64,000 bases of DNA from NCBI GenBank assembly GCA_947178095.1, contig CAMWWZ010000001.1, positions 34,145-98,144 of the forward strand, written 5' to 3'. The translations under genes were made by a program, and so were the position numbers. Numbering within the stretch: position 1 is the first letter of the stretch; the number at the start of each line of letters is the position of its first letter. This stretch comes from an uncultured Treponema sp. (GTDB taxonomy: Bacteria; Spirochaetota; Spirochaetia; Treponematales; Treponemataceae). The notes beneath the pieces were generated by a model. The model had not been told where the DNA came from. It saw nothing but the letters and a program-made list of their open reading frames with translations, and did not search any database. Shown here in pieces: positions 1 to 64,000 of the stretch.

Positions 1-270
1 GTCGGATCTGGCTCGCCATCGCACGCGGCGGGCGCGGAAATGAACGCCATCGCGTCCTCGATTATCGGCGGCACGATGCTCACAGGAGGCGTCGGCAACA
101 TCGCGGGAACTTTCTTCGGAGTGCTTTCGCTCGCCACGATAAAGAACATCGTCTCGTCGCTCGGACTTGACGAAGCATGGTGGACGAACATCACAGTGGC
201 GTTTATGATTTGCTTGTTCCTGCTGATTCAAAGCATCGTGCTTTCGCGCAAGAACAAAGACAAGGCGTAA
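1..270 (+). CDS. Sugar ABC transporter permease, C-terminal part (5'-truncated by window)
   Basis: Frame reads ...ELNAIASSIIGGTMLTGGVGNIAGTFFGVL, the conserved C-terminal motif of RbsC/YjfF-type permeases. Confidence 0.85.
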   Translation, partial: VGSGSPSHAAGAEMNAIASSIIGGTMLTGGVGNIAGTFFGVLSLATIKNIVSSLGLDEAWWTNITVAFMICLFLLIQSIVLSRKNKDKA

Positions 271-273
271 ATT

Positions 274-1062
274 TTAATTCCGCGTTTTCCTGAATTGGAG
301 CGGCGAAATGTCGTTCATCTTCTTGAAGGCGCGGATGAAATTTTCGCATTCCTTATAGTTCAAGATTTCGGCAATCTGCGCAATCGTCTTTTCGCTTGTC
401 AAAAGCAGGGCGATTGCCTTTTCGTTCAAAAAGAATTTCAAATCCTGCGCGGGCGAAACTCCGAAACTTTCCTTGTACAAAACCGAAAAGTGGCTTCGCG
501 TCAAAAAGAAATTCTCGCTCATCGCACGCACAGTCCATTTTTCGGGATTGCGCCTTATTTCGCCGCGCAACTGTTCGAGCCGAAAAAGCGTCTCGCTTTC
601 CCGCTGCGCCTTTTGGTCGGGAAAAATTCTCGCGCCCTGAAGCTTCTTGAGCACGCCGATCGCGTTCTTCGTAAGCTCGTAGTCGTGATTCGCGCCTTTG
701 TCGGTGAGAAGCCAAGTGATGTTCTGCATTTCGGTTTTTATAACGTCGGAATCTTTCACATAAAAAACTTCGTCCACAGGCAAATTGAAATCCTTGTAAA
801 AACTCCTGTCCTGCGGAGGCGTGCGGAATCTGATGTAGTCATTTTCGAATTTTCCGAAGCGGCCGTAATAATTCTGCGGCGTGCCGGGCTTGTACAAAAT
901 GCACGCATTTGCCTGAGTTTCGATTCTGCGCTCGCCGAGAGTAATCACCATCGGCGAATAAAAATGCAGGAGAACCCATTCGAACGTTCCCTCGGGAATG
1001 TTGATACGAAAGCCCTCCGACTCGCATTTTTTGTAAAAGCCGCCGTAGAAATTTATATCCAT
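274..1062 (-). CDS. AraC family transcriptional regulator
   Basis: N-terminal cupin-like domain; C-terminal double HTH (LTRSHFSVLYKESFGVSP...TIAQIAEILNYKECENFIRAFKKMNDISPLQFRK). Confidence 0.9.
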   Translation of the reverse strand: MDINFYGGFYKKCESEGFRINIPEGTFEWVLLHFYSPMVITLGERRIETQANACILYKPGTPQNYYGRFGKFENDYIRFRTPPQDRSFYKDFNLPVDEVFYVKDSDVIKTEMQNITWLLTDKGANHDYELTKNAIGVLKKLQGARIFPDQKAQRESETLFRLEQLRGEIRRNPEKWTVRAMSENFFLTRSHFSVLYKESFGVSPAQDLKFFLNEKAIALLLTSEKTIAQIAEILNYKECENFIRAFKKMNDISPLQFRKTRN

Positions 1063-1086
1063 TAGTTGTCAATTCGAAAAATTCGA

Positions 1087-1461
1087 TTATTCTCCGTGGC
1101 TGTTCCAATTGTCGATGTCAAAAAAATTTCCCTTGTAGAAATTCTTTCCGCCGGCAGGACGCGCCGTCAAGCGGAATTCCACGCATCCGTCAGGACAAAT
1201 TATGGATTTCGTATATTTTCCGTCGCCGCCAACATTCGTCAAATCGCCTCCGCTGCGCACGGCTTCCATAATCGGAAAAAGCGCGACCATCGTTTTGGAG
1301 CAAATCCCCTGCCCCTCGGCGTTCACGGGACAGCCGTATCCGCAAAAATACTTGTCGCCAGGCTCTTCTCCGTTGCGGCAATAGTTTTCCGTGTGCTCGC
1401 TTCGGGTAAGGCGCACGACCTCTATCTCAAACTCATATTCCTCATCATACCATTTTTTCAT
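1087..1461 (-). CDS. TIGR04076-family small Cys-rich protein
   Basis: Start MKKWYDEEYEF after GGAGGAAAA; motifs YCRNGEEPGD, GICSKTM, EAVRSGGDL, CPDGCVEF. Confidence 0.7.
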   Translation of the reverse strand: MKKWYDEEYEFEIEVVRLTRSEHTENYCRNGEEPGDKYFCGYGCPVNAEGQGICSKTMVALFPIMEAVRSGGDLTNVGGDGKYTKSIICPDGCVEFRLTARPAGGKNFYKGNFFDIDNWNSHGE

Positions 1462-1568
1462 TTTTCCTCCAAATTCATCGCAAGGCAAAGCCCTTTTTTT
1501 TCAGAAGCCCCTTACGGTAGCGGAACGGTGCAGCCGCTATTTCCAAAGGATGCGAAACAGGCCGCGCC

Positions 1569-2075
1569 TCATCGCAAGGAAAGCGACATCGCTTCTTTGT
1601 TTTCCGCAAAGCCGAGCGATTCGTAAAGAAACCTGCCTTCTTCCGTAGCGTCAAGCGTGATTTCCGTAGCACCACGCGCGCTCGCCTCTTCGATCAAACG
1701 CGCGACCATTTTTTTGCCGATTCCGCGCCTCCTTGCCTCCGCGCGGACATACACATTCATCAAATGCGCGCGCCTTCCAGCGGGATGCTCGAACGTCGGC
1801 ATCACGTCTATGAAGCAAAGCGATGCCACGCCGGCGCACTTTCCGTTTCCGTCCAGCGCGAACACCGTGACATGATCGCCGCAAAGAAAATATTCCCTGC
1901 TTTTCGAAACCAAGTCCGCGTCAAAACAAAAGATTTCCGGAAAGCCGTAAACCACGCGAAGGCACTCAAGGCGCATTTCCATGAAAAGCGCCTCGTCGGA
2001 ACTGCGAGAAAGCCTTATTTCGATTTCCGCGCAATCGGACTTCACAGCAAAATCGCTCGCCATAGCGTCTCCCAA
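1569..2075 (-). CDS. GNAT family N-acetyltransferase
   Basis: Acetyl-CoA motif NVYVRAEARRRGIGKKMV and LYESLGF. Confidence 0.88.
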   Translation of the reverse strand: MGDAMASDFAVKSDCAEIEIRLSRSSDEALFMEMRLECLRVVYGFPEIFCFDADLVSKSREYFLCGDHVTVFALDGNGKCAGVASLCFIDVMPTFEHPAGRRAHLMNVYVRAEARRRGIGKKMVARLIEEASARGATEITLDATEEGRFLYESLGFAENKEAMSLSLR

Positions 2076-2085
2076 ACGAAGCCCA

Positions 2086-4455
2086 CTAGTGCACGGAGCC
2101 GTTTTTCGTAAGAGCCGTCTTTACGACATTTCCCGCGCAGGAAAGATTCTTTCCGCCGATTTGCACGCAATTTTCGACAACGTTTATTTCGACCTTAAAG
2201 AAATCGTCGGCGGAAATGGAATCCGGCTTTGACGAAGGAATTTGATCGCCTTCCAAGACAACTTCCGTGCCGGGCGCGGCGGGCGATGCGTCCAAGACTT
2301 CCACTCCGTCGCTTCCGTCGGCTTTTTTGTAGTCCGCCGCGAGAAGCATTCCACGGCTTTCGACGCCACGCATCTTGCGCGGCGCGAGATTGTCCGCGAT
2401 GATGACGGTTTTTCCGAGAAGCTCGTCTTCCCTCAAATACGGAACGAGGCCGCTTTGAATGACGCGATCAGTGCCGCTTCCGTCGTCGAGATGCTCGATG
2501 TAAAGCTTTTCCGCCTGCGGATTGCGCTCAATGCTCACGATTTTCGCGACCTTGAGCCTTATCGTCCGCGCGAAGAATGCCGCCTGCTCTTCAAACGGAA
2601 GAACTCCCGAATCTTCGGCACTTTCTTTCTTTTTCGCGCCGCCTTGCGCGGAAGAAGAATCCTTGGAGGAATTCGGCTTTCCGCCGTCCGCATGAGAATT
2701 TTTCCCGGAGAATTTTTCCTTGAAAGCGTCGGCAGTTTTTTTGTCGAGCGGAGTAAAATACACTTCCGTCGTGCCCACGCTCTCCAACCCGGAAAGTTTT
2801 CCCAAGTCTTCCCAGGAAAGTCCTTCGACATTCTTTCCCGAAAGCGTCTTTTCGCGCAGTGTTTTTCCAAAATACGACATTACTTTCCGCGCGTATTGCG
2901 GAAGATACGGCTGGAGCATTATCATGATGTCCTTGATGACATAGCAAAGATTGTAGACGAGACGCTCCGCCTTTTCAGGCTCGGAAACGCGGGTTTTCCA
3001 CGGCTCCGCCGCCTGGAACGCCTTGTTGCAAATGTCGGAAATTTCGAATATCTGATGGAAAGCGTCCTTGAGATTCGCCCATTCCAGATTTTCGGTTATC
3101 TTTGCCTCGAGCGCGCGCACCTTCTCCCAAAGCGCCTTGTCCTCCGCGCCTTGGGGAATCTTTCCGCCATAATATTTGTTCACGAAAAGAAGCGTTCGGT
3201 TCACCAAATTTCCGAGATTTCCCACCAATTCGGAATTGAGCTTTTCCTGAAAGTCCTTCCAAGTGAACTGGAAGTCCTGGCGTTCCGGCCGATTGTAGAA
3301 AATGTAGAATCGCCATGCGTCGGCAGGAATTCCGCTTTCAATCGCGTCGCTTCCGAACACGCCGACGTTGCGGCTTTTCGAGAATTTTCCGTCCTCGTAA
3401 TTAAGATATTCTGTGGAACTCATGTGGAAGAGTTTTGTCCAGCCGCCCTCCGAATCCTCGCGCGTCTCGCTTCCAAGCAAAGTGCACGGGAAAATCACGG
3501 TGTGGAACGGAATGTTGTCTTTTCCGATGAATTGGAAAAGCTCGACACCGCTCGAAGCCGCGGAATTGCTTTCTCCGCAGCTCGCTTCCGAACGCCACCA
3601 AGATTTCCAGTCGAAACTTTCGCGTCCTGATGCCGAAAGCTCGTCCGCAAGCTGCTTCGTTATCGAAATGTATCCGATGGGCGCGTTGAACCAAACATAG
3701 AAAACTTTGTCCTCGTAGCCCGCGCGAGGAACTGGAATGCCCCATTTAAGATCGCGAGTGATGGCGCGTTCCGCAAGGCCATCGCGTATCCAAGCCTTGG
3801 TGATGTTTATGGCGTTCTCGCTCCAGCGTCCGCGCACGCTCGCGTCTTCCATCCATTTTTCGAGTTTTCCCGAAAGCGCGGGAAGGTCGATGTAAAGGTG
3901 CTTCGTTTCGCGCACTTCGGGCTCCGCGCCGCAAATCGTGCACTTCGCGTCCTTCAATTCCGTAGGATCAATCAACGCGCCGCAAGCATCGCATTGGTCG
4001 CCGCGAGCCTTGTCGCTTCCGCATTTCGGGCACACTCCGCTCACATAGCGATCCGCCAAAAATCTCTGGCATTTCGGACAGAAAAGCTGCTTTCCGGTCT
4101 TTTCTTTTATGAGATTGTTTTCTTCCAAGCGGCGATACAGCATCTGCGTGATTTCGGTGCATTCCTCGTTTGAAGTACGCCCGAAAATGTCAAAATCTAT
4201 GGAGAACCATTCGTAGATTTTCCTGTGCTCTTCAAAATAATGGTCGCAAAGCTCGCGCGGAGAAACTCCGTCTTCCTGCGCCTTAGTTTCCGTCGCAGTG
4301 CCATATTCGTCCGTTCCGCAGACATAAAGCGTCTCGTAGCCTCGGCTTCGGCAAAAGCGCGCGAAAACGTCCGCCGAAAGCATTTGAATGAGATTTCCCA
4401 AATGCGGAATGTTGTTCACATAAGGCAGAGCCGAAGTGACAAGCCTCTTTTTCAT
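2086..4455 (-). CDS. metG: Methionine--tRNA ligase with C-terminal tRNA-binding (Trbp111-like) domain
   Basis: TSALPYVNNIPHLGN (HIGH-like), CGTDEYG, Zn knuckles, KFSKS, C-terminal OB fold; start after GGGAGGG RBS. Confidence 0.97.
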   Translation of the reverse strand: MKKRLVTSALPYVNNIPHLGNLIQMLSADVFARFCRSRGYETLYVCGTDEYGTATETKAQEDGVSPRELCDHYFEEHRKIYEWFSIDFDIFGRTSNEECTEITQMLYRRLEENNLIKEKTGKQLFCPKCQRFLADRYVSGVCPKCGSDKARGDQCDACGALIDPTELKDAKCTICGAEPEVRETKHLYIDLPALSGKLEKWMEDASVRGRWSENAINITKAWIRDGLAERAITRDLKWGIPVPRAGYEDKVFYVWFNAPIGYISITKQLADELSASGRESFDWKSWWRSEASCGESNSAASSGVELFQFIGKDNIPFHTVIFPCTLLGSETREDSEGGWTKLFHMSSTEYLNYEDGKFSKSRNVGVFGSDAIESGIPADAWRFYIFYNRPERQDFQFTWKDFQEKLNSELVGNLGNLVNRTLLFVNKYYGGKIPQGAEDKALWEKVRALEAKITENLEWANLKDAFHQIFEISDICNKAFQAAEPWKTRVSEPEKAERLVYNLCYVIKDIMIMLQPYLPQYARKVMSYFGKTLREKTLSGKNVEGLSWEDLGKLSGLESVGTTEVYFTPLDKKTADAFKEKFSGKNSHADGGKPNSSKDSSSAQGGAKKKESAEDSGVLPFEEQAAFFARTIRLKVAKIVSIERNPQAEKLYIEHLDDGSGTDRVIQSGLVPYLREDELLGKTVIIADNLAPRKMRGVESRGMLLAADYKKADGSDGVEVLDASPAAPGTEVVLEGDQIPSSKPDSISADDFFKVEINVVENCVQIGGKNLSCAGNVVKTALTKNGSVH

Positions 4456-4494
4456 ATTATCCCTCCCTGTGCCAAACGGCAAAGCCATAAAGCA

Positions 4495-6507
4495 CTAGCT
4501 TTTTCTCTGTCTTCGTATGTACGACACCGAAAGGCTTATGGTTTTTTCCACTTCCATTCCGGCGGGAAGATCCAAATCCCAAATGAACGCGCTCACAAAC
4601 GTGCGCGACTCGTTTTGCACGATGTCTCCTTCCATATTGCGCCTGCGGAACGCCACGGGAAAATATGTCACGCCCGCCTCCTCGTTTGGCGCGAACACGA
4701 ACGAAACATTCGAATTGGTGTCCGTAATCTGCGATGCGCTCACTTTTTGAATTACGCCGCCTTCAACGTTCGCATGGCACGGAACGTCCGACTTTCCGCT
4801 CATTATTTCGCCGGCGGAAACAAGCTCAATATTGTAAGGCTTGTAGTCGCTTCCGAGCAAATTGAGTTCCGCGAGATTCGTCTCCACGGCGAACTTCGCC
4901 TTTACCGCGACAGGACCTTCGTTTTTCAAAATGTATTGAAGCTGGATGCCGCTTGATTTTACGACATACTTTTTTCTCAACAAAATCGGCTGGTCAAGCG
5001 TGGAAAAGCGCGTCCTCGTCTCGAGCAGGATTTCCTGCTTTTGGCTCGAAAAAGAAATTTCCTTGTAAATGTTCGCGGAAAAAAGCCCGTTCCGGCATGG
5101 CTCGCCCTTGCAATACTTTGCCGCCTCGTCCTCTTCGAAAATATGATCGACGAAAATTCCGCGAAAATAATTGTCGTCGATTCCGTCGAATTTTTTTATG
5201 CGGCTGAAATTGTCGGCATAGTTGCCGCCCGCCTTCATCACGTCAAGCTCGAAAATCGTTCCGCCCGATGGCGTTATGCAGACATTGTATTTTTCGAGAT
5301 GGCAGATATATTCCTTGAAGCCGTCGCCATTGTAGTCATAGCTGATGACGGACTCCTTGAAATCGGAGCATTCGCGCACGAGCTTTTCCGCTTCCGTAAG
5401 ATTCTTGTATGCGTTCTGCCGCGCGGCAAATGCCGAAAGCTCGCTCGGAGAACGGCAGATATACGCATCGCCGCTTTGCCCCGCCCAAAGCTTTTCGCGC
5501 GCGGCCTTTTTCCGCATTTTGTCGCCCCGGCATTGGTTGAGCAAAAGGCTCACGTGAATCATCCTGTCATAAAGAAAGCGGCTCGCGCTGTATGTCTGCA
5601 AATAGTCATAGATGTTTGTGGGATAACCGTCGTTCACTTCGACGCTTTCATACGGAGTGAAGCACCAGCGCGCGATGCTTTCGCCTATTCCGGCGTGCAC
5701 ATAGCCTTGTATGAAAGCCTGGCACGATTTTATGCTTGCATGAGGCAGGGAAAAATTCAAGCCTTCGCTTTCCGAAACAAGCGCGAAGAATTCCTTGAAC
5801 CACGCCGAATCCAAAAAAGGCGCGATCGTCGCGTCGTTGAAAGGAATTGCGATAATCCTTTCAGGCGAAGACTCGGAACTTTCTTCCGAAGTCGGCTCAA
5901 GCGAGCGAAGCCTTTCAAATGAATTCAAAACGCGCTCAAAATAATCCTTCGCGCTTTCGCCCTTTTTCACGGCGAATTCATTGTAAACGGGAAGCACGGT
6001 CGTGGTCTTTCCCCTGTCGCTCATTACGACCGGAAGGAAAAGCTGCTTTGAGGGCGGCAAAAGAGAATTTTCCAAAAGCACGTAGTCCATGTTGAAGTCG
6101 TTCAAAACGGAAATCATCGAAGGATCCCAGCTGTCGGCGAAAAGCTTCATTCCGCGCGGCCGCCGCCCGAAATTCTGCCTTATCGAAAGAGAAAGTTTTT
6201 CTATCTGCCCAGAACGGTCGAGCGGAAACAAAATCGGAAAAATCGGATTGTAATAGCCGCCGCCGATTATTTCGATTTGCTTTCTTGAGAGCAATTCTTT
6301 GAGCAATTCAAAGAATTCGGGATTTTGCTTTTTCAGAAATTCAATTTGAATTCCTGTAAAATAAAAAGAAAATTTAAGGCCGGGATTGGCAAACAAAAGC
6401 GCGCCGAGCGGCTTGTAGATTTTCTCGTAAACCGCCTTGTACATCGAGTCGTCATGAAATTGCAGAAAAGTGTCCGAAAAAATCGGACACAAATTCAATT
6501 TGCCCAT
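4495..6507 (-). CDS. GH57 4-alpha-glucanotransferase/alpha-amylase-like protein, probably catalytically degenerate
   Basis: EIIGGGYYNPIFPI (GH57 CSR-2), R.GQI, NFGRRPRG and a C-terminal beta domain; HxHQP and the catalytic Glu/Asp motifs are not recognisable. Confidence 0.75.
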   Translation of the reverse strand: MGKLNLCPIFSDTFLQFHDDSMYKAVYEKIYKPLGALLFANPGLKFSFYFTGIQIEFLKKQNPEFFELLKELLSRKQIEIIGGGYYNPIFPILFPLDRSGQIEKLSLSIRQNFGRRPRGMKLFADSWDPSMISVLNDFNMDYVLLENSLLPPSKQLFLPVVMSDRGKTTTVLPVYNEFAVKKGESAKDYFERVLNSFERLRSLEPTSEESSESSPERIIAIPFNDATIAPFLDSAWFKEFFALVSESEGLNFSLPHASIKSCQAFIQGYVHAGIGESIARWCFTPYESVEVNDGYPTNIYDYLQTYSASRFLYDRMIHVSLLLNQCRGDKMRKKAAREKLWAGQSGDAYICRSPSELSAFAARQNAYKNLTEAEKLVRECSDFKESVISYDYNGDGFKEYICHLEKYNVCITPSGGTIFELDVMKAGGNYADNFSRIKKFDGIDDNYFRGIFVDHIFEEDEAAKYCKGEPCRNGLFSANIYKEISFSSQKQEILLETRTRFSTLDQPILLRKKYVVKSSGIQLQYILKNEGPVAVKAKFAVETNLAELNLLGSDYKPYNIELVSAGEIMSGKSDVPCHANVEGGVIQKVSASQITDTNSNVSFVFAPNEEAGVTYFPVAFRRRNMEGDIVQNESRTFVSAFIWDLDLPAGMEVEKTISLSVSYIRRQRKS

Positions 6508-6531
6508 AAACTACAAACTTCTTCTCCCGCC

Positions 6532-7107
6532 CTATTTAAACATTGTATAACAATATCGCCAAAGTTTAAAGTCCTTTTTTGAAAAAGTTTCAAGAATGCG
6601 CGAGGCGCTTTCGTCGTTCTTATATCGCACGAGCTTCTGCTCTTTCGGGAAAAGCTCGATCAAACCTTTCGGGCAAATTCCAATGCACGAGCCGCATCCG
6701 CAGCAGTTCATGCTGACGCGCGCGACTCCGTTTTCCAAAACGATCGCCTCTTGCGGACAGGATGCCACGCAGTCGCCGAATCCGATGCAATCCCAGTTCG
6801 AATGAGTGAGAGTTCCGTAAGCATGCTCGAAAAGCACGCAGCTTTTTATGCCGTTGTATTCCATGCGGACATCGCGCCCTTCTTTTTCCGGGCGCGGCGC
6901 GGCAAGGACGACCGCCCTTTTTTCCGAAGGCTCGATTTTGTTGTCCACCACGCGCTTTGTAAAATTCAGTTCAAGGGGGGAAAAAATCGGATTGGCGTCT
7001 TCCAAAGCCTGCTTTCTCAAAGTGGGCAAAAGAATGTTCAGGATGAAAAACGCGAAGAGAATAATCACCATGAGAAATATTATCGAAAGAAAAATTTTCA
7101 ATACCAT
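6532..7107 (-). CDS. rnfB: RnfB-like membrane-anchored ferredoxin
   Basis: N-terminal TM helix; YNGIKSC, CIGFGDCVASCP and CCGCGSCIGICP; start after AGGAG. Confidence 0.7.
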   Translation of the reverse strand: MVLKIFLSIIFLMVIILFAFFILNILLPTLRKQALEDANPIFSPLELNFTKRVVDNKIEPSEKRAVVLAAPRPEKEGRDVRMEYNGIKSCVLFEHAYGTLTHSNWDCIGFGDCVASCPQEAIVLENGVARVSMNCCGCGSCIGICPKGLIELFPKEQKLVRYKNDESASRILETFSKKDFKLWRYCYTMFK

Positions 7108-7173
7108 GTTAAATCTCCTAATTAAAAAACGAAATTCTCGAGCAAACAAAAGATCGCAGTTCCGCCAAAATTC

Positions 7174-7737
7174 CTATTTTCCCAAAACCACGTTCAACCA
7201 CGAAATGTCAAGCGAATACAGCGCGAAAATCAAGACCACCATGCACGTGAACGTGCGCAGCCTCTGCTTGAATGCGTCGTTGTTTTTTATCATCGCGTTC
7301 CTTCCATTGAGCGCGCGCAAAATAGGCACCAAGGCATAATACGAAGCGAGAGCCGCGACGCTTGTCATAAGGCATCCAACGATGTCCCTTCCTTCGCCCA
7401 ACGACAATATTATCACGAGGTATGGGAACGCGAAATCCGCGCCGGACTTACTTGCCGTCACTTGGACTATCATCTCAAAGAACACACCCATCGCGACGAA
7501 AATCAGCAACGCCACGAGCGGATACAAGTCCATGATTCCCAAGGGCGAAAGCAAAAAGCGGATTATCAAAAATGTGAGCGCGACGGTCGCGCTTACGCAA
7601 GAAAGCGATTCCATGATGCTGATGGCGAAGTTTTCTTTTGAAAGACTTTTTTCCGCCACTGAAATCATTCCCCCTCCATAGACAAGGACTGCGGACGCGA
7701 ACAAAATGTAAAACAAAAAAGTGTCAATTATCGCCAT
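7174..7737 (-). CDS. rnfA: RnfA-like membrane subunit (divergent)
   Basis: About 190 aa, ~6 TM helices, LLSPLGIMDLYPLV resembles RnfA; position between E-like and B-like genes. Confidence 0.55.
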   Translation of the reverse strand: MAIIDTFLFYILFASAVLVYGGGMISVAEKSLSKENFAISIMESLSCVSATVALTFLIIRFLLSPLGIMDLYPLVALLIFVAMGVFFEMIVQVTASKSGADFAFPYLVIILSLGEGRDIVGCLMTSVAALASYYALVPILRALNGRNAMIKNNDAFKQRLRTFTCMVVLIFALYSLDISWLNVVLGK

Positions 7738-8335
7738 CTTCTTCTCCCGATTTTTCAATGATATTCATCTTGTATTGAACGCACAAAAGTCCCGCCATGC
7801 AGAATATCGTCAAAAGCAGCGAGCCCGGGATCGAAGCGAAAAACGCCAAAAACGAAGTGGAATACGAGTTGAAAAGATACGCTTCCTTGATGCCCCATGG
7901 CGCGGGGAATGAAATCGTCCCGTATCCAAGGATGTCGCGCAGCAAAAAAAACGCGAGCGCGAACGCAGAAAATTTCAGGCTTTGCATGAGAAAATCCAGC
8001 GGCGGCAATGGCTCATTTCCGAACACGTTTCCCAAAAGGAAAACGGAAACGGCGGGCATGTACATTACGAATCCCAAATTCAGCGCGATCACCGGCGAAA
8101 AAAGGATCACGATTTGCCTGTACAAAATTGTCGCGGAAACTATGACCGCGAGCGTCAGAATGTCCTGCAAGTCACCTAAGTCGAACCTTTTCATAAACGA
8201 ATGAAACGCGCTCGCGCTCACGGCGAGCAAGTTCATTTCAACGATTAGAATTATTCCATACGCAAGGCGACCCGGCGCACAGACAAGCAGCGCGAACGAT
8301 GCCGCAGTAAACATAAAATATAAGCTTTTGTTCAT
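7724..8335 (-). CDS. rnfE: RnfE-like membrane subunit (divergent)
   Basis: Multi-TM; FFLLRDILGYGTI matches RnfE ...RELLG.GT, followed by FFASIPGSLL. Confidence 0.65.
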   Translation of the reverse strand: MNKSLYFMFTAASFALLVCAPGRLAYGIILIVEMNLLAVSASAFHSFMKRFDLGDLQDILTLAVIVSATILYRQIVILFSPVIALNLGFVMYMPAVSVFLLGNVFGNEPLPPLDFLMQSLKFSAFALAFFLLRDILGYGTISFPAPWGIKEAYLFNSYSTSFLAFFASIPGSLLLTIFCMAGLLCVQYKMNIIEKSGEEDGDN

Positions 8336-8346
8336 TTTTTCCTCAT

Positions 8347-8488
8347 TTTTGAACGGTGGAAAAAATTGAAATTTTTTTCACCGTTCAAAACGCGATTTTG
8401 CAGCGAAGCGAAAAATCGCAATATATGCGCGAGTTTGCAACGCAAACTCGACATTAAAATCAGCAACGATATTTCAGTTGCTGATTTT
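8347..8488. repeat. Intergenic cassette of four tandem hairpins flanked by a direct repeat
   Basis: Stems at 8347-8390, 8392-8419, 8430-8450 and 8456-8488; CCTCATTTTTGA repeated at 8341-8352 and 8497-8508. Confidence 0.75.
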
Positions 8489-8508
8489 AATTTTTCCCTC
8501 ATTTTTGA

Positions 8509-8985
8509 TCAAAACTTTGAGACGCTTTGCACGGCATCTTCGAAAATCTTTTCCGCGCTCGAAAGCCAAAAGGCCATCTGCCTGTCGGACTTCGATTCGG
8601 CAAATTCGTCCCTCACCGAACTTTTCAAATACGCCATGCCCTCAAAATGCGCGCGTCCATCCTCATAGCTGAACACGGCAGGAAGCGGCCCGTAGTATGT
8701 CGTGACGCGCATGACCAACGCCATTTTTTGCGCCGAAGGAATTTGCCCGTCAACATTGTGCGAAAGCTCGAAGCAAATCGCGTCATTGCTTTTTTTGTCT
8801 ACGGGAATTTTCCTTCCCACAAAATATTCAGGCGCGGGCAGGACATTTTCCACAGCCGCGCGCAATCCGTTTTCCCAACTATTCCTTGCGAGAACAATGA
8901 ACAATGAAAGCAGCAAAAAAAGCGCGCAAATTATGCCCGAAAAAATTCCGCATTGTTCCAAAAGCTTGTTCGACCTAGCGTTCAT
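8509..8985 (-). CDS. Single-TM protein at the rnfG position (RnfG-like, no FMN motif)
   Basis: N-terminal TM helix then a soluble domain; lies between D-like and E-like genes; no [S/T]GAT motif. Confidence 0.45.
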   Translation of the reverse strand: MNARSNKLLEQCGIFSGIICALFLLLSLFIVLARNSWENGLRAAVENVLPAPEYFVGRKIPVDKKSNDAICFELSHNVDGQIPSAQKMALVMRVTTYYGPLPAVFSYEDGRAHFEGMAYLKSSVRDEFAESKSDRQMAFWLSSAEKIFEDAVQSVSKF

Positions 8986-10030
8986 CGATTTTCTCCTGCG
9001 CCAAAATGGACGCGACTTTTTTCTTCGCGTGACGGCTTTCGTAAACTTGGATCATCGGAGTGAGCAAGTTCAAGAACAGAATCGTCATCACCGAACCGAT
9101 CGGGGAAGTTCCTGTTCCGCAGAAAACAAACGCGACGATTCCGCCGCACGCGGCATAAATCAGCCTTCCTTGCTTTGTGTACGGAACAGTGCCGTCCCAC
9201 TGCAAAAGGAAGAACGCCGCAAAAAGCGTGCCGCTTGAAAGCAGAGCCAAAAGCAAGTCGCCGGAAAGCGGAACGCCTCCAGTCATCAAAGGCGAAAGGA
9301 ATTTCACGGAAAGCGAATAAACCAAAAGGTACACGAACGGAATCATTCCATCTTCCAAGTCAAGCGCGAGCAAAATCACGGACGAAAGCAATGTCAAAGC
9401 GTTGAACCTGAACGCCGGAATCTGCGAAAGGTTGTCCCAAAAGAACGAAACATATCCTTCCGGAATCGAGACGCCAAAAATCCCGAAAACAGAATCATTG
9501 AAAAACGCCGTGAGTTTTTCGTCCACAGGATTCGGCGCGAAAGAATTCTGTATAAAATTGAGCGAGGGATTTTTCAAAAGCAAGTCGTCGCCGAAAACCT
9601 CGAATCCCGGAAAATTGAAATGCCCGATGAACCATGCCGCGGCAACGGTAAAAACCACGGGATTCACCCAAGACACGCCCTGTCCGCCGAAAAACAAATT
9701 CACCGAAGCCATGAAAATCAGAGTTATGAAAAACGCGGCGATCGGAGGATATGACGCGGGCAGAAAAAATCCTATCAGCGTTCCTGCCAAAATCGAATGA
9801 ACTATCGAAAAGAAAAGTTTTTCCCTTTTCAAGAAATTCCACATTCTTGAGCACAACGCGCCCGCGACCGCGCATACGATTATCGCGATCGAAGAATAAC
9901 TCCTCGTCGCGAAAAGCAAAATTATCTGCGGCAAAAGCGCGAGCAGAAAACACAGCATGCGGAGCGTCGGCGACTTGGTGAATGTCGTGTGCGGTCCAAT
10001 CGAAACACGTTTATAAAATTCTTTGCTCAT
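8975..10030 (-). CDS. rnfD: RnfD-like membrane subunit (divergent)
   Basis: SIGPH..., FFGGQGVSWVNPV (RnfD FGG.G.N..NP), GTLFAAFFL, TVPYTKQGRLIYA, SVMTILFLNLLTPMI. Confidence 0.8.
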   Translation of the reverse strand: MSKEFYKRVSIGPHTTFTKSPTLRMLCFLLALLPQIILLFATRSYSSIAIIVCAVAGALCSRMWNFLKREKLFFSIVHSILAGTLIGFFLPASYPPIAAFFITLIFMASVNLFFGGQGVSWVNPVVFTVAAAWFIGHFNFPGFEVFGDDLLLKNPSLNFIQNSFAPNPVDEKLTAFFNDSVFGIFGVSIPEGYVSFFWDNLSQIPAFRFNALTLLSSVILLALDLEDGMIPFVYLLVYSLSVKFLSPLMTGGVPLSGDLLLALLSSGTLFAAFFLLQWDGTVPYTKQGRLIYAACGGIVAFVFCGTGTSPIGSVMTILFLNLLTPMIQVYESRHAKKKVASILAQEKIDER

Positions 10031-11363
10031 TTTGTCTTTCCTTTAAAATTTTGACGCTTTGGAAAATCGGCAATTTTGTCGGGCAAACCAAATTGCAAAG
10101 TCCGCATTCCGTGCAAAGCGCGCACGCCCGAACAAAATCTTCCGGCACTTCCACGAAATCCACAAGATGCCTGTAAAGCAAGTCAGGGTAAATCTGCGCC
10201 GGGCATGCGTCATGGCATTTTCCGCAGCCCGTGCAATACGCTTCCGAATAGTCAGCGATGTCGCGCTTTGAGATGAAAGCGACCGACTTGACATATTTCG
10301 TTACGGGCGTGTCGAGCGACGGAACTGAAAATCCGTTCATGTGCCCGTTCACGATAATCTTTCCGATGTTTGTTTTGGCGATTCCCAATTCCCGCGCGAG
10401 TTCGCCGAAGCTCGTTCCGACGCAGATTTTCAAAACCGCGCTGGATTTCAAGCAGTCGCCCGAAACGTTCACGTTGACGCGCATGGCGGGAATGTTGTGG
10501 ACGACGGCATCGTGCAGGCTCACCAAAGTCTGGCTGTCCACGAAAAGCGCCGTTGCGCAAATTTTCCGCACGCTTTCGGAAAGCCTCATATTTTTTTTGT
10601 AGCGGGACGCTATGTCGTGCTTCGTGCCGCACGGGAATTTTTTTTCGTTCATCGAGACAAATTGGATTTCATCCAATTTGCGCGAAATCTTGTTTTCGCC
10701 ATTTTCAATTTTCGATTTGAGTTCGGAAAGCTTTTTCACCACGTCCAAATGCGACTTCGCATATGCGAACACGATTTCGCTCGGAGAAAGCATTTCATAC
10801 AGAATCTTCGCAGCGACGAGTATTTTGCCGAATTCCGCGCAAGCCAAAACGCTGTCCGTCTGGCACGACAAATCTTCGTCATAAAGCCGAATGAAAATCC
10901 TTGGCTTCGGCGATTTTTCGAGAGCGCGGATGCTCGCCGCAAGCGACTTTCCTTCGCGCAGAGAAAAAGTGTTTACTACGCCGTGCGCGTTGAGCCTGTT
11001 CAAAAGCGAAGTCGCGCCCCACTCGTTCCATGCAAAGTCGTGCGGAATCTTTCCGATGTGCGAAAATTTCCCGGAAAGAGAAATGTGCAAGGCATCGCCG
11101 CTTTTTCCGTTCGGATAAGTGCATTTTTTTACGCCCTGCACGATTCCTGGTATCGGCGAATGGATTTTCGCCGCGTCAGGATTTTCGTCCTCTTTGCATT
11201 CCGCGATCACCTGCCCTTCCGAAACGCGGACACCCGGCTGGACAAGGCTTTCGCAAAAGACATTTTTTTCCTGACAAAGCGGAACCAAAACGCTTTTTGG
11301 CAAAAAGCCGAAAGTTATATTCTTTATGATGTCTTTTTGCTTCAATACATACTCGGAAAGCAT
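10011..11363 (-). CDS. rnfC: RnfC-like subunit with two 4Fe-4S motifs
   Basis: N-terminal barrel-sandwich (VQPGVRVSEGQVIA...IHSPIPGIV), SLBB region, CTGCGKCHDACP and CTECGLCNLVCP. Confidence 0.8.
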   Translation of the reverse strand: MLSEYVLKQKDIIKNITFGFLPKSVLVPLCQEKNVFCESLVQPGVRVSEGQVIAECKEDENPDAAKIHSPIPGIVQGVKKCTYPNGKSGDALHISLSGKFSHIGKIPHDFAWNEWGATSLLNRLNAHGVVNTFSLREGKSLAASIRALEKSPKPRIFIRLYDEDLSCQTDSVLACAEFGKILVAAKILYEMLSPSEIVFAYAKSHLDVVKKLSELKSKIENGENKISRKLDEIQFVSMNEKKFPCGTKHDIASRYKKNMRLSESVRKICATALFVDSQTLVSLHDAVVHNIPAMRVNVNVSGDCLKSSAVLKICVGTSFGELARELGIAKTNIGKIIVNGHMNGFSVPSLDTPVTKYVKSVAFISKRDIADYSEAYCTGCGKCHDACPAQIYPDLLYRHLVDFVEVPEDFVRACALCTECGLCNLVCPTKLPIFQSVKILKERQNEQRIL

Positions 11364-12757
11364 TTTCGTCTATTTCTCCAAACAAAAATATAATACAAAG
11401 CCACTCCCAACGGCAAAAACATCGCAAGCAAAAGCACAGGCACGACCGCCTTTCCGCTTTCGCCCACCCTTTCCCCGACAGCATATTCCGTGGAGAATTT
11501 TTCACCTTGCTCAATCCACAATTTTTCAATCGCGGGATAATCCGCATTTTTTATCGAGTCGAGCGCGTCCTTCCTGAACGCATCGTCATAAACACAGACG
11601 ACTTGTTCGCTCGCAGTTATTTCGCCGCCATTCTTTGAATAGCGCGTCCGCCTTACAGTCTCGCCTTCCACAGGGTAGACGATGCTCGCGCTTTCCTTGT
11701 TGAGCGAGCGGTATTGCAGCGAAATCGCGTTCCACTTTTTCGCGAAAAAATCGTCCAAAGAAGCGAACGCGCCGTGCGTTCCATTATACTCCGCAGGGGC
11801 AGGAAAATACAAGTCTTTCTCAGGATTCGCAATGGAAAAATTCACGCCAGTCAAAAACAAAATCAAAAGCGCGAACGCCGAGCAAGAACACACGAGCATG
11901 TTTTTCACGGAATTCAGATTCATCCTGCCGACCATCTTCGCGTTTCGCAAGGGAACTGGAACGAAATGAAAGCGCGCATCATAACTTTCCTGCAAATTCA
12001 GCACAAGGTAAAGAGTCGAAATGGCGACGAAGAAATTCAGCGAAAAAAGAATTCCGCATATGAAGCCCGCCGCGCAGGACGACAAAATCGCCGCGAAAGA
12101 AAAAATCCAAATGCAATAATTCTTAATCAAGAATTCGCCATAGCCGCGCCGCCGCCAAACTTTCTGCGCGAGATAAAGCGCATAGAACTCAAGTCCTGCC
12201 GCCGCCGAAACCGCAAAAAGCGGATTGCAAAAACAAAACACGACAGGAAAAATGCCGCCCGCCAAAAACACAATTTTGTTTTCCGAAATGAAAAAGAAAA
12301 ACAAAAACACCGCCAGCGCAACAAGCGGCGCGACCAAAGAAAGCTTTCCCGCGCCGGCAAGGAGCGCGCCCACTCCGTAATTTTGGTTTAAAAGCGAAAC
12401 GGCCTTTTGCGCCTGAACCTTGTACTCGTCCGGAATGTAGTAGAGCCGCGCGCGCTTGTCCTTGTCGAAAAAATAAAGCGACTTTCCCTGATTATAATTG
12501 TCGTCGAAATCCATGAAAAACAATTCGCCGAAAAAAGAATCGTCGTCATCGCGCTGCGCTTCCAACGAAATCACTTCGCCGCATCCGCTTTCCAAAAGAG
12601 CATTTTCGACAATGCGCGCATCCGAATCAAACGGCACGCTCAAGACGGCATAGCCCTTCCAAAGCCTGTAAGCGGGAGAAGTTTTCAGCAAGACGAAAAG
12701 CGCCACCACGAAAATCGCGGCAAAAGCAGGCGCGATGTACTTTTTCAGCAATTCCAT
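11342..12757 (-). CDS. Hypothetical multi-pass membrane protein
   Basis: 471-aa ORF overlapping the rnfC start, with several hydrophobic segments and two soluble domains. Confidence 0.7.
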   Translation of the reverse strand: MELLKKYIAPAFAAIFVVALFVLLKTSPAYRLWKGYAVLSVPFDSDARIVENALLESGCGEVISLEAQRDDDDSFFGELFFMDFDDNYNQGKSLYFFDKDKRARLYYIPDEYKVQAQKAVSLLNQNYGVGALLAGAGKLSLVAPLVALAVFLFFFFISENKIVFLAGGIFPVVFCFCNPLFAVSAAAGLEFYALYLAQKVWRRRGYGEFLIKNYCIWIFSFAAILSSCAAGFICGILFSLNFFVAISTLYLVLNLQESYDARFHFVPVPLRNAKMVGRMNLNSVKNMLVCSCSAFALLILFLTGVNFSIANPEKDLYFPAPAEYNGTHGAFASLDDFFAKKWNAISLQYRSLNKESASIVYPVEGETVRRTRYSKNGGEITASEQVVCVYDDAFRKDALDSIKNADYPAIEKLWIEQGEKFSTEYAVGERVGESGKAVVPVLLLAMFLPLGVALYYIFVWRNRRKCFPSMY

Positions 12758-12760
12758 AAT

Positions 12761-13240
12761 TTACAAGAGCGCGAACCCCAATCCTATGAAAAAACCCAAG
12801 ATCGCACCGAAAACGACTTCGCTCGGACGATGCCCCATAATTTCCTTAATCGGCTTGTAGCTTATTATATTCCTTTCCTGCAACTCGCTTCCAAGCTCAT
12901 TGAGCTTTTTCGCCTGCATGCCGCTCGCCCGCCTCACTCCGAGCGCGTCGCGAATCGTAACCATCAAAAAGCAAAACGAAAGAATAAACACGTCGCTCGA
13001 AAGTCCCGAGCGGAACGCGACGCATGTCGTAAGGGTCGTGACCAAAGCCGTGTGGCTCGAAGGAAATCCTCCAGTCCTCCACAAAAGAAATTCGAACAGA
13101 ATTTTCAGGCTGTGAATTTTTCCCGAAAAAAGATTTATAATCGTCTTCAAGAATTGTGCGCAAAACCAGCTGAAAACGCACGCCTGAAAAACAGAATTAG
13201 AGAAAAGTTCTATTATGCCCAATTTTAGCATATAAAGCAT
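12761..13240 (-). CDS. Divergent PAP2 family (DUF212) membrane protein
   Basis: GGFPSSHTA, DALGVRRASG.QA..LN, GHRPSEVVFG. The upstream extension in the ORF track runs through a repeat, so the start is placed at 13240. Confidence 0.88.
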   Translation of the reverse strand: MLYMLKLGIIELFSNSVFQACVFSWFCAQFLKTIINLFSGKIHSLKILFEFLLWRTGGFPSSHTALVTTLTTCVAFRSGLSSDVFILSFCFLMVTIRDALGVRRASGMQAKKLNELGSELQERNIISYKPIKEIMGHRPSEVVFGAILGFFIGLGFALL

Positions 13241-13312
13241 TATTTCTATTTTACTCACTATGAAAGTTTTGTCTAGTAGCAACAAGTTCTTTTTTCCATT
13301 AAAATCAAAAAA

Positions 13313-13432
13313 GTTGATTCGTGCGGAGGGTTTCATACCCCGACGCTTGCGTCGTAATAAAGGGGATGAAACCCGACTGCGATACCTTATGAGAACAACA
13401 TACCTCGATGCTTGCGTCGAGGTATGTTGATT
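13313..13432. repeat. Palindromic dispersed repeat, copy A (REP/PATE-like)
   Basis: GTTGATTCGTGCGGAGGGTTTCATACCCCGACGCTTGCGTCG...CAACATACCTCGA-tgcttgcg-TCGAGGTATGTTG; related copies at 43728 and 62117. Confidence 0.75.
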
Positions 13433-13447
13433 TTTTGCGAGGCTTTC

Positions 13448-14392
13448 TTGGACTGGAAAAAATTTTATCTTCAAGAAGACGATTCCCAGCGAAGGGCGGA
13501 CCGCGTTCTAAAGCGGCTTTTGCCCCACAAAACGCAGGGACAAATTTATTCCGCGCTCCGAAAAGGGCTCGTAAAGCTGAACTCGCAAAAAATTCCGCCG
13601 AGCCACATCACGCAAAAAGGCGACGAACTTTCCGTGGCGGCGTTCCTGCTTGAAGGCGAAAGCCACGAAAAAACGCCGCGCGAAATCCCGCCTCGCGCCG
13701 ACTCGCGAAATTCCGCAGTGGAAAATCCGCCACGAAAAAATTTCATCGAAGAAATCATGGTCTTTAAAAACGAGCACATCGTTTTTTTGAACAAGCCTTG
13801 CGGAATAAGCGTCCACGGAAAGGATTCGCTTGAAGAACTCTTTTCGAAATCGGCTCAAAAAAGCGCGAGCTCAATTTCATTCAGGCAAGGTCCTCTCCAC
13901 CGCCTCGACAAAAACACGAGCGGTCTAATCGCGTTTTCGGCATCCCTTTCGGGCGCGAAATGGTTTTCGGAAAAAATGAAAAACCACGAAATAAAAAAAT
14001 CCTATATTGGAATCGCCGAGGGAAATATCGCGCAAGAACAAATTTGGCGCGAAAAAATCGAAGGAAAGGACGCCCACACAATCGCGCGCCCGCTCGCGCA
14101 CGGCAATTTCTGCGGCGTTGAATTGACTTTGGTCGAATACAAGATTCTCACCGGACGAAAGCATCAAATAAGGGCGCACGGCACGGCGCACGGACATCCG
14201 CTTTTTGGCGACGAAAAATACGGCGGCAAAGAACATCGCGGACAATATTTTTTACATGCCTACAAAATGGAATTTCCTGCGAACGAACTTTCTTTGCCAG
14301 ATTTTTTGAAAGTCGCGCTTCCAAAAAATTTTTCGGAGTTTCTTAAAACATATTTTAAAAACGCACTTGACATTTTCGCGCCTTTTCTTTAA
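13448..14392 (+). CDS. RluA family pseudouridine synthase
   Basis: S4-like N-terminus (RADRVLKR), LHRLDKNTSG, TGRKHQIR, HPLFGDEKYG, FLHA; probable TTG start at 13448. Confidence 0.93.
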   Translation: MDWKKFYLQEDDSQRRADRVLKRLLPHKTQGQIYSALRKGLVKLNSQKIPPSHITQKGDELSVAAFLLEGESHEKTPREIPPRADSRNSAVENPPRKNFIEEIMVFKNEHIVFLNKPCGISVHGKDSLEELFSKSAQKSASSISFRQGPLHRLDKNTSGLIAFSASLSGAKWFSEKMKNHEIKKSYIGIAEGNIAQEQIWREKIEGKDAHTIARPLAHGNFCGVELTLVEYKILTGRKHQIRAHGTAHGHPLFGDEKYGGKEHRGQYFLHAYKMEFPANELSLPDFLKVALPKNFSEFLKTYFKNALDIFAPFL

Positions 14393-14395
14393 AAT
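14367..14395 (+). promoter_or_regulatory. Sigma70-type promoter for the 57-aa zinc-ribbon gene
   Basis: TTGACA(14367-72)-17 bp-TAAAAT(14390-95). Confidence 0.65.
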
Positions 14396-14410
14396 AGTTT
14401 AACCAATGAA

Positions 14411-14533
14411 AACCTCTAAAAACTTCAGTTTTTAGAGGTAACTTTGAAAATGCGATGTTTTAAGTCGCGCTATTATAGCGACTTAAAACTCGTCGGCACA
14501 TTCGAAAAAATTGCCGAAAGCAAGTTTTTCGAA
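14411..14533. repeat. Triple-hairpin REP-like cassette
   Basis: ACCTCTAAAAAC-ttca-GTTTTTAGAGGT; GTTTTAAGTCGC-n9-GCGACTTAAAAC; TTCGAAAAAATTGC-cgaaa-GCAAGTTTTTCGAA. Confidence 0.75.
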
Positions 14534-14568
14534 GCGCCTTAAATTAGCATTGCTTTTGGAGGAATAAA

Positions 14569-14742
14569 ATGGCTGGAGCAAGTAAAAACTCGCGCACCAC
14601 TGTCGCCACACAGAAATTCATGTGCCCCGATTGCGGCGGCGAAATCGTAATGAAGACAATTTTGCAGGCGGGTCGCCTCAAGAACATCGCGGAATGCAAC
14701 AAGTGCAAGCGCACAGAACGCAGGCCGAAAGATTTCAAATAA
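14569..14742 (+). CDS. Small basic zinc-ribbon protein, 57 aa (absent from ORF track)
   Basis: Translated by hand: MAGASKNSRTTVATQKFMCPDCGGEIVMKTILQAGRLKNIAECNKCKRTERRPKDFK*; GGAGGA RBS upstream; CxxC...CxxC. Confidence 0.8.
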   Translation: MAGASKNSRTTVATQKFMCPDCGGEIVMKTILQAGRLKNIAECNKCKRTERRPKDFK

Positions 14743-14798
14743 TTTTCGCAAATCAATGTTCGGCGAACGCTCCGTTTGTCGAACATTAAAATGTTTTC

Positions 14799-15557
14799 CT
14801 ATCTTCTCCACTCTTCCAGTTGCTTTTCCATAAGGCTATGGGATTCTTCCAATATTGCGACTTGCTCTTCTTTCGTGAGCGCGGGCGGATAAATCTTTAG
14901 AATCTTCACATGATAATTGACGTTGCGCATATTTTCGACGACATGGCGGATATCGTTAATCTTGTATCCCTCGTCCACAACGCAGGCGACCACAGGAAGT
15001 TTCGTGGAATCGGCGATCCTTCTGAAACCCGCGCTGTAGAATTTGCCGACGCTTCCATTCCGGCTTCGGGTGCCTTCCGGAAAGATCACGGGATTCCATT
15101 TGTTCGCAAGGCAACGCTTTGAAAAAGAATCGATTCTCTTCATTCCCACTGACGCGCCTCCGATTCGAGGGATAAAACAATGTCCGTGGGATTTCAACAT
15201 TGGAGAGACGAGCGGAATGTGCCGGCTCAGCGAATCTTTCGCCACGAAGCGCACGTTGCGCCCTTTCAAGAAAACCATGTACAAAGGTATGTCAAGCAAA
15301 CTCTGATGGTTCGAAATCAGGATGAACTGCTCAGGAAGTTCCTGCTTTTTGTCGGGAAAGAAAGTGAGCCGAAACTGTGTGTATGTCTTGAGGATGGCGA
15401 AAATGAGGGGAGCGCACACCCGCACGATGTAGTCGGAAATCCTCACGCAGACTTTGTGCGAAAAGGGATAGAACAAATCCAAAACGAAAGCCGGAAGCGC
15501 GATGATTCCCACAAGCACAAGAAAGACAATGAAATTGCCCAAGGTGGTCAAAAACAT
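14799..15557 (-). CDS. plsC: 1-acyl-sn-glycerol-3-phosphate acyltransferase
   Basis: NHQSLLD (HxxxxD), FVAK, FPEGTRS. Confidence 0.85.
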   Translation of the reverse strand: MFLTTLGNFIVFLVLVGIIALPAFVLDLFYPFSHKVCVRISDYIVRVCAPLIFAILKTYTQFRLTFFPDKKQELPEQFILISNHQSLLDIPLYMVFLKGRNVRFVAKDSLSRHIPLVSPMLKSHGHCFIPRIGGASVGMKRIDSFSKRCLANKWNPVIFPEGTRSRNGSVGKFYSAGFRRIADSTKLPVVACVVDEGYKINDIRHVVENMRNVNYHVKILKIYPPALTKEEQVAILEESHSLMEKQLEEWRR

Positions 15558-15672
15558 TCTGACACTATATCACAATTTTCCCTAAAAGTCAATAGAGCGC
15601 GTCGTTTCAAACAAACATTCGACAACATATTTTTTGTTGCAAAAAAACGAAATGCGTGATATAATTTTAATT

Positions 15673-16869
15673 ATGATTTCCCGATATTTCCAAAATCTTC
15701 TGAACGACAAAACTGCTTCCGCGATACGAAAAATGTTCGAGGAAGGAAAAATCCTAAAGCAAAAATATGGCGAAGAAAACGTCTATGATTTCAGCCTCGG
15801 CAATCCAGACTTGGATCCGCCGCAAAAAGTCCTCGACGCGATAAAGGAAGTTGCGCTCGAAGAGCGCAAGGGCGTGCACGGCTATATGTCCAACGCGGGC
15901 TACGACGAGGCGCGCGAAGCGATGGCGAAAAAAGAAAGCGCGCAGCAAAAAGTTTCCGTGGACTCGTCGTGCGTCGTGATGACTGTGGGAGCTGCGAGCG
16001 CGATAAGCGCGACGATCAAGGCTTTGATAATGCCCGGTGAAGAAGTCATCGTTCCGTCTCCGTTCTTTGCGGAATACACTCATTACGTCCATAATCACGG
16101 AGGAACGCTCGTTCCTGTAAGCACGAAGGGCGACTTTTCGCTTGACATCGATGCGATAAAGTCGAGCCTTTCTACGAAAACCGTGGCCGTGATAATAAAT
16201 TCGCCGAACAATCCAACCGGCAAGATTTACACGAAAAGCGAAATCGCATCTCTTTGCAAAGCGTTGAAAGATTTCGGCGAAAAAAACGGCGGCCGCTATC
16301 CGTATCTCATTTGCGATGAGCCTTACCGCGACATCGTGTACGACGGCGCGGAAGTGCCGCCAGTTTTTCCCGAATATCCGTACAGCGTCATAGTGACATC
16401 GTTCGCAAAAAATCTGAGCATTCCGGGAGAGCGCGTGGGCTACATTTGCGCGAATCCGCTCAATCCTGAAAAATCCGATTTCATCGCGGCTGCGACAATG
16501 GCGTTCAGGATTTCGGGCTGCGTCAACGCGCCGGCGTTTTTCCAGCGCGTCATCGCAAAATCTTGGGACGCGCAGGCGGACTTTTCGTCCTACCGCAGGC
16601 GGCGCGACCTTTTGATGGAAGTGCTCGACAATGCAGGCCTTGAATATTGCAAGCCGCAGGGCGCGTTCTACATTTTTTGCAAAGTTCCGCCACAATGGAA
16701 TGACGACGATTCGGCCTTCGTGGACGCGCTCGCAGAACAGCACATACTTTGCGCCCCAGGCGCGGGCTTCGGAAAAAAAGGCTGGTTTCGCATAGCATAT
16801 TGCGTTGGCGAAAAGACGATCATAAATTCGCGCGAAGCCTTTTGCAAGGCGGCGCGTTCAAAATTGTAA
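15673..16869 (+). CDS. PLP-dependent aminotransferase class I/II (aspartate aminotransferase-like)
   Basis: DFSLGNPD, INSPNNPTG, DEPY, SFAKNLSIPGERVGY. Confidence 0.92.
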   Translation: MISRYFQNLLNDKTASAIRKMFEEGKILKQKYGEENVYDFSLGNPDLDPPQKVLDAIKEVALEERKGVHGYMSNAGYDEAREAMAKKESAQQKVSVDSSCVVMTVGAASAISATIKALIMPGEEVIVPSPFFAEYTHYVHNHGGTLVPVSTKGDFSLDIDAIKSSLSTKTVAVIINSPNNPTGKIYTKSEIASLCKALKDFGEKNGGRYPYLICDEPYRDIVYDGAEVPPVFPEYPYSVIVTSFAKNLSIPGERVGYICANPLNPEKSDFIAAATMAFRISGCVNAPAFFQRVIAKSWDAQADFSSYRRRRDLLMEVLDNAGLEYCKPQGAFYIFCKVPPQWNDDDSAFVDALAEQHILCAPGAGFGKKGWFRIAYCVGEKTIINSREAFCKAARSKL

Positions 16870-16944
16870 AGATGTCCGTTTGCGCGGCTTTTGCCATCGC
16901 GTCGGATTCCATAAAAAACACGAGATTTGATTTGGAGGAAAAAA

Positions 16945-18411
16945 ATGAAAATTCTTATGGTAAGTTCAGAGGCAGTGCCCTATGCGAAGACAGGAGGCTT
17001 GGCGGACGCTGTGAGCGCGCTCGCAATCACGCTTTCGAACATGGGGCACGACGTGAAAATCGTGATACCGAGGTATTACAAAATAGACCGCTCGCAGCTC
17101 TTGCAGCTGCAAGGCCCGATGGGAGTGCCGGCGGGTCAGGTGGAGGCTTGGACGGCAGTCTACAAAACGACGATGCCCGGCTGCGACAAGCTCGAAGTCT
17201 ACTTCATCGACCATGAAGGCTGCTTCGGACGCGACGGAATCTACGGCGTTCCTGGCGAAACCGACTTCCACGACAATCCGTACCGATTCGCGCTTTTGTG
17301 CCACGGCGCGTTCCAATTGTGCCGAAAGATAGGCTGGTATCCAGACATCATCCACGCGCACGACTGGTCGGCGGCACTCGCGCTTTCGCTTCTCAAGCAT
17401 GTTTACCGATGGCAGGATTTCGGTGGAACTGCCGGCGTGATTTCAATTCACAATTTGGGATATCAAGGTCAGTATTCGAAGGATTCGTTCCCTGCCTTGG
17501 GAATGGACTGGGGGCTTTACTACGGCGCGAGCATCGAGCATGACGGCGGAATCAATTTCCTTCAAACTGGAATCGCCAGCGCGGAAATGGTCACGACGGT
17601 TTCCCCCACTTATGCGGAGGAAATCAAGACAGCCGAAGGCGGATTCGGAATGGACGGACTTTTGCGCGCTCGCGGCGACGCAGTTCGGGGAATCTTGAAC
17701 GGATGCGACACGAAGGCGTGGAATCCCGAAATCGACAAAAAAATCCCCGCGACATATTCGGCAAAGAACATGAAGGGAAAGGCGATTTGCAAGGCGGAAC
17801 TTCAAAAAAGATTCGGGCTTGAACAAAATCCCGACATTCCCGTGTTCGGCGTGGTGACGCGCCTCGCAGACCAAAAAGGAATCGCGGAACTTTTCGCTCC
17901 GAGCTACGGATGCCTTTACAGCCTCTGCGCCAACATGAATATCCAGTTCGTGGTTTTAGGCTCGGGCGAGGCTTGGTGCGAAAACGAAATCAACGTCCTG
18001 CAATCGAAGCTTCCGAATTTCCGCGCCTACATCGGCTACAACGACGAGCTGAGCCATCTCATCGAAGCGGGCAGCGATTTCTTCGTGATGCCGTCTCACT
18101 ACGAGCCGTGCGGATTGAACCAAATCTATTCGATGATTTACGGCACGCTTCCAATCGTGCGAAGAACCGGCGGCCTTGCGGACACCGTGCAGAATTACAA
18201 CGAAAGCACGGGAGAAGGAACTGGCTTTATGTTCGACGCGATAACTCCGAGCGCGCTCTACAATACCGTGGGCTGGGCGGTCTACGCCTACTACAACAAA
18301 AAAGATCACATCAAGGCGATGCGATTGCGCGGAATGAAAAGCGTGTTCAGCTGGGAAGACGCCGCGAAAAAGTACCTTGAAGTGTACGACGAGGCTTTGA
18401 GAAGAAAATAG
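16945..18411 (+). CDS. glgA: Glycogen synthase
   Basis: KTGGLADA, HAHDW, SIHNLGYQG, PSHYEPCGLNQ. Confidence 0.96.
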   Translation: MKILMVSSEAVPYAKTGGLADAVSALAITLSNMGHDVKIVIPRYYKIDRSQLLQLQGPMGVPAGQVEAWTAVYKTTMPGCDKLEVYFIDHEGCFGRDGIYGVPGETDFHDNPYRFALLCHGAFQLCRKIGWYPDIIHAHDWSAALALSLLKHVYRWQDFGGTAGVISIHNLGYQGQYSKDSFPALGMDWGLYYGASIEHDGGINFLQTGIASAEMVTTVSPTYAEEIKTAEGGFGMDGLLRARGDAVRGILNGCDTKAWNPEIDKKIPATYSAKNMKGKAICKAELQKRFGLEQNPDIPVFGVVTRLADQKGIAELFAPSYGCLYSLCANMNIQFVVLGSGEAWCENEINVLQSKLPNFRAYIGYNDELSHLIEAGSDFFVMPSHYEPCGLNQIYSMIYGTLPIVRRTGGLADTVQNYNESTGEGTGFMFDAITPSALYNTVGWAVYAYYNKKDHIKAMRLRGMKSVFSWEDAAKKYLEVYDEALRRK

Positions 18412-18494
18412 GAAACTCCTTGCGCCGAGAGAAAAACTCGCCGCCGCTATAATCTTTCAGGCATTTTTTGCCGATAAGAAAGCAGGAGTTTCCT

Positions 18495-19034
18495 ATGAAA
18501 AAAATTGCATTTTTTCTCCTTGCTTTTTGCGCCGCGAATTTCGCATTTTTCGGCGAAAATTTGCCCAAAGGTTTTGGCGGCGTGGAATTGGGAATGAGCC
18601 TCGATGACGCGAAAAACGCGCTCAAGTCGAACACGGATTTCGGCTATGCGGGCGACCGCGACGTTTCGCTTTTGCCGGGCGACGAGCGCGTTTTGATAGA
18701 AACAGATTCATACAACATGCAGCACCATGGATTTTTGACGCGATGCTGGTTTCAGTTTTACGAGGAAAACCTTTATTCCATTACGATCAATTTCAATCCG
18801 GAGCGAATCGACCATTACAGCCTCTACACGACGCTCGTAAAAAAATACGGCGAGCCGGACGATTTTTCGCCCGAACGAAGCATATGGAAAAACGACGACG
18901 TTACGATGAGCCTTGAGCGTCCGCTTTCGATAAAATACATCGACAACGGAATTTCCGAAGAATTGGGGCAACGCGCCCTCGTGCAAAAAAATGGATTTGA
19001 AATCACGCGCGAAAATTTTTTGAACAGCCTGTGA
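18495..19034 (+). CDS. Hypothetical exported protein
   Basis: AGGAG RBS; signal peptide MKKIAFFLLAFCAANFAFFG. Confidence 0.7.
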   Translation: MKKIAFFLLAFCAANFAFFGENLPKGFGGVELGMSLDDAKNALKSNTDFGYAGDRDVSLLPGDERVLIETDSYNMQHHGFLTRCWFQFYEENLYSITINFNPERIDHYSLYTTLVKKYGEPDDFSPERSIWKNDDVTMSLERPLSIKYIDNGISEELGQRALVQKNGFEITRENFLNSL

Positions 19035-19132
19035 TTCGTGCGAAAAAAATTGAGGCATGCTCCGACGCTTTCTCGAGGCATGCGATTTTCAGGACGCCGA
19101 TTTTTTTGCAAAAGTTTTAGGAAGGATGAATT

Positions 19133-19615
19133 TTGAAAACGATTTTTTTTCGAAAAATGATTTTTGCCGCGGCGGTGTTTTTTTGCCTTTCGAATTTTTC
19201 ATGCGCGAAAAATTCCTCGATTAAAGAAAACAAAAATCTTCCGCGAAAAAATCTCACGATAAAAACTTCGGACGGCGCGTCCGTTTCGATTCTTGCGGAA
19301 ATCGCCTCCACGGACGAGACAAGGGCAAAAGGCTTCATGTTCCGGAAAAAAATTCCCGACGGAACTGGAATGCTTTTCGTATACGAAAGCGACAGCGTGC
19401 TTTCGTTTTGGATGAAGAACACGCCCACCCCGCTTTCCATCGCCTACATCGACTACAAAGGCCAAATAAAGGACATCTTTGACATGAAGCCCTACAACCT
19501 GAACAGCGTCACGAGCAGAGGATTCGTGCGATACGCGCTTGAAGTTCCACAAGGCTATTTCGCCCGCGCGGGCATACGATCAGGCGACTTCCTTGAACTG
19601 GATTTTTTGGACTGA
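19133..19615 (+). CDS. DUF192 family protein
   Basis: RAKGFMFR, GMLFVY, FWMKNTPTPLSIAYID, YALEVPQG. Confidence 0.9.
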   Translation: MKTIFFRKMIFAAAVFFCLSNFSCAKNSSIKENKNLPRKNLTIKTSDGASVSILAEIASTDETRAKGFMFRKKIPDGTGMLFVYESDSVLSFWMKNTPTPLSIAYIDYKGQIKDIFDMKPYNLNSVTSRGFVRYALEVPQGYFARAGIRSGDFLELDFLD

Positions 19616-19674
19616 AAATTTCATGCGCGGAAAACGCAAAAAAAAGCATCGCTTGCAAGCGCGCTTTTGCATTT

Positions 19675-20250
19675 TCATTTAAAAGTGAAATATTCCGCCG
19701 ACGCATCGAACGGAGGATGCTTTTTGTCCTTTTCGCTCAGATTCAGTTCCGCGCCGAAATCAGGCCATTCAATTCCAATCGCCGCGTCGTTCCAAAGGAT
19801 TCCGCCCTCGTCCTCGGGATGGTAGAAATCCGTGCACTTGTACGCGAAAATCGCCTCGTCGCTCAACACGCAAAATCCGTGCGCGAAACCTTCGGGAATG
19901 TAGAATTGGTTTTGCCTTTGCGCGTCAAGGACGACGCCGTAATGCTTTCCGAACGTCGCAGAACCTTTCCGCAAATCCAAAGCCACGTCGTAGACTTTTC
20001 CAGAAACCGCGCGTACGAGCTTTCCCTGCGGATGCGTTTTTTGAAAATGAAGTCCGCGCAAAACGCCTTTTTTGGAAAACGACTGGTTGTCCTGCACGAA
20101 GCGCATTTTTAAGCCCGCCTCGAAAAAGTCGCGCTCGCTGTAACTTTCGAAAAAATATCCTCGCGAATCGCCGAAAACTTTCGGCATGATTTCATACAAG
20201 CCTGAAATCTTTTCGCCGCCCTTTTCAAAGCATTCCTTGAATTCAAACAT
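19675..20250 (-). CDS. rfbC: dTDP-4-dehydrorhamnose 3,5-epimerase
   Basis: FGDSRGYFFES, VQDNQSFS, GVLRGLHFQ, GFAHGF. Confidence 0.96.
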   Translation of the reverse strand: MFEFKECFEKGGEKISGLYEIMPKVFGDSRGYFFESYSERDFFEAGLKMRFVQDNQSFSKKGVLRGLHFQKTHPQGKLVRAVSGKVYDVALDLRKGSATFGKHYGVVLDAQRQNQFYIPEGFAHGFCVLSDEAIFAYKCTDFYHPEDEGGILWNDAAIGIEWPDFGAELNLSEKDKKHPPFDASAEYFTFK

Positions 20251-20261
20251 TTTTCCACCCG

Positions 20262-21131
20262 TCATCCGGCAATGTATTTCAGATATTCGCCGTAAACCGT
20301 CTTGTAAGTCGCCGCGAGAGCCAAAAGCGAGTCGCGCGAAATCCAGCCATTATTGTAGGCGATTTCTTCGATGCAGGAAACATACATTCCCTGACGCTTT
20401 TGAATCGTCGCGATGAAATTGCTCGCCTCCAAAAGTCCGTCGTAAGTTCCGGTGTCGAGCCACGCCATTCCGCGCCCGAGAAGTTCCACCGAAAGACTTC
20501 CACGCTTCAAATATTCATTGTTCACGGAAGTGATTTCGATTTCTCCGCGCGCGCTCGGTTTTACGTTCGCGGCGATTTCAACCACAGAATTGTCGTAAAA
20601 ATAAAGCCCCGGCACGGCGTAGTTCGACTTTGGCTTTTCGGGCTTTTCTTCGATTCCCAAAACCTTTCCTTCGCCGTCAAATTCCACCACTCCATACGCC
20701 GAAGGCTCTTTTACAAAGTAGCCAAAAATCACGCCGCCACCGCCGCTCTCAACGGCCGCCCTCGCCTTTTTCAAAGTGGAAGTGAAACTTTGTCCATAGA
20801 AAATGTTGTCGCCCAAAACCAGCGCGACAGAATCGTTCCCGATAAAATCTTTTCCCAAAATGAAAGCGTCCGCAAGACCGCGCGGCTTTTCCTGCACCGC
20901 GTATTCGAATTTCATTCCGAGCCAATTTCCATCTCCGAAAAGCTCGCGGAAAAACGGCAGGTCGCGCGGAGTGGAAATCACGAGCACTTCGCGTATTCCG
21001 GCCAGCATCAGCACGGACAGCGGATAGTAGACCATAGGCTTGTCGTACAACGGCAGAATCTGCTTTGAGACCGCGCGGGTTATCGGGTAAAGCCGCGTTC
21101 CCGAACCGCCTGCAAGAATTATCCCTTTCAT
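20262..21131 (-). CDS. rfbA: Glucose-1-phosphate thymidylyltransferase
   Basis: [34 protein letters not shown]. Confidence 0.97.
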
Positions 21132-21137
21132 ATCATA

Positions 21138-21166
21138 ATTTTAACACGAAATCAATTTCATTGCAA
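21138..21166 (-). promoter_or_regulatory. Sigma70-type promoter for rfbA-rfbC
   Basis: TTGCAA-17 bp-TAAAAT on the minus strand. Confidence 0.5.
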
Positions 21167-21185
21167 GCAGTTTTTTGCTCAAGGC

Positions 21186-22316
21186 TCATTGCGAACCTTT
21201 TTGTGCGACATTCTCGAGATTCTTTCCCTTGTTGATTTTAACTCTTCTCCGCCTGCGCGCGCTTTTTTTGTTGCCCAAAATTATCGCCACGGGATTCATC
21301 GAAGGAATGTTCTCGCAGACGATTTTTATGAAAACCGTAAATGGCACCGCCAAAATCATTCCGACGAATCCCCAAATCCATCCCCAAATCGAAAGGCTCA
21401 CCAAAATGAAAAACGGCGATATTCCTAAATTCTCGCCTTCGATTCTCGGCTCGACGATGTTTCCCAAAATGAAATTCACCGCGAGCATCAAAATCGCCAC
21501 AGCGATGACGGGCGGCCATTTCGGGAAAAATTGCACGAACGCGAAAAACGTCGTAATCACGAACGAAATCGTGCTTCCGAAAGTCGGGATGAAATTCAAA
21601 AGGAACGCGATGAACGCCCAAATCGCGGCGAAGTCCAGCCTGATTGCCAGCGCGCCCAAATAGACCAAAATTCCCGTCGCAAGCGATACGATGAATTTTA
21701 TCGAAAAGAACCGCGTCGTGTCCACGATGACGTTCACGATTATCGACTTCACGCGATGGCGCATCTTTCCTTCGAACGCGAGCGAAATTTTCATTTGGAA
21801 ATCGTTCGCCTCGATGAGCAAAAAAGTGTAGAGCAAAAAAACTATGAAAATGTTTTTGACGAATCCAATCGCCGAGCCTGAAAGAGAAAGCGCGAAACGC
21901 TGCAAGTATTGCATTATCCGCAACTGCCCGAAAATGTTTTCGATCAAAGTCTTTCCTTCGTCATAGCTCAAATTGAAAGTCACGGAAAGCTGCCTGTAAA
22001 TCGAGAGGAAGCGTTTTTCGTATTTCGGATACGCAGAAATTATCGCGCTGACGCTGCTTTGCAAAAGGCTCGCCATTCCCGCAATCAGCGCGGCGAAAAA
22101 AATCAGCGTGCACACGATTCCAAAGAACCACGGGACGCGAAATTTTTTGTGAATCTTCTGCAAAAGCGGAAGCACGACGAGCGAAAGGAAAATCGCGATC
22201 ACAAGCGGGATCGAAAATGACTGCGTGATTTTCAAGATGGTCACGAAAAGCACGCAACTCAAAGCGAGGAGAACATTGTAGATGCCGCGCGTGTAGTCGC
22301 GCCCGTCTTCTTCCAT
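21186..22316 (-). CDS. AI-2E family transporter
   Basis: Multi-TM; FLLNFIPTFGS, GNIVEPRIEG, WGWIWGFVGMILAVP. Confidence 0.9.
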   Translation of the reverse strand: MEEDGRDYTRGIYNVLLALSCVLFVTILKITQSFSIPLVIAIFLSLVVLPLLQKIHKKFRVPWFFGIVCTLIFFAALIAGMASLLQSSVSAIISAYPKYEKRFLSIYRQLSVTFNLSYDEGKTLIENIFGQLRIMQYLQRFALSLSGSAIGFVKNIFIVFLLYTFLLIEANDFQMKISLAFEGKMRHRVKSIIVNVIVDTTRFFSIKFIVSLATGILVYLGALAIRLDFAAIWAFIAFLLNFIPTFGSTISFVITTFFAFVQFFPKWPPVIAVAILMLAVNFILGNIVEPRIEGENLGISPFFILVSLSIWGWIWGFVGMILAVPFTVFIKIVCENIPSMNPVAIILGNKKSARRRRRVKINKGKNLENVAQKGSQ

Positions 22317-22325
22317 AATCAGTTC

Positions 22326-23603
22326 CTAGTTTTTTGGAGAAATTTTTTCGAATCCGCAGAAAGGCACGAGCACTTTCGGAATCGTAATCGAGCCATCGGC
22401 GTTTTGGAAATTTTCGATGATGGCGAGCATCGCGCGTCCCACGGCGATCGCAGTTCCGTTGAGCATGTGCACGAATTTATTCTTTCCGTCGGAATCTTTG
22501 AAGCGCACTCCGAGCCTGCGCGCCTGATAGTCCGTGCAGTTCGATGTCGAAGTGACTTCGCCGTATTCGCCGCCGTTTCGTCCCGGCATCCATGCTTCCA
22601 AATCCCATTTGCGATATGCTGGCGCGCCCAAGTCGCCTGTGCACGTGTCCACGACGCGGAAAGGAATTTCAAGTCCTGTAAAAATTTCTTCTTCGATGCT
22701 CCGCAATTTTTCGTGGAGCGCGTCGCTTTGCTCGGGCAGGCAGTACACGAACATTTCAACTTTGTCAAACTGATGCACGCGGTAAAGTCCTTTGCTGAAT
22801 TGCCCTGCCGCTCCAGCCTCGCGTCTGAAACAATGCGAAAGTCCGCAATACATAAGCGGAAGATTTTCTTTGTTCAGGATTTCGCCTGAATGGTAGCCGC
22901 CAAGCGTGATTTCCGCCGTCGCCACAAGGCACGTTCCCTCGTCTTCGATGCAATAGACGTTGCTTTCGTTTCCGCGCGGATTGAATCCGATTCCCTGCAA
23001 GATTTCCTGCCTCGCCAAATCGGGCGTGATGAAAGTCGTGAAGCCATGCTTTCGCAAAATGCCGAGCGCGTACATTATCAAAGCCTGCTCCAAAAAAACC
23101 GCCTCGTTTTTGAGATAGTAGAATTTCTGCCCAGAGACTTTCGTTCCGCGCTCGAAGTCCACGAGGTCGAGCTCTTCCATAAGTTGGACATGATCGCGCG
23201 CCTCAAAATCGAACTTTCGCGGAACGCCGACTTTTTTCACTTCGAGATTTTCGGTGTCGAGCTTTCCCACAGGTGCGTCGGGATGCGCCATGTTCGGAAT
23301 CTTCCGAGCGGCTTCTTCAAGTCGCGCCTCGATTTCCTCGCAGTCTTTTTCCACTTCGGAAATCGCGTCCTTTACGCGCTTTCCTTCTTCGATGAGCTTT
23401 TGGCGCGATTCGGCATCCATCTTGCCTTTCATCGCGGCGGCGTTTTCGTTTCGCTTTTGCTGGAGTTCCTGCCGCTTAGTCACGAGTGCCGTCCGCCTGT
23501 CGTAAAGTTCCACGACGGCATCAGCGTCCGCGCTCATGTTGCGGTTCTTTATGTTTTCTTTTACCGCGTCGAGATTTTCTTTTATGAATCTGTAGTCAAG
23601 CAT
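22326..23603 (-). CDS. serS: Serine--tRNA ligase
   Basis: N-terminal coiled coil, TAE, FRREAG, RVHQFDKVE, EVTSTSNCTDYQARR, HMLNGT. Confidence 0.97.
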   Translation of the reverse strand: MLDYRFIKENLDAVKENIKNRNMSADADAVVELYDRRTALVTKRQELQQKRNENAAAMKGKMDAESRQKLIEEGKRVKDAISEVEKDCEEIEARLEEAARKIPNMAHPDAPVGKLDTENLEVKKVGVPRKFDFEARDHVQLMEELDLVDFERGTKVSGQKFYYLKNEAVFLEQALIMYALGILRKHGFTTFITPDLARQEILQGIGFNPRGNESNVYCIEDEGTCLVATAEITLGGYHSGEILNKENLPLMYCGLSHCFRREAGAAGQFSKGLYRVHQFDKVEMFVYCLPEQSDALHEKLRSIEEEIFTGLEIPFRVVDTCTGDLGAPAYRKWDLEAWMPGRNGGEYGEVTSTSNCTDYQARRLGVRFKDSDGKNKFVHMLNGTAIAVGRAMLAIIENFQNADGSITIPKVLVPFCGFEKISPKN

Positions 23604-23624
23604 TTTCTTCTTCCTAATTTTAAT

Positions 23625-24341
23625 TTATTGGATTTCATAAACGCACGAAACCGTGACGCTTACGATCTGCTTTCCAGGACTAACCATAGTGGATTCGCCA
23701 GCGGCAAGATCCATCGCCATTTTCGCAGAATTGTTCATCACGGACCTGAATCCGCCGTTGCGCTCTTCCGCGATCGAAACGATTTGCCCGAGTTCCGCGC
23801 CGGCGGTCTTCGCCATGAGGTTCGCGGCTTCATACGCTTGCTTTACCGCCTGCGTCCTTGCCTCGCGCAGCGCGCCTTCCATGTCGTTCACTGAAAAATC
23901 GATCGAGGAAAATTCGTTCGCGCCTGCGTTCACGGCAATGTCAATCGCGTTTCCGATATTGGAAATGTTTCGCACGACTATGTGCATCGAATTTGAGACG
24001 CGGTAGTCGCCGCGAATCGGCAAGCCGTTTCTGTACGAGACATCCTGATTTATCGTGTAGCCGTCCGTGACAATCGAATCGGCGGAATGCCCAGCCTCGA
24101 TGAGGTCGGCACGCACTTTCGCGACTGCTTCTGCGTTGAGGCGGCTCGCTTCCACCACAGAACGGTTTGAAGTTACGACCGCCATGTTTATCGTAGCGAT
24201 GTCGGCCTGCACGCCCACAGTTCCGGTTCCGCTCACAGTAACCGTTCGGCTCTGCTTTGAATCTTCGCTCGGCTTTTGCAAGACGCACGAAGAAAAAATT
24301 GCCGCGAGGAAAATTGTTCCCGCCAAAAAATGCTTTTTCAT
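23625..24341 (-). CDS. SIMPL (DUF541) domain lipoprotein
   Basis: Lipobox FSSC; TVTVSGTGTV...AD.A; REARTQAV..A...A. Confidence 0.88.
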   Translation of the reverse strand: MKKHFLAGTIFLAAIFSSCVLQKPSEDSKQSRTVTVSGTGTVGVQADIATINMAVVTSNRSVVEASRLNAEAVAKVRADLIEAGHSADSIVTDGYTINQDVSYRNGLPIRGDYRVSNSMHIVVRNISNIGNAIDIAVNAGANEFSSIDFSVNDMEGALREARTQAVKQAYEAANLMAKTAGAELGQIVSIAEERNGGFRSVMNNSAKMAMDLAAGESTMVSPGKQIVSVTVSCVYEIQ

Positions 24342-24356
24342 AAAACCTCCGAAAAA

Positions 24357-25994
24357 TTATCGTATGTTGATATAAAATCTTTTCAAATAAATTCCGCGCT
24401 CGTTCGCCCGCGTCCAAAATTTGCTTTGCGGAAAATTTTTCACGACTGTATCGTAAGAGCCAATCGCGGACTTTATGTCGCGCACTTCGGACTGCGCTTC
24501 AAGGACAAGCCCTTGAAGATAGAATCCTGCGTCGAAATCCGACGTGGCAACTTCAAAAAAACTTTTCAGCAAGGACAAAGCGTCGGCATAGCGTTTTTCG
24601 TCATAGGCGGTTTGCGCGCGACGCAGAAAGTCCTGCGCGGCATTTCCGTCTTTTTGCTGCGAGGACGAAACATTCTTGTCCTCTTTCATGCCAACGGAAT
24701 TTTCCGAAGCCGCGATGGAAGTGAGGCTCGCATCGTCCTTGGACTCACTTCGAGAATCCTGAATTGCGGTCTGCACGCGCTCCGTGGGACGATTTTCAGT
24801 TTTCGCAGGAGCGGGTGGACTTTCGTCCAATTTTTTCTCAAAGCCGGCGTTTGGTACAGTCTTCTCATCAACGCCCGAATCTTGCGAAACCGTGCCTTCG
24901 TCGATGGAAGCCACTTCCGTTTTCTCATCGCTGGATTCGCGCGCAAGATTTTCACGCTCGAATTTTTTCGGCACGGCTTGCGCGTAGGACGGTGCTATGA
25001 CGTGCGAAGAATCAAGCGCGTTCACGTCGCCAATTTCTATGGCGATGTAGTCGTCAATGTAGTTTCCCGTGAGCGCGTCATTCTTGTAAAAATGCAAAAT
25101 CGCGTTTCCGGCTTTTTTCGAGCGCAAAGTGAACACACAATCTTCGTCGTCAAAAGTGCGTCCATAAAAAGTGAAATGCTCCGAGCCGTTCACTTCGCCA
25201 AGATAAATCCAGCCGCTTCCGGGATAAATTATGTCCACGAATTGATTGCGCTTAAGGCTCATCGTGCGAGACGGAACTACGATTTCATTTTCCGCAACTT
25301 CCACGGCTGCATCCTCATTTTCAGGATTCGCGCTTTCGGAATTTGCTTCTTCCAAATCAGAATTTTTTTCGCCTTGAAAATCATATTTCTCAGACAAATC
25401 GCTCATGGCTTGTTGCGGCTCTTCCGAAATTTTTTCTTGGGAAAGATTCTCGTCACCAGCGGGAAAATCCGTCGCCAAGATTTCCTCTTCCAAAAGAGGC
25501 AAGGCCAGCTCTTCGGTTTGCGAATCGTCCTCGATTTGGGCGGGGATTTCCGCCTCCGCCAATTCCGTCGCCGCGTCAATTTCCTCCGAAACATCTTCTA
25601 TCTCAACATCGGAATCAGCGATTTCAGACGGGGGAATTTCTCCCTGCTCCAAAAGGCCTTCCAATTCGTCGATTTCATCTTGAGGAATTTTTTCTGCGAG
25701 ATCTTCAATTTCCGCCGCTTCGATTTGGGCATTTTCAACTTCGTTTTCGGGAATTTGCGAATCGGAAATTTCGGCTTCGTCATCTTGCGATTCGGGAATT
25801 TCGTTTTCAGGAATTTCTGAATCGGAAATTTCCATTTCTTCATTTTGTGAATCAGAAATTGCGCTTTCATCGGCTTGGAAAATTTCGCCTGCGTCGGAAA
25901 AATTCTGCGCAGCGTTTTCGGCAGAAGAATTCGTGGTCTTGCAAGAAGAGAAAAAAATTGCGCTTGCAAAAATCAAAAATGCGATTTTTTTCAC
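24357..25994 (-). CDS. Hypothetical lipoprotein with acidic low-complexity N-terminus and C-terminal TPR-like domain
   Basis: Lipobox FSSC; E/D-rich repeats; C-terminal helical pairs (AQTAYDEKRYADAL..., YLQGLVLE). Confidence 0.75.
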   Translation of the reverse strand: MKKIAFLIFASAIFFSSCKTTNSSAENAAQNFSDAGEIFQADESAISDSQNEEMEISDSEIPENEIPESQDDEAEISDSQIPENEVENAQIEAAEIEDLAEKIPQDEIDELEGLLEQGEIPPSEIADSDVEIEDVSEEIDAATELAEAEIPAQIEDDSQTEELALPLLEEEILATDFPAGDENLSQEKISEEPQQAMSDLSEKYDFQGEKNSDLEEANSESANPENEDAAVEVAENEIVVPSRTMSLKRNQFVDIIYPGSGWIYLGEVNGSEHFTFYGRTFDDEDCVFTLRSKKAGNAILHFYKNDALTGNYIDDYIAIEIGDVNALDSSHVIAPSYAQAVPKKFERENLARESSDEKTEVASIDEGTVSQDSGVDEKTVPNAGFEKKLDESPPAPAKTENRPTERVQTAIQDSRSESKDDASLTSIAASENSVGMKEDKNVSSSQQKDGNAAQDFLRRAQTAYDEKRYADALSLLKSFFEVATSDFDAGFYLQGLVLEAQSEVRDIKSAIGSYDTVVKNFPQSKFWTRANERGIYLKRFYINIR

Positions 25995-26359
25995 GGCGCG
26001 ACTCCAAGCATTTCAATAACCATCGCGTCGTTCGCGGACGAAAGTTTTTCAATCAAGGCATCGTCAGGTCGCGTGAAATGTCGTTCGACTTCGCTTTCGC
26101 TCCAGCGTTCGGATTTTCGGCGGCTCAAGGAATAGCCTTGAGGCACGGAAGAATCATGCGGCAAAAGCAGCTCTTGGTCGGCGACAAATGGCGGCGGCTC
26201 GTAAGGCTGAACCTTGCTTTTTTTCGCGTCAGGCGCGAACGCCATGACAATCAGCGCGACGCAAAAAAACAGCACGAGGATTGCGGAAATCAAAACCGCC
26301 TTTTTCCGCTCCGAGAGAAAGTCTTGGACATTTTCCGCGATTTGCGAAAAGCCGATCAC
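25991..26359 (-). CDS. Hypothetical single-TM protein
   Basis: One TM helix; start and stop overlap both neighbours. Confidence 0.7.
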   Translation of the reverse strand: MIGFSQIAENVQDFLSERKKAVLISAILVLFFCVALIVMAFAPDAKKSKVQPYEPPPFVADQELLLPHDSSVPQGYSLSRRKSERWSESEVERHFTRPDDALIEKLSSANDAMVIEMLGVAP

Positions 26360-29300
26360 TCGCCGCCCTCCGTAATATTTCCGCCTTCCTGCGCGGGCGT
26401 TTCGTCTGCGAGATTTTCGCCGCTTGCCTGCGCGGGCGTTTCTTCCTCGCGGGTTTCGGGCGCGTCATTTTGCGGCAAGGAATCTTTCGGATTTTGCGCG
26501 CCTTCGTTTTTCTTGCGGCGCGGCGGACGCGGCGGAATCACGACTCCTTCTTCGGACGGAACGTCCTCTTCCACGAAAGGCTCGCTCGCGTAGGCATCGT
26601 CGCTGTATTCGCTCTTTATTTTTTCGATATCGTCGTCAAGGCGAAGCGCGATGACTTTGGAAACGCCCGACTCTTCCATCGTAACGCCGAGCGTCGTGCT
26701 TGCGCCAAGCACGGTTTTCTTATTGTGCGTGATGACGATGTATTGGCTCACGTTCGCAAAACTCTTGAGCGTCGTGACGAAGCTCGAGACGTTCTTGTCG
26801 TCCAAAGCAGCGTCGATTTCGTCGAGCAGGCAGAACGGGCTTGGACGCACTTGGTACGTCGCGAAAAGAAGCGCGATCGCAGTCATCGTTTTTTCTCCGC
26901 CCGAAAGCAGCGCGATGTTCTCAAGCTTTTTTCCCGGCGGCTGCGCGAAAATGTCGATTCCGGTGGAAAGTACGCTCTCGGGATTTTCCAGGCGAAGTTC
27001 CGCGCGTCCTCCGTTGAAAAGGCGGCGGAACATATTGTGGAAATTGCGCTTTATCTTGTTGTATGTGTCCAAAAAAAGCTCGCTGGACTTCGAGCGGATT
27101 TCTTCCGCCACGCGCTCCAAATCCTTGAGCGATTTCTGCGTGTCGTCGAAGTTCGCCTGCTGGCGTTCGTAGCGTTCTTTTACTTCCACGAATTCTTCTG
27201 GTGCCATCAAATTTATTCCGTGCGAAAGGCTTTCAAGCTCGGACTTTTTCTTGGAAAGCGAGTCGCGGATTTCGGCGGCCGGAGTCGTAATCGTGTACAT
27301 GTGCTCTTCGTATTCCATCAGGTCGCGCGAATATTGGTCGAGGAAATTCTGCTTGACGTTCCGGATTTCGGTTTCCACTTGAATCATCGAATTCGAAAGC
27401 TGCTCGTACTGCGTCTGGAATCGATTCAAGGTTTCCTGCTTTTTGTTGAGATCGTTCGTCTTGCCGGAAACCTTGTTGTTGTAGTCTTTGATTTCCTCGT
27501 CGAGCCTTTTTAGGTTTTCGGCGGTTTCCATTCCGCGCCGCTCGATTTCGGCAAGTTCCTCGGCAATGCCTTCGATCTGTTCCTGCAAGTCTTCCTTGCG
27601 CTTGCGCTCGGTGAAAAGCTCTTCCTCGTTTTGGCGGAGCGTGTTTTCCTCGGCGGAAATGCTTCTGCGCAAAAGCGACATCTGCGACTGCGCGGCGGAA
27701 ATTTGCTCGTTCATTTTCGCTTCGTTCACTTGGAGCGCGGCGAGAGTCTGGCGATATTCGTCGATTTTTTCCGAAAGAGAATCGTTCTCTTTTTTCAGTT
27801 CTGCAATGCGCGATTCAAGCGCGGAAATTTGGCTTATGTTGTCGTGAATCCTTTCGTCGATTCCGCGCTTTTTCGTGATGATTCCTTCCGGGCTCAAAAA
27901 TTCGCCGATGAATTGCGGAGAAGACGAAATGTATGAAGAAAGCGCGTCCTCAAGATTTTGCAGCATTGAAAGCGTCTCGCCGAAAGCCGAAAGCGCGTCC
28001 TGCGCGACTTTCTGCGGATTCGCCTCGCCGCCCTGCGCGATGTCGCCGAAAATGTTTTTTCTTCCTTCCACGAAAATCTTGAGCCGCTCCAAAGTTTCTT
28101 CGAGCGCGCCCTTTGCATTTTCCATCGCGCTTTGCGAATAGCCCGCGTCCTTGAGCTTCGCGTCAAGTTCCGTCACGATGTCCTCGGTTATGGCGGTGAG
28201 TTCCTTTTGCAAATCCGCGCGCGCCAAGTTGAGGCTTTCGATCATTTCCTGCTTTTCTTTCGCCTGAATGTCGTTGTTCGTGATTGTGCCGGAAGCCGTG
28301 GCGATGTTCTCGTTGAACGAGGCGATGTTTTCTTTTATGCCCGAAAGCTGCTTTTGCTTTTCGTAGACTGAAGCCTCCGCCTCGCCCAATTCTTCGCCGA
28401 GGTCGTCGATGCGCGACTGGATCGTCTTTTTGTGCGCTTCGAGCGTGGAAATTTTTTCGTCGATTTCAGCGGCGCGCGAATTGAACTGCTTTTGCAATTC
28501 TTGCTTTCCGGTTTTTTCGCCCTGGATTTTTATGAGTTCCTGCGTGCCGAGCGCGACTTGGTCTTGGAGCGACTTTATCTTGTCGGTGTTTTCGGTGAGC
28601 GCGCTATTTATCGCGTCGATTTCCTCGCGGACCGCGGCGCGTTTTTGCTCGATTTCCTTTTTGGAAGCCTCGCCGCGCGTCTTTGTTTCGACAAAGCCTT
28701 TGAGTTTCAAAAGCTGCAAGTCAAGCTGCAAGTTGAAAACTTCTTCTTTTACGGCGCGATATTTCGTGGTTTTTTCGGACTGGACTTTGAGCCGCTCGTA
28801 GTTCGTCTTTATTTCGGCAAGCGAAATTTCGATTTGCGAAAGGTTTGTCCGAGTCTTTTCAAGCTCGCGCTCGGCCTCCGCCACTTCCGCCTTTGAGCGG
28901 CTGATTCCAGCGGCTTCCTCGAAAAGGTAGCGGCGGTCTTCGGGCTTGCTCGAAAGAACTTGGTCGATCTTGCCCTGCTCCATCACAGAATACGCGGCCT
29001 TTCCAACGCCCGTGTCCATGAAAAGCTGCCTGATTTCGCGCGGGCCGACTTGCCGGTTGTTTATGAAATACGCCGATTCGCCCGAACGGAAAAGGCGGCG
29101 TTTTATCGCGATTTCCGCGTCCTCGAGCGGAAGCAATGAATTTTCGTTCAGAATCGTGAGCGTGACTTCCGCCACGTTGAGCGGCGGTCGGGTTTCCGTA
29201 CCGTTGAAAATCACGTCTTCCATTTTGTCGGCGCGGAGGTTTTTGGATTTGTTTTCCGCTAAAACCCATTTCATCGCGTCCACGACATTGCTTTTTCCGC

Positions 29301-29403
29301 AGCCGTTCGGTCCGAGAAGGGCCGTGATTCCGTCGGCGAAATCCACATGCGTGCGGTCGGCGAAACTTTTGAATCCGAAAATGTCCAAACTCTTTAAAAA
29401 CAC
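26356..29403 (-). CDS. smc: Chromosome segregation protein SMC (short, atypical hinge)
   Basis: GFKSF, Walker A GPNGCGKSN, Q-loop, signature LSGGE, Walker B LLDEIDAALD, ITH; start approximate (track 29421). Confidence 0.95.
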   Translation of the reverse strand: MFLKSLDIFGFKSFADRTHVDFADGITALLGPNGCGKSNVVDAMKWVLAENKSKNLRADKMEDVIFNGTETRPPLNVAEVTLTILNENSLLPLEDAEIAIKRRLFRSGESAYFINNRQVGPREIRQLFMDTGVGKAAYSVMEQGKIDQVLSSKPEDRRYLFEEAAGISRSKAEVAEAERELEKTRTNLSQIEISLAEIKTNYERLKVQSEKTTKYRAVKEEVFNLQLDLQLLKLKGFVETKTRGEASKKEIEQKRAAVREEIDAINSALTENTDKIKSLQDQVALGTQELIKIQGEKTGKQELQKQFNSRAAEIDEKISTLEAHKKTIQSRIDDLGEELGEAEASVYEKQKQLSGIKENIASFNENIATASGTITNNDIQAKEKQEMIESLNLARADLQKELTAITEDIVTELDAKLKDAGYSQSAMENAKGALEETLERLKIFVEGRKNIFGDIAQGGEANPQKVAQDALSAFGETLSMLQNLEDALSSYISSSPQFIGEFLSPEGIITKKRGIDERIHDNISQISALESRIAELKKENDSLSEKIDEYRQTLAALQVNEAKMNEQISAAQSQMSLLRRSISAEENTLRQNEEELFTERKRKEDLQEQIEGIAEELAEIERRGMETAENLKRLDEEIKDYNNKVSGKTNDLNKKQETLNRFQTQYEQLSNSMIQVETEIRNVKQNFLDQYSRDLMEYEEHMYTITTPAAEIRDSLSKKKSELESLSHGINLMAPEEFVEVKERYERQQANFDDTQKSLKDLERVAEEIRSKSSELFLDTYNKIKRNFHNMFRRLFNGGRAELRLENPESVLSTGIDIFAQPPGKKLENIALLSGGEKTMTAIALLFATYQVRPSPFCLLDEIDAALDDKNVSSFVTTLKSFANVSQYIVITHNKKTVLGASTTLGVTMEESGVSKVIALRLDDDIEKIKSEYSDDAYASEPFVEEDVPSEEGVVIPPRPPRRKKNEGAQNPKDSLPQNDAPETREEETPAQASGENLADETPAQEGGNITEGGE

Positions 29404-29554
29404 GTTTTTTCCACCAAACAAAAAGTGTCTTCATTTTAATGGATTTCGGGAAAAATTGCAAGTGTAATTCTGCCCTTTATTTGGGAAACATTGAGCCGAG
29501 AGAACAGTCCGATTGCCTCATCGGGAAGCGGATAGAGCTCCATTTCTTTCCCGT

Positions 29555-30352
29555 TCATTTTCCGAACAGGATTTTCATCACCGGGTTGTAAAAATATTCC
29601 TCATCGTTTTTTACGGCGGAAAAATGATACAGGTCAATGTAGTCAATCTTTTTGCCATTCAGATTATATTTCCCGTACTGAGCAACATTTTCCCGCAGCT
29701 TTTTCAACTCGGAAAAATTCTCGCTCGGAAGGCACAGTTCAAGATAATCATCTTTTATTTTTCCATCCCACAAGTTCGCCGTTATTATAACATCCGGCTC
29801 CAAAATCTCCAGTTCCCGCTGAAAGAAATTCGTTTTTTCCAGTTCTGAATCTTTCAGAAATCTGTCAACGAGGCTTGTGTTCGTCTGCCAGTCCGTGTCG
29901 CTGTCGTTGCTGAATTTCGAGACATTCACCACGGCAAAGCTGAAACCGTTTTTCTTATTCATCATTTCTTTCATAATTTCGTTTGCCTGCGGAATGTCGG
30001 AAAACGCGATTTTGCCGCCATGCTGTATTCCGTAAACAATATAAAGAATGTGCCGCCACCAGTTGTTGCCATTGTAGAAATCCTTTTCAAAAAAATCTTT
30101 CGAAGTGTCGCGGAAATCATAGCCGCCTATATTCCTTGTCTCGCGCCCGATAAAAAGGACTTTCCTTTTCTGCGAGAAATATCCGGGGAAAAAGCCGTCC
30201 TTGGCGAAGCATTCACGGGGAGCACGCTTTCCATCGCCGTTGTCAACAGGTTCTTTGTTCTTGGAAATCTGCGCTATCCATTCATCAAAGAGCCTCATCA
30301 GTTCATCATTCTTTTCCTTTTCGATTCCAGAGAAAACAAATCTACCGCTCAT
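29555..30352 (-). CDS. Hypothetical protein with uracil-DNA-glycosylase-like motifs
   Basis: KVLFIGRE, AVVNVSK, QRELEILEPDVIIT and LYHFS follow the UDG-superfamily motif order. Confidence 0.5.
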   Translation of the reverse strand: MSGRFVFSGIEKEKNDELMRLFDEWIAQISKNKEPVDNGDGKRAPRECFAKDGFFPGYFSQKRKVLFIGRETRNIGGYDFRDTSKDFFEKDFYNGNNWWRHILYIVYGIQHGGKIAFSDIPQANEIMKEMMNKKNGFSFAVVNVSKFSNDSDTDWQTNTSLVDRFLKDSELEKTNFFQRELEILEPDVIITANLWDGKIKDDYLELCLPSENFSELKKLRENVAQYGKYNLNGKKIDYIDLYHFSAVKNDEEYFYNPVMKILFGK

Positions 30353-30418
30353 AAAAACCTCCGAGTTTTATTTTTTAGTCAATTTCTTTGACATACAATT
30401 CACAAAAATTAGTTTACT

Positions 30419-31378
30419 TCATAATTTGAATGCGTAGTCCAAGTCCTTTTGGATGGTGTCCTTTATTTCCTGCGCCAGCTTGGGATACGCCTTCTTCCGC
30501 GCACCGTCCAGCGTGTAGGATACAGTTCTCTCGCCTGCCGTAGTTTCGTAAGAGTAGACCGCCCTTCCTCCCATGCCAGTTATCTTTATGTTCACCGAAG
30601 GCTTTATGGCTATGGGGTCGTTTCCGATCGCGTTGTCCTCCACCTCCACGCTCGCCGTATGGCTCGCGCCCGCCGCTGTCTTGGTCACGGCGAAGCCGCA
30701 AAGTGATAGCGCGGACGAAACCGCCTGTGCTATAGCCCCGTTCCGCTCGTTGTCCGAGGAGACGAAGACCACACACTCCTTTTTGCTGGCCTCAAACAAC
30801 ACGGGAATAGAAGCAACTTTTTCCCTGTCGCCCGAATATTTCGCCTCGTTCTTGGGCGAGATGACCCTACCGTAATCCAACCTTTCCAAGAACGTCTTTC
30901 CCGCCTCCTGCGCCGTACTGCACTTGGAAAGCCGCACGAAAGGGTCTTTTTCGGACTTCGCGCTTTCGTACTGCCCGAGGAACGTACTACGCTCAAGTTC
31001 TATATAGGGCTTGAACTGCGCCCAAGCGTCGTCGCATCTTATGAACGCCATGCAGTGCCATTTCTTCTTGTAGAAGAATGGCTCGGTGTATTCCAGCGTG
31101 AAAAAGTTCACTTCCGATTTGACGCTCACATCGTCCGAAACGCCTTGCACGGAAGAACCGAGATTCGCGCTCACGCTCGCCTTGAAATACCGCGCGAGGG
31201 CCGCGGCCGCCTCAAGCCTTGCCTCGTCCGCAGTCGCACCCGTTCCGCGCTGCCGCAGAAATTCTTCGTTGGGAACAACAGGATTCGTGACCCACGGCGG
31301 AGGAGGCTCGTTTTTTGCGAACGTGGCTGATGCAATAAGCACAACGCAGACTGTAAGAAATACAGATTTTTTTTTCAT
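30419..31378 (-). CDS. Exported protein with LPP20-like N-terminal domain
   Basis: Signal peptide; PPWV...GTG.TADEARLEAAAALARYF, typical of LPP20-like domains. Confidence 0.6.
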   Translation of the reverse strand: MKKKSVFLTVCVVLIASATFAKNEPPPPWVTNPVVPNEEFLRQRGTGATADEARLEAAAALARYFKASVSANLGSSVQGVSDDVSVKSEVNFFTLEYTEPFFYKKKWHCMAFIRCDDAWAQFKPYIELERSTFLGQYESAKSEKDPFVRLSKCSTAQEAGKTFLERLDYGRVISPKNEAKYSGDREKVASIPVLFEASKKECVVFVSSDNERNGAIAQAVSSALSLCGFAVTKTAAGASHTASVEVEDNAIGNDPIAIKPSVNIKITGMGGRAVYSYETTAGERTVSYTLDGARKKAYPKLAQEIKDTIQKDLDYAFKL

Positions 31379-31388
31379 AAAAAACTCC

Positions 31389-33308
31389 TTATTCACCCTT
31401 GTAGTTGTATTTAATTTTTGCTTTGAACAATGAAGAGTGTCCATCAGAAGGTATTATTATTTTTTCCCACTGCTCTTTAGTGCCCGCGTAATAGACTGTT
31501 TTAAGAGATGTGCAGTCACCAAACGCCTTGTATTTAATTTGAGTAACACTCACGGGAAGTGTTACAGTTGAAAGCGATGTACAGTCACTAAATGCTTGGT
31601 TTCCGATTGAAGTTACACCATCAGGAATCCTTATGCTCTTAAGCGATATGCAGCGTTTGAACGTCTCTGACTCGATTTCAGTCACGCCAACTAATCCAGA
31701 TAAATCAAGCGCGACGAGGTCTTGCTTAATAAGTATATTAGCAATTAATAATTCAGCCGAATCACGTGCGGCTAGTCTTGGATCTATCTTGGTAATAGTA
31801 TAAGCTATGTCTTTCAGTGTGCGCTGTCCCAAAAATCCAGCGATTTTTACCGTTCCGTTGTGTTCGCCAGATTTCAAGACCTCAATAGCTTTGTCCGCAG
31901 ACATACCGCCAGACGGAAGCACGGAAAGTTTCTTGCCGCCGGTGTTTTCAACGGAAATGTAAATCTTGTCCGTGTCGGCATTGCCTACGGGAACGTCAGA
32001 GAATGTAAGCGATGAGGAACTAACATACCTTTCATACGTATACTCTTTGTATACCACTTTTTTGTCGCTGGAAATCTCAAAGCCATTGTATCGTTTGTCA
32101 TATTTTACGGATAGAGTGTAGTTTTTTTTGGCTATGGTTTTCTTGTTCGCGTCTAGAAGCGCCACGGAGAGCGGGTAGCTTTCCGTCCTTTCTGTGTTCG
32201 TCCATTTAAGCCAATTGTCGCCCTTGATGTCGTCCGCATACGTCCACGGAAAACCATTCATCTTGTCGCCCCAGTTCTTGCTTTCTGGAATAGTATGCAT
32301 CGCAGTCATAAGTTCGTCTGCAATTTTCTTGTTCTCTTCAGCGCTTGTTTGCTTCAAATACGGCGCGCCAAGGCGGAAAGACATTGTGCCGTTCGCGTAG
32401 TCCTGCTCCTTAAGCGGCAACGATTCAATATCGGTAAAGTAGCGCACTTCGAATTCTGGTGGGTTCGCCGCGATAAGGCTTGCCGCTTCCAAAAGAAGCT
32501 TGTTCCAGTCGTTGCGGAGTTTTATCATATTCTTCGCGTTCGCGCCAAAGTTTCCGCCCGTCACCACCGTCGTCATACCGCTTATTCGGCTCGTGGCCTC
32601 GGCAAAGTCCTTGTCGTTCTTTTTCGCCTGAATGTAGTAGGTCAGAGCCTCTATGTTCGAGCCTCTGTTCTCGGCGACGATACCTTTTGCTACGCTCACC
32701 TGTGCGCTCGTCTCCGCTGCCATCACCACTCCAGTCTGTGTCAACTTGCTCTTCGCATCGTCGCCCAAAGCAATTCCATAGCCCGTCATCAAATCATAAG
32801 AAATCTGATTCGCCATCGAGCCGTCCTCCAATGCGATGCGCAGACAGTTGGGAACGCTCGCGCTCGCCTTGGTCTCGCCGGTCTGCGCGTCCGTAATGCT
32901 GAATGTGAGCGCGTAGGCATTGGACTTTGCCAAAATGCTCCCTGTGACGATGAGTCGCGCGTTCGTCATCTTGCCTATTTCAATGGCGTTCTTCTCATCA
33001 AACTCCGCACTCTCAGAAAGCCGTTGCTCCGCCTTAACCATATCGGAGTTTTGTCGGTCAATCACAGTCAACCCCGAATACTGCTGAAAGTTCGATGTAA
33101 TCACGCCCTGCATGAAAAACGGAATCCAGTCCGCGCCATCGCCCAAATTCACCCCCTTGGGCGCGGGCACGGCGATTGAAACGGCTTCGCGCTTGGAGTT
33201 AGTTTCGACGACTGTTTCGCTCGCTGCGCTGCCTTTTTTCTTTGCGCTTTTGGCAAACACTGCCGTTCCAACGGCAATCACCATTAACACTACGACAATC
33301 TTTTTCAT
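31389..33308 (-). CDS. Exported protein: CsgG/FlgO-like N-terminal domain and C-terminal BspA-type leucine-rich repeats
   Basis: VIDRQN...AEQRLS...IEIGKM..A..IVTGSI (CsgG-like); FKRCISLKSIRIPDGVTSIGNQAFSDCTSLSTVTLP (LRR_5). Confidence 0.75.
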   Translation of the reverse strand: MKKIVVVLMVIAVGTAVFAKSAKKKGSAASETVVETNSKREAVSIAVPAPKGVNLGDGADWIPFFMQGVITSNFQQYSGLTVIDRQNSDMVKAEQRLSESAEFDEKNAIEIGKMTNARLIVTGSILAKSNAYALTFSITDAQTGETKASASVPNCLRIALEDGSMANQISYDLMTGYGIALGDDAKSKLTQTGVVMAAETSAQVSVAKGIVAENRGSNIEALTYYIQAKKNDKDFAEATSRISGMTTVVTGGNFGANAKNMIKLRNDWNKLLLEAASLIAANPPEFEVRYFTDIESLPLKEQDYANGTMSFRLGAPYLKQTSAEENKKIADELMTAMHTIPESKNWGDKMNGFPWTYADDIKGDNWLKWTNTERTESYPLSVALLDANKKTIAKKNYTLSVKYDKRYNGFEISSDKKVVYKEYTYERYVSSSSLTFSDVPVGNADTDKIYISVENTGGKKLSVLPSGGMSADKAIEVLKSGEHNGTVKIAGFLGQRTLKDIAYTITKIDPRLAARDSAELLIANILIKQDLVALDLSGLVGVTEIESETFKRCISLKSIRIPDGVTSIGNQAFSDCTSLSTVTLPVSVTQIKYKAFGDCTSLKTVYYAGTKEQWEKIIIPSDGHSSLFKAKIKYNYKGE

Positions 33309-33390
33309 TTCATTTCTCCATATTGTTTTGCCCGGTTTAGGCGTTTTTCGAAATCTTCCGCGCTGTAAAGAATCCTTTTTTTAAGAAAAA

Positions 33391-33471
33391 ACAGTGCAAT
33401 ATACTGTCAATTATACAGTTTCACACACTGCTTGTCAAGATGAGCACACGATTAACAGCGCAATATACTGT
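33391..33471. promoter_or_regulatory. Two near-identical palindromic operator-like sites
   Basis: ACAGT-gcaatat-ACTGT (33391-33407) and ACAGC-gcaatat-ACTGT (33455-33471), between divergent genes. Confidence 0.55.
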
Positions 33472-33504
33472 TATTATTTCGCGTTTTGCATTCATATTTA
33501 CAAT

Positions 33505-33834
33505 ATGACATTGCAGGAAATCTTCATAAAGAATCTCAAATTCTATCGCAAGCAAAGCGGACTTACGCAGAACGAACTGACGCTCAAAATCGACAAAAGC
33601 TATAACTACATAAACGGCGTGGAGCAAAAGAAAAGTTTTCCCCCGCCAGACGTAATAGAAAAAATCGCAGACGCGCTCGGCATACAGTCGCACCTGCTTT
33701 TTATGGCGAACGGCTGCCCGGAAAACGCGATGAAATTCAACGCGGATATGTACATAGAAAAAATCACCGACACGCTTTATCAAAGGCTAAAAGACGACAT
33801 CCGCCGGGAAGTGCAGGAAGTCTTTGCGCGCTAA
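33505..33834 (+). CDS. XRE family HTH transcriptional regulator
   Basis: NLKFYRKQSGLTQNEL...SYNYINGVEQKKSFPPPDVIEKIADAL. Confidence 0.9.
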   Translation: MTLQEIFIKNLKFYRKQSGLTQNELTLKIDKSYNYINGVEQKKSFPPPDVIEKIADALGIQSHLLFMANGCPENAMKFNADMYIEKITDTLYQRLKDDIRREVQEVFAR

Positions 33835-33860
33835 CGCAAGGCGCTACTTTTGAAAAAAAC

Positions 33861-33889
33861 TTGCACAATTATTGACAATGTGCTATAAT
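33861..33889 (+). promoter_or_regulatory. Sigma70-type promoter for the comFB-like gene
   Basis: TTGCAC-17 bp-TATAAT with extended -10 TG. Confidence 0.55.
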
Positions 33890-33896
33890 CGGATTT

Positions 33897-34643
33897 ATGA
33901 AAGCCACGAACTTAATGGAACAATTTGTAAAAGAACAAGTCGATGACATGTACGCTCGAATTAAGGAAGAAAATCCGTCCTCGCCAATTTGCGACTGCGA
34001 AAACTGCCGCCTTGACGTTCTTTGCTACGTGCTCAACAGAGTTCCTCCGAAATACACAGTCTCGTCCAGAGGCGTTAGCCACACGCAGCGCGAACTGGAA
34101 AATTTCAAGCAGATTTCCGCCGACGTGGGAAAAATCGTGATGGACGGAATTCGCCTGATAAGTTCTTCAAAGCGTCCGAACCACAATTCATCCTACGCGA
34201 CTTCTATTGAAAAACTCAAGATCATAAAACAGCGGCCGTTCTTTTTGTTCCCGATTTTGTCCGGCTACGTATATGACGGGCTAACGTTCGAATCCCTCGT
34301 GGACGCGCAAATCTCGCTTTTCATCGACGGAAAATTGGCGAAAATGCTCGACTCGACGTGGCAGAATCCGTGCAAGACTTTCAAGGCCACAGAAGGCGCG
34401 TACAATTTTTGCGTGCTTCCAAGGAAGGCGATGAAGGCGAATTTGACGCGCGATTTCAACATTCTTCTGAAAGTCGAGGCCGAGGGCTACGAAAGCGTGA
34501 ACTATTCGTTTACCGTGCCGATTTCAAGCATAATCGCGAAAGATTCCAGCGGATTTGCGAACTATTCGCTTAAAATTCAGGATTTGTTTCTCTTTCCTAA
34601 AGGCGCGGAAAACACGATGGAAAGGTACATTGCCGAAGAATAG
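33897..34643 (+). CDS. Late competence development ComFB-family protein
   Basis: N.ME..V...; CDCENCRLDVLCYVLNRVPPKY. Confidence 0.85.
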   Translation: MKATNLMEQFVKEQVDDMYARIKEENPSSPICDCENCRLDVLCYVLNRVPPKYTVSSRGVSHTQRELENFKQISADVGKIVMDGIRLISSSKRPNHNSSYATSIEKLKIIKQRPFFLFPILSGYVYDGLTFESLVDAQISLFIDGKLAKMLDSTWQNPCKTFKATEGAYNFCVLPRKAMKANLTRDFNILLKVEAEGYESVNYSFTVPISSIIAKDSSGFANYSLKIQDLFLFPKGAENTMERYIAEE

Positions 34644-34712
34644 CGGTAAACGGGAGTCGAACCCGCCTGTCGGGCTTGGGAAGCCCGCATACTACCGATG
34701 TATTATTACCGC
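34642..34712 (-). tRNA. tRNA-Gly(CCC)
   Basis: Cloverleaf: acceptor GCGGTAA/TTACCGC, anticodon arm CGGGC-TTCCCAA-GCCCG, TTCGA loop; no encoded CCA. Confidence 0.92.
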
Positions 34713-34716
34713 GGAA

Positions 34717-34790
<74 letters not shown>

Positions 34791-34800
34791 AACTTTTCGA

Positions 34801-34829
34801 ATTATAGCATTTTTCTCGATTTTGTGCAA
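34801..34829 (-). promoter_or_regulatory. Promoter of tRNA-Arg/tRNA-Gly
   Basis: TTGCAC-17 bp-TATAAT on the minus strand. Confidence 0.65.
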
Positions 34830-35035
34830 GCGGAATGTCAAAAATCCACGCCAAAAAAGCGCGCGGATTTTTATGAATTTCGGGAAAATTCAATGCGCGT
34901 TCGCGCAAGCAAAAAAAATAAATTTTTCGGCAGTCTCCGCGTTTTTGCGTTAATTCGTTTCAAAAAATTCATACTTACATTACAGGACAAAAAAGTCATT
35001 TCAAAACGAAGTGATGTTCTTCAAGGAGGTGTTTT

Positions 35036-38000
35036 TTGAAAGAATTCTTTCAACGCTGCGCGGCATTCTTGATGCTGGCAGTCTATTCTTTGTCAATCGC
35101 CAACGCCGCGCAAATCGCGCAAGATTTTCAGGCGCAAAGAAAAACGCTTGACGCATATCTTGAGCGCGCGCTGGTGCAAGGCGACAGGGAAAAATTCGAA
35201 AAAATCGCCGCGCTGGGAATTGGCGCCGCCATCGCCGAATGGGAGCAAGATTCCATGGAAAAGAAAATCGAAGGCTACGACGAGTGGATTTCGCAAAGGA
35301 ACGCCCTTTCGGAAGACTTGGAATCCTACAAGGACGAAAGTCTTGCGAAATGGATTTTGAAAAAGCAAAACGAGGAGCGGGAGGAAATCCAACGAAACGC
35401 GCTCTACAACGTCCTCCATGAAGCCGCCCTCGCCTTCGCTTACACAAAATCCGACGGAAGCACAACTCGTATAGTTTCCAAAGATTTCATCGACGAAGCG
35501 AAGGCGCAATGGAGCGAAATTTCCATGGCAATCGTGCAAGAATACATCGAAGCATGGAACGGCGAAAACATGTCCGCCGACGAGCGCGAACTTTTCGGAC
35601 TGAAAATTTCTGAGGCGGAAAAAGCCGCGCTCGTTTTGGAAGCGAAAGAAAGTTCGATAACATTTTTGCAAGGCGAATACATTTCGATTGAAACCGCTAT
35701 CACAAATTCGCTAGTGAGCGCGCTTTTGTACGACCAAGATTCGCTCAAAAAACTCAGCGACAGCGAAGCCGCCTCGACCATCGCGCGAAAGCTCTCCGAA
35801 AGCATCGAGTCGCAGACTTCCGAATCCATGGCGCATCTTTTCAACGAAATGGAAACGGAATTGGAAGTCGCGAGCGCGGATTCCTTGAGCGGCGCGAAGG
35901 AGCAAGAATGGCTCGGAAAATTCGAGCGCGAGCTTGCGGCAGGGCTCGAAAAATGGAACGAAGCCGAGCGCAGTTTTTTGGCGGCTCGCGTGGAGTGGGA
36001 GCAAAATTCGGAGAACATTTTCATAAACGACAATAAAAAATGGACGGAGGCTTACAATGAACTTGGCAAAAGAAAATCGGATTGGGCGGCAAAAATCGAA
36101 AATCAAATTCAGGAAGGAACGAAGAAATGGGAAGAAAAGCATTCCCTTCTTCAAGACCAAATCAGAAACTATTTCGAAGAATTCCAAAGCAAGCTCGCTA
36201 TTGAAATCCAGCAGAAAAGAGAAATCGTCAGCGCGGGAATTGAAACGTACAACCAATGCCGCGAAATTCTCGCCATGGCAAAAAGCGGCATTTCAAACAG
36301 TTATGCCAAGTGGTGCGAAAAATACAACGGCCTTTATTCGTATTGGAAAACAGAGGACTCTTCTTGCGACGCGGACAATTCGGACATAAAATCGATCGCC
36401 GGAAAAATATCCGAATGGAAAAACATTTTCATAAAAACCGCGCTTGACATAATCGAACGATATTTGAATCACGCGAAATCCAGCGCAGAAGAAATCGACG
36501 AAAGCGAAATAGAAGAACTTTACAAAGAAATTTCAAGCCTTTCGGAAAAATCAAGTTTCGACGAAATTTCCAAAATCGCAAAAAAAGTCGCGCAGCAAAA
36601 AAATAAAATTCAATCCCAACTCAACGACTCGCAAGAAGAAATCAACAAGGAAATTTGGCAAGTTTTCGAAGGCTGCGCATCGCTTTCAAAAGACTACGAA
36701 GAAATTTCTGCGTGGCTCGAACTTTTCGAACAATACGAAAAAGAAGTCAGCGCATCGCTTTCGCAGATTTACGAAAATGCCGGCGGCGGAATAGCGCAAA
36801 GCGGCTTCGATGAAATCGAAAACGAAATGGCGAAACTTTCCGCATTGGAATCGTATTGGGAAAGCCGCGAAAAAATCGCGCTCGGCGTTTACGAATATTC
36901 CAAGGACTACACAAGCGGAATCGAAAGCGCCGACACGACCGCAAAAAATTTGGAAGAAGCCCTCAAAAAATACGAAGAGAAAAAAGCGGAATACCAAAGA
37001 ATGCTCGGCGCGCTTTCCGAATTGCAGGCGGAAGTAAAAGAGGCGCAAAACAAATACGATTCCGCGGCGGAAGACGCGTCGAGCGCGCTCGAACACATAG
37101 AAGAGCAACGCCAAATCTACGATGAGTTGTACGAACGCTACAAAGCGACAAGCGATTCCAAGGCATTCGGCGAAATTTCCGCATTGAACGAAAAGCTTCA
37201 AAAAATCGAGCTTTGCGGCGCGGAATACGAAAAACTTCTTTTGTCGTATTATTTTGAAATTCAAGACGAAGACAAAAAAAGTTTCGAAGCAGAAATAGAA
37301 AATATAAAAAAGAATTTCCAAGACGGAAAGGAAGAAACAGTCACTGAAAGCATGATTGATCTAAAACAGAATGACATATTGGGCGAACTTGAAGGCGAAG
37401 CCTTCGACTTGTCAGAATATGTCGGACTTTCCGTGAAGATTTTTTCCACTTCCGAAATAGAAAATTTTTCCATCACGCTCAAAGCCATAGTCGAAAGCGA
37501 CGAAATTGATGTCGCCGCCCTCGAAGCGATTCTTCCCGACTTGGAAAAATTCGACGGCAAAAACGTGAACCCGTTGAAAGTCGAAATCGAAAATTATCAC
37601 AATCTCAACAATGAAATTGAAATTGCCGGCGAAAACGAAATTGAAATCGAAAATGCGGATGAAAACGAAGAAGCGGATTTTTCAGAAAGAAAAACGCAAA
37701 TCCTTGAAAACATCCGCGCGCATATCATGGCAATCAAAAAAACTTGTCAGGACGAAATCGCATTCCGGAACGCCGTATTGCTTTTGCTAGAATCGGAGAA
37801 CGCGGAAGAGATAGAAGAAATATTCGCGAAAAATCCCGAACTTGAAGAACGGTGCGAGCCATATAAAAAATGGTCTTTCGCACTAAAAACCAAAACGCAG
37901 CGCAAAGCAAGAAAGGCCGTAAGCGACATAATTCAAAACGTGCCGCGCGGAAATCTCGAGGAATTTTTCGCAGCCTTGGACGAAGCAGACGCGGAACTCG

Positions 38001-41000
38001 ATTCGGCAGGACTTTGCATTCTCGCGCTTTACAAAAAGGCGATCGCATGCAAAAGCGCGTGCGACACAAACCGCGCGACGCTTGCGAAAAACATAAGCGA
38101 AACTTTCCAAAAAGAATTTTCCATCAATGAATACGATTTTCACGAAAAGATTTTTGAAAGTTTTTTCGATGAAAAAGATTTGCGTTGCGAAAAAATTTCC
38201 AATCCCGACTACTCGCTTTTAAATACAATGGAAAGCAGCAAATCGCACATCGAAAAAATGGAAAGATTCTACTTGGATTCGTTCGACATGCAAAAAACGA
38301 TTTCCGAATTGCAAGTCGCAATGGAAAATCAAAAAAATAAAATCCTGGACGCGCAAAAAGAATACGAACAAAAAATCGAAGCGTTGCGCGGCGAATCCAG
38401 CGGCAGCGCGTTGAATTTGTACATCGCAAAATGCGAAGAATACAACGCCGCGCTCAAGCGCACGCAGGATTTTTATGCGCAGACGGAAGACGCGCGGCGA
38501 GAATATCGCGCCGCCGAGGAAATTTATTTTTACGCGCAAAACGAATATCTCCACAAAAACATCGACGCGGATTTGGAAGAAAACCTTGCGCTCGCGCGGC
38601 AAAAACTTTCCGACGTGCACACGGCGTTGGAAGCACTTTCTGAAATAAAGGCGGAAAGAGATTCTTGCGAAAAGCCGTCCGAATCTTTCCAAGAATTCGA
38701 CGAATACAAAGCAAGCATGCTTCAATATTACAGAGCCAGAGTTTTGTCGTATGAATACAACAAAGAACTTGCCGCGCAAAAGGAACGCCTTCGCCAAGCG
38801 CAACTTGCGGAAAACGACGCGCTCGAATCGCTCGTTTGCGAATACGATGCGAAAAATGAAGCGATTCCATCAATCGTAAAAGATTTTGTGAAAGTCGAAG
38901 AGAGCGTTGATTCCGACGGCAGCACATCGTATTCGTTCAAATTGAATTCAATCGAAAAAATAAGCCAAATGTCGGAAGACGAAATTTCGCAAAACGAAAG
39001 GCTGCTTTCGGATTATTACACGAACACCGTCGCGACGGAAACCGAGCAAGAATGCACGAAGGCAAAGCTCGGCGCGATTGCATTTCTCGAAAGCCTTGAC
39101 GAAAAGCCTTACAGCATCGAAGACCTCGCGCTCGCCCTGCTCTACCTAAAGATGCAAGGCAGCGACGAACAAAAATCGCGCTGGCTTTTTTCAAGCGAAG
39201 ATCCGACAATTTACGAAAACTATCCGATAGGCGACATTCCCGAAAAAGTGCATTCGATGGAAATCTGGAAAAGCTTCAAAAACGGTCGCATGACCGCGTT
39301 GAAAGATGCCTATGAAAAAGTAGTGAACAAAGGCGGCGAGCAAGACATCATAAACTACATACTTTATTCGCAGACCAACATCAACACTTCCCTCGACCTT
39401 TATGAAAGACAGCGCGAAGAATTGACAAAACGCGGATTCGAAAATCTGATAAAAGACGTAGAAAGCCAAGTGGACACTCTTGTCGCAGCCGCAATCATAC
39501 AAATGGTAATAATATCGACGTTCACCGCCATATTTGCAATCCCAATATTCGGGGCGTGGGCAGCCGTTCCACTCGCGGCGGCAACGATAATTTTAGTCTC
39601 GCTTTCGATTGCGGCGGCAAAACTCAGCGACGTAAAAGACGACATAATCGGACTGAAAAAAAGCCGCGAAGAAATTCTCGCCGAGCACAACGAAAAACAA
39701 GAAACGCTGATTTCGGCTTGGCAAAACGCAAGGGAACTGCGGAAAGCAGAAGAAGAGAATCTAAAGATTTTGACGGGAGGACAAAATGATTCCAAAAAAG
39801 AAAAACTCACTTGGGAAGAATTTGACGCGGCATTGAAAAAATTCTGCGCGTCTTCAGAAAGCGCGGATTATTCTTACTACGAGAACATCCACACGGCGGA
39901 AGGAAAAAATTTGCGGGAACTTTTCGACACAATATCGGACGACACGATTCTCACGGTGGACAATGCCATAACGAAAATCGAAAGCGTCCTGAAAAGCGAA
40001 AGCGAGCAAAAATCCGCCGCGCTTGATTCTTATGTACAAGAAAGGCTCAAACAAAAAGAAGAGGAATCCGAAGAATTCAATTCACTTCTCTATGCGGGCG
40101 CGGACGAAAATCCTGATTACAAGAACAAATTGAAATCCGCCGCGAAAAGCGCGTGGGGAAAAGATTCTTTCGATCAGGCAAAATATCGTTCGGATATGAT
40201 TTCGTTTTATTGCGAAGAACTTCTGCAAGATTTGCCCGCGCATTTCGGAGATTCGACCGAAAGCTATTTTCTTGAAATTTTCGAAGCTTTGGAAGAGCCG
40301 TACATTCAACATATATTCGAAGCGGCGAATGCGCAGCTGGAAATAAAGCGCGACTATTTTTCGATTCTCAAAATGAGCATGCAAGAAGAGGAAGCGTCTT
40401 GGCAAGACAAAATGCTTGTAGCAGCGCAAATAGGATTTGAAGAATGGGAAAAGGCCGAAGAGAAAATAAACGCCGCGTACAATTCGTGGCAAAAAGAATG
40501 GCTCGACGAATACGATCGAAAAAATCATGAGTGGGACGAAAACTACACGGCTTTTCTGCTCGACAAGCAAGAGTGGATAAACCAATCCTATTTGCAGGCG
40601 GGCGTCCAAGAATTTCAAGCGAAGGACTATGCAAACATTTCGCAGATGAAACGAGCGACAAAAATGGGAGATTCGATTTCCGAATATGTCGCATTGCTCT
40701 ATGACACGCAAAAATTTTCGCGACTCGAAACTTTCGCGGAAAAGATTCTTTCGTTCGCCGACAACAGCGGCTATGATTTGGGAATATTCGCATTCGACAA
40801 AATCGATTCTTCCGCATTGAAAAATCTGGATGAAATCTATGCAAAGCGCGAAAAAGTCGAAAGCGACATGAAGAACGCCGCCGCGAAATATCAGGCGCAA
40901 ATGCTCGAAGCTCAGGCAAAAGAAAAGCTCGAAGCGCATTTATACGAAATCCAAAATCAAAACGAACAAGTCGAAGACTGGGAACTCGACCTTGTGAGAA

Positions 41001-49334: not shown

Positions 49335-50071
49335 TGCCTTCGGATTTTCGCAGCGAAAATTCAATTCCTCGCCATGTGGCCATCATTATGGACGGAAACG
49401 GACGCTGGGCGCAAAAACGCGCACTTCCGCGTACCGCCGGCCACAAGGAAGGCTTGGAAACTGCGAAACGCATCGTGCGAGCCGCGTCAGATTTGGGCAT
49501 AAAATATGTCACGCTCTACACTTTTTCCACCGAAAACTGGAAGCGCGCGCAGGAAGAAGTGGGCTATTTGATGGGGCTGATAAAAGGCCATTTGCGAGCC
49601 GAGTTCGAATTTTACAAGGAAAATAAAATCCGCATCGAGCACATCGGAAACCTTTCCGGTTTGCCGCGCGACGTTCAGGAAGAAATTCTGAACGCGAAGA
49701 AGGACACCGAGCATTTTTCGGGAACGACCGTCGTTCTTGCGATAAATTACGGCGGCCGCGACGAAATCGTTCGGGCGGCGCAAAAATTGCTTGAAAGCCG
49801 CGCCGTTTCGCAAGAAAAAATTCTTTCGGAAGAAAATTTCTGCGCGAAATTCGACATGCCCGATTTGCCCGAAGTGGATCTTCTCGTGCGCACGGGCGGC
49901 GAAAAGCGTTTGAGCAACTTTTTGCTTTGGCATGCGGCTTACGCCGAACTTCTTTTCACCGACACGCTTTGGCCCGACTATGACGTGGAGGAATTCAAGC
50001 GCGACGTGAAGGAATTTTCGGCGCGGAACAGGCGATTCGGCGGCGTGGAAAATTCGGGAGGCGCAAGATGA
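49334..50071 (+). CDS. uppS: Undecaprenyl diphosphate synthase
   Basis: HVAIIMDGNGRWA, FSTENWKR, RTGGEKRLSNFLLW. Confidence 0.97.
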   Translation: MPSDFRSENSIPRHVAIIMDGNGRWAQKRALPRTAGHKEGLETAKRIVRAASDLGIKYVTLYTFSTENWKRAQEEVGYLMGLIKGHLRAEFEFYKENKIRIEHIGNLSGLPRDVQEEILNAKKDTEHFSGTTVVLAINYGGRDEIVRAAQKLLESRAVSQEKILSEENFCAKFDMPDLPEVDLLVRTGGEKRLSNFLLWHAAYAELLFTDTLWPDYDVEEFKRDVKEFSARNRRFGGVENSGGAR

Positions 50072-50934
50072 ACAAGCTCGTCCAAAGGCTTTTGATTTTT
50101 TTTATCGGAATTCCCGTTGTCCTCGGATTTGTTTGTCTCGACGTGTTCTCGCATCTTCCGTTCAACGCGCTTTTAATAGTAATTTCCGCAATCGCCGCAA
50201 GCGAACTTTGCACGATTTTTTCATCGGGTGGCGAAACTTTGCCGAAGCCCTTGCTAATCTCGCTCTGCGCGGCGATTCCGACTTGCACTTACATCAGCCT
50301 GTTGTTTCCGCGTTGGTTCTTTGCATTTAATCTTTGCGACGGCGCGCTCATTGCGGCAGTGTTCATAATTTTTGCTTTCGAAATATTTTCCGCGCGGACA
50401 TTCGAAAAATCGAACGCCCGCATAGCGCGCTCGGTCTGTACACTTTTGTACGCGGGATTTTTGCCTTCGTACATCACGAAAATTTCCTTTACGCCATTTT
50501 CTACCGAGCGTCTTGTGACGTTCCTCGTGATGGTATTCATAAGCGACAGCGCGGCGTGGCTTTTCGGCATGCTTTTCGGAAAAAACAATCGCGGGAAAGT
50601 CGCGGCAAGCCCGAACAAAAGCATCGCGGGATTCGTGGGCGCGTACCTCGGCTGCATATTGGTCGCATTCCTCGCCTCATATTTGGTCTTTCCTTACGCA
50701 TTCAGCGTTTCGAACAAGGCGTTGCGCGTGCTTGTCTTGGGCATCGTGGTTTGCACGGCGAGCATCGTAGGCGACCTTGCCGAAAGCGTTTTCAAGCGCA
50801 GCGCGAACGTCAAGGACAGCGGAAAAATAATCCTCGGACGCGGCGGCATTTTGGACTGCGTTGATTCCGTATTCATGGCGGCTCCGTTCTATTATTATCT
50901 GCTGATTCAATTGTTCTATTTTCCATCAGTATGA
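50068..50934 (+). CDS. cdsA: Phosphatidate cytidylyltransferase
   Basis: SDSAAW..G...G, SPNKS..G, GDLAESVFKR...VKDSG...GRGGILD..DS. Confidence 0.93.
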   Translation: MNKLVQRLLIFFIGIPVVLGFVCLDVFSHLPFNALLIVISAIAASELCTIFSSGGETLPKPLLISLCAAIPTCTYISLLFPRWFFAFNLCDGALIAAVFIIFAFEIFSARTFEKSNARIARSVCTLLYAGFLPSYITKISFTPFSTERLVTFLVMVFISDSAAWLFGMLFGKNNRGKVAASPNKSIAGFVGAYLGCILVAFLASYLVFPYAFSVSNKALRVLVLGIVVCTASIVGDLAESVFKRSANVKDSGKIILGRGGILDCVDSVFMAAPFYYYLLIQLFYFPSV

Positions 50935-52016
50935 AAGACATTCTCGTTCTCGGGGCGACTGGCTCAATAGGAAAAAGCACGCTCGACTTGGCGCGTCGCC
51001 ACAAAGAGAAATTCCGCGTTGTCGGACTTCAGGCGCATTCGCAAAAAGAAAAGCTCGATTCCCTTGCGGCGGAATTCCAGTGCCGCGCGACGCTTTCTTC
51101 ACTTGAGGGCGACGGTGGCATCGCAAAACTTCTCGACGCGGCAAAGCCGCAAATCGTGGTGAACGGCATCGCGGGAAGCGCGGGACTGATTCCAAGCAGA
51201 ATGGTTTTGGAGCGCGGAATCGACCTCGCGCTCGCCAACAAAGAAAGCGTCGTGATGGCGTGGAATCTCGTGAATGAAGCCGCGCGAAAAAGCGGAGCGA
51301 AAATAATTCCGGTGGACAGCGAGCACAGCGCGATTTTCAATCTCGCATCGTTCTGCGGACGCGAAAAAATCGCCGAAATAATCCTTACTGCAAGCGGAGG
51401 ACCTTTCAGGAATTTCAGCGAAGAGCAGCTTGCAAACGCGACTCTCGCCGACGCGCTAAAGCATCCGACTTGGAACATGGGAAAAAAAATTACGGTGGAC
51501 TCGGCGACGCTCGCAAACAAAGGGCTTGAAGTCATTGAGGCGTGCAGGCTTTTCGACATGCCGAGCGAGCGCGTGGATGTCGTGGTACATCCCGAAAGTT
51601 TGATTCATTCTTTGGTGCGCACGACGGACGGAATTCTCTACGCGCAAATCTCCGAGCCTGACATGCGCCATCCGATTATGGGCGCGCTTTGCTTTCCCGA
51701 ATATATGGACAACGGCTTGGAAAAATTCTCGCTTGCCGGGCACAACATGAGTTTCATGCAGCCGCGCCGAAAAGAATTTCCGCTTTTGGACGCGGCATAT
51801 TCGGCCGTCAAAAAAGGTCCGCTTTATACAATCGCTTTCAACGCGGCGGACGAAGTGGCGGCGAACGCATTCATCGAAGGAAAGATAAATTTCTTGCAGA
51901 TTGCGCGCGTGGTGCAAAAAACGCTCGAAAAAGATTGGAGCGGAAACCTTTCGGATTGGGACGACGTTTTCCAATGCGACAAGGCTGCGCGGGCGGCCGC
52001 GGAGGAAATGCTTTGA
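50931..52016 (+). CDS. dxr: 1-deoxy-D-xylulose-5-phosphate reductoisomerase
   Basis: LGATGSIG, LANKES, PVDSEH, MGKKITVDSATLANKGLEVIEA. Confidence 0.97.
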   Translation: MKDILVLGATGSIGKSTLDLARRHKEKFRVVGLQAHSQKEKLDSLAAEFQCRATLSSLEGDGGIAKLLDAAKPQIVVNGIAGSAGLIPSRMVLERGIDLALANKESVVMAWNLVNEAARKSGAKIIPVDSEHSAIFNLASFCGREKIAEIILTASGGPFRNFSEEQLANATLADALKHPTWNMGKKITVDSATLANKGLEVIEACRLFDMPSERVDVVVHPESLIHSLVRTTDGILYAQISEPDMRHPIMGALCFPEYMDNGLEKFSLAGHNMSFMQPRRKEFPLLDAAYSAVKKGPLYTIAFNAADEVAANAFIEGKINFLQIARVVQKTLEKDWSGNLSDWDDVFQCDKAARAAAEEML

Positions 52017-53125
52017 ACATAGTCATAGGTCTTCTCGTCTTGGGCGTAATTGTATTTTTCCACGAATTGGGACATTTCGCCGCCGCAAGAATTTTCGGTG
52101 TAAAAGTGGAATCGTTTTCAATCGGCATGGGACCGGTGCTTTTGCACAAGACGTTCCGCGGAACTGACTACAGGATTTCGCTTTTTCCCATAGGCGGCTA
52201 CTGCGGAATGAAGGGCGAAAAAGATTTCGCGAAAGCCATCGAAGAAAAACTCCCGTCTATACAAGGCGAAAAAGATTCGCTCTACGGAATCCATCCGATG
52301 AAGCGAGCCGCCATCGCGTTCGCAGGGCCGTTTTTCAATTTGATCATGGCGTGCGCCGCCTACACGGTGATAGCGATGACGGGCTACACTTACTACACGA
52401 GAAGCGCGACAATCGAAATTCCCGAAGACGCGGCGTTTCAATCCCCTGCCCGCGAAGCTGGCATAATTTCAGGCGACACAATCAAAAGCATAAACGGAAT
52501 CAAGGTAAACGATTTTTCCGACATCGCCGAAGAAATTTCATCGCGCCCGGACGAAGATGTCGTAGTTGAAGTGTGCCGAGAAAACGAAATTCTCACTTTC
52601 ACCGTGCGCACGATTTTGAACAAAAAAACCGGGGCAGGAATGCTCGGCGTGCGAAGTTCGGGCGAAATCATTTCAAAGGAAATGCCTCGCTACTCGTTTT
52701 TTCCGGCGATCGGTCAAGGAGTCTTGCAGACAGGAAAAATGATTTCGCTCACGATAAAAAGCATAGGCGTTCTTTTCAAGGGCGTGGACGTGACGAACGC
52801 GGTTTCAGGTCCTGCGCGAATAAGCAGCATGCTTGGCGAAAGCGCGCTCGACGGATTTTCGCAGGATTTCAAAACCGGAGTCGTTGTGCTGTGCCAATTT
52901 CTCGCGCTCATAAGCGTCTCGCTTTTCATAATGAACTTGCTTCCGATTCCCGTGCTCGACGGGGGCATGATTTTGTTCGCGCTGATTCAAGCCGCAACAA
53001 AAAAGCAGATTCCGCCAAAAATCCAATACGGAATTCAGATTGCGGGAGTGATTGTGATAGCCGCGCTTTTCATGCTCGGGCTTTCCGGCGACATACGATA
53101 TTTCGTCGCCCGCGCGCGGGGATAG
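52013..53125 (+). CDS. rseP: RIP metalloprotease RseP
   Basis: HELGH, PDZ domain, NLLPIPVLDGG; TTG start overlaps the dxr stop. Confidence 0.95.
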   Translation: MNIVIGLLVLGVIVFFHELGHFAAARIFGVKVESFSIGMGPVLLHKTFRGTDYRISLFPIGGYCGMKGEKDFAKAIEEKLPSIQGEKDSLYGIHPMKRAAIAFAGPFFNLIMACAAYTVIAMTGYTYYTRSATIEIPEDAAFQSPAREAGIISGDTIKSINGIKVNDFSDIAEEISSRPDEDVVVEVCRENEILTFTVRTILNKKTGAGMLGVRSSGEIISKEMPRYSFFPAIGQGVLQTGKMISLTIKSIGVLFKGVDVTNAVSGPARISSMLGESALDGFSQDFKTGVVVLCQFLALISVSLFIMNLLPIPVLDGGMILFALIQAATKKQIPPKIQYGIQIAGVIVIAALFMLGLSGDIRYFVARARG

Positions 53126-53301
53126 AAAAACGGCGCGCTTTGGCACAGAGCGTCGTGTCAATTGGCGATTAACAATCAATTGAATCTTTCATTATATTTC
53201 CGTCTAGGTTTGTTGATTAAGTCCTCGTTACTAAATATTTTTTCTCAACTCTTCTCAATTTCTCCGAATATTTTTTACCGTCGATTTCAATCATTACAAA
53301 T

Positions 53302-53583
53302 CTACTCTTTTGATGCCATATATAAAATGAGCTCTATTTCTCCAATTACACCAAGAACAATAAAAACGATGCCGTCTAATATACGTTCCTTTTTTGAGTA
53401 CCAATGGCCTTTGTCATAGATGTTTTTACAAAAAGAAAATATTGCTCTAGAAAAAACGCTTATTCCGAAAGCTATAGGCATAATAATTGTTGTTCTGCAT
53501 AGAAGAGAAATTAGTAATCCGATAATGCATATCCCTGGAAACAAAAATAATTGTAAACTATAATTTAAAGACTCTCTCTTCAT
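53302..53583 (-). CDS. Small AT-rich hypothetical membrane protein
   Basis: Three hydrophobic segments; AT-rich DNA unlike the flanks. Confidence 0.5.
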   Translation of the reverse strand: MKRESLNYSLQLFLFPGICIIGLLISLLCRTTIIMPIAFGISVFSRAIFSFCKNIYDKGHWYSKKERILDGIVFIVLGVIGEIELILYMASKE

Positions 53584-53742
53584 TATATCGCCTATAATTA
53601 ATTCCGAATTTTGAATCAGTAATTTCTTTTGATACAAGGAACTCTCCTAAATATTTATCTAAATTTGTTATAGCAAAGTATATTTCAGAGTATTTAGTAT
53701 AAATTCCGCTGTGCTCGGTTTTCCGCGACGTTTCCGACCGCC

Positions 53743-54138
53743 TTACGAATCAAGCCAGCGACTGTCGATTTCATTTTTAAGCGTCTCAAACAAAGCGATA
53801 TAATCAGTTTTCAGCTTTCTTATGACATACAACGCCTGTTCGTCGCTGTATATGTGGGCGAGAATGTTTCTTGACTCCAGAAGTTCAAGCCAGCCCTCGC
53901 AGTCGTTTATCATTCCGCACTGGTAGGCGATTTTGATAATCGCTTTGGGCGAGCCGATCCTTTCCTCGAACCTGCCGTGTTCTTCGAGAAGTTCTTTCAT
54001 AAGCTTCCACGACTGCTCAAAGCAGATTTCAAACAGCCCGACAATGCCCGTCTGTTCAACGACTGTATACGGCTCGGAAAGCTGCGAGCCGACGTTCAGG
54101 TTGGCAAGCGCCTTGCAGAAATTGTCATATTTCTTCAT
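53743..54138 (-). CDS. HEPN-domain toxin (HI0074/nucleotidyltransferase substrate-binding family)
   Basis: FEICFEQSWKLMK and the RX4HXY motif RNILAHIY. Confidence 0.88.
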   Translation of the reverse strand: MKKYDNFCKALANLNVGSQLSEPYTVVEQTGIVGLFEICFEQSWKLMKELLEEHGRFEERIGSPKAIIKIAYQCGMINDCEGWLELLESRNILAHIYSDEQALYVIRKLKTDYIALFETLKNEIDSRWLDS

Positions 54139-54415
54139 ATAAAACCACTCCGTCTTTTTTTATTTCGGCTTGCAGTTTTTCGGAAATCCCCTTGTCAAGA
54201 TCCACGACATCGAACATGAGCAAAGTACGCGCTTCTTCTTCGACGTCGTAATAAAACTCGAGCGCGTTTCCGCCGCTTATGGCAAGGTCAATGTCGCTTC
54301 GTTCGGAATTGGTGCCCCTTGCCCGCGAGCCGAAAAGAATCACTTTCTTTACGTTGCTTTTCTTTGCGATTCTGATAATATCGTCTTCGACCCTTTTGTC
54401 AAGGTTATATGTCAT
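54125..54415 (-). CDS. Minimal nucleotidyltransferase (MNT antitoxin)
   Basis: GSX10DXD motif LFGSRARGTNSERSDID; overlaps the HEPN start. Confidence 0.9.
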   Translation of the reverse strand: MTYNLDKRVEDDIIRIAKKSNVKKVILFGSRARGTNSERSDIDLAISGGNALEFYYDVEEEARTLLMFDVVDLDKGISEKLQAEIKKDGVVLYEEI

Positions 54416-54521
54416 ACCCGATCGCTCCCAACTTTTCCCTGATTTCATCTTCCAGCGCGCGCGACTTCTTGAACATTCCCGAAAGCTCGGCGGTGAGGCG
54501 CGTCATTTTCTCTGCGAATGG
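54405..54521 (-). pseudogene. hsdM: 3' remnant of type I R-M methyltransferase hsdM
   Basis: PFAEKMTRLTAELSGMFKKSRALEDEIREKLGAIGYDI* matches the characteristic HsdM C-terminal helix as I recall it; no upstream gene body. Confidence 0.7.
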
Positions 54522-54555
54522 CGCGCTTTGGCGCGAGGCGTGCCGTTCGCAGAAA

Positions 54556-56580
54556 TCAGTTTCCGCCGTTGCGCGTGTATCGGGCAAGTCCGCCTTGTTT
54601 CAATATCGCGCGGCTTCGCTCGGAAAGGTCGTTCGTCGCAAGGAATGTCCTGCCGTTCAGTTCGATTTTGAATTCGCAGCCGGTGTCCAAGGCTTCCTTG
54701 ACGTTCGAAAGGAAAAGCGTGTCGCCCTGCGAAATCTTGTCATAGTCCGATGCGTCCGAAAAGCACAGAGGAATTATTCCGTAGTTCACCAAGTTCGCCT
54801 TGTGGATTCGCGCGAAACTTTTCGTGAGCACGGCGCGGACTCCGAGATACATCGGGCCAAGCGCGGCGTGTTCGCGGCTCGAGCCTTGTCCGTAGTTTTC
54901 CCCTCCCATGACGACGCAGTCGCAAAATCCGCTTTTTTCGCAGCGCGAATAGAATGTCTCGTCCAAGCGCGAAAGCGTGTACTTCGAGATTTCAGGAATG
55001 TTCGAGCGCAAAGGAAGGATTTTCGCGCCGGCGGGCATTATATCGTCGGTGGAAACATTGTCGCCTGCCTTGAGCATCACGGGGAGAGAAAGCGTCGGGC
55101 GGAATTCGCGGCATTCCGGGCACGGCTTGATGTTCGGCCCGCGCAGGATTTCGACTTTCTCGGCTTCCGCCAAAGCAAGCGGCTCGATCACCATCGCGCG
55201 GTCGCAAGCGGCTTCGAGGATTTCTTTTGAAGAAAGCCTTTCGTCGCGTCCTTCGAGGATGCTTTCGCGCGCGCCGTTTTTGTACGAGACATCGTCATAT
55301 TGAATGTTTTCCGCGCTTTCGAAAACGCCCGCAATCGCGCTCGCCGCCGCAGTCTCGGGCGAAACAAGATACACTTCCGCATCCGCAGTTCCGCTTCTTC
55401 CTTTGAAATTTCGGTTGAACGTGCGGAGCGTGACTCCGTTCGAATTCGGCGCGAAGCCCTGCCCGATGCAAGGTCCGCACGCACTTTCCAAAATCCGAAA
55501 TCCAGCCCTTATGAGTTCGCCGAGGATTCCCGCCTTTTCCGCCATCATAAGCGTGGCGCGGCTTCCCGGCGCGATTCCCGCTTCCACGCCAATTGCCACG
55601 CGCTTGCCCTTTACGATCGCAGCCACCGCCGCAAGGTCGTCGAGCGAAGAATTCGTGCACGAGCCGATTACGACTTGCGTGATTTTTTTTCCGCGAAGAT
55701 TTTTCAATGAATCGATCACGTCGGGATTGTGCGGGCACGCCGCGAGCGCGGAAAGTTCGTCCAAATTTATTTCGATCAGTTTGTCGTATTGCGCGCCCTC
55801 GTCCGCCTTGAGTTCCGTCCAGTCGCCGCCGCGTCCCATCGCTTCGAGGAATTTCTTTGTCTTTTCGTCGCTCGGAAAAATCGAAGTCGTTGCTCCCAAT
55901 TCCGCGCCCATGTTTGTAATCGTCGCGCGCTGCGGAACTGTGAGCGAAGAAACGCCTTCGCCGAAATATTCGTAGATTGCGAGAGTGCCGCCTTTTACAG
56001 TTTCGCGCCGCAGCACTTCCAAGATTATGTCTTTCGCGTCCACGCCTTTTTTGAGGCAGCCGGTCAATTTCACTCCGAAGATTTTCGGCATCGCAAGGTG
56101 GAACGCGCCCCCTCCCATTGCCACGGCGACGTCAAGTCCGCCAGAGCCGATTGCGATCATTCCGATTCCGCCGCCCGTGGGCGTGTGGCTGTCGCTTCCC
56201 AAAAGCGTCTTTCCGGGCTTTCCGAAACATTCGAGATGAACTTGATGGCAGATTCCGTTTCCGGGCCGGCTGAAATAAAGCCCATACTTTTGCGCGACGC
56301 TCTGCAAATATCTGTGGTCGTCCATGTTCTTGAAGTCGGTTTGAAGCGTGTTGTGGTCAACGTAGGAAACAGAAAGTTCGGTGCGGACGCGAGGAATCCC
56401 GATTGTCTCGAACTGCAAATAAGTCATAGTTCCAGTCGCGTCCTGCGTGAGCGTCTGGTCGATTTTTATCGCGATGTCCGCCCCGCGCTCGATTGGCTGC
56501 CCTTTCGTGAATTTGGTTTGGGCGCAAGCATCACCAACGATGTGCGCTTGAAGAATTTTTTCCGCAAGTGTGAGTGCCAT
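54556..56580 (-). CDS. acn: Aconitate hydratase (putative, single-chain type)
   Basis: LTQDATG, DHN, GICHQVH, GSDSHT, IGSCTN, CGPCIG, RTFNRNF, NYGQGSSREHA. Confidence 0.92.
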   Translation of the reverse strand: MALTLAEKILQAHIVGDACAQTKFTKGQPIERGADIAIKIDQTLTQDATGTMTYLQFETIGIPRVRTELSVSYVDHNTLQTDFKNMDDHRYLQSVAQKYGLYFSRPGNGICHQVHLECFGKPGKTLLGSDSHTPTGGGIGMIAIGSGGLDVAVAMGGGAFHLAMPKIFGVKLTGCLKKGVDAKDIILEVLRRETVKGGTLAIYEYFGEGVSSLTVPQRATITNMGAELGATTSIFPSDEKTKKFLEAMGRGGDWTELKADEGAQYDKLIEINLDELSALAACPHNPDVIDSLKNLRGKKITQVVIGSCTNSSLDDLAAVAAIVKGKRVAIGVEAGIAPGSRATLMMAEKAGILGELIRAGFRILESACGPCIGQGFAPNSNGVTLRTFNRNFKGRSGTADAEVYLVSPETAAASAIAGVFESAENIQYDDVSYKNGARESILEGRDERLSSKEILEAACDRAMVIEPLALAEAEKVEILRGPNIKPCPECREFRPTLSLPVMLKAGDNVSTDDIMPAGAKILPLRSNIPEISKYTLSRLDETFYSRCEKSGFCDCVVMGGENYGQGSSREHAALGPMYLGVRAVLTKSFARIHKANLVNYGIIPLCFSDASDYDKISQGDTLFLSNVKEALDTGCEFKIELNGRTFLATNDLSERSRAILKQGGLARYTRNGGN

Positions 56581-56669
56581 TTTTTCTCCTAATTGAAAGA
56601 TGACGCGAAATGTCGCGACAATTTTAATGCCAAGCAAAAGCGAGCCTCGCATGCTCGCTGAACAACCTT

Positions 56670-57554
56670 TTAATTTTTCACAGTCTCCGTGATTCCTGCC
56701 GCGAGCGCCGCAAGCCCTTGGATTTCCGAAGGCACGATAATTTTTGTAGCCTTACCGTCGGCAGCCTTTTCGAACGCCTCGAGGCTTCGCAGTTTGATGA
56801 CGGCTTCATCGGCGGCGGCTTCGCGGAGCATGGCGATTCCCTGCGCCTTTGCCTTTTGCACTTCCCGGATTGCCTCGGCTTCGCCTCGCGCCTTTTGAAC
56901 GGCGGCTTCTTTCTGCGCTTCGGCTTCCAAAATCATAGACTGTTTTTTTCCTTCCGCCACAAGGATCGCGCTTTGCTTTTGCCCTTCCGCAATCAGAATC
57001 GCCTCGCGACGCTCGCGTTCTGCGCGCATCTGCTTTTCCATCGCTTCCTTTATCGCTTCCGGCGGAATGATGTTCTTGACTTCCACGCGGTTCACCTTGA
57101 TGCCCCACGGGTCGGTCGCTTCGTCGAGAATGCTGCGCATTTTTGTGTTGATGACATCGCGGCTTGTGAGCGTTTGGTCAAGCTCAAGGTCGCCGATGAT
57201 GTTGCGTAGCGTCGTAGCCGAAAGGTTTTCAAGCGCGTTGATCGGCTTTTCCACGCCATAGGTGTACAGCTTGGGATCGGTAATCTGAAAGTAAACTACA
57301 GTGTCAATCATCATCGTGACATTGTCCTTCGTGATGACAGGCTGCGGCGGAAAATCCAAAACTTTTTCCTTGAGCGACACTTTGTTTACGACGCGGTCGA
57401 TGAACGGAAGCTTTACGTGCAGCCCAACTTGCCATGTCGAACAATACGCGCCGAGCCGTTCAATGACAGCCGCCTGAGACTGCGAAATCATCCTGATGTT
57501 TGCGATGACGAACAACACCACGATTACAAGCAGCGCGACAACAACATATACCAT
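56670..57554 (-). CDS. SPFH/band 7 domain protein (QmcA-like)
   Basis: VIERLG.Y, PPQPVITKDNV, LRNIIG.LELDQTLTSR, AMEKQMRAERERR. Confidence 0.93.
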   Translation of the reverse strand: MVYVVVALLVIVVLFVIANIRMISQSQAAVIERLGAYCSTWQVGLHVKLPFIDRVVNKVSLKEKVLDFPPQPVITKDNVTMMIDTVVYFQITDPKLYTYGVEKPINALENLSATTLRNIIGDLELDQTLTSRDVINTKMRSILDEATDPWGIKVNRVEVKNIIPPEAIKEAMEKQMRAERERREAILIAEGQKQSAILVAEGKKQSMILEAEAQKEAAVQKARGEAEAIREVQKAKAQGIAMLREAAADEAVIKLRSLEAFEKAADGKATKIIVPSEIQGLAALAAGITETVKN

Positions 57555-57596
57555 ATAAAACTCCTAAAAAAACTTGAGCGAAATATCAATACAACT

Positions 57597-58046
57597 TTAA
57601 CCCTTTGGGATGACTTTGAGCGTATTACCTTCCACGCAGGATACGACGCATACAGTTCCCGCAGGAATTTCCGCATCGCCTTCCGCAGCCGCAGTCCAAA
57701 TGACGCCGTTCTTCGCCTTTGCCTCACCCTTTTCGAACGGCTTAATGTCTCGGACGAGAAGGACTTCTTGCCCTGCAAGGCTTTCAACATTCGTGCGCAA
57801 TCGTTTTGATTTTAGGGTTTTTACCGCGAGAGGTCGCGTGAAGAAAAGCAACGCGATTGTCAAAACCATGAAGATGAGCAGCTGCCATCGGAACGCAAGC
57901 GGCGTGAACGAAATGAAAATCATCGGAACGCAGGCTGCCGCAGCCCAAATCGTCGTCAAAGCCATCGTGCAAGCCTCTATCACAAGGAACACGACAAGCA
58001 GAATTATCCAAAACCACGCGATGAAAAATAAATTCACACAAAACAT
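57597..58046 (-). CDS. NfeD family protein
   Basis: N-terminal TM helices and C-terminal OB fold (G..K.NGVIWTA...VEGNTLKV); paired with SPFH. Confidence 0.88.
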   Translation of the reverse strand: MFCVNLFFIAWFWIILLVVFLVIEACTMALTTIWAAAACVPMIFISFTPLAFRWQLLIFMVLTIALLFFTRPLAVKTLKSKRLRTNVESLAGQEVLLVRDIKPFEKGEAKAKNGVIWTAAAEGDAEIPAGTVCVVSCVEGNTLKVIPKG

Positions 58047-58092
58047 TCTATCAGCAATTGAATTTTTTGTCAATCCGTGCTACAATTTCCGC

Positions 58093-58869
58093 GTGGGAAA
58101 AGTTCCGAAAGAAAAGGCGAATCCTCAAAACCGCGCGATTTTTTCTGCGAAATTCGCGGCGGCGATTTGCGCCGTAGTTCTTTGCGCGGCATTTTCTTCC
58201 TGCAAAAAAAAAGCGCAGCGCACGCTCGAAGAACGCACGGAGCTTTCAAGGAAAATCGACGAGGCGCGAGAAAAGGCTGCGTGGTCGTACGAAATCGAAG
58301 GCGAGCGGCTTTCGAAAAAAATCTCTTCCGTGGACGCGATTGAAAAGAACATTCCGCTTGAGCCGCTTTCGATGATCGCGCTTGAAGGCGGAAGACCTTT
58401 TCCCGCGATCTTTCCGGAACTCGAAGGCTTCGCCGCCCTCGACACGACGGACATTCAGGGCGAAGTGCTCGACACCGTAAGCGGATTTTGCCGCGCGCTT
58501 ATCGAACACACTTCCCCCTCGCGAAAAAACGATTTGAAAAAAAATGAAGGCGAAGAAAAAAAAAGCGAATCCGAAGAAGAATCCGCGCAAGAAGACTCTT
58601 CGAAAATCGACGGATATTTTCCGGAGAACACGCTTTATTCGCTCGTGCTTTTTTTGGCGGACAGCGAGGAGGCTGGCGCGGTGAAATCGTTTTTGGTCGG
58701 AAAGCCCTTCGTGGACGACGAGAACATCGAAGTGCCGCTCCGCCTTTCATGCGAGAACGCGACGGTGTACGCCCTCGCCTATCCCGCGCCGCACGAAGAA
58801 TCTTGGAAAATCCAGCAAATCGAAATCTACAAGGTGGAGGAAAAAAATGGAAAAACTCACGGGAATTGA
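58093..58869 (+). CDS. Hypothetical lipoprotein
   Basis: Probable GTG start, lipobox FSSC-KKK; the longer track ORF overlaps nfeD. Confidence 0.55.
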   Translation: MGKVPKEKANPQNRAIFSAKFAAAICAVVLCAAFSSCKKKAQRTLEERTELSRKIDEAREKAAWSYEIEGERLSKKISSVDAIEKNIPLEPLSMIALEGGRPFPAIFPELEGFAALDTTDIQGEVLDTVSGFCRALIEHTSPSRKNDLKKNEGEEKKSESEEESAQEDSSKIDGYFPENTLYSLVLFLADSEEAGAVKSFLVGKPFVDDENIEVPLRLSCENATVYALAYPAPHEESWKIQQIEIYKVEEKNGKTHGN

Positions 58870-59797
58870 GCGCGAGCTTGTCCTTCAATATTTGATTGAC
58901 GGAAATGTTCCGATAACGGTAACGCCCATCGAAGATGGCGAAGCTGACGGCAAAGTGAAGCCCGCGTCGTCGTCGGTGTTTCCGATCGCGATAAAGGCCG
59001 AACAGCAAAAAGTCCTGCAACAGGGAATCATCCTCCTCACGAATCCGAGCGAAAACGTGCGGAATTTCATCGGGCGGAACGTCAAGGTGGAATTCTATTT
59101 CAACCGACTCGGGCTTTATTTTGAGACGCGGATGAAAGAAATCAGCGCGGGACTCGCGCTCGTAATTCCTTCGGCGATAAGCCGCATCGAGGAAACGCCG
59201 GTTTCGGGACGCGCCACGGAATTTTCCGCGACACTTTATTATTCTCTCAGCCGCGAAAGCGTCGAAAAGGACGCGGAAGGAAGCATCCACATTGAATGCG
59301 TTCCGGCGCAAGGCTACGACATTTTCGCAAAGCCCGTCTGGAAGGACGTGGCGGAGGACGCGCAGCAAAAGGCGAAATCATATCTCGAAGAATTCATCGC
59401 GCACGCGCGCAAGCAAGGCGTGGCAGGAAACGGAGTGCAGTTGATTCCCGTGGTGAGATTCCTTGCGGAAGAAAGCCAAGGCGCGAAAGTGCAAAGCATC
59501 GAAGGAAGGGCCGAGCCTCTCGAAGTGCTTTTTGCGAACCACGAGCGAATCGTCTTCGGCACGAGAACGAACGCCGCGGAGACTTCGCTCAAGGAAGGCT
59601 GCGAGTACGCGCTCGAAATGCTTTTCCCGATGAAGCGTCCGCTCAACGACCGAAAGATTTTCACGACGTGCCGAGTGGAAAGCGTGTACCATGGCGAGGA
59701 CAAAAACGCTTCATGCTCGGTCTGCCGCTACACTTCGATACAGGAAGAGGACTTGCGATTCTTGTACGAAAAGTGCACGAACGAAAAATTGTTGTGA
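58847..59797 (+). CDS. Hypothetical protein, possibly PilZ-like
   Basis: 316 aa, predicted beta-rich; C-terminal ...RYTSIQEEDLRFL resembles PilZ C-termini; no clear RxxxR motif. Confidence 0.4.
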   Translation: MEKLTGIERELVLQYLIDGNVPITVTPIEDGEADGKVKPASSSVFPIAIKAEQQKVLQQGIILLTNPSENVRNFIGRNVKVEFYFNRLGLYFETRMKEISAGLALVIPSAISRIEETPVSGRATEFSATLYYSLSRESVEKDAEGSIHIECVPAQGYDIFAKPVWKDVAEDAQQKAKSYLEEFIAHARKQGVAGNGVQLIPVVRFLAEESQGAKVQSIEGRAEPLEVLFANHERIVFGTRTNAAETSLKEGCEYALEMLFPMKRPLNDRKIFTTCRVESVYHGEDKNASCSVCRYTSIQEEDLRFLYEKCTNEKLL

Positions 59798-59882
59798 GCG
59801 GATTTTCCAAGAGGAACAAAAATTTTCGCTTCCGCTGGTGCTAGCGGCTGCACCGTTTCGCTTCCGTAAGGGGCTTCAAAAA

Positions 59883-60401
59883 TTATTTCCAGCCTTTCAC
59901 TTCAGATTCGCTCACGCTGCGTGTAAAGCGTTTGCCGCTTTTCCATTCGCCGTGCGCTTTTTTGGCGAGGTTTTTCGCGCTCGCGCCCACGCCGCTTGAG
60001 CCGGAAGTGCAGAACGGATAGACTGTCTTTCCGCTGAAATCCGCGCCTTCGACGAACGTGTACAAAATGTTCGGCGCTTCGCCCCACCAAATCGGATAGC
60101 CGATGTAAACAGTGTCGTAGCCTGAGATGTCAAGAGTCTCCGCCATTTCAGGACGAACCGTCACCAAATTATGGCATTCTTTCGTCGTCCGCGAATTCGA
60201 ATCGCGCCAATTCAAGTCGGCCTTGGTGTAGGCGACTTTCGGCTTGATTTCCAAAATGTCGCTTCCAGTAATTTTCGCGATTTGCTCGGCAACCGCGCGA
60301 GTCGTGCCATATTCCGCAGAAAAATAAATCACGACGCTTTTCGCGCTCGCCATCATGCACATTGCAAAAGTCAATGCAATCGTCAAAATAATTTTTTTCA
60401 T
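59883..60401 (-). CDS. Flavodoxin with N-terminal signal peptide
   Basis: IYFSAEYGTTRAVA, IGYPIWWG, PFCTSGSSG; MKKIILTIALTFAMCMMASA leader. Confidence 0.9.
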   Translation of the reverse strand: MKKIILTIALTFAMCMMASAKSVVIYFSAEYGTTRAVAEQIAKITGSDILEIKPKVAYTKADLNWRDSNSRTTKECHNLVTVRPEMAETLDISGYDTVYIGYPIWWGEAPNILYTFVEGADFSGKTVYPFCTSGSSGVGASAKNLAKKAHGEWKSGKRFTRSVSESEVKGWK

Positions 60402-60545
60402 TTCTTTCTCCTAAAAAATTTCAATGCAATTTTTAAAATTGTAACTCAAATTTTACGTGCGCGTCAAGCAATTTTCGACGCACACAAATAAAAGTTCGCG
60501 CGACATTTTTTCGCAAACTTAAAATGTCCGTTCATGCGAAACGAA

Positions 60546-61526
60546 TTATCGTATTTCCACGATTCGATATCGCTGCTTGCCCGCGCCGATTTTTTCTGCC
60601 GCGTTCAGCACGGTGTCCACTCCATGCAACTTTTCCCATGCGGCGGCTTCGGCCTCCGTTCCCTGCCCGAACGTCATGTCGCATGCCGCGCGGTCAATCG
60701 CCACGGGATCGATGGAAGCCAAAACGCCGATATTGCCAAGCGGCTTCGCATCGCGGCAACTGTCGTCAACGCAAATGTCCGCCAAGACATTGATGTAAAC
60801 CCACGGCTTCGATTCATTCACGGCCTTGGTCGCGTCGGCCACCGCAAGCTTGAATTGCTCGCCGCCGTCGCCAGGATAATAAGGCGTTTCTTTTTTGCCG
60901 CCCGAATGCAGGATCGCCTTTCCGCTTCGCGAGCCAAACGGAATCGAAACAGCCTTTGTCATTCCGTCGTACTGCGGAAGATCATGAGGCTTAAAAAGCA
61001 TAATCGCGATCGCGCCGTCATACTTTGCAAAGCCATTTCCCACGCGGAAATACTTGAGGACGTTTCCGCCGCGCACAGGCAAATCCATGTCGCCGTTCGC
61101 GTCGATGATTTCGCAAGGCGCGACTTTGTCCCAACCGTGCTCCTTCGCCATTCCAAGAGAGCCGTCCGAAGTTCCGCGCGGTGCAGTGAAATAGGTCGAG
61201 TCGATGAAAGTTCCGTTCGTCTCTTTTACAAGGTCGGAAAGCAGCGCGGGATCGAGGTACTGAGTGTTCCTGCCTTCGAAAATCACTTTGAGCGCGATTT
61301 TCCCTTTGAGCGCCCGCCCGGTCGCCTTGTACAATTTGAGAATGCTCGCAGAAGAAATCTCGCGCGAAAAATAAACTGCGGGCGCGTCCTTGTCCTGCGT
61401 GGCATTCCGCAATTTCGAAATGTCAATTTTCGTCGTGCCCAAATTTTTTTGCGAAGCGTCTTTCGTCTGCGCGAACGCAATTCCAAACAGCAGCATCGCC
61501 GCCATTGTCCAAACAATTTTTTTCAT
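60546..61526 (-). CDS. DUF362-family protein with signal peptide (divergent)
   Basis: VYFSREIS...ALKV, GNIGVLASIDPVAIDRAACD, AAEKIGAG...Y; MKKIVWTMAAMLLFGIAFA leader. Confidence 0.75.
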   Translation of the reverse strand: MKKIVWTMAAMLLFGIAFAQTKDASQKNLGTTKIDISKLRNATQDKDAPAVYFSREISSASILKLYKATGRALKGKIALKVIFEGRNTQYLDPALLSDLVKETNGTFIDSTYFTAPRGTSDGSLGMAKEHGWDKVAPCEIIDANGDMDLPVRGGNVLKYFRVGNGFAKYDGAIAIMLFKPHDLPQYDGMTKAVSIPFGSRSGKAILHSGGKKETPYYPGDGGEQFKLAVADATKAVNESKPWVYINVLADICVDDSCRDAKPLGNIGVLASIDPVAIDRAACDMTFGQGTEAEAAAWEKLHGVDTVLNAAEKIGAGKQRYRIVEIR

Positions 61527-61545
61527 AGAATGTCTCCTTAAGAAT

Positions 61546-61974
61546 TTATTTTTCAAACGAAAACGTGATTTTTTCCCTTGCGCCGAATTTTTTGAAAGCC
61601 GCAAAATCCGAAGTGACGCGCCCGATCGGAATGACGCGCATGGTCAAATTGGGACGGTCGGTCTGGGCGTAGAAAATCGCAAGCGTGTTGTTCGTGGCGC
61701 AATACGTGATATCGCCATCGTCAAAACGCAATTGTCCGCCATCCGCATTTTTCGGCGTGAACGGAATCGCTCCGTAATACTCGCGGCCGCCGAAGCCGAC
61801 CATCGAAACAGAAAGCGGAAATTTCGCAGCGATTTCTTCTGCCAAATCCGTGTCGAAAATCACGCCTTCAAGTTCTACGCCGCCAACGGAAATTTTAACC
61901 GCCCGCTCTTTCGAAAAGCAAAAAGCCCCGCAAAATAAAAAGACGAGCGCGATTACGAAAAACAATTTTTTCAT
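61546..61974 (-). CDS. Cyclophilin-like fold protein with signal peptide
   Basis: FDTDLAEEIAAKFPL, GDITYC...NTLAIFY, IPIGRV. Confidence 0.8.
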   Translation of the reverse strand: MKKLFFVIALVFLFCGAFCFSKERAVKISVGGVELEGVIFDTDLAEEIAAKFPLSVSMVGFGGREYYGAIPFTPKNADGGQLRFDDGDITYCATNNTLAIFYAQTDRPNLTMRVIPIGRVTSDFAAFKKFGAREKITFSFEK

Positions 61975-62116
61975 AAATTTTCTCCCGAGAAAAAATGCTT
62001 TATAAATTGATTTTAGCAGAAGAAAACGAGTTATGTCAAATACTTTGTTTGTTATTCAAAAATATGCATTTTAAGCATAGGTAAGGAAAGGGGAATTTCG
62101 GAGCGCGGGCTTAAAT

Positions 62117-62190
62117 AATCAACAACCCCGACGCATTCGCAACGAAGTTTCTAGCGGAGCGTCAGGGTATAAAACCATCCGCGCAAATCA
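62117..62190. repeat. Palindromic dispersed repeat, copy C (interrupted)
   Basis: AATCAACAACCCCGACGCA-[~23 nt insert]-GCGTCAGGGTATAAAACCATCCGCGCAAATCA. Confidence 0.65.
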
Positions 62191-64000
62191 TGGCAATAAA
62201 TTACGAAGTCCGCCAAGAATCCGCGATTCCCTATCAAGTCCTTTTTCGCGAAGTAAATTCAGAAATTCTTGGGCTGGCTTTTCGTCTTGTTTATTTTCAA
62301 TTCGCTTTTCAAGAAAAGTTTCAAAATCATATCTGCCATTCTTGGTATCTTTCCAGTCGAACTTCAAGTTTCCATGCTCAATGAATAATTTCAGCGTTTC
62401 AAAATAGCCTTTTTCAAAAAGTTCGAATTGCAGCGGCCGCCCGCCAAAGACTTTTTCAATGCAGTAGAAACCTTCATACTGAATAAGAAAACGGACAAGT
62501 TTCTCATCGTTCTTGCGGTTCAGGGCAGCTTCAAAAATCTGCCCGGCATAATTCGGATTGCTGGAAAATTCAGTTTTGTAATATGAAAGAATTCCTTTCA
62601 AAAGAGTTTCGTTGCTTCGTAGGCTGTCCGTCCGCAAAAACTGGACGACAGGATTTCCTGTTTTGAATGCGCTCAAATCTGAAGAAAATGTGTGGTAGGA
62701 TGCCATGAGTTCTTGCGGACAAGCCCTGCCCGATGCATTGTAATCAAGCAGCGTTTTTATTATATCCGGCTGATTTTTGAGTATTGCGTAAATGAGATAA
62801 TTTCCGCATCCGCTTGCGACGGGTGGCACGCGGTTCATTTTCAGTTCTTTAAATACAGCCGCAAATAAATCCGCATTCCCGCTTTCTATGCACAACTGAA
62901 GCGCAGGCTTTTTCATATCTTGGCTTTTATCATAGAGCCTTGACTGCATGAGTGCGGGCATTGCATACAGCTGCTCTTTTACGCTGCGGATGTCGTCCTG
63001 TGTCAAAGAATTCTTTTCAAAAATCGAAAAGAATTTATCTTCGGCTTCACGGAAAAAATTATCGTCCAGTTCTTTGGGAGTAAGCGCGCCGTTCCGGATT
63101 TTGTTGTACACAAGATAGTAAGGCGTTAGGTACGCGGCGGTGCGCATGCCGTTTACCGCGTTCAAGGCTTCAAAAAGTTCTGAATCTTCCCGCGAGTAAG
63201 TCCGCCCTTTCATGGAATTTTTTGGATTCTGTTTTTCTTCTTCGATAATACGGCGCAGTTTTTCTTGCATAACGGCAAGAAAGACATTGTAGTTGCCTTT
63301 CCCGCCGTCAAAGGCAATCACCGGCAGGCTTTTTTCGTAGGCATCGCGCATATTTATGTCGGACTGTTTGACGAGTCGCTCCACCATGTCGAGCTGCTGT
63401 AGTTTTACGGCAAGGATGAGCGGCGTTTCTGAAAAAGAATTTTTTTTGTCAATCATTTTTTTATTCTTTTCCTTGTCTAGTCTGTCCAAAAAGAATGTAA
63501 GATACTCTTCGTTTCCTGACCGCACGGCTTTGTGCAAGCATGTCTCGTTGTACTGGTCGGTCATAAAAAGAAGCCGAGGCTCTTTTTCAAGGAGCAATTC
63601 CATGCAAGAGATGGCCGCATCTTTTCGGAAAGAATTGGACATCACAATGCAGAACAGCGCATTATACTTTTCTTTGGAAGTCGCACTGTATTTGAGCGGC
63701 TCGCTTTTTTTCTTTTTTGAAGCGAGCAGGGCATCATTGTGCCGCACAAGTTCCTGTATGATTTCTTCATGCCCGTTCCAAGCTGCCCACATCAACGCAG
63801 TCTGTCCGAGCCTGTCCGCCGCATTCAAGTCCGCCTTGTCAGAAAGTGCTTCCTTGAGATTTTGTATGTCTCCGACTTTTGCGGCGTTGAACAAATTGAC
63901 ATCGGCCTGTTTCTGGAATTTGTCCGTATCGCATTCCAAAAGTCCTTTCGTGCGTGGAAGCGAGCTGCACCCGACAAGCAGTGCCAGCGACAAGACAATC
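62188..64000 (-). CDS. Ankyrin-repeat lipoprotein (start lies beyond window end)
   Basis: Lipobox LVGC; GQTALMWAAWNGH, ETCLHKAV, ETPLILAV. Confidence 0.85.
   Translation of the reverse strand, partial: IVLSLALLVGCSSLPRTKGLLECDTDKFQKQADVNLFNAAKVGDIQNLKEALSDKADLNAADRLGQTALMWAAWNGHEEIIQELVRHNDALLASKKKKSEPLKYSATSKEKYNALFCIVMSNSFRKDAAISCMELLLEKEPRLLFMTDQYNETCLHKAVRSGNEEYLTFFLDRLDKEKNKKMIDKKNSFSETPLILAVKLQQLDMVERLVKQSDINMRDAYEKSLPVIAFDGGKGNYNVFLAVMQEKLRRIIEEEKQNPKNSMKGRTYSREDSELFEALNAVNGMRTAAYLTPYYLVYNKIRNGALTPKELDDNFFREAEDKFFSIFEKNSLTQDDIRSVKEQLYAMPALMQSRLYDKSQDMKKPALQLCIESGNADLFAAVFKELKMNRVPPVASGCGNYLIYAILKNQPDIIKTLLDYNASGRACPQELMASYHTFSSDLSAFKTGNPVVQFLRTDSLRSNETLLKGILSYYKTEFSSNPNYAGQIFEAALNRKNDEKLVRFLIQYEGFYCIEKVFGGRPLQFELFEKGYFETLKLFIEHGNLKFDWKDTKNGRYDFETFLEKRIENKQDEKPAQEFLNLLREKGLDRESRILGGLRNLLP

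Follow-up and report, generated by a model that had tools for sequence, protein, structure and literature searches.

The ferredoxin:NAD+ pump Rnf (7ZC6, 8AHX/8RB8, 9ERI) is encoded in the order C-D-G-E-A-B, and its canonical form requires the redox cofactors of its subunits, i.e., those of the FMN/NADH site in C, the FMN attached covalently to a Thr of D and of G, the [2Fe-2S] cluster bound by Cys of A and E, and the Fe-S clusters of B (PMC12174285). The Na+-NQR offers a precedent for cofactor loss in the RnfC subunit family: its NqrA, homologous to RnfC, no longer has redox cofactors (PMC12174285). The Na+-NQR still contains riboflavin, the two covalent FMNs and the A/E-type [2Fe-2S] cluster, and NqrF is its entry module. 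In Treponema pallidum, a "noncanonical Rnf" (Rnf_Tp) is encoded by tp0153-tp0147, a seven-gene set, including a GH57 gene, that has been reported as cotranscribed (data not shown there) (Deka et al., 2015, PMC4436053). That it has no flavinylation motif has been on record since 2015 (PMC4436053), and both the system and this lack are already known. Only C, D and possibly E have been recognised among its subunits, and the complex has been treated as a flavin-based pump (PMC4436053). The literature searched was found to mention neither that Rnf_Tp has lost its A/E cluster ligands and its NADH/FMN site nor that TP0148 is homologous to RnfA.

The window analysed here, a stretch of 64,000 nucleotides from a gut Treponema, carries an eight-gene array, DUF212-M471-C-D-G-E-A-B, followed by a GH57-like gene, all on the minus strand, as are all features given below. 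Neighbouring genes overlap at M471/C (22 nt), C/D (20 nt), D/G (11 nt) and E/A (35 nt) and are separated by 3 nt at DUF212/M471, 173 nt at G/E and 24 nt at A/B. The array is almost certainly the orthologue of Rnf_Tp, with a gene-for-gene correspondence of DUF212 to TP0153, C to TP0152, D to TP0151, the G-position gene to TP0150, E to TP0149, A to TP0148 and GH57 to TP0147; the T. pallidum locus reads DUF212-C-D-G-E-A-GH57, and its records name TP_0148, TP_0149, RnfC O83187 and PAP2 O83188. Both systems lack the flavinylation motif and belong to one RnfC clade, but the operon in the window adds M471 and a truncated RnfB, and its genome also has a canonical Rnf. An earlier, sequence-only reading of this DNA had described all six Rnf positions in canonical order in an intact operon, and gene layout, homology and synteny confirm this. 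It had also suggested a genome search for a second, canonical rnf locus and for ApbE; both were found in the same genome, rnfCDGEAB on contig C25 and ApbE on contig C2, which makes the operon studied here a second, paralogous system. The canonical paralogues served as a positive control for the losses of sites, and claims on motifs were tested at the family level, in 21 congeners and at 13 syntenic loci outside the genus, in further genera and families.

Canonical A/E-type genes are present in 104 of the 121 genomes of the family (74 of the 83 high-quality ones), and none was found in T. pallidum for either Rnf or Nqr. The noncanonical D is present in every genome of the family among the matches listed, within which the noncanonical operon appears to be universal; within the genus, an intact D2 was seen in 37/37 genomes. 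In a tree of RnfC, a branch of 2.19 leads to the canonical clade, and the taxonomy of the families is mirrored by the syntenic copies. Some copies in other families retain the Thr motif of D or the Cys of A/E. Judged from its sequence, the operon is a paralogue of the Rnf pump with an ancient origin, spread across the order by vertical inheritance, and not a product of recent degeneration. Its C, D, E and A subunits are true Rnf homologues, as is the ferredoxin part of B, and every family cut-off is missed; G is retained by position and B is optional.

The C-like subunit (C2, 10011-11363, 450 aa) has the RnfC_N domain and aligns to canonical C with 100% probability in hhalign, and scores 139.8 bits against TIGR01945 (rnfC; cut-off 246). 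It carries two CxxCxxCxxxC [4Fe-4S] motifs (C377..C387 and C417..C427), as in canonical RnfC, and both are invariant in 35/35 sequences, which shows that some form of redox chemistry has been retained. The FMN/NADH site is gone: GVVNTF stands in place of GMGGASFP (GxGGAxFP), RLYDEDL or RLFDEDP in place of AECEP, and Complex1_51K scores 13 bits as against 150 bits in the canonical paralogue. The two cytoplasmic [4Fe-4S] clusters of this subunit are, on these alignments, the only strictly kept ones, the reverse of the Na+-NQR, as here C keeps its Fe-S clusters, the membrane core lost its sites, and there is no NqrF.

In the membrane core, the D-like subunit (D2, 8975-10030, 351 aa) reaches 53.6 bits against TIGR01946 (rnfD; cut-off 207) and 112.7 bits against PF03116, matches the RnfD chains 9eri_D and 7zc6_D in the PDB, and aligns to canonical D at 99.8% in hhalign. 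The flavinylated Thr of canonical D1 (DAV-STAT) corresponds in the site alignment to a Pro in D2 (..KNPS..). RnfD also binds riboflavin non-covalently. D2 has a conserved lineage-specific insert (FNDSVFGIFGVSIPEGYVSFFWD..IPAFRFN), which is common to all syntenic copies and missing from canonical RnfD. Like the G-position protein, the E-like (E2, 7724-8335, 203 aa) and A-like (A2, 7174-7758, 194 aa; a Met at 7737 may be the start) subunits had no match in family-model searches, but both are, by comparison of profiles, remote homologues of RnfE and RnfA, respectively. E2 aligns to canonical RnfE (hhalign 92.3%, E=5.5e-7, 162 columns) and not to RnfA, its RDxxGxGT motif corresponds to the canonical RExxGxG, and a broader E profile reaches canonical RnfE/NqrD loci at ~1e-12. 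A2, which has a conserved membrane Glu, aligns to canonical RnfA (78.3%, E=1.8e-5, 127 columns) and not to RnfE; a weak phmmer match to RnfA 7zc6_A was obtained, and a syntenic A copy from family f3 that fits both the A1 HMM (8.6e-17) and the A2 HMM (2.5e-9) provides a transitive link. No Cys is conserved among the orthologues of E2 or A2, all four [2Fe-2S] ligands being absent.

The G-position protein (G2, 8509-8985, 158 aa) consists of an N-terminal TM helix and a small periplasmic domain of beta-sheet and helix, has no Pfam or NCBIfam match, and forms a closed family with 343 representatives among 1.84 billion. Its hhalign probability to RnfG is 0.4%, and the flavinylation motif [ST]GA[TS] occurs in 0/34 G-position proteins. 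The best fold match of its AF2 model (pLDDT 86.7) among 350,542 PDB chains is RnfG 8rb8_G, a weak one (E=0.08, TM 0.29); G2 can be called RnfG-like only through its position and this match of a predicted fold. The B-like subunit (B2, 6532-7149, 205 aa) is a TM helix with one 2x[4Fe-4S] ferredoxin domain; it scores 76.6 bits against NF005503 (cut-off 252), aligns to RnfB (99.5%) over residues 77-184 only, and PF04060, the N-terminal Fe-S domain, was not found in it. It has two ferredoxin-type motifs, the first of which retains three of four Cys in the window, and B is missing from 7/21 congeners, from T. pallidum and from two other loci of the family (g21 and a second g24 locus); in the subclade of the window it is eroding. 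Most of what the sequence-only reading had claimed for single subunits extends to the family: the absence of the FMN/NADH motifs from RnfC, of the [S/T]GAT motif from RnfD, of TGAT from the G-position protein (all 34 proteins), of the cluster Cys from RnfA and of the N-terminal cluster from RnfB. The single candidate Cys of RnfE (LLVCAP) is present in the window and not conserved in orthologues, and the statement that the operon kept its ferredoxin clusters stands firmly for C but not for B. The general claim of lost flavin sites was borne out, and the losses also include the NADH site and the cluster of A/E.

The flanking genes DUF212, M471 and GH57 further distinguish the operon from canonical Rnf. 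The DUF212 gene (12761-13240; its longest ORF reaches 13474) is the first of the conserved block, and its product matches PF02681 (134 bits, residues 91-230 of the long ORF; orthologues ~160 aa). At all loci examined, from 5 families, it precedes the rnf-like genes in synteny, and its T. pallidum orthologue (TP0153) carries the name "divergent PAP2 family protein O83188". The GH57-like gene (4495-6507), the last of the block and an orthologue of TP0147, encodes a protein with a partial match to PF03065 (75.9 bits) and to AmyA-gluTrfs_C, and, again across 5 families, comes after the rnf-like genes at almost all loci. M471 (11342-12757, 471 aa), the product of an accessory gene of the noncanonical operon, is a polytopic membrane protein in which two alpha/beta domains are periplasmic, found in 21/21 congener loci (two incomplete as extracted) and several other genera and families, and absent from T. 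pallidum and family f3. No Pfam family was matched in 20 members. The top Foldseek matches of its AF2 model (pLDDT 81.6), none with E <= 0.001, all belong to the RND superfamily: MmpL4 (E=5e-3), NPC1, AcrD, SecDF and AcrB, with TM <=0.28. Its predicted order of TM1, periplasmic alpha/beta domain, TM bundle, second periplasmic domain and C-terminal TM resembles RND/SecDF proteins, but it is about half their size, with no sequence-family match and low TM-scores, and is at most a candidate member.

It might be argued that the operon is the decaying relic of a duplicated rnf, redundant beside the canonical copy. Its rate of evolution is indeed ~4x that of the canonical one, with terminal branches of 0.5-1.0 vs 0.15-0.25, the identity of E and A among congeners is ~30-35% vs ~68% for the canonical ones, and B is being lost. 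However, no frameshift or internal stop was found in 21 congener operons after HSP over-runs had been trimmed, and dN/dS of the operon genes is 0.04-0.135 in the closest pair and 0.05-0.27 in the next (C2, 0.05-0.20; M471, 0.13-0.27), as expected from the earlier claim of an intact, selected and not pseudogenised operon. The new motifs in D2, C2, E2 and A2 are conserved without variation, the operon was held on to in the reduced 1.14-Mb genome of T. pallidum, and, among the matches listed, its retention is closer to universal than that of the canonical one. With an intact operon, purifying selection and the kept Fe-S motifs of C, simple decay is refuted, and a decaying relic is extremely improbable. 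Nearly all cofactor sites have been lost, yet selection keeps the operon, and the pump function usually ascribed to it is probably absent; that the complex is not a canonical Fd:NAD+ redox pump we regard as quite probable. The canonical relay Fd -> B -> A/E -> G -> D -> C -> NAD+ presumably cannot run, and the explanation we favour overall, and consider fairly likely, is a Rnf-derived membrane complex that lost the redox relay across the membrane and would have a different function, non-redundant with that of canonical Rnf. As to how it might work, the D/E/A core could be an ion- or solute-conducting module, as the folds of its subunits are transporter-like, with alternating access, in Rnf/Nqr; it would be controlled or energised by the Fe-S pair of RnfC through its redox state, and the RND-like M471 may assist it in most species. 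This specific mechanism of redox-gated transport, which draws on analogy and on the weak fold match of M471, is put forward tentatively, as one possibility. The new roles proposed in the sequence-only reading, a redox-sensing scaffold, a transporter or the use of a separately encoded flavoprotein, are likewise conjectures.

The model from the T. pallidum literature, a flavin-based Rnf that still pumps ions while passing electrons from flavodoxin or ferredoxin to NAD+, by means of flavins bound non-covalently or attached in a cryptic way and of ligands that have escaped recognition, seems to us rather unlikely. Flavins or a metal centre could indeed bind non-covalently or through ligands hidden from sequence comparison, and an archaeal Rnf without the RnfD flavinylation motif has been reported as functional in work cited in PMC4436053. 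Strong purifying selection, universal retention (among the matches listed) and the invariant [4Fe-4S] motifs of RnfC would all suit such a pump, and T. pallidum, with only the noncanonical system and no canonical Rnf/Nqr A/E gene, is thought to need an ion-motive source of this type; our finding bears on its energy model. The Thr motif of D or the Cys of A/E in some syntenic copies further suggests that the ancestor was probably a working redox complex. Against this, three successive transmembrane stations (A/E cluster, G FMN and D FMN) are without ligand, the signature of the NAD(H)/FMN domain of C is lost order-wide, the ferredoxin-docking B is absent from T. pallidum and a third of congeners, and most treponemes also have a canonical Rnf/Nqr, which argues against the same function for both. 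Still less probable is an envelope or glycan/lipid machine in which DUF212, M471, the Rnf-like core and the GH57-like protein act together and, e.g., a lipid-linked or glycan substrate could be moved or modified across the cytoplasmic membrane with the core as conduit. In each family examined, the rnf-like genes lie between DUF212 and GH57, and in T. pallidum both belong to the set with reported cotranscription (PMC4436053). M471 is translationally coupled to C, and its best fold matches consist entirely of RND lipid/drug exporters or SecDF. The same flanks, however, surround the more canonical-looking copies of families f3 and f6, and the synteny may simply be ancestral; moreover, M471 is absent from T. 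pallidum and f3, its fold match is weak, and no substrate can be named.

As regards transcription, a promoter-like site (TAGACA-16-TAAAAT, 13248-13275), a consensus match only, lies just 5' of the DUF212 start, 14 such sites being present across the region vs 8.8 +/- 3.2 in shuffles. Metatranscriptome contigs span the operon at a depth like that of the adjacent metG, these being from a related strain (90-99% identity) and open to DNA carry-over. The 173-nt spacer between G2 and E2 (8336-8508) contains hairpins and shows spikes in word depth in both RNA and DNA runs, and it differs between strains, a DNA contig of run X1 having 32 other letters for 8349-8493.

The rnf-like gene row occupies the minus strand of the window at 4495-13474 and keeps the gene order rnfCDGEAB. 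Its first gene encodes a DUF212 (PAP2-like) protein; the longest ORF of this gene extends to 13474, and the shorter version proposed in the sequence-only reading (12761-13240) agrees with a Pfam match (PF02681) of 134 bits and with orthologues of about 160 aa. It is followed, all on the minus strand, by a gene for a 471-aa membrane protein (M471, 11342-12757), the RnfC-like C2 (10011-11363), the RnfD-like D2 (8975-10030), the G-position protein G2 (8509-8985), the RnfE-like E2 (7724-8335), the RnfA-like A2 (7174-7758), the RnfB-like B2 (6532-7149) and a GH57-like gene (4495-6507), with metG downstream. Adjacent genes overlap by 11-35 nt or are separated by gaps of 3-24 nt, the sole exception being a hairpin-rich spacer of 173 nt between G2 and E2 (8336-8508). 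Starts and stops overlap within the operon, metatranscriptome contigs span all of its genes, and in one run the depth of these contigs over the operon is similar to that over metG, which weakly supports expression. Promoter and terminator scans of the operon region gave counts not above those of shuffled sequences.

For the assignment of the subunits, profiles were built from the noncanonical operons of 21 congeneric species and the canonical rnf operons of 19 relatives, and were compared by hhalign. Three proteins miss their TIGR/NCBIfam cut-offs, namely C2 (139.8 against 246), D2 (53.6 against 207) and B2 (34.2 against 68.7, TIGR01944); in B2, Pfam and NCBIfam recognise only the dicluster ferredoxin stretch, and they give no match for G2, E2, A2 or M471, even when every family member is scanned at E<=1. 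By hhalign, C2 matches RnfC with 100% probability, D2 matches RnfD with 99.8% and B2 matches RnfB with 99.5%, the last over residues 77-184 only. E2 matches RnfE (92.3%, E=5.5e-7, 162 columns) and not RnfA, and A2 matches RnfA (78.3%, E=1.8e-5, 127 columns) and not RnfE. A broader E profile (alignment A4) finds canonical RnfE/NqrD genes in several genomes at about 1e-12, at the same loci as PF02508, and the syntenic A and E proteins of f3, another family of the order, match canonical and noncanonical HMMs alike. From the profile comparisons, the A4 profile and these double matches, it follows that E2 and A2 are true, very divergent homologues of RnfE and RnfA. Pairwise BLASTP against the canonical paralogues of the same genome (A1, E1, G1) gave no match for A2, E=0.007 for E2 and short, chance-like matches only for G2; phmmer against PDB sequences gave none for E2 and a best E of 0.49 for A2.

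The G position is a different matter, as hhalign detects no profile similarity between G2 and RnfG (0.4%), and a G2 profile searched against 1.84 billion representatives recovered only its own closed family of 343, with no bridge to RnfG. The best Foldseek match of the confident G2 AF2 model (pLDDT 86.7) among 350,542 PDB chains is the RnfG of A. vinelandii (8rb8_G, E=0.08, TM 0.29); neither the G2 nor the M471 model gave anything at E<=0.001, and such matches serve as leads only. G2 is the replacement of RnfG by position and may descend from it. Of the proposed complete rnfCDGEAB-like operon, the gene order is present and C, D, E, A and part of B are homologous to their counterparts by hhalign; G2 shows no sequence similarity to RnfG and a weak top fold match to it.

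The sequence-only reading had further proposed that the operon lost its flavin chemistry and kept its ferredoxin clusters. In D2, the canonical flavinylated Thr (DAV-STAT) is aligned with Pro (KNPS), a family-wide replacement, and the S[GST]AT motif of RnfD is absent in genus g1, in family f4 and in T. pallidum. No G-position protein has a PF04205 match or a [ST]GA[TS] motif; the control G1 has AISGATITS and an FMN_bind score of 36.9 bits. In C2, GVVNTF stands in place of GMGGASFP and RLYDEDL (family consensus RLFDEDP) in place of NAAECEP, the Complex1_51K score is 13.3 bits against a cut-off of 31.2 (150.4 bits for the canonical C1), and the FMN/NADH motifs are replaced in 35 of 35 syntenic sequences. 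Neither E2 nor A2 has a Cys conserved across the family, the canonical LGLC and VNC/TNC positions being held by other residues; the one candidate Cys ascribed earlier to RnfE (LLVCAP) is present in the window but absent from orthologues. A2 does have a conserved Glu. B2 has one dicluster domain only and no PF04060 match, which the control B1 gives at 46 bits. The losses first read from the window (the flavinylation motif of RnfD, TGAT at the G position, the FMN/NADH motifs of RnfC, GxCP and TNC of RnfA, and the N-terminal cluster of RnfB) are thus borne out, and judging from the alignments they belong to the whole family and are no quirk of a single sequence. The retention of ferredoxin clusters holds for C2, whose two CxxCxxCxxxC motifs (CTGCGKCHDAC at 377 and CTECGLCNLVC at 417) are invariant in 35/35 sequences from five families including T. 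pallidum, but not reliably for B2, where, in the window's subclade, the first motif is one Cys short of four, and whose gene is missing in 7 of 21 congeners.

Canonical Rnf and Nqr need these cofactors and conserve them strictly (PMC12174285, a review of 2025). For all four membrane-core cofactors described there as strictly conserved in RNF/NQR, the ligands are absent from the window operon, as is the NADH/FMN site. The comparisons establish that selection has conserved the Rnf scaffold while the residues that bind the cofactors of the canonical relay are gone, and that RnfC strictly retains both of its predicted cytoplasmic [4Fe-4S] sites. The T. pallidum proteins TP0148 and TP0149 (locus L164, 3787-4365 and 4359-4952) are unusually Cys-rich, with 10 and 8 Cys; a cluster rebuilt from these residues is rejected, as none is at a canonical position and none is common to the congener locus L166.

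A canonical rnfCDGEAB operon is located on another contig of the same genome (C25), with STAT in its D subunit and SGAT in its G subunit, and the genome also encodes an ApbE flavin transferase. Both had been listed for checking in the sequence-only reading, and their presence makes the window operon a second, paralogous system. The canonical C, D, E, A and B pass their NCBIfam cut-offs; G1 scores 61.5 with TIGR01947, under the cut-off of 102, with the FMN_bind domain and the SGAT motif nonetheless present. The longest ORF of this canonical rnfG (locus L003, 8179-9042; 287 aa) overlaps rnfD, and its true start is probably the Met of MKNAFLLG, giving about 192 aa.

The block of T. pallidum (genome of 1.14 Mb, locus L164) has the same order as the window, DUF212-C-D-G-E-A-GH57, and the genus HMMs match its genes at 3.5e-79 (C), 3.1e-35 (D), 1.4e-18 (E), 3.9e-14 (A) and 1.1e-5 (G). 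Public records name the L164 proteins TP_0148, TP_0149, RnfC O83187 and PAP2 O83188, and the copies of the window genus and T. pallidum fall in one clade of the RnfC tree. By these comparisons the window operon is the orthologue of tp0153-tp0147, the noncanonical Rnf (Rnf_Tp) so named by Deka et al. (2015; PMC4436053), who found the genes to be cotranscribed and only C, D and perhaps E to be identifiable, and who reported no subunit with a flavinylation motif. The same is seen here, with no recognisable NqrC/RnfG-type flavinylation motif in any noncanonical subunit. In later papers of the same group, Rnf_Tp was kept as a flavin-based pump in the energy model of T. pallidum. No paper was found on the A/E cluster ligands or the NADH site of Rnf_Tp, or on TP0148 as an RnfA homologue; this kind of operon has been named in T. 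pallidum yet never characterised. The present comparison adds a complete assignment of the subunits, traces the cofactor loss into the Fe-S core and the NADH site as well, finds the operon together with canonical Rnf, and gives an order-wide, stepwise history.

Synteny of the block, which reads RluA, DUF212-(M471)-C-D-G-E-A-(B)-GH57-(MetRS), extends over five families of the order. The organism is a gut/rumen Treponema. The D2 motifs were found at 287 loci in the species-representative collection, and the named relatives that share them include T. saccharophilum, T. parvum and T. zioleckii. Noncanonical D is present in every Treponemataceae genome among those listed, compared with canonical A/E-type genes in 104 of 121 family genomes (74 of 83 of high quality) and none in T. 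pallidum, which makes the noncanonical operon the more indispensable of the two. In most species of the family it is accompanied by canonical Rnf/Nqr. The window operon differs from Na+-NQR in having no NqrF-like gene and no flavinylation motifs, and in that C2, unlike NqrA, keeps Fe-S motifs.

In the maximum-likelihood tree of RnfC, the canonical copies form one clade on a branch of 2.19, and the syntenic copies sort by family, with the window genus followed by the T. pallidum and T. denticola-size genera and then by f4, a pattern best explained by vertical inheritance of an old paralogue. Common to every syntenic copy and absent in the canonical ones are the loss of the FMN/NADH motifs in C and an insert in D (D..IT..LN...F..G..P.GY). 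The remaining losses form a mosaic: all four A/E Cys survive in f3, three of them and the D-subunit Thr in f6, and this Thr without any A/E Cys in f5, and in f4 and the window's family all are lost, with a single GLCP Cys retained in E by one genus. In one f3 genome (G038), locus L062 holds the single RnfD match, at the syntenic position, with all four A/E Cys and a full-length RnfB, and has already lost the FMN/NADH motifs of RnfC and the flavinylation motifs of D and G; this copy possibly represents an intermediate state.

Sequence change in the noncanonical proteins runs at about four times the canonical rate, and decay is one explanation to be weighed. No frameshift or internal stop was found in the 21 fully extracted congener operons, and D2 is free of stops in 37/37 genomes of the genus. 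In most pairs dN/dS is saturated (dS undefined), and the two close pairs that are usable gave 0.04-0.135 (closest pair, no value for D2) and 0.05-0.27 (next pair). Decay is effectively excluded by these results, in line with the earlier description of the operon as intact and not pseudogenised, and a recent degeneration after duplication within the genus is rejected, as the loss of the C site and the D insert are order-wide. In two congeners without B2, the E2 orthologues (L039:3539-4498 and L041:3602-4453) carry acidic, low-complexity C-terminal tails of 80-115 aa; other E2 orthologues have about 205 aa, and B-less congeners beyond these two have no such tails.

Without a B -> A/E -> G -> D -> C -> NAD+ relay, we infer that the noncanonical complex is not a ferredoxin:NAD+ pump and must do something that canonical Rnf does not. 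The earlier proposal of a repurposed complex is thus supported in part, the operon being intact, selected and stripped of its flavin sites, and the new role itself conjectural. In canonical Rnf, the D, E and A subunits provide the ion path and function by alternating access. For the Rnf_Tp-type operons, including TP0148-TP0152, a plausible reading, to which we give slightly less than even credence, is that they may no longer encode a redox-driven ion pump and would form a channel or transporter controlled or powered via the RnfC [4Fe-4S] pair. A possible mechanism, offered more tentatively, is that the D/E/A core would now be the channel or transporter itself, with an activity that would respond to the redox state of the clusters in C. 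The published view holds that the complex is still a pump, with non-covalent or cryptic cofactors, possibly at the riboflavin site of D or through non-Cys ligands; in its favour, T. pallidum depends on Rnf_Tp as its sole system, and set against the missing relay we consider it unlikely.

A published model for how the syphilis spirochaete makes its ion gradient and extra ATP is built around its sole "Rnf" (PMC4436053, PMC7512555). If the channel or transporter reading is true, T. pallidum would have no energy-conserving pump of the Rnf type, and the proposed acetogenic energy model would need something else in place of its flavin-based Rnf step. T. pallidum was uncultivable for decades. Taken together, the results are a concrete challenge to its Rnf step that is testable in cultivable relatives (T. 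denticola, T. parvum, T. saccharophilum). The operon represents a natural experiment on an Rnf scaffold without its electron wire, and the mosaic, stepwise losses of cofactor sites in other families allow the events to be ordered. For annotation, TP0148 and TP0149 become homologues of RnfA and RnfE, respectively, and TP0150 the subunit at the G position.

Among the accessory genes, M471 is translationally coupled to C2; most of the family has it, as do parts of f4 and of f5, and it is absent in T. pallidum and f3. Its AF2 model (pLDDT 81.6) runs from TM1 to a C-terminal TM, with a helix bundle between two alpha/beta domains; the best Foldseek matches all belong to the RND superfamily (MmpL4 at E=5e-3, then NPC1, AcrD, SecDF and AcrB) with low TM-scores, and RND-like membership is to be taken as a lead. 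The rnf-like genes have DUF212 and the GH57-like gene as neighbours throughout, even in f3 and f6, where the copies look more canonical, so the linkage is old; it may or may not be functional. The GH57-like protein (4495-6507), orthologue of T. pallidum TP0147, matches positions 38-181 of the 291-position GH57 profile at 75.9 bits and has an AmyA/glucanotransferase C-terminal domain, and its gene closes the block on the 3' side in every family examined.

The spacer at 8336-8508 is strain-variable, as a DNA contig of run X1 has 32 other letters in place of 8349-8493, and its word depth exceeds that of the flanks about 10-fold in one RNA run and 3-fold in DNA runs, which suggests a dispersed repeat or mobile REP-like element. 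In metatranscriptome X7, contig word depth reaches 10,504 at 13284-13717 and 399 at 14152-14585, with flanks at about 17; DNA-run depth is also high there (234-282 and 108-196, respectively), and many alternative joints occur around 13312-13430. A palindromic element that lies between DUF212 and rluA, is highly repeated and is transcribed would fit these observations.

Follow-up and report, generated by a model that had tools for sequence, protein, structure and literature searches.

The open reading frame at positions 35036-43729 (+ strand) of the window, that is, of the whole 64,000-nucleotide stretch of uncultured Treponema sp. DNA analysed here, encodes a giant protein of 2897 aa, which is probably a polymorphic toxin without an immunity partner, from a new Sec-dependent family directed at the cell envelope. 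The preliminary description of the locus had read the protein as polymorphic-toxin-like, and this reading is supported by the variable C-terminal domains (tips), cognate partner genes, orphan tip cassettes and tip displacement found in the family. It rests on the family and not on the window locus, because an adjacent immunity gene and orphan tips are both missing for the proteins P0001-15 of the window clade.

Direct reading of the frame reveals zero internal stops; the gene is intact, single-copy and under purifying selection. Its start codon is TTG, and the homologues P0005-7, which have a matching N-terminus, carry ATG at the equivalent position. The gene had been described as standing alone between tRNA genes with its own ribosome-binding site and a downstream terminator. 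It is indeed flanked by tRNA-Gly and tRNA-Arg on one side and tRNA-Val on the other, and a Shine-Dalgarno sequence ends 6 nt before the TTG. A simple scan found zero terminators 3' of the gene, but folding revealed two strong hairpins with U-tracts (Table 1). The 3' neighbours are coaD (- strand) and genes for a lipoprotein, a HEAT-repeat protein, maf and rpsB. An apparent "empty site" without the giant gene, a joint of 34785 to 43966 (run X8), had on one side 21 matching letters of tRNA sequence and was not trusted.

Table 1. Features of the giant gene, its product and its flanks (positions within the window).
Feature	Position	Strand	Basis
tRNA-Gly(ccc) and tRNA-Arg(tct), flanking	34642..34791	-	
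Shine-Dalgarno AAGGAGG	35023..35029	+	read directly
Predicted Sec-type signal peptide, aa 1-24 (...SIANA/AQ)	35036..35107	+	hydrophobicity scan and family-conserved N-termini
Acidic N-terminal arm, poor in Pro and presumably alpha-helical, aa 25-1474	35108..39457	+	composition
Hairpin of two hydrophobic helical segments of TM length, aa 1475-1533, with PIFGAW between them	39458..39634	+	
Second acidic helical arm, aa 1534-2078	39635..41269	+	composition, BLAST
Most conserved family module, aa 2079-2400	41270..42235	+	identity, invariant columns, A2 profile
Minimal zincin-like domain, HExxH lost (HAMLAALLASQNA, aa 2488-2500)	42236..42811	+	column alignment, AF2, Foldseek
Low-complexity linker EEEAAAASNAEAEKSTTTT, aa 2593-2611	42812..42868	+	
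Predicted papain-fold Cys-His-Asn/Asp hydrolase domain, aa 2612-2897	42869..43726	+	AF2, conserved residues
Predicted triad codon, Cys2712	43169-43171	+	
Predicted triad codon, His2834	43535-43537	+	
Predicted triad codon, Asn2856	43601-43603	+	
Terminator-like hairpin with U-tract	43778..43806	+	folding, dG -22.1, z -7.1
Bidirectional terminator-like hairpin (A-tract/stem/U-tract), common with tRNA-Val	43833..43862	.	dG -19.6, z -5.3
tRNA-Val(tac), flanking	43862..43935	-	

Nearly all the features listed in the preliminary description are present in the protein. The hydrophobic stretch of the signal peptide covers aa 4-28 and ends in ANA/AQ, and an equivalent N-terminus was found in 30 of 30 family members. 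About 1450 aa had been taken for acidic, Trp-studded coiled coil. The acidity (18-25 D+E against 8-16 K+R per 100 residues at aa 25-1470) and the tryptophans (1-5 per 100 across the first 700 aa) were borne out; as for the coiled coil, what we found is only a helix-favouring composition, with no proline in the first 800 aa. Over aa 1-700 this arm is 25-46% identical to distant homologues. Most homologues have a hydrophobic segment equivalent to the hairpin, located 550-700 aa ahead of the core module at aa 2079-2400. The core module shows 43-51% identity versus about 33% over the whole protein. It opens with a motif region, GSGxMG..DFQWN..YDQ..PTIR, followed by amphipathic or hydrophobic helices rich in Gly/Ala/Ser and by a beta-hairpin block; G+A+S reach 40% at aa 2201-2300, where a Gly/Ala/Ser-rich region had been noted. 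The AF2 model of the core module is poor.

The segment after the core had been called degenerate and zincin-like, and both words hold. In alignment A2, LLASQNA of the window protein is aligned to HEG[ASTMV]H of P0016-20, P0029 and P0030. The HEGxH motif is kept in many family members and is lost in P0001-15, and the window protein has ASQNA in its place. AF2 modelled this part with a pLDDT of 75-90, and Foldseek gave weak local matches to the minimal zincins selecase, jannalysin, abylysin and IrrE. The search with the core model gave just such weak matches because most of that model is of low confidence. The fold is thus weakly zincin-like, and the HExxH on the active-site helix that marks a zincin metallopeptidase is absent from the window protein. 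To judge by the loss of this motif, the window zincin is catalytically dead. The low-complexity linker is where it had been reported, directly before the tip.

The C-terminal domain had been described as catalytic-looking. AF2 models it with a pLDDT of 90.9, and Cys2712, His2834 and Asn2856 are conserved, the Cys, His and Asn/Asp columns being at least 90% conserved. In the numbering of the tip model, C101 opens the helix 101-114, H223 opens the strand 223-231, and N245 follows the strand 240-244. Thus, in the AF2 model, the Cys begins a helix and the His and Asn/Asp are found on neighbouring strands, as in the papain fold of clan CA. The clan CA peptidases C39_2, IdeS/Mac-1 (C66) and T-Mac (PDB 9mdo) have the same layout. 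However, the window tip lies below every family threshold. Its match to Peptidase_C39_2 (PF13529) is faint, with 10.7 bits when the whole protein is searched and 15.5 bits for the isolated domain, short of the gathering threshold of 24 bits, and it was obtained for just one of the 15 aligned members. The best Foldseek neighbours of the tip, IdeS, T-Mac, cathepsin and ComA-PEP/C39, are non-significant (E 0.1-0.2, TM 0.25-0.30; no E below 0.1 and no TM above 0.30 against C39_2, IdeS or T-Mac), and no peptidoglycan amidase is among the best matches. Against PDB and BFVD, the tip gave just weak papain-like or peptidase matches, and profiles of the tip (A1) and of the core (A2) had zero matches among PDB sequences. 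Unlike C39_2, IdeS and T-Mac, the tip has an extra, mostly helical N-terminal region of about 95 aa. It also differs from the clan CA peptidases compared in being confined to the giant family: the domain was found in just 26 clusters among 1.84 billion representatives, all of them giant-family proteins or their fragments.

About 50 giant homologues of 2.4-3.9 kaa were found, and every named one is from Treponema; P0028, for instance, is encoded by the cultivable T. parvum. The protein search yielded 29 of them (the P series), and a word-based search with aa 2079-2500 added one protein. The suggestion that the family is spirochete-specific agrees with the names of these homologues and with the genome matches, which come from searches restricted to Spirochaetota. 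With the A2 profile, the family was detected in 39 of 151 Treponemataceae genomes (27 of the 101 good ones), and in the phylum sample it was patchy, occurring in 14 of 125 genera. The family is apparently undescribed and has no curated family coverage. Pfam gave nothing significant on the whole protein and, within the body, not one match with an E of up to 1, with no detectable RHS, CdiA (FHA), MARTX or LXG repeats or N-terminal domains, just as the preliminary description had supposed. NCBIfam, including the TIGR04388 family of Leptospira large proteins proposed earlier for comparison, gave zero families at E up to 1. An outcome in which all homologues shared one C-terminus and matched a tape-measure or S-layer family had been named as refuting the toxin reading. 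It was not seen: the tips vary and the family models are silent.

To compare the tips, we tabulated the C-termini of the homologues, as had been proposed. The body from aa 1 to about 2500 is conserved; in P0017-P0030, BLAST coverage ends at query aa 2372-2545, and the tails beyond differ. The tip types comprise M23, an NlpC/P60-like type, an L,D-peptidase-like type (a motif read by eye and not confirmed by Pfam), a type with a CxF motif and at least two unrelated papain-like types, and in an all-against-all comparison the tips fell into separate groups. The tail of P0024 is a Peptidase_M23 domain (2e-9), and orphan cassettes of 582 aa and 412 aa carry PF01551. The tail of P0029 matched NlpC/P60 at 2.9e-4, slightly below the gathering score. 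An A1-profile match in G081, produced by a misaligned P0020 row in A1, is a tip of the P0020 type and not of the window type.

In relatives with other tips, some of them from the same genus, a further gene follows the tip within about 180 nt in 20 of the 20 cassettes inspected, mostly overlapping it or separated by 15 nt or less. Most of these partner genes encode an N-terminal signal-peptide-like sequence, which makes their products candidate periplasmic immunity proteins. Where tips are related, the type of partner covaries with the type of tip across genera. Four papain-like tips of the P0020 type (43-75% identical) are accompanied by four homologous SH3_3 proteins of 220-254 aa (37-75% identical), M23 tips that are 49% identical by partners that are 39% identical, and L,D-peptidase-like tips by partners with an NADase_transloc/F5-8C domain. 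Among the pairs in relatives are also the main tip of G136 with a 140-aa protein, an 836-aa cassette with a 174-aa protein, and a P0020-type tip with a 222-aa SH3 protein. Orphan tip cassettes were found in G136, G003, G028, G081, G066, G088, L001 and L003. In G136, which belongs to the same genus as the window organism, three partial cassettes lie behind a 2944-aa gene, and every one of them has its own small signal-peptide gene; the arrays of G003, G028 and G081 are similar. G067 and G088, a pair of species, carry the giant gene at the same locus; in G088 both tip and partner are new, and the tip and partner of the G067 type are retained downstream as an orphan, that is, the tip was displaced. 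Swapped tips, covarying partners, orphan cassettes and tip displacement together form the signature of polymorphic toxins.

The window clade is different. Its tip type is fixed across P0001-P0016 and is retained down to about 33% body identity, unlike a strain-level turnover of tips. Directly 3' of the window tip there is no immunity gene; tRNA-Val and coaD lie there. No adjacent partner gene was seen at five other loci with the same tip (L007, L004/5, L034/35, L037, L044), and no immunity gene is adjacent to those of P0002, P0005, P0009, P0011 and P0014. In the window organism's own genome, which is 94% complete, tblastn with all tip types found no paralogues or orphan tips. Two candidate partners were rejected: a gene for a 329-aa TPR/signal-peptide protein, which lies 13 nt behind P0016 and has no homologue in the window genome, and a 129-aa ORF after P0004, which overlaps coaD and looks spurious; that stretch contains no tRNA.

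Between strains, the window tip behaves differently from the rest of the gene. Compared with the nearest strain, the tip has a dS of 0.226 and a dN of 0.112, and the body a dS of 0.078 and a dN of 0.005-0.016. The nucleotide identity of the tip between strains is 79-93% versus 95-100% in the flanks, and this island of divergence coincides exactly with the tip. The tip is the only part of the locus to diverge sharply, and the window copy is therefore most likely still an effector in antagonism or some other conflict, with a target that the producer either does not have or protects. If the window clade has dispensed with self-immunity, the target could be a wall or envelope structure that is absent from Treponema.

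In the mechanism proposed for the family, the giant protein would be exported via Sec. The hairpin would then either retain it in the inner membrane or, together with the Gly/Ala/Ser-rich module, insert into a target membrane. The tip would be presented in or released into a periplasm and would cleave peptidoglycan or another envelope peptide there, the releasing peptidase likely being the zincin, and the signal-peptide partners would provide immunity in the periplasm. The window copy would be a derived form with a fixed papain-fold tip, an intact Cys-His-Asn triad and a dead zincin, without a partner or spare tips, and its tip may be used without release. Apart from the Sec signal peptide, nothing that Pfam recognises as a trafficking domain is present, nor anything of a secretion system such as T5SS, T6SS, T7SS, PVC or TcdB. 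The preliminary description had seen neither a secretion nor an immunity partner. This stands for the window; an RND/MFP/OMF (TolC-like) cluster lies elsewhere in the genome. The cluster co-occurs with the giant family and is operonic with the giant gene in sister clades, and by synteny and co-occurrence it is a candidate, although unproven, secretion partner.

Going further, and only tentatively, the family may be an undescribed interbacterial weapon of spirochetes: giant Sec-exported carriers anchored by a hairpin, with exchangeable envelope-cleaving tips and periplasmic immunity, exported by or acting jointly with a dedicated RND/MFP/TolC-like system whose genes share an operon with theirs in many genomes, the window clade being a variant without the releasing zincin and self-immunity. 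If this is true, delivery would run from periplasm to periplasm, unlike T5SS, T6SS or outer-membrane exchange. Tips and partner proteins alike suggest that the fight takes place in the periplasm and at the cell wall. The family offers an entry point to competition among gut, rumen and oral treponemes and a source of candidates for new folds of hydrolases acting on peptidoglycan or the envelope, along with inhibitors of these enzymes, and it raises the question of how such a large protein leaves a diderm cell after Sec. The window copy would represent the system after the loss of immunity and of the releasing peptidase, still under selection, which bears on the domestication or retargeting of toxins.

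Known polymorphic toxins are carried by RHS shells, beta-helical CdiA filaments, LXG or WXG proteins and the like. The acidic, helical, hairpin-bearing carrier of 2.6-3.9 kaa found here in Treponemataceae and scattered other spirochetes is new. The family shares a conserved body and variable C-terminal enzymes with the Sec-dependent ("T2SS-type") polymorphic toxins (Zhang et al. 2012, PMC3482391) and with the classic layouts CdiA-CT/CdiI and Rhs-CT/RhsI. A covarying partner directly 3' and displaced downstream cassettes, as in the relatives of the window protein, and a metallopeptidase module ahead of the tip, as in the giant family, are also described for polymorphic toxins (PMC3482391). The same survey lists L,D-peptidase, papain-like and metallopeptidase domains as toxin domains, and spirochaetes appear in it mainly as holders of immunity genes and of Rhs- or PVC-type toxins. 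In contrast to polymorphic toxins, the giant body falls under none of RHS/YD, filamentous haemagglutinin, LXG, MuF and TcdB, nor under any Pfam family; it belongs to an acidic helical protein of 2,000-3,400 aa with an internal membrane hairpin, every recognisable tip is envelope-directed, and the partners mostly have signal peptides. The window copy differs further by the lack of a partner, orphans and HExxH.

The family shares papain/NlpC-like, M23 and L,D-peptidase-like weapons with the T6SS Tae/Tai amidases, the Tlde1/Tae5 L,D-carboxypeptidases (bioRxiv 10.1101/2020.02.18.954545) and lysostaphin/zoocin A. The cognate protectors of T6SS effectors are periplasmic, like the putative signal-peptide partners of the giant family. 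However, no T6SS takes part in the family, and where those systems have a small free effector, the enzyme here forms the end of a giant carrier exported by Sec. In lysostaphin/zoocin A (M23 + SH3b), as in the giant family, an SH3b-type domain is involved, but in the latter SH3_3 is on the putative immunity protein and not on the enzyme.

An alternative that we regard as unlikely is that the protein is a housekeeping envelope enzyme, a periplasmic helical scaffold, anchored in the membrane, that brings a cell-wall hydrolase to the peptidoglycan of the producer itself, for example for division or to make room for periplasmic flagella. It would then be a supersized analogue of EnvC (LytM), PcsB (CHAP) or CwlO/RipC (NlpC/P60), FtsEX-governed proteins that share with it the order of signal peptide, long helical region and C-terminal hydrolase of the M23, CHAP or NlpC/P60 kind. 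The coiled-coil hydrolases use the same tip chemistries, M23 and papain/NlpC-like. The window clade looks the part, being single-copy and partnerless, with housekeeping neighbours, one tip type and a body under purifying selection (dN/dS 0.07-0.25). However, the giant protein is about ten times larger than these enzymes and has an internal hairpin, a zincin, swappable tips and partner genes, and no ftsEX was seen next to the loci inspected. The family is also missing from about three quarters of the good Treponemataceae genomes, and other species of the same genus have no giant gene beside coaD. Sequence change in the protein far outpaces that in its neighbours: its identity is down to 71% where RpsB and Tsf still have 97%, and to 33% where ComFB has 62%. 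The orphan cassettes, cognate partners and tip displacement of the relatives and the divergence island at the tip also speak against a housekeeping role.

It is likewise improbable that the protein is a secreted or surface protease or adhesin directed at an animal host or other non-bacterial targets, with tip variation driven by immunity or substrate and no need for an immunity gene. The tip has its best fold neighbours in IdeS and in the T. denticola T-Mac (TDE0362) protease domain, both of which cleave host immune proteins (PMC11833123). The absence of an immunity gene, the gut-dwelling habit of the organism and the hypervariability of the tip between strains would also fit. Yet those fold matches are non-significant, the sister tips are cell-wall enzymes with periplasmic partners, and, going by its predicted topology, the protein would stay in the periplasm unless some further step exports it.

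In tape-measure proteins, T5 Pb2 among them, as in proteins that breach the cell wall in conjugation, one finds long coiled coils and hydrophobic segments together with a C-terminal M23 or lysozyme domain, and tRNA genes flank the giant gene; however, a relic of a phage tail tape-measure or a conjugation cell-wall-breaching protein is very improbable, with zero PHROG matches, zero tblastn matches in 50,697 phage and 72,556 plasmid records, zero phage, integrase or transfer genes across more than 15 family loci inspected, a Sec signal peptide in all members, GC that is not anomalous and housekeeping neighbours. The GC content of the tip (0.41-0.45) is within the range of the gene body; a foreign codon usage or GC in the tip was thus set aside, and the result of the strain comparison was preferred.

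The giant gene is open over its whole length and begins with TTG, 6 nt downstream of an AAGGAGG; homologues P0005-7 have ATG at the equivalent position. The anatomy in the preliminary description was recovered from the reading frame, composition, hydrophobicity and flanks, as were the flanking tRNA genes, the gene's own ribosome-binding site and its terminator (see the table). The acidic stretch, judged by composition, may form coiled coil. Folding of the region 3' of the stop codon gave two strong hairpins with U-tracts, neither of which a simple terminator scan detects. One of the two, between the stop codon and the 3' end of the opposite-strand tRNA-Val, is positioned to terminate both genes; the consensus terminator scan misses it.

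Features of the giant gene, its protein and related loci (L, inspected homologue loci; C, contigs of the window's own genome)
Feature	Position	Remarks
Giant-gene reading frame	35036-43729 (+)	2897 codons
Sec signal, typical	N-terminus	MKEFFQRCAAFLMLAVYSLSIANA|AQ; sequence scan
Acidic stretch	~1450 residues after signal peptide	nearly proline-free; composition
Two-helix hydrophobic hairpin	aa 1475-1533	sole strongly hydrophobic internal segment
Second acidic stretch	after hairpin, before Gly/Ala/Ser-rich region	
Gly/Ala/Ser-rich region		G+A+S 40% at aa 2201-2300
Degenerate zincin segment	aa 2488	HAMLAALLASQNA
Linker	aa 2593-2611	EEEAAAASNAEAEKSTTTT
C-terminal domain (tip)	after linker	286 aa
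tRNA genes	both flanks of giant gene	
Hairpin	43833-43862	A-tract, 8-bp stem, U-tract
comFB	33897-34643 (window); L004 16315-17067; L007 6994-7725; L034 14258-14977; L045 1981-2727	
Lipoprotein gene	44539-45141	200 aa
HEAT-repeat protein gene	45234-45938	234 aa, signal peptide
Metagenome contig joint (X8)	34785 joined to 43966	tRNA-Arg region to past tRNA-Val
G003 cassette leader	L020 8069-8400, 13475-13800; L021 6435-6700	contains ACYPTRGGRRVQGLGGQFGA
NADase_transloc matches	C56:81-428; C3:11783-12448	tblastn, 36% and 26% identity
Transporter cluster	C18:9668-22668 (outside window); L001 21990-26464; L003 1-8000; L006 1-7836; L031 10138-13765	TPR protein, two small proteins, TolC-like OMF, MFP adaptor, two Big_5, two RND pumps

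A word-based search found 29 homologues (P0002-P0030) of 2625-3931 aa, named only as Treponema sp. and T. parvum. In all of them the alignment of the body starts at the signal peptide and extends to roughly aa 2400-2500. The tip is common to the window's protein and P0002-P0016, and P0017-P0030 carry different ones, so the proposed variable C-termini on a shared body were borne out. The N-terminus is signal-peptide-like in all members, and in most a hydrophobic hairpin precedes the core by 550-700 aa. Within the core, aa 2079-2200 are the best-conserved part (43-51% identity versus about 33% for the whole protein). Within the same taxonomic family, a profile of aa 2079-2611 detected members in 39 of 151 genomes (13 of 24 genera; 27 of 101 among genomes of good quality), and in a phylum-wide sample that included other families it detected them in 20 of 301 genomes. 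Searches of phage and plasmid collections gave no match, and we essentially exclude an origin from phage or conjugation.

Pfam, NCBIfam and PHROG contain no family matching the whole protein, and the suggested comparison with the large Leptospira proteins (TIGR04388, NCBIfam) was negative. The carrier falls outside every carrier family described so far. The sole trace was a faint Peptidase_C39_2 match on the tip, which stays below the threshold of this nearest Pfam family. A tip model built from 15 aligned homologues (AF2 pLDDT 90.9, pTM 0.88) places the invariant Cys2712 at the start of a helix, the invariant His2834 at the start of a strand and a conserved Asn/Asp at aa 2856 after the next strand. 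In the model, this layout is a papain-fold arrangement. Foldseek found no close solved relative of the tip model; its best matches, all non-significant, were IdeS, the T. denticola T-Mac protease domain, a cathepsin and the ComA C39 domain. A protease directed at the host, or one that varies antigenically, is one of the main rival readings, though an unlikely one. Among 1.84 billion representative proteins the tip domain occurred in 26 clusters only, all of them giant-family proteins or partial sequences in which the upstream family module is present too. Thus, the window's tip type is absent from other toxin carriers.

Ahead of the linker lies the segment described earlier as a degenerate zincin. 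By its alignment it is a dead one: the window has ASQNA in the column where P0016-20, P0029 and P0030 have HEG[ASTMV]H. The confident part of a second AF2 model (aa ~2398-2598) gave weak local matches to the minimal zincins selecase, jannalysin, abylysin and IrrE.

The other tips are of several kinds. Peptidase_M23 was found in the P0024 tip and in short cassettes adjoining P0020 and P0022, and the P0029 tip scored just below the NlpC/P60 threshold. A second papain-like type is common to P0020 and three genomes (G028, G079, G081). By eye, the tips of G088, P0028 (T. parvum) and P0030 look like further Cys/His types. The tips of P0019, P0023, P0025-27, G136 and G067 have in common a C-terminal H...S/T-x-x-C-F motif. 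As a lead, it is reminiscent of L,D-transpeptidase-fold enzymes, a label without Pfam confirmation.

Among relatives, we found tip exchange and cognate partners. G136, which belongs to the window's genus, has a 2944-aa gene whose stop codon is overlapped by a 140-aa signal-peptide gene; three truncated copies come next, each starting within the core and having its own tip and small downstream gene. Comparable orphan arrays occur in G003, G028, G081 and G066 and beside P0020 and P0022. All 20 full or orphan cassettes inspected have a downstream gene within about 180 nt; most of these partner genes overlap the tip gene or lie at most 15 nt away, and most encode an N-terminal signal-peptide-like sequence. 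Partner type covaries with tip type across genera. Four papain tips of the P0020 type (43-75% identical) are accompanied by four homologous proteins of 220-254 aa, each with SH3_3 as its C-terminal domain. Two M23 tips are 49% identical and their partners 39%, and CxF-motif tips pair with F5/8-type C (NADase_transloc) domain proteins. G067 and G088 have the giant gene at one shared locus and with a common N-terminus; G088 has another tip and partner, and retains the G067-type pair downstream as an orphan. Such orphan arrays, covarying partners and tip displacement define polymorphic toxin systems at the genomic level (PMC3482391). At the level of the family, the polymorphic-toxin assignment is well supported by comparative genomics. 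The partners' signal peptides fit periplasmic immunity to envelope-directed enzymes.

In G003, three tandem cassettes of ~1200 aa open with a near-identical, oddly composed leader that precedes the family sequence, with no full-length giant gene nearby. Rather than coding for protein, this leader may represent a recombination or insertion sequence present in repeated copies. The F5/8-type C (NADase_transloc) domain of the G136 partner accompanying CxF-motif tips has two tblastn matches in the window's genome, which has no such tip; they could be orphan immunity-like genes or unrelated discoidin-domain proteins.

The window's locus lacks both an adjacent immunity gene and orphan cassettes, two of the features that define polymorphic toxin loci. 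The window's tip type is rare among species representatives, being clear only in the window's genome among the 151 sampled. Six inspected loci with this tip type have housekeeping neighbours (comFB, coaD, rplU, recO), and none has a small exported partner downstream. The reported lack of an immunity partner therefore extends to the other inspected loci of the tip type, P0016 apart. P0016, the most distant protein with this tip, alone keeps HEGAH and has a candidate partner, a 329-aa TPR/signal-peptide gene 13 nt downstream; the window's genome lacks a homologue of this gene. Neither a paralogue nor an orphan tip was found in that genome (94% complete), where the giant gene is single-copy; the orphan arrays sought are those of G136, G003 and other relatives. 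Other species of the genus retain the coaD-lipoprotein-HEAT-maf block without the giant gene, which is thus not core. The other main rival reading, an endogenous wall-remodelling scaffold, appears improbable to the same degree as the protease reading.

The lipoprotein and HEAT-repeat genes downstream of coaD are unlikely partners, because they accompany coaD and maf throughout the genus, even in species without the giant gene. A ComFB-family gene adjoins the giant gene in every inspected locus of the window's clade, in varying side and orientation and in otherwise different surroundings; the association may be regulatory or a matter of chance synteny. One metagenome contig appears to skip the giant gene, which could reflect a strain that lacks it or faulty assembly. 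On one side, its joint has only 21 matching letters, within tRNA sequence.

The body has a dN/dS of 0.07-0.25, which indicates that the gene is not decaying. The giant protein evolves faster than its neighbours: it is 71% identical in a comparison that gives 97% for RpsB and Tsf. Set against the P0002 locus, from the nearest strain, the body examined (from 40000) and the downstream flank have 95-100% nucleotide identity, except at 42900-43700, exactly the tip, where it is 79-93%. The tip has dS 0.226 versus 0.078 for the body, and dN 0.112 versus 0.005-0.016. Gut-metagenome contigs have the same pattern, and in them two sub-segments of the tip could not be aligned because of their divergence. 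The substitution pattern points to recombination import of a diverged allele, strong tip diversification, or both.

The window's copy combines an intact catalytic triad with a dead zincin, a missing partner and tip-limited strain divergence. On balance, we favour its function as a member of the polymorphic-toxin family, which resembles Sec-dependent polymorphic toxins with releasing peptidases and peptidoglycan-targeting effector/immunity pairs. Sec export would put both arms in the periplasm and the hairpin in the inner membrane. The zincin would release the tip in members with HExxH, the tips would attack peptidoglycan or envelope peptides in the recipient's periplasm, and the partners would protect the producer's own. 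Because immunity is missing and the triad is conserved, the window's copy suggests a target absent from the producer, a latent tip or a shift to another substrate. The first ~95 residues of the tip, largely helical, could hold it latent.

The preliminary description had found no secretion partner, which holds beside the window's gene; a candidate RND/MFP/OMF cluster lies on another contig of the genome, unlinked to the giant gene and with unrelated genes downstream. In sister clades, the giant gene is directly downstream of two RND transporter genes (0-nt gap at L003, overlap at L041), which belong to a conserved TPR-OMF-MFP-Big_5-RND cluster. Within the taxonomic family, 23 of 25 genomes with the RND gene have the giant family, versus 16 of 126 without it (Fisher p = 1e-14, uncorrected for phylogeny). 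By these gene associations, the cluster is a lead on delivery. In many relatives it is the immediate neighbour of the giant gene, on either its upstream or its downstream side, and the arrangement is sometimes operonic.
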